Virus record (IMG/VR): IMGVR_UViG_3300047090_000179
Coordinates: 1 to 30,303 of that record
DNA: 30,303 bases
Origin: a virus
Taxonomy: Duplodnaviria > Caudoviricetes
Direction: 5' to 3' (one strand)
A program made the translations under genes and the position numbers. Position 1 is the stretch's first letter; every line of letters begins with the position of its first letter. The notes beneath the pieces are model-generated. The model had not been told where the DNA came from and ran no database searches. It worked only from the letters and a program-made list of their open reading frames with translations. Positions 1-30,303 of the stretch are shown piece after piece.

Positions 1-1363
1 CAAAGTACCTAATACAATCGTAGGCATGGTCTGCTACGCTGTCTTCGCGTTCGTCACAGAAAATCTGTTTACCGTCTATATAGCCGAGGGATTTCCGCCG
101 CTGGCTCTGCAACTCTTTTATCGCATGAAAACAGCCTTGTTCATATTCCGGCGACTTTTTGATAAAGTAGATCCCCGGATTAGGTGAGCTTCCAGTAGAC
201 GGAGATTTGAATTTATTATTCGATCTAAGGAGTTCGTTAATACGATTACGGGTTGCAAATTCGTTGTTGTCAGCGGGAATCCAGAAGAGGGGCGGACTTG
301 TGATACTTTTGTCGCTATACTCGTTCGAGACAGTCCAGAATCCCCCGTCTTTTTGTGCGGTCTTTTTGAAGATTTGTGGGTCCGCGTAATTTGCCGTGTA
401 GATTTCATTTTCACTTAATTCTTTAATGTTGCGTCTGTGAGTACTGACAACTTGGTTGGGCATGTAGTATTCTCTGTAGCACACGTACACACCTTCATAG
501 GCTGCCCACCAGAGACAACAAGTTGGGGAAGCGTCGCCGTGGTCAAGAACTCGGAAGAGATTTCCTTTCCGCTTAATTCGATCCAATAGTTCTTTGTCGT
601 ATTCCAGTAAGCTGCCACTCGGTACCTTATGTATCTGAGCATTTGAAATTCCCCATTGACCTTTAACAAACTTGTTTACCCACTCTTCGTCATGAAGTAG
701 TGCTTCTTGGTAAGTTTCCGCACTACTTAAGCTCGCATCCCACTCGCCCTCAACGTAGAAGTAATTAGAACGCTTCTCAAGAGAATCGGGGTGAAATTTT
801 CGAAAGACAAAGTGAAATTGGGTATCTGGATTACAGAGGAGCATATTGTAGGAAGGTGCAATAAATTTTCCGGTCTTAGGATTAGTTGGCCAGTCTGGGA
901 ATCTATCAAGCATAGATTTTGGTATTTCAGCATCATCCCACCTCCCTATACGAGCATCAAGTACATCGTAAACTTTTTCGTCTACCTCCTCCGCTTGGTC
1001 CGTGAGAGAACTGTTAATCTCCAAACCTCGAAGTGTGCTCTCGTCTACTTTGTCAAGATGTAGCCAGTAGATTGTACTTCCATTCTTAAATACCGTTAGA
1101 CCGTCTTGTTCATTGTGCCGCTCGACGATTTCGCGGGGGCAGATTTTAAAGAAAGTCTGCATTGTCGTCTTTTTGAGATCGGCAAAAGTCTGGCGGGCTA
1201 TGGCCATACGGTAGTTGGCAAAAGTAGTAAGAAGAGTAAAAGCTTTCAAACAGCCAGAATAGGTCTTTCCATTATTCAGGGCGCCGGAGAAGCACTGGTT
1301 ACGAGCTACTGCGTAGTAAAAGGCTCGCTGAGCGGGATTCGCAAATGTGATTTGGAGGTTCAC
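1..1363 (-). CDS. terL: Terminase large subunit (3' end runs off the window)
   Basis: Manual translation from GTG at 1363 is open for 454 codons: MNLQITFANPAQRAF..., Walker A GALNNGKT, LRGLE, Walker B-like SLTDQAEE, coupling motif CNP, RNase H-like nuclease motifs VLDHGDASPT, YADP and DHAYDCIRYF. GTGA overlap with the upstream gene. Confidence 0.95.
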   Translation of the reverse strand, partial: MNLQITFANPAQRAFYYAVARNQCFSGALNNGKTYSGCLKAFTLLTTFANYRMAIARQTFADLKKTTMQTFFKICPREIVERHNEQDGLTVFKNGSTIYWLHLDKVDESTLRGLEINSSLTDQAEEVDEKVYDVLDARIGRWDDAEIPKSMLDRFPDWPTNPKTGKFIAPSYNMLLCNPDTQFHFVFRKFHPDSLEKRSNYFYVEGEWDASLSSAETYQEALLHDEEWVNKFVKGQWGISNAQIHKVPSGSLLEYDKELLDRIKRKGNLFRVLDHGDASPTCCLWWAAYEGVYVCYREYYMPNQVVSTHRRNIKELSENEIYTANYADPQIFKKTAQKDGGFWTVSNEYSDKSITSPPLFWIPADNNEFATRNRINELLRSNNKFKSPSTGSSPNPGIYFIKKSPEYEQGCFHAIKELQSQRRKSLGYIDGKQIFCDEREDSVADHAYDCIRYF

Positions 1364-1572
1364 GCTTTTATACGAGAGCTTACACCGAATCGGTCACCAA
1401 GTTCTTTTGCTTCTTCCCGTGTCATTCTAGTACCAAGTCTCATGGCACCGGCGGAGCCACTCATATCGTAACAGTTAAACGTACCATTGTTGTCTTGTAC
1501 AACTTGGACAGAAAGCTGCCCTTCTTCGTTGTAACCGTTACTAAAAAGTGGCCCGTCTTCCCACCGAAGCAT
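1360..1572 (-). CDS. Hypothetical protein, 70 aa
   Basis: Tightly packed in the operon; its stop overlaps the terL start. Confidence 0.75.
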   Translation of the reverse strand: MLRWEDGPLFSNGYNEEGQLSVQVVQDNNGTFNCYDMSGSAGAMRLGTRMTREEAKELGDRFGVSSRIKA

Positions 1573-1576
1573 ACGT

Positions 1577-2095
1577 CTAGCCCAACTTTACAAAGTAAGA
1601 GGTTGCCGCACTATTGAAGGGGCACTTAAACTCCCACTTAATTGCGTCTGCTGTTCCCTCTGGCACTTGATGTCCCGTATAATCGGTAAACACCATAGTC
1701 CCATTATAAGTAAAAGGGTTGCCGTTGACACTTGCATTGTCAGCAAGCCCAAACTTACCTTCTTCAAATTCATCGTCTACACGAACTAGCCAAGGAATGC
1801 TAGGTTCGGTATTTTTGGGATAGTCGGCGGGATCTCGGCTTACCTTTATCTTCGAAGTGCCATTTCCTTCTGGAGTCCAATTGGTAACTTCGGTTTCTCC
1901 CGCTTCCATGTACTTCTTCATAGCGAGGTCTGGATGCCAACCTTCAAATTCGATTTCTTTGGTTAGCAACTCGCCTGCGTGAGCAAGATCGCCACAAAGT
2001 TGGTCCCTGCCGCTCGTAGCACCTGTCTTTAGAGCATAAAGTCTACGAACAGAGGCGGGTTTAGAAGCAACGTAAGTCTGAAAATCAAGAGACAT
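1577..2095 (-). CDS. Hypothetical protein, 172 aa
   Basis: ATG start with AAGGA upstream; contiguous with neighbours. Confidence 0.85.
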   Translation of the reverse strand: MSLDFQTYVASKPASVRRLYALKTGATSGRDQLCGDLAHAGELLTKEIEFEGWHPDLAMKKYMEAGETEVTNWTPEGNGTSKIKVSRDPADYPKNTEPSIPWLVRVDDEFEEGKFGLADNASVNGNPFTYNGTMVFTDYTGHQVPEGTADAIKWEFKCPFNSAATSYFVKLG

Positions 2096-2096
2096 A

Positions 2097-2459
2097 TTAT
2101 CCTTTTACCTTATTTAGACGTGGATTCGATTTGTGAGCAGCCGCCGAAGCATGACGTGTGCGACTTGCTAAAATGGCACCCGCTATTTTATGAGAGTAGC
2201 CTTCACTTGCGATCTTATTTTGTACAGATTTGAAACCAGGGTGCTTTGTCATCATGTCACGGTGTTTTTTAGCCCAAGGACCGTAATTGACAAGAGCAGC
2301 GCCACGAGGGGAGGCTTTTTCCGATCGCTGAGCCCCTTTTTCTTCAAACTCGTCTTCCTTATCAACATTCTTTGCAGTCTTCTCGTTTCCTTTGGCTCCC
2401 TTAATCATTTTAAAGTGAGCATTTACAAGAGCGGAGGAAACTTTATCTCGTAGACTCAT
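2097..2459 (-). CDS. Small basic phage protein, 120 aa
   Basis: Lys/His-rich; C-terminal HPGFKSVQNKIA...AGAILASRTR...NPRLNKVKG resembles small proteins I recall near phage terminase genes; ATGA overlap. Confidence 0.8.
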   Translation of the reverse strand: MSLRDKVSSALVNAHFKMIKGAKGNEKTAKNVDKEDEFEEKGAQRSEKASPRGAALVNYGPWAKKHRDMMTKHPGFKSVQNKIASEGYSHKIAGAILASRTRHASAAAHKSNPRLNKVKG

Positions 2460-2740
2460 AAAACCCTCGCGGTTTGATTTTCTTCTGGTTCATTTCTACC
2501 CGAAATAGCCGGCTCTTCAAAAATGGTCCGAAGGTGGCTAAACAACTGGGACTTAGTTTTGAAAAGAAACTCTTTTGGAGAATGGTAATGACCGTCGCCG
2601 CTACTTTTATGGTGATGAGAAACAATAAAACCGTTTTCAGCGTGTTTAATTCTTGTTTCTTCGATCTCTTCTGGCTCCTTACTCTTGATTTTCGTATAAG
2701 AGTGAAGAAGAGCACGAGAAACTTTTTCGTTTAAGGCCAT
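2456..2740 (-). CDS. Hypothetical protein, 94 aa
   Basis: TAATG and ATGA overlaps with both neighbours; HAENGFIVSHHH motif. Confidence 0.8.
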   Translation of the reverse strand: MALNEKVSRALLHSYTKIKSKEPEEIEETRIKHAENGFIVSHHHKSSGDGHYHSPKEFLFKTKSQLFSHLRTIFEEPAISGRNEPEENQTARVL

Positions 2741-3267
2741 TACTTTGCTCCAGGAGCGGAAAGTTGGTTGTAAATTGCGCCTATACGCGGATTGATGGCG
2801 AAAAGCTTTTGTTTGAGAGCTGCTATATACTCGTCACGCCAGTCTTGAGGAACGCCAGACTCTTGCTGATTGTAGGCTCCCATATAAGCAGGAACCTCCG
2901 CTGAAGGTCTTCCTACCATTGCACGCCCGCGCTGAGAAAGCGCTCTTGCTATTTCCTGAAAGTTGGGTGTTTCTGCAGCAGCCTGAGAAAATTGGCCACG
3001 GTTTGCAGAATTTAGAAGCGCACTGTGAATAGCTTCATGTCTAATAGTGCGAGAAAGTTGACCCGGTTCTTGATTTAGAGTGGGATCTATCTGGATACTA
3101 CCAGTTTCTGGTCCTGTTAGATGTGCTAAAGCTAGTATATGACCAAAAAGTGACGCGGGGTTTTCATACTGACCTTCTCCGCCGGTATCTACAGGCGTTT
3201 TGAAAGTAATAGGCGTGCGAGTTCGTCGCTCTTGAGCAGGACCGTAAGTGGTACTTTCGTCAGACAC
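2740..3267 (-). CDS. Putative zincin-like (HExxH) metallopeptidase-fold protein
   Basis: RTIRHEAIHSAL preceded by a beta-strand (SIQID) and followed by a candidate third ligand Glu (SAEVPAY). Confidence 0.6.
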   Translation of the reverse strand: MSDESTTYGPAQERRTRTPITFKTPVDTGGEGQYENPASLFGHILALAHLTGPETGSIQIDPTLNQEPGQLSRTIRHEAIHSALLNSANRGQFSQAAAETPNFQEIARALSQRGRAMVGRPSAEVPAYMGAYNQQESGVPQDWRDEYIAALKQKLFAINPRIGAIYNQLSAPGAK

Positions 3268-3270
3268 AGT

Positions 3271-3495
3271 TTAGTTTAACTTCGTTAAAAACTTTGGGGA
3301 AATTCCGCGAGTAGAAGTTTCAAAGGCCCCACCAAAAGAATAACCAACAGCATAGGGCATCTCATCTTCTTTTAGTTTGAATCCTTCCGTATCTAATTGG
3401 ACACCACAATTTGAACAGAAGTTATCATCTTTTTTAACTTCTTTGTAGCATCCAGTATTTTGACAGTAGAATTTCACTGCAATATTTTTGAACAT
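3271..3495 (-). CDS. Zinc-ribbon protein, 74 aa
   Basis: CQNTGC...FCSNCG; GAGG RBS. Confidence 0.75.
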   Translation of the reverse strand: MFKNIAVKFYCQNTGCYKEVKKDDNFCSNCGVQLDTEGFKLKEDEMPYAVGYSFGGAFETSTRGISPKFLTKLN

Positions 3496-3500
3496 AAAAG

Positions 3501-3674
3501 TTACCTCATTACCGCAGGCAAAAACTGTTTAATTGCTTTAAGTGTAGGAATAGCTTTTGGGTAAGGGCGAGAAAGAAGAATATGTTTGGCAATGGCATTA
3601 GAGAGTGTTTGCGAAGACCCGCTGCTGGATTTTGGCAGTTGCGTTTTTAGGAGCGGAGGGATCTTAAAGGTCAA
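3501..3674 (-). CDS. Small basic hypothetical protein, 57 aa (not in ORF track)
   Basis: TTG start overlapping the upstream TGA, GAGAGGA RBS; MTFKIPPLLKTQLPK...PAVMR. Confidence 0.6.
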   Translation of the reverse strand: MTFKIPPLLKTQLPKSSSGSSQTLSNAIAKHILLSRPYPKAIPTLKAIKQFLPAVMR

Positions 3675-3850
3675 CGCTCGTGTCCTCTCACAGAAATCTT
3701 ATAAGCCAACTTCTTTCTCGGTGTACTTGCAAATTCGTGTAACTGCTGGTGGCTCATTTTGAGCAAACCCTTGTTCTTCTTGTAGAGCTTTCCGGGGTTG
3801 TGTTCCGCTATTGCCATTGCCATTTGTTGCGCGCGAGAGACAGAAGGCAT
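3671..3850 (-). CDS. DUF3008-like small protein, 59 aa (not in ORF track)
   Basis: MPSVSRAQQMAMAIAEHNPGKLYKKNKGLLKMSHQQLHEFASTPRKKL matches the MPxxSxAQQ...MSxxxLxEFAST pattern. Confidence 0.75.
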   Translation of the reverse strand: MPSVSRAQQMAMAIAEHNPGKLYKKNKGLLKMSHQQLHEFASTPRKKLAYKISVRGHER

Positions 3851-3961
3851 TTAACTTCTCTGTGCTCCACATTTTGTACATTGCCAATAAGTATGCCCAG
3901 GACCATAACCTGTCATACGAACCCAATTATGATTACACTCCCAATTATAATAACGTAGCAT
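3851..3961 (-). CDS. Tiny Zn-finger protein, 36 aa
   Basis: ATG in a TGATG overlap; MLRYYNWECNHNW...WQCTKCGAQRS (CxH...CxxC). Confidence 0.6.
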   Translation of the reverse strand: MLRYYNWECNHNWVRMTGYGPGHTYWQCTKCGAQRS

Positions 3962-4242
3962 CAGTACTCGCTTCTGTTCGTAAGCACATTCTCCGCTTTG
4001 TCCAAGTTCGTCATACTCGGCTTCACACGCACAAAGCGATAGCCCATTGTTTCGCAATGGTGCTTTGCCCTTTCCACTACAAGCTTCATGTCGGAAGAGG
4101 GAAAAGTAAAACGGAGAAACTCAGAGCTTGTCTGTTGGCCGTGACGGTAGTAGAGAGTATATTCTATTAGCTCGCCCTGTTGTAAAGCTGGTATTTGTCC
4201 AAGTGCTTTACTTGCTTCTTTTGCTGTTGGTGCTGGTGTCAT
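3961..4242 (-). CDS. Hypothetical protein, 93 aa
   Basis: ATGA overlap with the terS-like gene. Confidence 0.8.
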   Translation of the reverse strand: MTPAPTAKEASKALGQIPALQQGELIEYTLYYRHGQQTSSEFLRFTFPSSDMKLVVERAKHHCETMGYRFVRVKPSMTNLDKAENVLTNRSEY

Positions 4243-4559
4243 CTTGGTATAAGTATAGGATTGATCCCAATATGTTCTGCGTCGTTAATAATGATCGTTA
4301 CAGAAAAGGCTTCGCCTGCCGATTTGTCATTTCGTAGCAAGCCGTTTAGCTCTAAAGCCGTCTTCGCGGCACCTAGCCGCACAGCGCCACTATCTCCCAT
4401 TTGCATGAGGTTTGACACTTGTTCCAAAACTTCAAGCGGCGTCAGACCGGAACTCTCTAATAGCCGACTTAGCCTGCTTACGCTTTGTGGCTCTTCGAGT
4501 TCTTGTAGCTGCTCTTTTGCTAGAACTTTGTGTATTTGGCTTGGCGATAACATTGGCAT
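4239..4559 (-). CDS. terS: Putative terminase small subunit
   Basis: Helical protein with DSGAVRLGAAKTALELNGL oligomerisation-like motif and C-terminal beta-strand (FSVTIIIND); first gene of the operon leading to terL. Confidence 0.6.
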   Translation of the reverse strand: MPMLSPSQIHKVLAKEQLQELEEPQSVSRLSRLLESSGLTPLEVLEQVSNLMQMGDSGAVRLGAAKTALELNGLLRNDKSAGEAFSVTIIINDAEHIGINPILIPR

Positions 4560-4689
4560 GAGAATTACCGTTTACTTTAAGTGGACTATCCCGCAATCTC
4601 TGTAAGGCGTATTCGCGTGTTTGTGTCATTTTTCACTTTGTGGCTAGTCGCGTGGCGAAGTTGAGGCTACCACACCTCCGAGGCTGCTG

Positions 4690-4920
4690 TCAACTGTTTT
4701 TCTCCATTAGTTCGTTTAACTTAGCGGCGTAGGACTCGTCCTTATAGTACCTCAAAATTAGCCCCACCCTGCTCTGCACTTCTACCTTTTTAAAAATTCG
4801 TGTTTGTATAGTATCCACAGTTTGTTTTACTAGATACATGTCGTTTGCTATTTCTTTCATTGTTTTATCTGTGAGTAATAGCATACAAAGTTTCCGCTCT
4901 TGGGGAGAAAGCTTTTCCAT
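4690..4920 (-). CDS. Stand-alone LuxR/GerE-type HTH regulator
   Basis: LSPQERKL...KTMKEIANDMYLVKQTVDTIQTRIFKKVEVQSRVGL follows the LuxR C-terminal consensus. Confidence 0.85.
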   Translation of the reverse strand: MEKLSPQERKLCMLLLTDKTMKEIANDMYLVKQTVDTIQTRIFKKVEVQSRVGLILRYYKDESYAAKLNELMEKNS

Positions 4921-4982
4921 TTTTTATTTTTTCTAAGTTTTTGTTGATAGTTCGTGGATGTATTAACTCTAGGGCGCGCCTT

Positions 4983-5050
4983 TAACGCCTCTTAGTACTC
5001 TCGTAAGGGGCGTACCGGTACCCTGACGGAAAGTACTAAGAAGAGTGTTA
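4983..5050. repeat. Long imperfect palindrome
   Basis: TCTTAGTACT 4990-4999 / AGTACTAAGA 5032-5041 around the perfect palindrome GTACCGGTAC 5012-5021. Confidence 0.85.
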
Positions 5051-5151
5051 GTGGGACAATCGCTCGCGACGTGCGCGCCAACCGCGAGGGTAGCGAGGAA
5101 AGAGAGACAGAACGATTCGCGAGGAACCAAAGCGAGTGTAAGTGGTGAAGG

Positions 5152-5364
5152 TCACGATATCACCTTAACCACTACACCATTGGCCACGCGAACACGCGCG
5201 TACCATTTGTGCGGCTGAGGATAATGCGGACCTTCGATGGTATCTTCGCCGTCGCGATTTGTAGGAAACATACCAGAAGGATTGTAGGTAGTAAGCTGAT
5301 CGCCACGCAATACAGCTTCCTTCAATTCCTTCTTACTCTTAAAGTTTGGATCAACGTAACTCAT
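5152..5364 (-). CDS. Small phage protein, 70 aa (EGPHYP motif)
   Basis: GGAGG RBS and own promoter; NFKSKKELKEAV...EGPHYPQPHKWYA. Confidence 0.85.
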   Translation of the reverse strand: MSYVDPNFKSKKELKEAVLRGDQLTTYNPSGMFPTNRDGEDTIEGPHYPQPHKWYARVRVANGVVVKVIS

Positions 5365-5383
5365 TTAGTGAACCTCCACTAAC

Positions 5384-5412
5384 AGAGTAAGCGAAAGCCG
5401 AGCGGAAAGCAA
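5384..5412 (-). promoter_or_regulatory. Sigma70-type promoter
   Basis: TTGCTT-17 bp-TACTCT directly upstream of the GGAGG RBS. Confidence 0.65.
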
Positions 5413-5446
5413 GGAGAAAAGTTACTTACCACTACTTAGTACTCTC

Positions 5447-5582
5447 AAAGCAGAGCAAGCGCACGTTTTGAAGTAGGTTAGCGTTACTTCCCTAGTATCT
5501 CAGTGTCTTACGCTTTTATTGTCTTGCTCTGCTTTCAAAGGTGAGAGTGCCCGCGTATGAAATGAATTGCAAGCACTCTCAC
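5447..5582 (-). other. Two adjacent long stem-loops (terminator, processing site or ncRNA)
   Basis: AAAGCAGAGCAAG 5447-5459 / CTTGCTCTGCTTT 5523-5535; GTGAGAGTGC 5541-5550 / GCACTCTCAC 5573-5582. Confidence 0.6.
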
Positions 5583-5590
5583 AAAGTGTG

Positions 5591-6025
5591 TTACACCGCC
5601 GAGCTAGCCTTCAGATTCTCAATGAATCCGGGCATTGCCAAAATACCGTCTTGTGCGGCATCCTTAAGAGCGCGTTTCTTGTCCTTTGCAAGATCCTTCG
5701 TATAGCCATTCATCTTGGCCATGTTCAGGACCATACCGGCGAGAAACTTGCTTTGAGTTTCGGAAAGAGTGGTACCAGTGAAATCGGTGAAAGTACCATC
5801 CTCGTTTTCGACCTGCCACGGTACCTTAGGATCGTTAGCAAGCTGTTCGATCGCGTAAGCCTTCAAACCGTCGTTAACAATTTGAAGAAAAAGAGTAGCG
5901 TCGTTGCCTACTCGCGCGAGCGCTTCAGCCGTGGTACTGACTGGCTCATTAGTACCCTTCTTAATGAGTACCACGTCGTCCTTACTGTCCACGTCGAAAA
6001 CCTTTTTCTGAGTCGTGATGTCCAT
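5591..6025 (-). CDS. Hypothetical early protein, 144 aa (start revised to ATG 6025)
   Basis: GGGGGTGA RBS before MDITTQKK; strong promoter upstream; GC3-rich codons. Confidence 0.85.
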   Translation of the reverse strand: MDITTQKKVFDVDSKDDVVLIKKGTNEPVSTTAEALARVGNDATLFLQIVNDGLKAYAIEQLANDPKVPWQVENEDGTFTDFTGTTLSETQSKFLAGMVLNMAKMNGYTKDLAKDKKRALKDAAQDGILAMPGFIENLKASSAV

Positions 6026-6072
6026 GTGTGTGTCACCCCCTTTCGGGACCGTCTTGTTTCGCTTCATGGTTT

Positions 6073-6101
6073 ATGATAGCCCAGGTGAGCGGCCATGTCA
6101 A
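6073..6101 (-). promoter_or_regulatory. Near-consensus sigma70 promoter
   Basis: TTGACA-17 bp-TATCAT with a T-rich UP-like tract upstream. Confidence 0.85.
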
Positions 6102-6297
6102 GAGAAAAGTAAAAATAAAAAGTAGTACTACCAGTTTTACTCTTTTTAGGCGAAGAGAGGGCGAAGTTAAAGGTTTGTAAGGGGGTTTGCGGAGGGGTTT
6201 TGACATGGCCAAGACACGGTTTAGACACCGTGGCAGGATGATTTAGACAGGCTCTGCGAGGTCGCAAGGGCTGCGCCTTCAGTCACATACCCCCAGC

Positions 6298-6525
6298 TTC
6301 GCCGTCTCTTCTAACCGTGTCAAAGAGCCTACTAAGTGGCAGCCATTTGCCTAGGCTTTGTAAGCTGTTGATTCTATTATATATATTATTTATCATATAT
6401 ATTATTACAAGGTAAAACAAAAACTGCAAAACCAAAATAACTTCTTTAGAATCAAGAGCCAGCTAGGCATCGCCGTATTACTGCCACATAGTGGGTTACC
6501 TGGCACTAGGAGAAGACAAGGCGAA
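6298..6525. other. Putative replication origin: symmetric inverted arms around an AT-rich core
   Basis: Four inverted motif pairs share the centre 6411/6412; the core has ATATATATTATT twice; it lies at the strand switch. Confidence 0.6.
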
Positions 6526-6564
6526 ACCCACCCTAAGCCCAACAAAACAAGGCAAATAGACTTC

Positions 6565-6593
6565 TTGACACTATGTCAACTTCATGCTAGACT
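6565..6593 (+). promoter_or_regulatory. Rightward sigma70 promoter with overlapping palindromic operator
   Basis: TTGACA-17 bp-TAGACT with extended -10 TG; TTGACA-CTA-TGTCAA palindrome at 6565-6579. Confidence 0.8.
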
Positions 6594-6659
6594 CATGATG
6601 GAACCGGGCCTAGAGCATGTCAGGACCACTCCGAGCAACCTCTAGGCGGTCAAACGGCC

Positions 6660-6857
6660 ATGGAAAAAAGAGAACAAAGAGCAGAAGTACCAAAAAGAAG
6701 AAACAAAACAAGTATTGAGAGAGGCAGGAAATACGCTCTTCTACTAAATGGTAAACAAAGCGGACAAGATTTTCGAGACCTCGCTGCGATTTTCGGTGTT
6801 GACGCCCGTCAGATTGCGAGGGACCTGCAAAATTACAAACTGAGTGAAAGAGTCTAA
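6660..6857 (+). CDS. HTH DNA-binding protein, 65 aa
   Basis: FRDLAAIFGVDARQIARDLQ is a DeoR/HTH_11-like helix-turn-helix. Confidence 0.75.
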   Translation: MEKREQRAEVPKRRNKTSIERGRKYALLLNGKQSGQDFRDLAAIFGVDARQIARDLQNYKLSERV

Positions 6858-7094
6858 ATGCCACAAATAAACAATCCACGTGTCGCTAGACCACCACGTT
6901 ACGACAGAGCACCGAAAGAGGCAGAAGGGGACAATCCAACTATAAAGCGCTCTTTTGATGCTGGTCTTGCGAAGCGATGCTACTATATGAAGACAGACAG
7001 TTTTAGCCTAAATGCAATAGCGCGAATACTTGATATATCACATAAGAGAGTAGCAAATCTAATTAGGTTAGCTAAAGAGAGAGGCTTAGTATGA
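6858..7094 (+). CDS. HTH DNA-binding protein (SorC-like N-terminal HTH), 78 aa
   Basis: YY...SLNAIARILDISHKRVANLIRLAKERGLV. Confidence 0.8.
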   Translation: MPQINNPRVARPPRYDRAPKEAEGDNPTIKRSFDAGLAKRCYYMKTDSFSLNAIARILDISHKRVANLIRLAKERGLV

Positions 7095-7639
7095 TTCCCG
7101 CTACGCCCTTGCCAAGTACATGCGCTTTCTGCGGCGAAGAAATAAGCAATCCCGATCTAATAGCGATGTGCGAATCGCAGAAGCGGCCACTTTCGCACAC
7201 ACCTTGCTACGAAGCAAACCTAGAGAAAGAGATAAAGGGTAAGATAATACTCACGCAGGAGCACCTGGACTACCTTAACCGAAACATACTTAACCAGAGA
7301 CTACCTTTCAAGATCGAACTGGAAGTGTTGTATCCGCTGTTACGCTCTTTGCAGCAAACCGCTGCCAATGTTTCGATTGCCATAAGCAGGCAAAAGGACG
7401 AATTGAAAATTGGAGCAGTCAAGGAATACAGAGAGCGGCAAGAGTACAAAAAAGAGATTGACAAAGAAGCAGTACGGATAGAAGAGGAACGGAAAGCAGT
7501 ACTAGCGGCGGAACGCGCGGACCCTCTCTTAAAACTAAAAAGAAAAGCAATAGAGGGTTTCATGAAGTTACCTGGAATGACAAGAGAAATGGCAGAAGCG
7601 CAAGTTAAGAAAATGATGGAAGGAAACAAACCGCAATGA
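7091..7639 (+). CDS. Hypothetical protein with N-terminal Zn site and coiled coil
   Basis: CAFC...HTPC; charged helical C-terminus; ATGA overlaps. Confidence 0.8.
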   Translation: MIPATPLPSTCAFCGEEISNPDLIAMCESQKRPLSHTPCYEANLEKEIKGKIILTQEHLDYLNRNILNQRLPFKIELEVLYPLLRSLQQTAANVSIAISRQKDELKIGAVKEYRERQEYKKEIDKEAVRIEEERKAVLAAERADPLLKLKRKAIEGFMKLPGMTREMAEAQVKKMMEGNKPQ

Positions 7640-7794
7640 AACACAAGCTACCTAAGACCAAAAAGGAACAAGAGAAGGCTATTGCTAATGCTGCTGTAGC
7701 ATTGGCGAAATACCTAAAATGTACAGTACCAAAGGCAAAGAAGTTTGTATTAGATGGAATGGAAAAGTATGGCATTCCACTAATTAAGAATTGA
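7636..7794 (+). CDS. Basic hypothetical protein, 52 aa (not in ORF track)
   Basis: MKHKLPKTKKEQEKAIANAAVALAKYL...; ATGA overlap; fills the gap. Confidence 0.65.
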   Translation: MKHKLPKTKKEQEKAIANAAVALAKYLKCTVPKAKKFVLDGMEKYGIPLIKN

Positions 7795-7805
7795 GGAACA
7801 CAGCA

Positions 7806-7994
7806 ATGACTGGATTCGCAGAGTGTACAAAGTGTGATAAATGGTCTAGTATTCCCAAGGAATTTAAAGAGACACTACATTTCGTACAGTGTCCAGTATG
7901 TAAAAGTGCTATGTTTCTTGTACGCGGTGTAGATCCTAAAGAAGTAGCATTAAGACCTGAAAATATGGTAGTTGCAGGAATAATGAAACAATGA
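7806..7994 (+). CDS. Zinc-ribbon protein
   Basis: CTKC...CPVC; GAGGA RBS before ATG 7806. Confidence 0.7.
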   Translation: MTGFAECTKCDKWSSIPKEFKETLHFVQCPVCKSAMFLVRGVDPKEVALRPENMVVAGIMKQ

Positions 7995-9718
7995 GACTCC
8001 TCCGCCCATGTCCGCTTTGCAGTAAAACTCTAGAGTTACGCGAAAGCGTCTCTCTAGGTGCTGAGACTCTCAACATCTACAAGTGCGGTCATTCGTTTGT
8101 AGAAGAAAAAGCCGCTGTCGCGTATGCCGATGTGGAGTTTTCTTGTGTGAACGGTAGCGGTAAGTCCGCCCGTGAGTATCAGAAAGATGGGGTTTTAGCC
8201 GCACTGGAAGCAGAGGGAAACTTCATAAACGGAGATCAAATGCGTTTGGGTAAAACTCCACAAGGTTTACTCACGTGGCGCTACCTAAGAAAGAAAGGCA
8301 AGAAAAAATGCCTTATAGTTGTTCGCGCTGCAAACTTGTGGCAATGGATACGCGAATACAAAACGTGGGCTGACCTTTCGATGTTCGGTATCTACCCGAT
8401 TGTGGGTACGAAGAGTTTTATCCCGCCCGGTTTTGGCGCTTACATCATTTCGATGGACACGTTCGGAAGAAACGGTATGTCCGACCGATTGTTGAAAGAA
8501 GGATTTGACCACTGTATTGTAGATGAGGCACACTCTTTTAAGAACGTAGACGCACAACGTACACAAGCTCTCATAGCCTTTCTGAAAGAGGTAAACAAAG
8601 CGGAAATAACACACGAGATTAAGTTCCAGTGTGCAATGTGTAAGAACGAGTGGACCGAAACTGTGACTGTGACAATAGACACTAGCGACAATGTACAGCG
8701 CGTTCACAAAAGATCTTTCTGTAAGAACTGTGACGCCGTAGTAACACAAACTCAAGCTGCTCATGTGAAAGTAACCCGTAAGTGCTCTGTCAATATGTTA
8801 AGTGGTACTTCGATAAAGAATCGTGCTGATGAGCTTTTCGTACCACTTAACATTCTTGCACCTGACAAAGTAACAAGCATCTCTCAGTTTCGCCGCTCTT
8901 GGCTTGAGCAGGACGAAAAAGGCAAGTGGTCCCGAATTAACAGACACCGATATGATCAGTTTAAGGAGTTTCTTAAACCTTACTTTCTGCGGCGTGAGAA
9001 AGAAGACGTGTACACAGACTTACCGGAAATTAACCGAACATACACAATTGTAGAGATCGAGAGTGGAGAACTAAAAGACCTGTACAATCGTACACTTGAT
9101 CTTCTGGAAGTCAAGATGTCCCGCTCCGACTTTCGTATCTTCGATAGTATTGGTGATCTTATGACTTTACGTCGAATATGTGGTATTGCAAAGTGCAAGT
9201 TTGCGAAAGCCTACGCCGAGGAGCTTTTGGAAGACAGCGACAATGCGAAACTAGCTATTGGCATACATCATCATAGTGTGAGAGACGCGCTTGCAATGCA
9301 ATTACAGAGTTTCGGAACGATGCGCTTATCAGGTGAAGATTCTCCGGAACGTAAAGATCAGATAATGACAAGTTTCGAGCACGCACCAGAAAAAATTCTC
9401 ATTATCAATATGCTTGCAGGCGGAGTAGGAATGGATTTTCACTATGTGAACAATGTGCTAATCTTAGAACGACAGTGGTCGGCAGCGGACGAGGAACAAT
9501 TTGAGTTTCGCTTCTACAATCCTGACAAGTCGATAAAGAACGTCAGTACGAATGTTGAGTATGCAATCGCTAAAGACACTGTAGATGAGTTTTTCCATGA
9601 TCTTGTGGAAGAGAAGCGAGTGATCTTTGGCGAAACATTGGGAACTAACTGGAATCTTCAAAGTGACCAAGAGAGTTTCCGCTCGTTGCTTGAGAAAACT
9701 GTAAGGGGGCGCTTGTAA
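7991..9718 (+). CDS. SNF2-family (SF2) helicase/translocase
   Basis: REYQ, GDQMRLGKT, QWIRE, IVDEAH, LSGT, LRREKEDV, AGGVGMDF, QWSAADEEQ. Confidence 0.93.
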   Translation: MRLLRPCPLCSKTLELRESVSLGAETLNIYKCGHSFVEEKAAVAYADVEFSCVNGSGKSAREYQKDGVLAALEAEGNFINGDQMRLGKTPQGLLTWRYLRKKGKKKCLIVVRAANLWQWIREYKTWADLSMFGIYPIVGTKSFIPPGFGAYIISMDTFGRNGMSDRLLKEGFDHCIVDEAHSFKNVDAQRTQALIAFLKEVNKAEITHEIKFQCAMCKNEWTETVTVTIDTSDNVQRVHKRSFCKNCDAVVTQTQAAHVKVTRKCSVNMLSGTSIKNRADELFVPLNILAPDKVTSISQFRRSWLEQDEKGKWSRINRHRYDQFKEFLKPYFLRREKEDVYTDLPEINRTYTIVEIESGELKDLYNRTLDLLEVKMSRSDFRIFDSIGDLMTLRRICGIAKCKFAKAYAEELLEDSDNAKLAIGIHHHSVRDALAMQLQSFGTMRLSGEDSPERKDQIMTSFEHAPEKILIINMLAGGVGMDFHYVNNVLILERQWSAADEEQFEFRFYNPDKSIKNVSTNVEYAIAKDTVDEFFHDLVEEKRVIFGETLGTNWNLQSDQESFRSLLEKTVRGRL

Positions 9719-9939
9719 TGGAAAAAAGACTTTTCAATTGGGAAAGTTGGGATGATATTGATATTTTGGACTTCCAATATCATAACTGTACTTTAAACAT
9801 ACCTATTGGTCCTTACGCTGCTGGATCGAGAATTGACGTAATTTTCCTTTCTTATGAAAGAGGGGAAATGAACTTTTATAAAAATGGAGCAAAAGATCCA
9901 ATCCTTAAGTTTAAACTTCAGTTAGAGGTAACTTTGTGA
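9718..9939 (+). CDS. Hypothetical protein, 73 aa
   Basis: TAATG and GTGA overlaps; AT-rich. Confidence 0.7.
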   Translation: MEKRLFNWESWDDIDILDFQYHNCTLNIPIGPYAAGSRIDVIFLSYERGEMNFYKNGAKDPILKFKLQLEVTL

Positions 9940-10217
9940 AAACCTTCGACGAAGCTTTGAAGAAAGTTTTGCCATCACGAAATATGGAAGATATTGACAG
10001 GTTTGGATCTCTATATGGAAATAACATATATGAGGATCTATTACAATGTGACTTCTTGACGGAAGTGCTATGTGAAAGTTTGGCATTTGCAATTGCGAAA
10101 GGAAGCCTACACGAATTAACTTGCTTAGTAAAAAGTAGTTTTTGCCTTGGAGTCGCCATTGGCATCGAAATGGAGAAAGAGGAACTATGTGACAATCAAT
10201 CCGAACCCAAGGCGTAG
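9936..10217 (+). CDS. Hypothetical protein, 93 aa
   Basis: GAGG RBS, GTG start overlapping the upstream stop. Confidence 0.7.
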   Translation: MKTFDEALKKVLPSRNMEDIDRFGSLYGNNIYEDLLQCDFLTEVLCESLAFAIAKGSLHELTCLVKSSFCLGVAIGIEMEKEELCDNQSEPKA

Positions 10218-10557
10218 CACGTCCGGTACAAACTGGTGTGTGCCTTACGCTCTAGCGGTACTTATGGATAAGACAGTTGACGAATGTACAGAACTACTGA
10301 AAGAGAAGCTAGGGGATCAGCCGATAGCGGGAATCTACTTTCCGCTCGCCCTGCGAATACTGGAAGAAAATGGATACAGCTACAAAGAAGCAAAAGCTAT
10401 AAAATATGGAAGGGTTTTCTTCATTGTCATTCCAATGCATGTAGTTGTATGCAGCAATAGCTACGTCTATGACAACGGACCTTACAAGGGAAAGACTTTT
10501 GAAGACCTTCGCAAAGTGTGGCATTGTTTTGAGATAACGAAGGAGGAGAAGAAGTGA
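10189..10557 (+). CDS. Papain/C39-like fold protein (putative Cys-His-Asp triad)
   Basis: NWCVPYALAVL...MHVVV...YVYDNG; start revised to GTG 10189 after AGAGGA. Confidence 0.55.
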   Translation: MTINPNPRRSTSGTNWCVPYALAVLMDKTVDECTELLKEKLGDQPIAGIYFPLALRILEENGYSYKEAKAIKYGRVFFIVIPMHVVVCSNSYVYDNGPYKGKTFEDLRKVWHCFEITKEEKK

Positions 10558-10709
10558 AATACAAAATAATGACGTCATATACGCTAATCAATAAAAAACA
10601 ACTAGAAAAATTAGCTATTGAAGGATGGGAACTAATAGCTATAGTAAGTAGAGATGTTTTAGATCCTTACCATTTTTACTTTAAGAAAATATTTCCAGTA
10701 TCACTTTAA
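10554..10709 (+). CDS. DUF4177-like small protein, 51 aa (not in ORF track)
   Basis: MKYKI...QLEKLAIEGWELIAI...FYFKK; AGGAGG RBS. Confidence 0.7.
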   Translation: MKYKIMTSYTLINKKQLEKLAIEGWELIAIVSRDVLDPYHFYFKKIFPVSL

Positions 10710-10715
10710 ACCCCC

Positions 10716-11585
10716 ATGCCCCAAAAAGTAATTATTCTCGATTCTTCTCAAATCTCTACATGGCTAGATTGTCCATGTAAATGGGATTTGTCTTACCGCC
10801 AGCGTCTCACTCACTCTAATAAAGTAGAAGAGGCACTTTCCGCCGGCACCCTTATGCACAAGTTGATAGAGCTATTTCACACAAATGGCAACAGTGTACA
10901 AAAAGCTCTTGACTTCAAAATGCCAGAAGGATTTCCGCTAACAGATAAAACTGCCGCCGATGTGCGAAAGCGTTTCCAAGAGTATGTACTCTTTTGGATG
11001 GCACAAGGACAAAGCTATGTGATTGCCACAAGACCACGTTATGCAGTGAAGATAGAGAACAGTCTCCCGGTCGATTTTTATGAACAGGAGCTTTTGGTAG
11101 AACAGGGATTTTCGTTCCACCTCTATGAAGACAAAGACTACCTGTTTGTGCTAGAGGGCCGTATTGACGCAATTGTAGAAATGAGTGGTAACAAGTTCTG
11201 GGTAGACCACAAATTGCAATTCCGGGAGCGGGAACTTTACAAGAAGTCTATACAATTTCGTAATTACGCTCTTGCCACAGGGTTTTCTCTGGGTATGATA
11301 GACTACATAAGGATGCAAAAAGAGATTGGACCCAAGACTTTTATACGACAGGTTATCTCTTTCAATGCTTATGAGCAGAGAATGTGGAAAATCGAGCTAA
11401 TTAACATTTTCAAAGATATTGCAGATAGTGGAATAGCTCCGCCAATGCAAAGGTGGAACTCCTGTGATGGTAAGTTTGGCTACCCTTGCGAGTTTGTAAG
11501 CTTGTGTGAAGAGTGGAACCCGCAGACAAAACTAGCGATTGTGCAAAGAGATTTTGTTAAAAGAGAGGAGTGGAAACCGTGGTAG
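10716..11585 (+). CDS. PD-(D/E)XK (Cas4/RecB-like) exonuclease
   Basis: SSQISTWLDCPCKW, GTLMH, VEQ, GRID, VDHK, QFRNY and C-terminal C...PCEFVSLC (four Cys, Fe-S staple pattern). Confidence 0.9.
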   Translation: MPQKVIILDSSQISTWLDCPCKWDLSYRQRLTHSNKVEEALSAGTLMHKLIELFHTNGNSVQKALDFKMPEGFPLTDKTAADVRKRFQEYVLFWMAQGQSYVIATRPRYAVKIENSLPVDFYEQELLVEQGFSFHLYEDKDYLFVLEGRIDAIVEMSGNKFWVDHKLQFRERELYKKSIQFRNYALATGFSLGMIDYIRMQKEIGPKTFIRQVISFNAYEQRMWKIELINIFKDIADSGIAPPMQRWNSCDGKFGYPCEFVSLCEEWNPQTKLAIVQRDFVKREEWKPW

Positions 11586-11911
11586 AAACCAAAGAATGGG
11601 AATTTGTTCCCACAGGAATGGGTAATTTTCTTCTTTTTTCCAACGATGAGGATTTATATGTTTCCTATAACCCTGATACAGGTAAAAGTGCCATTGGAAT
11701 TTTTTGTAACGATCTTATTAAAAGTCTTTCTGGCAAAGAATATTCCGAAGGGCAGGAGACTTGTTTAGCGTCTTTAGGAAAAAGATATATTTTAAAGGGA
11801 GATTTTAGAGAGGAGTACTTAGCTATTTGGCCGGATAGATTAAAAGCGATGGAAATTTATCAAGCCAACAAGGAACAATTACGTTCAGATTGGTCAGAAG
11901 ACGAAGAATGA
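11570..11911 (+). CDS. Hypothetical protein, 113 aa
   Basis: Open frame contiguous with neighbours; start uncertain. Confidence 0.7.
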   Translation: METVVETKEWEFVPTGMGNFLLFSNDEDLYVSYNPDTGKSAIGIFCNDLIKSLSGKEYSEGQETCLASLGKRYILKGDFREEYLAIWPDRLKAMEIYQANKEQLRSDWSEDEE

Positions 11912-12108
11912 CCCGCACCCACACTCGCGAACCATACGCTCCTGAGCATCCCCGCTCCGGGTATTTCCTAATGAGAGATTCCCCGGCAGGCAAGTGTATA
12001 CTAATGTGTTCAGAAGAAAAAGCTACAGTATTCGCAGTACTAGCGCAATATGAAGCCGCCGGCGTGGTTTGTTGGGTAGAAGATTTGAGAGGAGAGAAGG
12101 TGTCGTGA
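11908..12108 (+). CDS. Hypothetical protein
   Basis: ATGA overlap (MTRTHTREP...). Confidence 0.65.
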   Translation: MTRTHTREPYAPEHPRSGYFLMRDSPAGKCILMCSEEKATVFAVLAQYEAAGVVCWVEDLRGEKVS

Positions 12109-12359
12109 ACTTACACATTTGTGAATTATTTAATCAAAAATATTTTGTGGTAGACACCAATGGATATCCACAAGCATTAGATGAAAACAGTGGTGGGTAT
12201 AACTACACTGCTCGGGGAACAGAAGTAAAATTTTGGATTAAAAAAGAAGATGCTTTAAAATACTTGGCTGTTGTAAATTGGAAAGAAGAAAAATTATTTC
12301 TTTGTCAAGTAACAGATATTTTAGCAATTCAATTGGTAGGTTCTGATGCCCGCTCTTAA
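12105..12359 (+). CDS. Hypothetical protein
   Basis: GTGA overlap, purine-rich RBS. Confidence 0.65.
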   Translation: MNLHICELFNQKYFVVDTNGYPQALDENSGGYNYTARGTEVKFWIKKEDALKYLAVVNWKEEKLFLCQVTDILAIQLVGSDARS

Positions 12360-12615
12360 CCACGTTCACATTTACGTTCGCCGCCGAGGTACACAAACCT
12401 ACGGTTGTGATGACCCTGACTGTACAACAAAGGTACCAAAGGAAGAACTTGTGGGAAAACGAACACGGTGCGGTGTTTGTAAAACTAACGAGTTTGTGCT
12501 TACACGAGCGGACCTTCGGTTAACAAGACCAAGATGCCCGCAATGCTCACAAAGAGCAGATCACAAAGAAACGAGAGAGAAAAAGAGACTTTTGGAAGAG
12601 ATGGGGATAGGATGA
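12346..12615 (+). CDS. Multi-Zn-finger protein, 89 aa
   Basis: HVH...CDDPDC...CGVC...CPQC. Confidence 0.8.
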   Translation: MPALNHVHIYVRRRGTQTYGCDDPDCTTKVPKEELVGKRTRCGVCKTNEFVLTRADLRLTRPRCPQCSQRADHKETREKKRLLEEMGIG

Positions 12616-12616
12616 A

Positions 12617-12790
12617 ATGAGAACAAAATGCCCTTGGTGTAAACAAATTGTTGATGTAGAATTGATGCACGATCCTCCTATAGAGACACGATACTCATTA
12701 GTTAAACATAAACTGGATCAAAAAGAGTTCCTTTTGTGCGACGGATCGTTTCAAGAAGTTGCAATTATAGTTGAAAGTATAAAGATATGA
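12617..12790 (+). CDS. Small Zn-binding protein, 57 aa (not in ORF track)
   Basis: MRTKCPWCKQ...KH...CDGS. Confidence 0.65.
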   Translation: MRTKCPWCKQIVDVELMHDPPIETRYSLVKHKLDQKEFLLCDGSFQEVAIIVESIKI

Positions 12791-12975
12791 AAATCTCCTT
12801 CAACTTCGACCACCATCGCCGCGCAATTACGCTAGAGCCAGAAAACGAGCTAGAAACAGCCATTCTAGCAGAAATGGAAGCAGGCTCGGCGAAAGGAACA
12901 ACCATCGAGATCAAAAGCGTAAAGACGGACGCGAGCGGAACTTTTGAGATTGTGATGAGGATGAATGGAAAGTGA
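12787..12975 (+). CDS. Hypothetical protein, 62 aa
   Basis: ATGA overlap; resembles the next ORF. Confidence 0.75.
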   Translation: MKISFNFDHHRRAITLEPENELETAILAEMEAGSAKGTTIEIKSVKTDASGTFEIVMRMNGK

Positions 12976-13005
12976 AAAAAGAATTTATTTGTTGGGGAGA
13001 TTGAG

Positions 13006-13185
13006 ATGAAAGTAACAATGTCACCAGACAGAAAATATATGACTTTGGAAGCGGAGAATAGTGTAGAAGAGTTTTATTTTGAAAATATGCGACTTCCAAT
13101 AAAAGCAGAAATTGATTGGACTGGCACTAGCTTTAATGGCGAGAATCAGTTTGGTATAAAGGTGACTTGTGCCCAAAGCCTCTGA
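13006..13185 (+). CDS. Hypothetical protein, 59 aa (not in ORF track)
   Basis: GGGGAG RBS; MKVTMSPDRKYMTLEAENSVEE resembles 12787..12975. Confidence 0.65.
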   Translation: MKVTMSPDRKYMTLEAENSVEEFYFENMRLPIKAEIDWTGTSFNGENQFGIKVTCAQSL

Positions 13186-13957
13186 CCTTTCTCCCGACTC
13201 CCGTTTTGTCGCTCTTTTTGTAGGCCGCAGCGGAAGTGGTAAAACTGTAGCTGAAGCCTCTTTTCCTAAACCCATAGAGTTTATGGATTTTGATGGACGT
13301 ATAAGAGGTTTGCTTGGAGCGCCTTGGATTGACCGCTCGGAAATCACGTATACCTACTATCCGCCAAAGATGGACGGCTTGATACCTGCATTAAATAAGA
13401 AACTAGAAGGAATGATGACAATGGCGAGCGTAGGGCAACCGCTCCCGAAAACCTTTGTCACGGATTCTATAACCAATCAGAATTACGCTTTCATTTGCCA
13501 AAGTATTGGGCTTACACACACAGGTAGTAATAAAGCTGGGGACAAAAAAGGTCGTTTTATTGGACCTATTGCAATGGCCGGCATTGAAGACTACGGCTTA
13601 GAGGCACAAGCGGCTTACGATTATATGGCTTTTATGAAGTCGTTGCCTTTCCAAAATATAATTGTGAGTGCCCATTACATAGACAGATTTGGTAAAGATC
13701 CCGCTAGTGACAGCGAATACGCTCCGAGTGTTCTTATCGGTAAGAAACTAAGTATACGAGACAAGATCAGCGAGAATATCCAGACTCACTTCGATCACAT
13801 TTTCGAGTTTGAGCGGAAAGTCGTCAACGGGCACGAGAAATTTTATGTGCTTTTCCGAGGGGACTTGGCACGCACAAGCTACGAGAAACTCCCGGAGGGC
13901 CAAATTGACATCACCGGAAAGAATTTCTATGAAGTTATGATGGGGTATTTGAAATGA
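13169..13957 (+). CDS. AAA_24/Sak4-like P-loop ATPase (RecA-fold recombinase)
   Basis: Walker A GRSGSGKT, MDFDG, Walker B VTDSIT, IVSAH, HFDHIF; lies between exonuclease and SSB. Confidence 0.85.
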   Translation: MPKASDLSPDSRFVALFVGRSGSGKTVAEASFPKPIEFMDFDGRIRGLLGAPWIDRSEITYTYYPPKMDGLIPALNKKLEGMMTMASVGQPLPKTFVTDSITNQNYAFICQSIGLTHTGSNKAGDKKGRFIGPIAMAGIEDYGLEAQAAYDYMAFMKSLPFQNIIVSAHYIDRFGKDPASDSEYAPSVLIGKKLSIRDKISENIQTHFDHIFEFERKVVNGHEKFYVLFRGDLARTSYEKLPEGQIDITGKNFYEVMMGYLK

Positions 13958-14202
13958 AACTCGACTACCACAATTTCGTAACCGAAAAGCAACTTGACTA
14001 TATAGCTACACTTGCAATAGACTGCAATTTCTCACTTGCACAGCGGAAAGCCTTTATTGAAAAAAGAGTAGATAGGACTCTTGAGATTTGGTCAGACATC
14101 TCACGGAACGAAGCTAGTAAGATCATTGGCGAACTTATCGAACTCAAAGAATCCCGTTTTAAAAAAGCTCCTGTTGACACAGGGGATTCCGATCCATACT
14201 AA
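13954..14202 (+). CDS. Small helical protein (TEKQ...EASxxI motif)
   Basis: VTEKQLDYIATL...ISRNEASKIIGEL, a motif common in phage recombination modules. Confidence 0.75.
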   Translation: MKLDYHNFVTEKQLDYIATLAIDCNFSLAQRKAFIEKRVDRTLEIWSDISRNEASKIIGELIELKESRFKKAPVDTGDSDPY

Positions 14203-14221
14203 ACCAAAAGGAAACTCAGAC

Positions 14222-14626
14222 ATGCCAATCATTAAGATAACAGCAGCAGACATCAAACGTGCAGAAGTTGTAGAAGCAAAGTGGTGGGGGGCACAAATCA
14301 CCAAAATTGACCCACCCGAAAAGTCAGCGGCGGGGGATTCCGTCAACATTTGGTACTACTTCACAATCGAAGGCACGGGCGGAAAGGAGATCAGACACAA
14401 TTTTAACTCTAAGGGCTGGATAATGATGCCAGCTTTGGAGGAAAGTGTAAGTGGAAAGAAAGTTACCGCCGAAGAAGGCTCCGCTTTCGAGCTGGACACC
14501 GACTCGCATCTTATGAAAAAGCTGGACGTTCACCTTTATGTGGACAATTACGGAGGGCGACTTTCTAACAAGATCGACAACTTCCTTCCTTATGGAAAGG
14601 GGACCTCGCAAGCGGCGCCCTTTTAG
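14222..14626 (+). CDS. Putative ssDNA-binding protein (DUF669-like OB fold)
   Basis: Start revised to ATG 14222 (AAGGA RBS); beta-rich, YGGRLSNKI, C-terminal PF; Sak4 context. Confidence 0.7.
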   Translation: MPIIKITAADIKRAEVVEAKWWGAQITKIDPPEKSAAGDSVNIWYYFTIEGTGGKEIRHNFNSKGWIMMPALEESVSGKKVTAEEGSAFELDTDSHLMKKLDVHLYVDNYGGRLSNKIDNFLPYGKGTSQAAPF

Positions 14627-14632
14627 CTCTTT

Positions 14633-14749
14633 CTGGACCTCCGGGGAATACATAAATACCTGGAACTAGAAGAAACCATCTAAAAGCTCCTCCGGCCTAA
14701 GATGGCTGCACCTTCGGCATCCTCTGCGATAAAAAGAAGAGGGGTCCAG
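14633..14749 (+). ncRNA. Candidate structured RNA (five-way junction)
   Basis: Closing stem CTGGACC/GGTCCAG encloses four hairpins in the only long intergenic gap of the replication arm. Confidence 0.5.
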
Positions 14750-14771
14750 CAATACCAAAAGAAAGGAAACT

Positions 14772-15131
14772 ATGAAACTAACATTTTTACTCTCCTTCTT
14801 TCTCGCCGCTGCCCAAGGAGCGGTAACCTACACTCCCCCAGTTCCAGCACAAACTGCAACACCAGGTAAAGTTGTTATGGCAGCGGGAGCTTTAACTTGC
14901 ACTGTGACAGGTGATGCAGTTCCAGCTCAGGCATTAGCAATAACTTGTACAGGAGCTATTACCACTTCTGCTATTTTGATTCCTTTACCAACAGGAGCTA
15001 ACTTTACATTTGTTCTAGGTTTGAATGGGGATTCTGTAGCAATACTTTTCTCACACACAAACACAGTTAGTTTTCAAGCAACTGTTACGAGTGCGGGAAC
15101 CACATCGCCGGTAACTACAGGGACCCTATGA
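14772..15131 (+). CDS. Secreted beta-rich protein with signal peptide
   Basis: MKLTFLLSFFLAAAQG/AV Sec-type signal; Thr/Ala/Gly-rich; two Cys; GAAAGGA RBS. Confidence 0.8.
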   Translation: MKLTFLLSFFLAAAQGAVTYTPPVPAQTATPGKVVMAAGALTCTVTGDAVPAQALAITCTGAITTSAILIPLPTGANFTFVLGLNGDSVAILFSHTNTVSFQATVTSAGTTSPVTTGTL

Positions 15132-15331
15132 TGTTGACTTACTACGATAGCGCAGCAAGCGAAGAGAATGCCATTAACTCCTTAAAATATCTCTTCGAGG
15201 AAGAAGGTTGTTATCAAACCAAAAGCCCTGTTATGGGTAAGGATTTTCCGAAGGGTTTCAAAATCACCGTAATCGTAGAACAGGTGGCGGAGTTTGATTA
15301 CAAAGGAACCAAATGCCCTGCGGCGGAATAA
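15128..15331 (+). CDS. Hypothetical protein, 67 aa
   Basis: ATGA overlap. Confidence 0.65.
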   Translation: MMLTYYDSAASEENAINSLKYLFEEEGCYQTKSPVMGKDFPKGFKITVIVEQVAEFDYKGTKCPAAE

Positions 15332-15558
15332 CCCCAACTAAAAATAGTTTTTTAAGAGATACAGTAGCTTCTCCTCAGGAATGCTACTATTGTGGTAAGA
15401 AAGGAGCATTACACTTTGTAGAAGAATGGGATGCCTTTATTCATGCAGTATGTGTTCCTGCATTTTTACAAACAGATGAGGGAAAAGTAATTATCAAACA
15501 TAAGCACGAAGTCTATATTGATTTTGAATTAGAAGAGTTAGAGGATATAGCACATTGA
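15313..15558 (+). CDS. Zn-binding hypothetical protein, 81 aa
   Basis: CYYC...HAVC; AAGGA RBS. Confidence 0.7.
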   Translation: MPCGGITPTKNSFLRDTVASPQECYYCGKKGALHFVEEWDAFIHAVCVPAFLQTDEGKVIIKHKHEVYIDFELEELEDIAH

Positions 15559-17984
15559 TCTCCGGCCGTGGTCGTTCTTCCGCTCCTGCTATCTTCATTG
15601 CTGATGGTGCGACGGACTACGATGTTTCGTGTGGCTACGCTTTGAGCGGGGACCAGGAAAACAAGTTACGTTCCCTCTGTAAAGGCACACATTTGAAGTT
15701 TGATGAACTTTATGTGACAGCTTTAATAAAAGAGAAGATCAATCTTAAAAAACCTAAGGAGAATCTCCCCCTTTTAAGTGATTCCTACAAAGAGATTCTC
15801 CTTCAGGAGATAAGGACGATACAACCCAATGTCTTGGTACCACTCTCTGAGTTATCGTTTAACTTTCTTACTGATTTGCACGATATTAGGAAATTCCGGG
15901 GTAGTATTTTACCGGCTAATACAAATGTACAAGGTAGTTTTCAACATACTCTTCGGGTCATACCGGCTCTCGGCCCCAATCCGTACTTGTATGAAGATCC
16001 GAAGATGGAGTTTATAACTCTCAATGACTTCTCGAAGATCGCCTCCAACTTAGACAGGCAAGATCCAATACCGGAGATTGGAAAATGTTGGGTAGCAAAA
16101 ACTGCCAGCGAGTTCAGACTCTTTGTAGAAAGATCCTACACGAATGCCACTTTCGTTGTATTTGATATCGAAACTTACGCAAATATTCCCACATGTATTT
16201 CGTTTTGCTTCGATGGTTACGAGTCTTGTTGTGTGCCGATACTCGATTATAAGATACCCGAAGATGATCGTGTTCTCATGTTATATCAAGTGGCTAAACT
16301 TCTTAGTTCGTCGCTACCGAAAGTCAATCAAAACGTAAAATTCGACTGGCGTAAACTCCGCCGGTTTGGCTTTGAAGTTAACAACGTCTCTGGTGACACA
16401 CTTCTAGGAGCTTCGTGCCTTTATGCTGAATTTCCAAAAAATCTGGGATTTCTTACTTCCATATATACTGACATGCCTTACTTCAAGGATGAAGGCAAAG
16501 AATTTGACCCTAGAAGCTATAGCCGTGAAAGATTGTACCTTTATAATGCTAAGGACAGCCTCGCTACCCATCAAGTTTACAGTAAGCAACTTGAAGAACA
16601 CAGAGAACAAGGAACGGAATATGTGTATAATAACCTCATCAGCATTCTCCCAATCTACGCAGCAATGGAAGATAACGGAATCCTTGTTGACGATACCAGG
16701 AGAAAAGATTTACTCGCAAAGTACGAAAGCCTCTACGAAACCTACGTCTACAAGCTCAGACAACTCGTAGGTGAGGAAATCTCTCCTCTCAGCTCTCAGC
16801 GTGTGGGCAAGCTGGTTTACGACGAACTTAAATTTGATGTAATAAAGGGGATAAAGAAAAATGTCTCAGGCACCTATAAGGCCGACGAGGAGTCTCTCGA
16901 ACTTCTCATGTGGATGTCCCGCTGCCAAAGCCCAAGAGAAGGAAAAGAAATCCTCCGAACGATTATTGATTGCCGAAAATTACATAAGGTTATTGAATAC
17001 CTGCGACTTCCACTCTATCCAGATAAGCGCCACAGATGTGAGTTTAACCTTGCAGGCGCTGAAACAGGAAGGACAACGGCTGGAGAAACTACTGATTACT
17101 ACTTGTCTTTTGAAAAAGGCAAAGTAAAGCTCAAAAACATGGGTCACAGCTTCCAAACAATTGGAAAGCACGGTTTTACAGTTGACATGGAGACTTATGG
17201 CAAAGACATACGGTCCATTTTCGTCCCAACACCAGGTTACACGTTTGTTGAAATGGATCTTTCGCAAGCGGAAGCAAGAGTTGATGCCGTTCTTGCACGT
17301 GACTATGATATTCTTCAGGTGTTCGATTCGCCTATCGGTATTCATAGACTTACTGGGTCGTGGGTTTATAGTTGTAAGCCTGAGGAAATAGAGAAGAACA
17401 AACTTGTGCTGAATGAGCAGGGAGTGGGGGAAGAGCGGTATCTAATCGCTAAAACTGCACGTCACGCTTTTGAACGGAACATTCAAGCATTAAAGCTAAT
17501 GTTGATGATTCACAAACCTCTAAAAGAGTGTGAACGTATATTAAAAGTATGTCATGGGCGGCAACCAAACATACGAGCGGAGTTTCACCGTGACGTAGTA
17601 AAAGAAATTGACACAAAACGTCTTCTTGTTGCTCCAAATGGACGACGCCGAGACTTCTTCGGAAGACTCAACGAAGGCACCTACAATGAAGGTATTAGTT
17701 TTTTACCACAAGCGGTGGTAACAGATATCATTAAAGAGGCATTGCCAGCTATATATAGCGCGACAAGCGGGTACACAAGATTTTTAAGTGAGTCTCACGA
17801 TTCCCTCTTTACAGAGGTAAGAGAAGGAAGGGAGATGGAATATGTACAGATAAGCAAGCGTTTGCTTGAACACCCTGTAGACTTTAGGAAATGTTCGCTT
17901 AGTCGTGATTTCGAGCTAACTATTCCTTGTGAAGCATCTTGGTCAAAAACTAATTGGATGGAGATTGAGGATTTGAAGATATGA
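15555..17984 (+). CDS. polA: Family A DNA polymerase with N-terminal UDG-like and 3'-5' exonuclease domains
   Basis: Exo I FDIET, Exo II NQNVKFD, Exo III YNAKD; ETGR; motif A DLSQAEAR; GRRR; PQ; motif C HDS; N-terminal about 165 aa follow the family 4 UDG layout. Confidence 0.95.
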   Translation: MISGRGRSSAPAIFIADGATDYDVSCGYALSGDQENKLRSLCKGTHLKFDELYVTALIKEKINLKKPKENLPLLSDSYKEILLQEIRTIQPNVLVPLSELSFNFLTDLHDIRKFRGSILPANTNVQGSFQHTLRVIPALGPNPYLYEDPKMEFITLNDFSKIASNLDRQDPIPEIGKCWVAKTASEFRLFVERSYTNATFVVFDIETYANIPTCISFCFDGYESCCVPILDYKIPEDDRVLMLYQVAKLLSSSLPKVNQNVKFDWRKLRRFGFEVNNVSGDTLLGASCLYAEFPKNLGFLTSIYTDMPYFKDEGKEFDPRSYSRERLYLYNAKDSLATHQVYSKQLEEHREQGTEYVYNNLISILPIYAAMEDNGILVDDTRRKDLLAKYESLYETYVYKLRQLVGEEISPLSSQRVGKLVYDELKFDVIKGIKKNVSGTYKADEESLELLMWMSRCQSPREGKEILRTIIDCRKLHKVIEYLRLPLYPDKRHRCEFNLAGAETGRTTAGETTDYYLSFEKGKVKLKNMGHSFQTIGKHGFTVDMETYGKDIRSIFVPTPGYTFVEMDLSQAEARVDAVLARDYDILQVFDSPIGIHRLTGSWVYSCKPEEIEKNKLVLNEQGVGEERYLIAKTARHAFERNIQALKLMLMIHKPLKECERILKVCHGRQPNIRAEFHRDVVKEIDTKRLLVAPNGRRRDFFGRLNEGTYNEGISFLPQAVVTDIIKEALPAIYSATSGYTRFLSESHDSLFTEVREGREMEYVQISKRLLEHPVDFRKCSLSRDFELTIPCEASWSKTNWMEIEDLKI

Positions 17985-18502
17985 AAAGAGAAGAACAGAT
18001 GAAGCAAATTAGAGAAACAATAGAGATGGTTAAGATAGAAAACGATAAATTGAGAGTTGAAAACAAACAATTACGAGTTAAACTTAGCTCACTAAAATTT
18101 AACCCTGGTATAGAGCCAAAAGTACCTTCCTACTTTCACAGCGCTATAGACGAATTTTCAGATTATCCTAAAGAAGCTCGCGGGGATACAGTAAAGGTAC
18201 CCTCCGCAGTGGCCACCCGACTTCCCGTGGCCACCCGCTACGATATTTTGGACCCCCAGTTTTGGTATTCCATGGCTTTGTTAGCGGGGGTGGGAGCTAA
18301 AAAGTATGGCGATTTCAATTGGCACAAGTCTCGATTGGTAGGGGAAAAGTCGCCAGTGAATCACGCTTTTCAGCACTTAGTGGATTACCAAGACGGGAAC
18401 TCCTACGACCACACGGAGTTAGGGGGACATAAGAAATTTCACTTGATCGCCTGTGCTTTCAATTGTATGATGGAATTCTTTTACGAGAATAAGAATACCT
18501 AA
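17981..18502 (+). CDS. dATP/dGTP diphosphohydrolase-like (DUF5664) protein with N-terminal coiled coil
   Basis: RYDIL...GAKKYGDFNW...HAFQHL...HLIACAFNCMM. Confidence 0.85.
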   Translation: MKREEQMKQIRETIEMVKIENDKLRVENKQLRVKLSSLKFNPGIEPKVPSYFHSAIDEFSDYPKEARGDTVKVPSAVATRLPVATRYDILDPQFWYSMALLAGVGAKKYGDFNWHKSRLVGEKSPVNHAFQHLVDYQDGNSYDHTELGGHKKFHLIACAFNCMMEFFYENKNT

Positions 18503-18522
18503 AGTCAGTGTAAAGGCGGCCT

Positions 18523-19710
18523 GTGACGTTTGTGGACTCGTTTCTTGCACACACGAAAGACCGAGAGTCTCCAACTAGCTTCTGGCGGTGGTCTGCCTAT
18601 ACAGCTATAGCGGCGGTAATGAGAGATAATTGTTATCGTCGCTTTGGAGACTCGCGAGTCTATCCTAATATATACACACTCATTCTTGCGGATTCTGCGA
18701 TTCAAAGGAAAGGAGATCCAGTAAAGTTATGTGAGAGAATGGTGAAAGTTGTCAACAACACAAAGCTCATCAGCGGAAGATCCTCAATTCAAGGCATACT
18801 CGATGAATTATCACGAACAGAGACAGACAAAAAGACGGGAACTCCTAAGACTGGCGGCTCTGCCATTTTCGTAGCAACAGAGCTTTCCGCTGGCATAGTA
18901 GGAGATCCAGAGGCAATCAAAATCTTGACTGACATATATGACTACAAAGATGAATATACCTCCCGACTACGCGGCATGGGCACTTTTAGCATTAAGCATA
19001 TTTGTTTTTCTATGCTCGCTGCTAGTAATGAAGAACTTCTACGAGATGTGTATGACGTTAAAGCCCTTTTTGGGGGTTTGCTTGGTAGGACTTTTCTCAT
19101 ACGTCCTAGCGAATTCCGTCCTGGGAATAGTCTTTTCGATATGGAAAATACTGACGAACCGCTCAAAGACCTCGCGGGGAAATTATTAGATATTGCCAAT
19201 CTGCACGGCGAATTTGTCATAGACAATGCAGCAAGAACAGAGTACGACACTTGGTATTTACCTTTTCGTAAGTCTTATCAAAACAAACCCGACAAGAGCG
19301 GAGTGATCGGGCGTATTCATGTAGGGGTCATAAAATTGGCAATGATCTTATGTGTAGATCAGACAAACGCATTGGTAGTGAGAAAGGAGCATATAGTGGA
19401 AGCAATTTCGCATTGCATGGCTTTGCTTCCGAACTATAGTAGTTTTATTATGGTAAGTGGAAAGAGCACCGTGTCTGAAGTCGCAGCACAATTGATCGAA
19501 GACATTTGGAATGGCAAAGGACGCACGATAAGCAAAAGCGACTTTTTGGCAAGACACTTTTATCAATTTGACCTAGAGATTGTGGACAAGTGTGTGATTA
19601 CGCTTGAACAGGCGGGTCTGTTGAAGACCACAATGGCAGGGGGAACGGAACTTGGCTATCAAGTGACGGAGAAGTGTAAGGATGTTTTTAAATTGAAGGA
19701 GGAGAAGTGA
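18523..19710 (+). CDS. DUF3987-like AAA+ helicase with C-terminal winged helix
   Basis: ESPTSFWRWSA, YPNIYTLIL, Walker A-like ADSAIQRKG, TELS, LTDIYD, GGLLGR, HVGVIKLAMIL. Confidence 0.8.
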   Translation: MTFVDSFLAHTKDRESPTSFWRWSAYTAIAAVMRDNCYRRFGDSRVYPNIYTLILADSAIQRKGDPVKLCERMVKVVNNTKLISGRSSIQGILDELSRTETDKKTGTPKTGGSAIFVATELSAGIVGDPEAIKILTDIYDYKDEYTSRLRGMGTFSIKHICFSMLAASNEELLRDVYDVKALFGGLLGRTFLIRPSEFRPGNSLFDMENTDEPLKDLAGKLLDIANLHGEFVIDNAARTEYDTWYLPFRKSYQNKPDKSGVIGRIHVGVIKLAMILCVDQTNALVVRKEHIVEAISHCMALLPNYSSFIMVSGKSTVSEVAAQLIEDIWNGKGRTISKSDFLARHFYQFDLEIVDKCVITLEQAGLLKTTMAGGTELGYQVTEKCKDVFKLKEEK

Positions 19711-19991
19711 GTGTTTATGTAGATCCTCTAGTTATTTGGGGCGGAGACGATGCTCCAAGATGCTTTAGAAATAAACCATCCTGTCATATGTATGCAGATA
19801 CGCTAGAAGAATTACATGATATGGCAATGAAAATAGGAATGCAATTATCATGGTTTCAAGATCGTAGACACTTACCTCATTATGATTTAGTTCCTACCAA
19901 ACGAATTAAAGCAATTAAACTAGGAGCAAAAGAAACAGATCGTCAGCATCTTTATGAATATATGAAAAGGAGTAGAGAAAATGGCAACTAA
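19707..19991 (+). CDS. DUF4031 family protein
   Basis: MSVYVD...CHMYADTLEELH...IG...WFQ...PHYDL...RIKAIKLGA. Confidence 0.9.
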   Translation: MSVYVDPLVIWGGDDAPRCFRNKPSCHMYADTLEELHDMAMKIGMQLSWFQDRRHLPHYDLVPTKRIKAIKLGAKETDRQHLYEYMKRSRENGN

Positions 19992-20271
19992 AGAACAACA
20001 AATAGCAAAATTACCAGTTCCTGTCTACCACGAGCGAGAACTAGCAACAGGCTGGTGGCGAACTCGCAGCGGCAGTTACGTGCGTATTCTACATAACCAG
20101 TACTTCGATAAACCGCCTGTATGTGGATTTATCTACCAAGAAGATGGAACACCTCTGATGGCGGCAGGGTGGAAACAAAACGGGGACAGCTATGTGGATA
20201 GGAAGTTTGATCTTATGAATAGAAAGATGGGTGACAAACCCCAAGGGTGGCCAGAGTGGACGAAGGAATAA
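19981..20271 (+). CDS. Hypothetical protein, 96 aa
   Basis: AGGAG RBS; WRTRSG...W...G...FDL pattern. Confidence 0.75.
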   Translation: MATKEQQIAKLPVPVYHERELATGWWRTRSGSYVRILHNQYFDKPPVCGFIYQEDGTPLMAAGWKQNGDSYVDRKFDLMNRKMGDKPQGWPEWTKE

Positions 20272-20453
20272 AAGTAGATATACAACCTTTGTTAAGAATA
20301 GCTTTAGAGGAATCTGTAAAGCTACAATCTCATTATGCCCAAATGTTGAACGTATATGATGGAGGAGATCGAATGACCTTTAGAGACGGAGATGCTTGGA
20401 TTACAAGGTTAATAGCTATTGGGAAGATTCCGACACAACTTCTCCACCCCTAA
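20247..20453 (+). CDS. Hypothetical protein
   Basis: ALEESVKLQSHYAQMLNVYDGGDRMTF; start uncertain. Confidence 0.6.
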   Translation: MARVDEGIKVDIQPLLRIALEESVKLQSHYAQMLNVYDGGDRMTFRDGDAWITRLIAIGKIPTQLLHP

Positions 20454-21765
20454 CCGCATTAGCAAGCGCCTTTGCTATAAAAGGAGCTTCTGGTGAACTT
20501 GTGCTTGTACGCATAGCTTTGACTACAAGAGCGGCGGTTTCAGGGTTACTCATAATCTTTCCAAGCGCAGAGTTAGTTAAAATCGAACCTGTTGCCAGAG
20601 CACCCATGCCACCAATAAGAGAATGGCCGCCCATGCTACTAGCAGCTAAAGGTATGCTCCAAGCAAGATGTCCTTTTGACCAATTAAGCATTCTATCACT
20701 TATTCCGTGCCCAGCTTTCTGAGCCTCTATTTCGCTCATAAGTTCTTGAAACTTGCCAAGAGTAGGTGGGGAAATTGCTTCTCTGTAAATTTCGCTTTTA
20801 GGCCCAGTTAGCTTATCAAGTATACCTTTAGTATTAAGAGTGCCTTCACTACTTTTAAAGCCATCTGTCACAAGATCATTAAGAGCTAACTGTTCAATTG
20901 TCTTTGGTTCTCCAGTAGCAAGTTTAAAATTACGCACATGGGTAAGATCCGACAGTGCTTCTCCTGCTATTGACTTATAGGTTTGCCGCCCGGATACATC
21001 TTCTCCCCTTTCAAACTGTTTCTGTAATCGTAAGAGTTTTGATCCTACAGCATTTCTACCAAATACATCTTTCTGAGCTTGTTCTGCGGCTGCCATTTCT
21101 GGCGACGAAGAACTTGGATGTATAGCGTATTCATCAGACGCCATGTGTGTAGCTTTAGCCTGATTAAACTGATCTATAAGGTCTTTATTAGTCCCTGAGG
21201 CATTTTCCGCCGCACTTTCGAGAATCCCACTTTCTGGAAACTGGTACTTTCCAAGAGCTTCGTCTGTCATATTCTTAGCGGCTCCAGAACGCACAGCGGG
21301 GAAATTCTTTAAGAGTTTTGATGATGCAACTGCTGCTGGAAGCCCTTTTTGTATGAGAGCGGCAACACCTTTTTGTACCGCCCCCGGAATTAGGTTCTGC
21401 CCAATTACGTCTTTACCCATTTCTAGGGCGGTGTCACCAGCGTCTTCTGGACCTTTACCGAAAGTGTCGGGAGCAAAATGCTGTATAAGAGTTTTTAGAG
21501 CACTTCCCGTAAGTGTACCGGGAACTCCCGCTGCCATTGCACCCGCCATAGGTAAAGAGTTTACTCCCAGTTTACCAAAAAAGCTCGGTGCATCTGCCAC
21601 TGCTTCTCCGGTTCCTTGTGCTACCAGCTTTCTTGTATCTTTATCTTTTGGAGAAACTGGTACATAGCCGGGCGGAAGTTTCAACACACTTCCAACAGTG
21701 GGCGTTTCTCCAGGATCGTGTAAGACGTAACCCGGCGGCAATTTTATTTGATCTTCATCTGCCAT
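20416..21765 (-). CDS. Putative DNA ejection/internal virion protein (449 aa)
   Basis: Start revised to ATG 21765 (TAATG overlap); KLPPGYV twice at the N-terminus; Gly/Ala-rich hydrophobic helices; last gene of the virion operon. Confidence 0.7.
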   Translation of the reverse strand: MADEDQIKLPPGYVLHDPGETPTVGSVLKLPPGYVPVSPKDKDTRKLVAQGTGEAVADAPSFFGKLGVNSLPMAGAMAAGVPGTLTGSALKTLIQHFAPDTFGKGPEDAGDTALEMGKDVIGQNLIPGAVQKGVAALIQKGLPAAVASSKLLKNFPAVRSGAAKNMTDEALGKYQFPESGILESAAENASGTNKDLIDQFNQAKATHMASDEYAIHPSSSSPEMAAAEQAQKDVFGRNAVGSKLLRLQKQFERGEDVSGRQTYKSIAGEALSDLTHVRNFKLATGEPKTIEQLALNDLVTDGFKSSEGTLNTKGILDKLTGPKSEIYREAISPPTLGKFQELMSEIEAQKAGHGISDRMLNWSKGHLAWSIPLAASSMGGHSLIGGMGALATGSILTNSALGKIMSNPETAALVVKAMRTSTSSPEAPFIAKALANAVRGGEVVSESSQ

Positions 21766-23174
21766 TACTGTTGTACCAAAGGTTGCCCAGTTGTAGCATC
21801 TACCCAATTTTGGCCATCATTAGAACCAATAGTATGCCCGTTAGGACCCACAGCTACATGTTTGTAGGAAGGCGGGGATGCATCTTTAAACCCGTAAGTC
21901 TTCTTAATGATATCTTTCTGAAAGGCTGGCATCCCTCCGAGTAGCACATCGTTAGCTCTTGTCGTATACACATTACGAAGATTCTGCACATCACTTAAGA
22001 CTTGCTGTTTCGTCTTTCCAAGAGAAGCCATGCCATTAAGCATAAGCTCGATTTGCATAACAGGAATGCGACCACCTGTTGCACCTTCTAGGGATCTTCC
22101 TAAGTTTAGGGCCTGTGTTTTTATTTGGTCATATTGGTCTTTTACGTCAGAAGGAAATGGAGTACCAGAAATTATCTTCTGTCCCATTCCTTTTAACTTA
22201 GCTATGGTACTTCCGCTCGCATTCTCATCAGGCAGGTACTTTTTAGCAAAAGCCTCAATTTTGTCAAATACTGGCGGAAGCTGACCCATAGCACGTAAAG
22301 CATCCGCATCCTTGGGTTGTAGTAGTCGGCCACCAGAGGAAATAATACTATCAGCGGCGGCACGTTCAGCAGGATTAGCCATGTTAAGATTAGACTGACC
22401 GGTCATTCCTGCGATTTGCATACCTTTTAAAGTATCGGCATCCGGCATATAATGCATACCACCAATTTTAAGTTGAGTATTGTTGGTGTTTGCATTCATT
22501 TGAAGTTGGGTAGAGCGCTCCAACTTAGCCATGAATTCTTTAGATGCAATTTCTTTATTGGCTAGCCCTTCTTTAAACTGATTTTCTAAATTCTGTAAGT
22601 GTTCTTTACCTAAATTAGTTCTTTCATTTTCAGTTATTTTAAAAGGTTCCGCCGCTGTTAACTGTGCCCCAGTTGTCTTGGCAATGGCATTTGCGTGTAT
22701 TTGTGCAAGTTGCTCTGGGTTAGGAAGCGCCCCTGCGGGTATTCTCATCCCCCCCGGAAGATCAAGCATACCTTCTGGGGTGCCCCCTACAGAAGTACCT
22801 CCACCTATAGATCCGGGAACCCTAGGAATTGTGTCCCCAGGTTGTTTATAAACAGAAGGAGAACCGCCAGCACCAGTAAATTCAGCTGCATTTTTAAGCT
22901 GTTCACTTTGCATAGTAGCAAGTGAATGTTGAGCCATTGCAGTCTTTAATGCTTGATCTATATCTAATTGCCGAGTTTGATGTTCATGGGTATTGCTTAT
23001 TTCTGTTTCTCTTAGATCCGCAAGATGCTCCTGCAACTTCTGGTGAGCTTTGCTTTCCTCTATTTTAGCCTTAAGCTGCTCACGGTTCTGCGCCTGCCTT
23101 GCAGTCTCTATCATCGCTTGGACGATAGGGTTTATCGTTCTATCAAATCCTGGACCAACAGCGTTGATTGCCAT
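21765..23174 (-). CDS. Putative DNA ejection protein (coiled coil)
   Basis: Q/E/K-rich helices; C-terminal AVGPNGHTIGSNDGQNWVD; position between the pilot-like and last ejection gene. Confidence 0.7.
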   Translation of the reverse strand: MAINAVGPGFDRTINPIVQAMIETARQAQNREQLKAKIEESKAHQKLQEHLADLRETEISNTHEHQTRQLDIDQALKTAMAQHSLATMQSEQLKNAAEFTGAGGSPSVYKQPGDTIPRVPGSIGGGTSVGGTPEGMLDLPGGMRIPAGALPNPEQLAQIHANAIAKTTGAQLTAAEPFKITENERTNLGKEHLQNLENQFKEGLANKEIASKEFMAKLERSTQLQMNANTNNTQLKIGGMHYMPDADTLKGMQIAGMTGQSNLNMANPAERAAADSIISSGGRLLQPKDADALRAMGQLPPVFDKIEAFAKKYLPDENASGSTIAKLKGMGQKIISGTPFPSDVKDQYDQIKTQALNLGRSLEGATGGRIPVMQIELMLNGMASLGKTKQQVLSDVQNLRNVYTTRANDVLLGGMPAFQKDIIKKTYGFKDASPPSYKHVAVGPNGHTIGSNDGQNWVDATTGQPLVQQ

Positions 23175-23947
23175 TACCCACCCCCATAAGGACCATAACT
23201 ACCATCATTACCACCAACGCTGCCAGTGTAAGGAGTTTGATTATTACCACCGCCACCTTTACCAAAGCCTAACATATTAAGAAGATCCTGAAGATTGCTT
23301 CCTGTACCACTGCTGTTTGGACCTAACAATCCAGCACCAACACCAGCAGCGACGCCACCCCAGGGATTACCACTGATGACACCTTTTTGGCTACCACTAC
23401 TTGAACCTGTAGTTGTCACATCTGTAGTGCTTCCCGAAGTGCCACTTCCTGTGCTTGTAACTCCTGTCGGTATAGCAGAGAAAGCTCCCATAAGCTGCTG
23501 TAAAGCTTGTTGCTGAAGTTGTCTCTGTAAGAGAGGAACACCTTGTAAGAAATTTTCCTGCTGTCCTACTCTCCCTATCTCTTGCTGAGACTGAGCGGTT
23601 CCCGCCGCCGGGGAAAAGCTTAAACCTCTACTCGCCAAATTGTTGGAAATCGCTTTTGAAGCCGCGTCACCCCCAGCATTAATATCTTGAAGACCTTTAG
23701 CCTGATAACCAGATAAGTCTGTGGCTTGGTTATACTGATTTTGTGCACCACCAGTAAACTGTGCAATTAAGCGTTGCTGGAGTGGGGACAGATTTGGATT
23801 AACAGTACTTGAAGTATTGTTAAAACCAGTAGTTCCCCCCTTCTGAGTTTGTGTCTGATTACCAGAGAAACTCCCCGTGGTGCTACTTGGCCCTCCGCCA
23901 AAAAGCCCGGCCAAACCTCCGATAATAGGAGCTATGAAAGATGCCAT
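23174..23947 (-). CDS. Putative pilot/ejection protein (P22 gp7-like composition)
   Basis: N-terminal IIGGLAGLFGGG; S/T/Q/G-rich; C-terminal GGVAAGVGAGLLG. Confidence 0.75.
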   Translation of the reverse strand: MASFIAPIIGGLAGLFGGGPSSTTGSFSGNQTQTQKGGTTGFNNTSSTVNPNLSPLQQRLIAQFTGGAQNQYNQATDLSGYQAKGLQDINAGGDAASKAISNNLASRGLSFSPAAGTAQSQQEIGRVGQQENFLQGVPLLQRQLQQQALQQLMGAFSAIPTGVTSTGSGTSGSTTDVTTTGSSSGSQKGVISGNPWGGVAAGVGAGLLGPNSSGTGSNLQDLLNMLGFGKGGGGNNQTPYTGSVGGNDGSYGPYGGG

Positions 23948-24214
23948 TTAAGCCTCGTAGAGATCCCCACCACCGCCGCCAGTTCCGGGTTGAGTTTGTA
24001 TAAGTTCTATAACCATTTGTGTAACACGAAGATGTTGACCAGCAAGCCCCGGCAGTTCGGTAACTTCTATAGCTGCTTGTGTAACGCGTAGAAACTCTGT
24101 TGTGCTTGTGGGTAACTCCGCCGGTTCCAACACAGCTTGCGTAGCGCGTAGCTGTTGGTTAGTTGGAAGCGCCAACACTTCAATTGGATACTGAGAGATT
24201 CTGTCGCCTGCCAT
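23948..24214 (-). CDS. Small virion protein with four internal repeats
   Basis: RISQYPIEV, RATQAVLEP, RVTQAAIEV, RVTQMVIEL. Confidence 0.75.
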   Translation of the reverse strand: MAGDRISQYPIEVLALPTNQQLRATQAVLEPAELPTSTTEFLRVTQAAIEVTELPGLAGQHLRVTQMVIELIQTQPGTGGGGGDLYEA

Positions 24215-24217
24215 ATT

Positions 24218-25243
24218 TTACCCGCTATAGATTACTCCAAATACATCTGCATTAAAACGAGCTGTTGTCCAAGGTTGCCCAAGTTCATTCACAGCGGTTG
24301 CAAAAAAAGCCACACTTGCTGCTCCACAGTTATACGAAAAACCCACGAGCGGAAATATCTTCTGACTCTGCAAAGCTGGTGGATCTGGACCAATAGTAAA
24401 GCGAAAACTAGTCCCGTCATCTGAAGCACACCAAGCAGAGAAGAAAAGATAAGGAATAGTACCCACCAGTGTAAGAGTCTGAAATACAAAAATACTCTTG
24501 TCTCCTATATTAGCATCTGTAATTGTAGAAACATCACTATCAGGAGGATGCTCATTTATAGAACCAAAACCTCCGCTCCACTGTTGCGGTGTGCTGTTAC
24601 TTGCAGGATAAAGCGGCAGCACATGTACGTCTCCATAGAAAATCCCTGGACTGCCATCGTTATTTATATATACATCATCAAACATAATCCCACCAAAAGG
24701 ACCTACAGCGGCATAACGATGTTGAAAAGCTCGGCTGTCGTTTCCTGGAAGAGAACCCACAGGGATCGTTGTATCTATAATAGCAGTAAGTGCAACTTCT
24801 TCATGTCCGTTTATGGTGAGTCTTCCTTTGAGATTAAGTTTATTAGGAACAACTCCGCCAGTTGAAAAGAAAAACTCTATGTAGTACCAAGTACCAGAAT
24901 GTAAAGCACGTGTGCTAGTCCCGATGGTTGTGCCGTCCCCACCCTGAATAGAAACTGTGCGGTCGGGGTTTATGTTAAGCCCACCTAAATTAAATCCAGC
25001 ATTTGAAAAAGCATAGAAAAAACTTCCTGGTGCCAACGCATCATCAAACTTCATTGCAAAACCAGTCCCCCACGCACCATTAGGCGTAAGTTCTACAACT
25101 ATTCCACCGTCAGCAGCGTGAAAACCTTGACCATTACGAGCACCGTTCTGAATGTGACCACCCGCATTATGAAGAAAAGACCACTTTCCGAGCTTTTGAG
25201 CATCAGCATAGGTGTCGAAACTGTCAGCAAATTGAAGACTCAT
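24218..25243 (-). CDS. Putative tail/receptor-binding protein, LamG/ConA-like beta-sandwich (paralogue 2)
   Basis: FADSFD, GTWYYIE, FDDVYI, INEHPPD. Confidence 0.7.
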   Translation of the reverse strand: MSLQFADSFDTYADAQKLGKWSFLHNAGGHIQNGARNGQGFHAADGGIVVELTPNGAWGTGFAMKFDDALAPGSFFYAFSNAGFNLGGLNINPDRTVSIQGGDGTTIGTSTRALHSGTWYYIEFFFSTGGVVPNKLNLKGRLTINGHEEVALTAIIDTTIPVGSLPGNDSRAFQHRYAAVGPFGGIMFDDVYINNDGSPGIFYGDVHVLPLYPASNSTPQQWSGGFGSINEHPPDSDVSTITDANIGDKSIFVFQTLTLVGTIPYLFFSAWCASDDGTSFRFTIGPDPPALQSQKIFPLVGFSYNCGAASVAFFATAVNELGQPWTTARFNADVFGVIYSG

Positions 25244-26286
25244 GTATTTACTTGAACGCCAAAAGTTTCAGCATTGAAATTAGCTACAGTCCAAGCACCA
25301 CCAACATCAAGATTTGTGTCGTATACTGTGCGATAGTAAAGATAGCTGTCATTGACATAAAAGGCGGCAGCCCCGTGTTGTCCTCCCCCAATTGTAGGAA
25401 AGAACGAGCGGTAGTTTTCATCGTCTTTACGAGCGTAAATAGAGTAGTGGACAAATGGGATGGTGCCAGTAAAAGAGCTTATCTGTTGCCAGTTAAACTC
25501 GTCTCGATGCCCGACAGTTGCATCTGCAATGTAGCTCGTATCATAGTCAGCAGGATTTTCATTTACCTTGTCAAAGTGTGTAGTTGGAGCACCTGGCACG
25601 ATAGTAGCAAACTGAACTGTTGCTGTGTCGGAAGCCGGGAAAATAACTCCTATTTTCACATCTCCTAAAAAGTCATTATTAATTCCGCCGGTGCCATCTA
25701 CAATATAGATGTCGTCGATAATGCTACCATTGAGAACTCCACTACTACTAAAATCATGCCGGTTTGCACGTTCGTTTCCGTTTGTAGTGTTAGCAGCGAC
25801 TATACCTGTATCTTTAGCAGAAGGGGATAAGACAGTAAGTCCGTTAAGTTTTACATTTGTAGTAACTACTATATTGCTGCCAACAAGAGACAGTTGATTC
25901 TTAACTTCTATGTAATACCAAGTCCCCGGATTTATAACCGCAGATGAAGACCCGTAAGTCACATTACCAGTACGTACCCCCAAAGTCCTGTCGGCGTGCA
26001 GATCAAGATTCATTATAGCAATATTATTAGCAAAAAGAGTATAAATTGCATTGCCCGGTGTATTAGAACTTGTCACATCAAAGAAAGCCCACCCAGCTAC
26101 CCACGTAACTTGATAATCAAGAGTTATGCTAACAGTAGAATTGACAACACCTTGCCCTAAGAGAAGCCCATTGTTGTGTCTTCCACTATTAGAGACAGTT
26201 ACGCTTGGACCCAAAACCTGTGTCCATTTCTTCTTAATATCGGCAGTAGCGTAGTGATCGCAAGAGTCAGCAAATCGTGCAGCCAT
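25240..26286 (-). CDS. Putative tail/receptor-binding protein, LamG/ConA-like beta-sandwich (paralogue 1)
   Basis: FADSCD, GTWYYIE, IDDIYI, VNENPAD. Confidence 0.7.
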   Translation of the reverse strand: MAARFADSCDHYATADIKKKWTQVLGPSVTVSNSGRHNNGLLLGQGVVNSTVSITLDYQVTWVAGWAFFDVTSSNTPGNAIYTLFANNIAIMNLDLHADRTLGVRTGNVTYGSSSAVINPGTWYYIEVKNQLSLVGSNIVVTTNVKLNGLTVLSPSAKDTGIVAANTTNGNERANRHDFSSSGVLNGSIIDDIYIVDGTGGINNDFLGDVKIGVIFPASDTATVQFATIVPGAPTTHFDKVNENPADYDTSYIADATVGHRDEFNWQQISSFTGTIPFVHYSIYARKDDENYRSFFPTIGGGQHGAAAFYVNDSYLYYRTVYDTNLDVGGAWTVANFNAETFGVQVNT

Positions 26287-26825
26287 TACATATCCCTCTG
26301 AACTACCAGACCTATCGAGATAATCGCCGCTCCGTTAACAGCGGAAACTGTGGGAAAGACAACTGTGTGCTGAAACAACTTAGGCACAGGGGCAATAAAT
26401 AGAGTGGAAAAAACAGGACCTTGCGCGCCTGAGGGGAGAGAAAGTGAAGTAGTAAGAAGATTAACCCCGCCAACAACAAACTGTATCGTAAGAGGACCAG
26501 TAGCCGGTGCAGTTTGTGCATAAAGCCAAAGCTCATGGGGAATACCTTCTCGACCTTTACCAACTACAAAACCGGGAAGTACCTGTCCAGCAATAAGAAC
26601 ATCTCTTGTCCATGTGATAGTGTGAAATTGTTCAGGCTGAGTAACTTCTGGTGTTGCTGTCGTAAGTTGTTCAAGAGTAACATAGTCTTTAGGAGAAGTT
26701 CCGTCTCCCGCATTTCGTATTCTCAAGCCGTGAAAATCCCAGTCTTTAGTGTCGATACGAGTTTTCCAATCAAGTAATTCTCTAAGAACGATCTGAACGT
26801 CAGACAAGCTACTTATTGTTCGCAC
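26286..26825 (-). CDS. Putative tail fibre adaptor
   Basis: RIRNAGDGTSPKDYVTLEQL resembles the trimeric neck/stalk motif of fibres and YadA-like adhesins; beta-sandwich C-terminus. Confidence 0.65.
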   Translation of the reverse strand: MRTISSLSDVQIVLRELLDWKTRIDTKDWDFHGLRIRNAGDGTSPKDYVTLEQLTTATPEVTQPEQFHTITWTRDVLIAGQVLPGFVVGKGREGIPHELWLYAQTAPATGPLTIQFVVGGVNLLTTSLSLPSGAQGPVFSTLFIAPVPKLFQHTVVFPTVSAVNGAAIISIGLVVQRDM

Positions 26826-27006
26826 ACGTACACCAAATTACAAAGTTCTCACACCGCTCACACACTAGTTTCTCTGGTTTTGATCCTTTCACAAACACCT
26901 TCGGTATTCCATACAATCCGTTTCGCTTGAGAGTCATAGCCTCTCTGCGGTTCTTATCGTATTTAGTTGGTTCGGGCTCAGCTCTACTTATTGAATCGTT
27001 TCCCAT
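26809..27006 (-). CDS. Small Cys-rich protein (start uncertain)
   Basis: CERC...WCTC; fills the gap in the tail operon; an alternative ATG (MTLKR) has an AGAGG RBS. Confidence 0.5.
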   Translation of the reverse strand: MGNDSISRAEPEPTKYDKNRREAMTLKRNGLYGIPKVFVKGSKPEKLVCERCENFVIWCTCANNK

Positions 27007-30000
27007 TTGCTGTCTGATTCCATTCCTGATAGTTGGACTTTCATTAAAACATTATATCTATGAAAAGAATCAGAACATGGTCCAAGTACAAGCCGGCAGA
27101 TGTCAGTGTTTACGTTCTTCGGAAAGAAGATTTCGTAAACCTCGTCCACTTGCGGTAAGACCGGGAAAGAGCTAGAGAAGAGGGGAGTAGCGTATGTAGG
27201 GTTAGAAGGAGAAGCATCACCAAAAATCTGGTAAGGCATACTTGTCGTCGTGCCGTTCATGATAAGACGAACACGGAAACCAAACAACTTACCTATTTTG
27301 TCAAATCTTATTGGTCCGAGTTGATCGTACTTTTTAGGCACTGGGAGAACTTCAACATCTTCCGGCTGTCCAAGTCCATAGAACTCAAAAGGTTGAAGTG
27401 AAGGGCTTTGGAGGATTCCGCCAAAATCCGTTCCGAAGACATCGTTGATAAAGTAATGGTATAGCGTTGTCTTTCCGCTAGAGATAAATGTGGTTGTATT
27501 AGATTGTAGTAATCCGTCCACAACTGGTGTAAAGGTGACAGCGGAACCATAAGTGTCGATGACCAAGGGAAGAGTACGTAGACGTTTGCGAGCAGCTACA
27601 CCAAAGTTGTTATTGGGAATACGAAAGTACTCCAAACGTGGAGGCAGAACTTCTACGTCTTGGGGAACGACAACTCCGTAGAACTCGAAAGGCGTAATGG
27701 GCGTATCACTTGATTGTAAAGTTCCTCCGATGTCAATTCCGATAACATCGTTATCTGACTGAGGAAAAAAGTATTCAACTGTCGTCTTTCGCGTCGTGTT
27801 AAAAATAGCGGAGGCATGTGATACGTTATCCAATAGTGGAGTAAATTGGACGTTCTTGCCTCGCGTAAGGATCTGGAATTTGTAGCTGGTGTGACGCTTT
27901 CGGTTTGGTGTTCCATAGTTATTAGCCGGTATGATAAGAAACTCAACAGGTGTAGGTAGCTTCTCGCTTACACACTCTTCTAGGTTAATCGAGTAGAACT
28001 CGAACACACCACCACTTAAAATACCACCAATATCTGTACATACGGCTTCGCTGGTGAAATAGAAGATATATGTTAACTTGGTTGCATTGTTGACAGTACC
28101 TGAACTTGTCCATATGATGTTATCCAAGAAAGGTTGAAAGTTAATATTGTTCCCTAGTGTATCTATAACAAAAGCAAAGGCCGTAACACGCTTCCTACTG
28201 ATTGTACCCAAGTTTGTAGGCAATATCCGCAGATAGTCAAGTTGTTCCGGCCTTGCCTCATACTCTATGGTATACTCATAGAGTCTGAACACAAAAAGAA
28301 GAGAAACGTCCACAATGCGAATAGCGTAGCGGAAACCAAGAGTTACGTTGTTGAGGGGAATATACGTTGTACTAAGGCCACTCGATGAGTATGTTTGTAA
28401 GAGTGTCCAATTACCGGAGTTGTCTTTATCCAAGTATATTGAACATGGCCTTCCCCCTGTATCGCTAATGAGCTTGAGGGTAAAAGTGTCTTTCCTATTT
28501 CTTGGCTGCCCATTGGCATCATATACCGTCTGAAAGAAGATTGGTTGTCCACTTAGTTGTGCTCCTGACTGGTCTTGAAAACCTGTTCCTTTGTCTAATT
28601 CAAAAATATCCCCAACAGCAATGTTAGGATTTACTGTATTATTGTAGCCAAGCAGTACCCTGTCAGTTTGCGTAACGTACACAACAAGGGGGTCTGTAAA
28701 CTGTAAGCGAAAAGTCTTATTAACAAGGTCGTACACGATAAGCTGACGTGTTCCATCTTGAAAAGGCAAAGTCATGTAGAGACGTGTTTTGCCCACACCA
28801 AGAGAGTAGCGGCCATTGTTATTAGAAATAACAGCGACAGGAGCAATGCCCGCTCGATTTTCTCCTTGGAAAAGTAATCGCAACTGCGGCGAAACCAACG
28901 TCGAATTAGAACCCGTGGTGACTCGTAACCCGTCAGCGGCCAAGTAAAATAAGCCACCGTTAACGATAGCACAGTCTGCTGATAGCGGTGGATATGCTTC
29001 TCCAATTGGAATAATGGATACATTAAGTGTACCATCCGGCAATGATGATAGGTCGCCACTAATCTCATATGTGTTCTTTGTAGTCCCCAGTACAAGTACT
29101 GTGTTCGTAACTTTCCTTATAAAAAGGTTCTTCTCAGTTGGGTCCCCACCCGCTTTTATCGTATACCGCTGGTCTATCGCATCTGGGTTAACGGAATCTG
29201 AGAAATAGATATTGCTCAAACCCATGTAAACCATTCGCTCGAAATGCAGACCCTCCATGAAGTAGATTGTGTCGCCGAGGTTTTGAATAGACTGCAAGAA
29301 CCTGTTAAGTTTAACGTTTGTAAGTAGAGCAGACACATCACTCGTGTTGTCTACAAAAGGAGTGCCTACCTGCACTTTACCTACTAAGTAGTAGTCATTT
29401 AGAAAGCTTTGTGGTATAGTCGGATCATTGGTAACGTTAGTTTGACGGAAGATCCAATTATGCGTTACCTGGGCATCTCCGCTCGGAGCAGGGGTAACAG
29501 TACAAAAGCCATTAATGACATTTATCGGCGGGGAAGCCGGGGACATCTCACTTTTGGCTACATAGACTCCGTTATCGTTGACATTGACTTGAATATAGGT
29601 ATACTGGCCGTTAAGAACTCCCTGTACGCCTCCTGTAAATTTAGCATTGCCGACAGTAGCTCCTGTATATGACAACGCCGAAAAGGAGTATCGTATAGCA
29701 GTAACATGTTTCCAGTCCAGAGTTGTGTCATTTCCTTGTCTCGTGAAATCGCCTCTCTGAGCGGAGAATATCGAAATTGCTCCTGCTCCATTTATAAACT
29801 GAGGGTTTGAGCCGGGGTCCCACTGAAAACTGTAGTAGTTAGAAATTGCAGTAAGCGGGCTATTATCTAAGATGATGTCAACTTTAATATCGGTTATCAA
29901 AGTACTATCGGCAGGCTGAAACATGAAGAAGAAAGTATCGTTGTCAGGACTTGCCGCCGGACCATTACCGATGTTGGTAGTATCTACACCCGCTAAACTT

Positions 30001-30303
30001 GCAATTACTACTTCTCGCAGAGTGCTTCTGTCTACATTACCTTGAAAAGCAGAACCCTGCGGGTTAGGAGTATCGCCTTCAACTTGTGTGAAAGCTCCGT
30101 CAAGATGTAATAGAGGTTGACTAACCGTACCTATTGTTGGGGCTGCTGGAGTTTTAAGACCAAGGGGCAGTATATTAGTTCCATCGTCCTTGAATCTCTG
30201 AGTACCAGCGCACACAAGTACTTGACCGAGACAATCTCCGAAAATCGCACGATCACTTCCTGAGCACACAGTAACGGAATCAGAAAAGGTCCCATTACGC
30301 GAG
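26988..30303 (-). CDS. Large tail tubular/nozzle-like protein (5' end outside the window, over 1100 aa)
   Basis: Frame is open to the window edge; LGLKTPAAP, YTY...SEMSPAS, IYFSD, propeller-like centre (GGLFYLAADGL), repeated C-terminal NxGxxxRK domains; upstream of ejection genes. Confidence 0.8.
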   Translation of the reverse strand, partial: SRNGTFSDSVTVCSGSDRAIFGDCLGQVLVCAGTQRFKDDGTNILPLGLKTPAAPTIGTVSQPLLHLDGAFTQVEGDTPNPQGSAFQGNVDRSTLREVVIASLAGVDTTNIGNGPAASPDNDTFFFMFQPADSTLITDIKVDIILDNSPLTAISNYYSFQWDPGSNPQFINGAGAISIFSAQRGDFTRQGNDTTLDWKHVTAIRYSFSALSYTGATVGNAKFTGGVQGVLNGQYTYIQVNVNDNGVYVAKSEMSPASPPINVINGFCTVTPAPSGDAQVTHNWIFRQTNVTNDPTIPQSFLNDYYLVGKVQVGTPFVDNTSDVSALLTNVKLNRFLQSIQNLGDTIYFMEGLHFERMVYMGLSNIYFSDSVNPDAIDQRYTIKAGGDPTEKNLFIRKVTNTVLVLGTTKNTYEISGDLSSLPDGTLNVSIIPIGEAYPPLSADCAIVNGGLFYLAADGLRVTTGSNSTLVSPQLRLLFQGENRAGIAPVAVISNNNGRYSLGVGKTRLYMTLPFQDGTRQLIVYDLVNKTFRLQFTDPLVVYVTQTDRVLLGYNNTVNPNIAVGDIFELDKGTGFQDQSGAQLSGQPIFFQTVYDANGQPRNRKDTFTLKLISDTGGRPCSIYLDKDNSGNWTLLQTYSSSGLSTTYIPLNNVTLGFRYAIRIVDVSLLFVFRLYEYTIEYEARPEQLDYLRILPTNLGTISRKRVTAFAFVIDTLGNNINFQPFLDNIIWTSSGTVNNATKLTYIFYFTSEAVCTDIGGILSGGVFEFYSINLEECVSEKLPTPVEFLIIPANNYGTPNRKRHTSYKFQILTRGKNVQFTPLLDNVSHASAIFNTTRKTTVEYFFPQSDNDVIGIDIGGTLQSSDTPITPFEFYGVVVPQDVEVLPPRLEYFRIPNNNFGVAARKRLRTLPLVIDTYGSAVTFTPVVDGLLQSNTTTFISSGKTTLYHYFINDVFGTDFGGILQSPSLQPFEFYGLGQPEDVEVLPVPKKYDQLGPIRFDKIGKLFGFRVRLIMNGTTTSMPYQIFGDASPSNPTYATPLFSSSFPVLPQVDEVYEIFFPKNVNTDICRLVLGPCSDSFHRYNVLMKVQLSGMESDSKWETIQ

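Follow-up and report, generated by a model that had tools for sequence, protein, structure and literature searches.

The O helix (motif B) of family A DNA polymerases carries two residues, Arg754 and Tyr766 in Klenow numbering, that are textbook examples of near immutability, as presented in the accessible text of two studies (PMC4215692, PMC3715850). In Taq polymerase, Arg659 (the equivalent of Arg754) and Lys663 bind the triphosphate and are both regarded as probably immutable; Tyr671 is reported to tolerate conservative change only (PMC4215692, accessible text). In the open form of Klenow, Tyr766 lies stacked against the template's terminal base, and in the closed form it hydrogen-bonds Glu710; the Y766A enzyme is a mutator, side-chain size and shape outweigh the hydrogen bond, and the residue is stated to control fidelity (PMC3715850, accessible text). 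At abasic sites, Tyr671 of Taq has also been described, in the available part of the source, as a mimic of the absent base (10.1101/2025.03.26.645540). For position 762, the accessible portions of the papers that type polymerases by this residue give Phe, Tyr and Leu (PMC6302109, PMC9069017, 10.64898/2026.05.20.726624).

Several described polymerases bear on the comparison made here, again as far as the accessible parts of the sources go. The N4-like UDG-PolAs (cluster #17) have Phe at B3, and CCPol-MP has a truncated exonuclease domain (PMC10201439). The UDG-PolAs of SPO1/SP-10 and SP15-like phages combine UDG, exonuclease and polymerase domains, with an active UDG, T-modified genomes and, in the SP15-like enzymes, large inserts (PMC13697223). 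DpoZ (clusters #18 and #19) is a phage PolA that is substituted to Phe at B4 (766); it is accompanied by PurZ and in some cases by a nearby DUF5664 gene. Our literature search, which covered running text rather than figure logos and supplements and took in few subscription papers, turned up neither enzymes with His762 or Arg766 nor a contact between Arg754 and Asp732.

The Locus and Its Polymerase

The window, that is, the whole stretch of DNA analysed (30.3 kb), belongs to a tailed phage; its left end carries the terminase, its replication module lies on the plus strand and its virion genes on the minus strand. The sequencing runs that hold at least half of the sampled words of the polA gene (8 of the 19 listed) are soil or rhizosphere metagenomes. 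The features considered here are as follows, with Klenow equivalents in brackets.

7991..14626, plus strand: upstream replication/recombination module (Pfam, phrog) with an SNF2 helicase, a PD-(D/E)XK exonuclease, a Zn-finger protein, a Sak4-like ATPase and a presumed SSB-like protein, labelled so without a family match
15555..17984, plus strand: family A DNA polymerase of 809 aa (Pfam, phrog_17), in which a family-4 UDG-like domain precedes a 3'-5' exonuclease (aa 200-344, Pfam) and a polymerase domain (DNA_pol_A, aa 389-776, Pfam)
15558..16052, plus strand: UDG-like domain, aa 2-166 (TIGR00758)
16152..16586, plus strand: 3'-5' exonuclease with D204, E206, D264, Y330 and D334 intact, each in 133/133 proteins of the Arg766 group
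17256..17285, plus strand: motif A, DLSQAEARVD, with catalytic D568 (D705), steric-gate E573 (E710) and clade-specific D577 (M714)
17337..17345, plus strand: helix N, GIH, with H597 (H734) retained and G595 in place of Asp732
17403..17435, plus strand: predicted beta-hairpin directly 5' of the O helix (DSSP state E at 617-619 and 625-627 on the model)
17436..17480, plus strand: motif B/O helix, RYLIAKTARHAFERN, aa 628-642, with Y629 (754), K633 (K758), R636 (761), H637 (762), E640 (765), R641 (766) and N642 (767)
17685..17711, plus strand: motif 6/helix Q, NEGISFLPQ, with N711 (R841), I714, S715 (N845) and Q719 (Q849)
17796..17804, plus strand: motif C, HDS, with catalytic D749 retained
17981..18502, plus strand: DUF5664/PF18909 dNTP pyrophosphohydrolase-like gene (Pfam), patchy in the clade
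18523..19710, plus strand: helicase-like DUF3987 protein in which no primase domain is recognised, common to the sister phages with a canonical motif

The AlphaFold model of the polymerase (mean pLDDT 93, 114-sequence alignment) matches the Pol I-type structure 8oo6 and its Klenow fold (Z 31.0, rmsd 3.6, 567 aligned residues); in this model, aa 628-640 form a helix with the beta-hairpin 617-627 ahead of it. Gene maps of six complete clade genomes (41-43 kb) show no polymerase other than the UDG-exonuclease-PolA protein, and the enzyme is predicted to work like a Pol I-type phage replicase.

Conservation of the Rewritten Motif B

The original prediction held that motif B at 17436..17480 is radically rewritten and, numbering from K633 = K758, that residue 754 is Tyr, 761 Arg, 762 His and 766 Arg. 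HMMER alignments to Klenow, by which the register was fixed, agree with this numbering, and the homologues bear out both the rewrite and the conservation of KxxRHAxER. A homologue search returned 353 matches at E<=1e-20, and among the best 120 of these 353, which were the ones used, Y629, K633, R636, H637, E640 and R641 are invariant in 119/119 non-self sequences, with N642 present in 118 of the same 119. Close homologues with canonical NY/YG, which had been named as the mark of a sequencing error, did not appear, R641 standing in 119/119 of this best 120, and the view that Arg at 766 is unusual is supported. Two contigs from other runs (X4 record 8 and X6 record 10) cover the motif without a listed difference and have about 42 differences elsewhere in 985 bases, and Arg641 is written with five kinds of codon in 16 loci.

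The polA genes of the window and L001 differ synonymously at 139 codons and non-synonymously at 11, the latter all in aa 75-199, and the gene is under purifying selection. D568, E573, D749, R506, H597 and the exonuclease residues are each retained in 133/133 proteins of the Arg766 group, in keeping with the earlier argument against decay. That argument had taken motifs A, C and Exo to be intact, which holds for the catalytic and exonuclease residues but not for Y706L, M714D and E883S/G, which are non-canonical; the E883 position is Ser, Gly or Ala throughout this phage polymerase family. The rewrite of motif B is real, being neither an error nor decay, and its description is extended here by E640, D577, G595, N711 and S715, which had been overlooked.

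Distribution of the Substitutions in the Polymerase Family

Family-wide comparisons were based on a pooled set of the close homologues, 150 profile-search representatives and the polymerases from the loci, from which short, very long and >90% identical sequences were removed to leave 297 and later 411 proteins; gathering enriched this set for the window clade and the neighbourhood of P0238, and counts in it differ from natural frequencies. Arg761 in 391/411 and His762 in 393/411 of these proteins are family-wide characters that usually accompany the canonical Arg754 and Asn-Tyr at 765-766, and His762 is also found in the named phages Desulfofustis LS06-2018-MD01 and Microcystis Mel-JY34. Both residues had been counted into the rewrite together with Asn767; all three are present, but 761 and 762 belong to the whole family and 767 is variable (N, D or G).

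The Tyr754 step is placed in the parent group on the trees. Asp732 is absent in 151/151 Tyr754 proteins and present in 144/146 others, the two losses agree in six of six independent pairs (p=0.031), and 629-595 is among the top long-range MI-APC covariation pairs. At B1 (754), 132/133 Arg766 proteins have Tyr in place of the canonical Arg; 19 further proteins carry Tyr754 without Arg766, so the two steps are separable. The proposal that Arg628, one residue earlier, stands in for Arg754 fails in the window clade, where this Arg is found in 108/133 proteins only, basal members have E, Q or K, and the partner Asp is gone. A shifted Arg does hold in 20 relatives, which have Arg at K-5 and keep the Asp.

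At positions 765-766, the 411 proteins comprise 141 with NY, 140 with ER, 66 with HL and 20 with NL. Arg766 and Glu765 occur strictly together (140/140, neither alone), and position 766 is labile in the family (Tyr, Leu, Arg, Phe, Asn), with Arg accepted only beside Glu765. The window clade forms one clade, with a support of 88, on trees built without the motif columns. Within it, D577 at the M714 position arose by one change on the tree and is present in 131/132 members, corresponding to 131/133 Arg766 proteins and 0/164 non-Arg766 proteins. Asp577 is the top covarying partner of 640 and the second of 641, and 577-641 is among the top long-range MI-APC pairs; the link between D577 and R641 would nevertheless go back to a single origin, and any clade-specific residue would covary likewise. 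Asp577 is not required for Arg766, because the other Glu-Arg lineages are without it and the clade member P0057 has Cys at 577. The clade's Glu-Arg is further accompanied by N711 (130/133 Arg766 proteins, vs K/R in 153/164 others), by S715 (133/133 Arg766 proteins) and by Ile714.

Repeated Origin of Glu765-Arg766

A DNA pattern combining Arg754 with RHAGER had 11 matches on IMG/VR, of which four were dropped for want of a match to the polymerase profile. The other seven are polymerases that keep Arg754 and Asp732, are without D577 and are nested in a group with His-Leu at 765-766 (85 rows, support 95). P0238 and three homologues (73-77% identity) make up another Glu-Arg set, in which the UDG motifs are intact where the domain is present. 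Besides the window clade, Glu-Arg is found in at least two lineages that keep Arg754. The AU test rejects a clade that unites the second lineage with the window clade (p=1e-82) or with P0238 (p=0.001), and with it a single origin of Glu-Arg. On a 164-row FastTree, Glu-Arg needs five changes, at least four of them forced by starred branches, and some may be reversions. A motif scan of IMG/VR gave 17 contigs, all already in the set; a scan of genome contigs gave no host and only four loci, all of them weak or fragmentary; and cultured phages reach at most ~23% identity to the polymerase. The rewrite of motif B is real, clade-wide and partly convergent.

The UDG-like domain of the window enzyme has degenerate catalytic motifs, with Asp17 for Glu, Ala56 for Asn and Gly140 for His, and the full E/N/H set occurs in 0/128 scorable clade members vs 105/176 Tyr/Phe766 relatives; from these motifs the domain is likely to be inactive. 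Such inactivation is not a general companion of Glu-Arg, since the motifs are intact in 4/7 scorable Glu-Arg proteins that keep Arg754.

Possible Workings of the Rebuilt Pocket

With modest confidence, we favour the view that the enzyme actively replicates ordinary A/C/G/T DNA with proofreading, and that its O-helix pocket would have been rebuilt stepwise and would be held by compensating contacts. The clear partner changes of the substitutions point to structural compensation. The first step, in the whole family, would be His762 with Arg761. In the second, Arg754 and the covarying Asp732 would have been lost jointly in the parent group, giving Tyr629 and Gly595; Tyr629 may fill the space left by Asp732, and the triphosphate would be bound by Lys633, by His597 and probably by Arg636 or His637. 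In the third, Tyr766 would have become Arg641 in the window clade, with Glu640 adjoining. At the Tyr766 site, Arg641 may form salt bridges with steric-gate Glu573 and with Asp577, which is a single turn further on in helix 572-580; this putative network would replace the Tyr766-Glu710 contact, and Glu640 would balance Arg636 or Arg641. Arg641 could, in addition, stack on the template base by a cation-pi contact, or may restore the template-side charge lost with Arg841Asn, in a charge swap. The reported immutability of Taq Arg659 and the conservative tolerance of Tyr671 (PMC4215692, accessible text) count against a replicase compensated in this manner. Moreover, the repeated origin of Glu-Arg suggests selection for something, which pure compensation leaves unexplained.

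Selection may have acted on the checking of the nascent base pair, with ordinary dNTPs still in use, an adaptive account that is the main rival and that we regard as possible though rather unlikely. A guanidinium in place of the tyrosine, which ordinarily blocks or imitates the template base, would then bring an altered error spectrum, an altered rule for the bypass of abasic sites or lesions, or altered strand displacement. The inseparability of Arg766 and Glu765 (140/140 among 411), the rejection of common clades by the AU test and the position of the non-clade origins inside the well-supported His-Leu766 group all fit this account, as do the additional loss of R841 in the window clade and the roles assigned to Klenow Tyr766 in fidelity and to Taq Tyr671 at abasic sites (PMC3715850 and 10.1101/2025.03.26.645540, accessible text). 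However, Glu-Arg tracks neither the state of the UDG (4/7 intact vs 0/128) nor any neighbouring gene, its repeated gain possibly reflects one of few stable solutions after the loss of Tyr766, and reversions may account for some of the changes on the tree. Fidelity or the handling of lesions may have changed in a subtler way.

A bolder version, which we hold to be unlikely, is that Glu765-Arg766, acquired more than once among His762 phage polymerases, is a new nucleotide-selection device, in which Arg would serve both as a gate and as a stand-in template base, insertion at abasic or modified template sites would obey another rule, and Arg754 and Tyr766 would be dispensable. Protein templating by arginine is known from Rev1.

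Modified bases and de novo initiation, the reasons originally offered for the rewrite, find little support in the genomes. Tuning of the pocket to an altered nucleotide, whether dZTP, a 7-deazaguanine or a modified pyrimidine, or to a template that carries modifications appears quite improbable. Such tuning would accord with the DUF5664 gene, which follows polA in the window, in 3/6 complete clade genomes, in 2/3 near-complete second-lineage genomes and in few others, and is commoner beside Glu-Arg polymerases than beside those of the Tyr766 sisters. An enzyme of this kind, a hydrolase of dATP, dUTP and dGTP, is found in Z phages, but according to the accessible text it also occurs in phages with canonical genomes (PMC12884076); with the gene absent from 3/6 complete genomes, its distribution is too patchy to tie Glu-Arg to it. 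The degenerate UDG motifs of 128/128 scorable clade members would likewise accord with a modified base, as would the GT2-like glycosyltransferase and SAM methyltransferase of all six complete genomes. The latter pair, however, lies in the head operon, and the methyltransferase, its sole probe, does not track the motif, being present in G019 (canonical Arg754/Tyr766) and absent from G017 (Tyr754).

Further evidence against a modified base comes from the gene content and the DNA itself. PurZ was found in 0/10 near-complete genomes (8 of the window clade, 2 of the second Glu-Arg lineage), ThyA (PF00303) in 0/5 genomes and in none of the Pfam-scanned ORF representatives, and queuosine-pathway, hydroxymethylase and TET-type families in none of the 95 + 69 ORF representatives. 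Of the 97 representative ORFs near clade polymerases, these Pfam scans took in 95 (two inside truncated polA genes were omitted), together with 69 representatives from the six complete genomes, with older minus-strand clusters represented by the window's copies only; they gave no base-synthesis enzyme, primase or integrase. The DpoZ models of NCBIfam scored far below their cut-offs (43.4 bits vs 500, and 14.5 vs 350). Six-base palindromes are strongly avoided, with an overall O/E of 0.82 vs 1.00 for other words and 8/64 below 0.25; in the six genomes, CTCGAG was observed 2 times vs 27 expected, and GGATCC 8 vs 67. This depletion would fit DNA open to restriction, and canonical sister phages have a similar one. 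A Dam methylase adjoins one second-lineage Glu-Arg polymerase, also at odds with a modified base.

De novo initiation is very improbable as the reason for the rewrite. The polymerase would in that case double as a primase in the manner of CCPol-MP, with the extra Arg binding the initiating triphosphate, and this would agree with the lack of a Pfam primase among the clade ORF representatives, those of the six complete genomes included, with a DUF3987 protein that has no recognised primase domain and with the small conserved Zn-finger gene in the module. Nevertheless, the same replication module is found in the window clade, the intermediates and the canonical sisters, and Prim-Pol and Toprim primases were found in none of five sister phages that keep Arg754/Tyr766, so the absence of a primase does not go with the motif. 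The exonuclease domain is whole, unlike that described for CCPol (PMC10201439, accessible text), and a primase of the host, or priming of replication by recombination (Sak4, exonuclease), would be enough. Finally, a sequencing error, a misalignment or a decaying gene has a negligible probability: the low identity (~20%) to solved polymerases is all that speaks for it, against the invariance of the motif, its identity in contigs from other runs, the purifying selection on polA and a register fixed by flanking motifs and intermediate sequences.

If the favoured view of a stepwise rebuilt replicase holds, what has been remodelled would be the base-checking pocket, with predicted effects on accuracy. 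A natural clade of >130 distinct proteins does without both Arg754 and Tyr766, its relatives display intermediate states, and the Glu-Arg solution recurs in separate lineages. Together these enzymes form a natural series (Asn-Tyr, His-Leu and Glu-Arg, with or without Arg754) for probing what Arg754 and Tyr766 contribute to fidelity, to sugar selection and to lesion bypass, and may be a source of polymerases whose nucleotide tolerance is unusual. The scheme that types polymerases at 762 (Phe/Tyr/Leu) is also extended by a large His762 group.

Comparison With Known Polymerases

The enzyme shares the Klenow fold with E. coli Pol I Klenow, Taq and Bst (PolA cluster #1 in the accessible text of PMC10201439) and retains the equivalents of D705, E710, H734, K758, Q849, D882 and R668 together with the exonuclease motifs. 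At ~20% identity, it differs by R754Y, D732G, N761R, F762H, I765E, Y766R, M714D, R841N, N845S and E883S, and it has a UDG-like domain at its N terminus and no 5'-3' exonuclease. It differs from the N4-like UDG-PolAs in having His637 at B3 (119/119 among the best 120 of 353), and no N4-like phage was found among 20 tblastn records. With the SPO1/SP-10 and SP15-like UDG-PolAs it has the UDG-exonuclease-polymerase architecture in common, and SP-10 gave a weak match to aa 2-394; in contrast to those enzymes, its UDG motifs are degenerate, ThyA was not found in the 5 genomes examined, and its length is 809 aa. DpoZ, as described in the accessible sources, has Phe at B4 where the present enzyme has Arg, and its partner PurZ was found in 0/10 genomes here. 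The exonuclease domain, truncated in CCPol-MP, is whole and has its catalytic residues. The UDG-PolAs of Desulfofustis LS06-2018-MD01 and Microcystis Mel-JY34 come from ~44 kb genomes with the same gene order (nuclease, ATPase, polA, DUF3987); they share His762 but, at ~23% identity, keep Arg754, Asp732 and Asn-Tyr at 765-766.

The Klenow-type exonuclease, the palm, fingers and thumb, and the catalytic set of D568, E573, D749 and R506 (133/133) and K633 (119/119 among the best 120 of 353) are those of family A, and Arg641 takes the place of the canonical Tyr/Phe at B4 (766). The enzyme is thus a member of family A by its fold and catalytic residues, distinct from the N4-like, SPO1/SP15-like, DpoZ and CCPol polymerases.

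Natural variation in the polymerase O helix

A large group of His762 polymerases (E. coli Pol I numbering; loci L136, L142 and L143 and proteins P0277-P0382) carries His-Leu at 765-766, mostly together with Arg, Gln or His at position 720 of the window polymerase's own numbering, adjoining the Q849 equivalent. His-Leu at these positions is a second natural route to the loss of Tyr766. At the start of the helix, 20 relatives (P0137, P0144, P0156 and 17 others) place Arg one residue earlier than position 754, five residues before the motif B Lys, and keep Asp732, the helix-N residue that covaries with 754; this retention suggests a register shift where the O helix begins. Position 762 varies further among the 411 family polymerases, with Tyr in six (RYLxQY) and Asn in 12, the latter often together with Pro in motif A (EPRI) (examples for Tyr and Asn: P0191, P0210, P0224, P0261, P0267; P0200, P0205, P0211). 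In L016 (9989-12350), the polymerase gene lies in two frames and the near-identical L012 copy is whole; the split is probably an assembly error.

Genomic context of polA

No recognisable primase was found in the clade or in the canonical sister phages (window, G011-G015), and in both alike a stand-alone DUF3987 helicase-like protein immediately follows polA. Genes in the wider neighbourhood of polA include:

window:18523-19710, DUF3987 helicase-like protein (also in G011-G015)
window:12346-12615, a short Zn-finger gene rich in Cys and His, with the exonuclease gene on one side and the Sak4 gene on the other
L049:4838-6211, fusion of ParB with an N6/N4 methyltransferase, encoded upstream
L155:7955-8371, Acb2/Tad1-type hairpin protein, upstream in a second-lineage phage
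L155:6856-7125, cold-shock-domain protein, upstream in the same phage

The Zn-finger gene, which had no Pfam match, is conserved at 35 of 54 loci, and the ParB fusion occurs at 14 of 23 sister loci but at none of the 20 clade loci.

Glycosyltransferase and methyltransferase genes in a probable head operon

Outside the window region, all six complete clade genomes encode a GT2-like glycosyltransferase and a class I SAM methyltransferase, with a second glycosyltransferase copy in three. In L088 the genes lie at 7723-8430 and 7194-7850.

Together with their equivalents in G003, G004, G006, G007 and G008, these genes appear to sit within the head operon, ahead of the adaptor gene, and possibly function in virion glycosylation.
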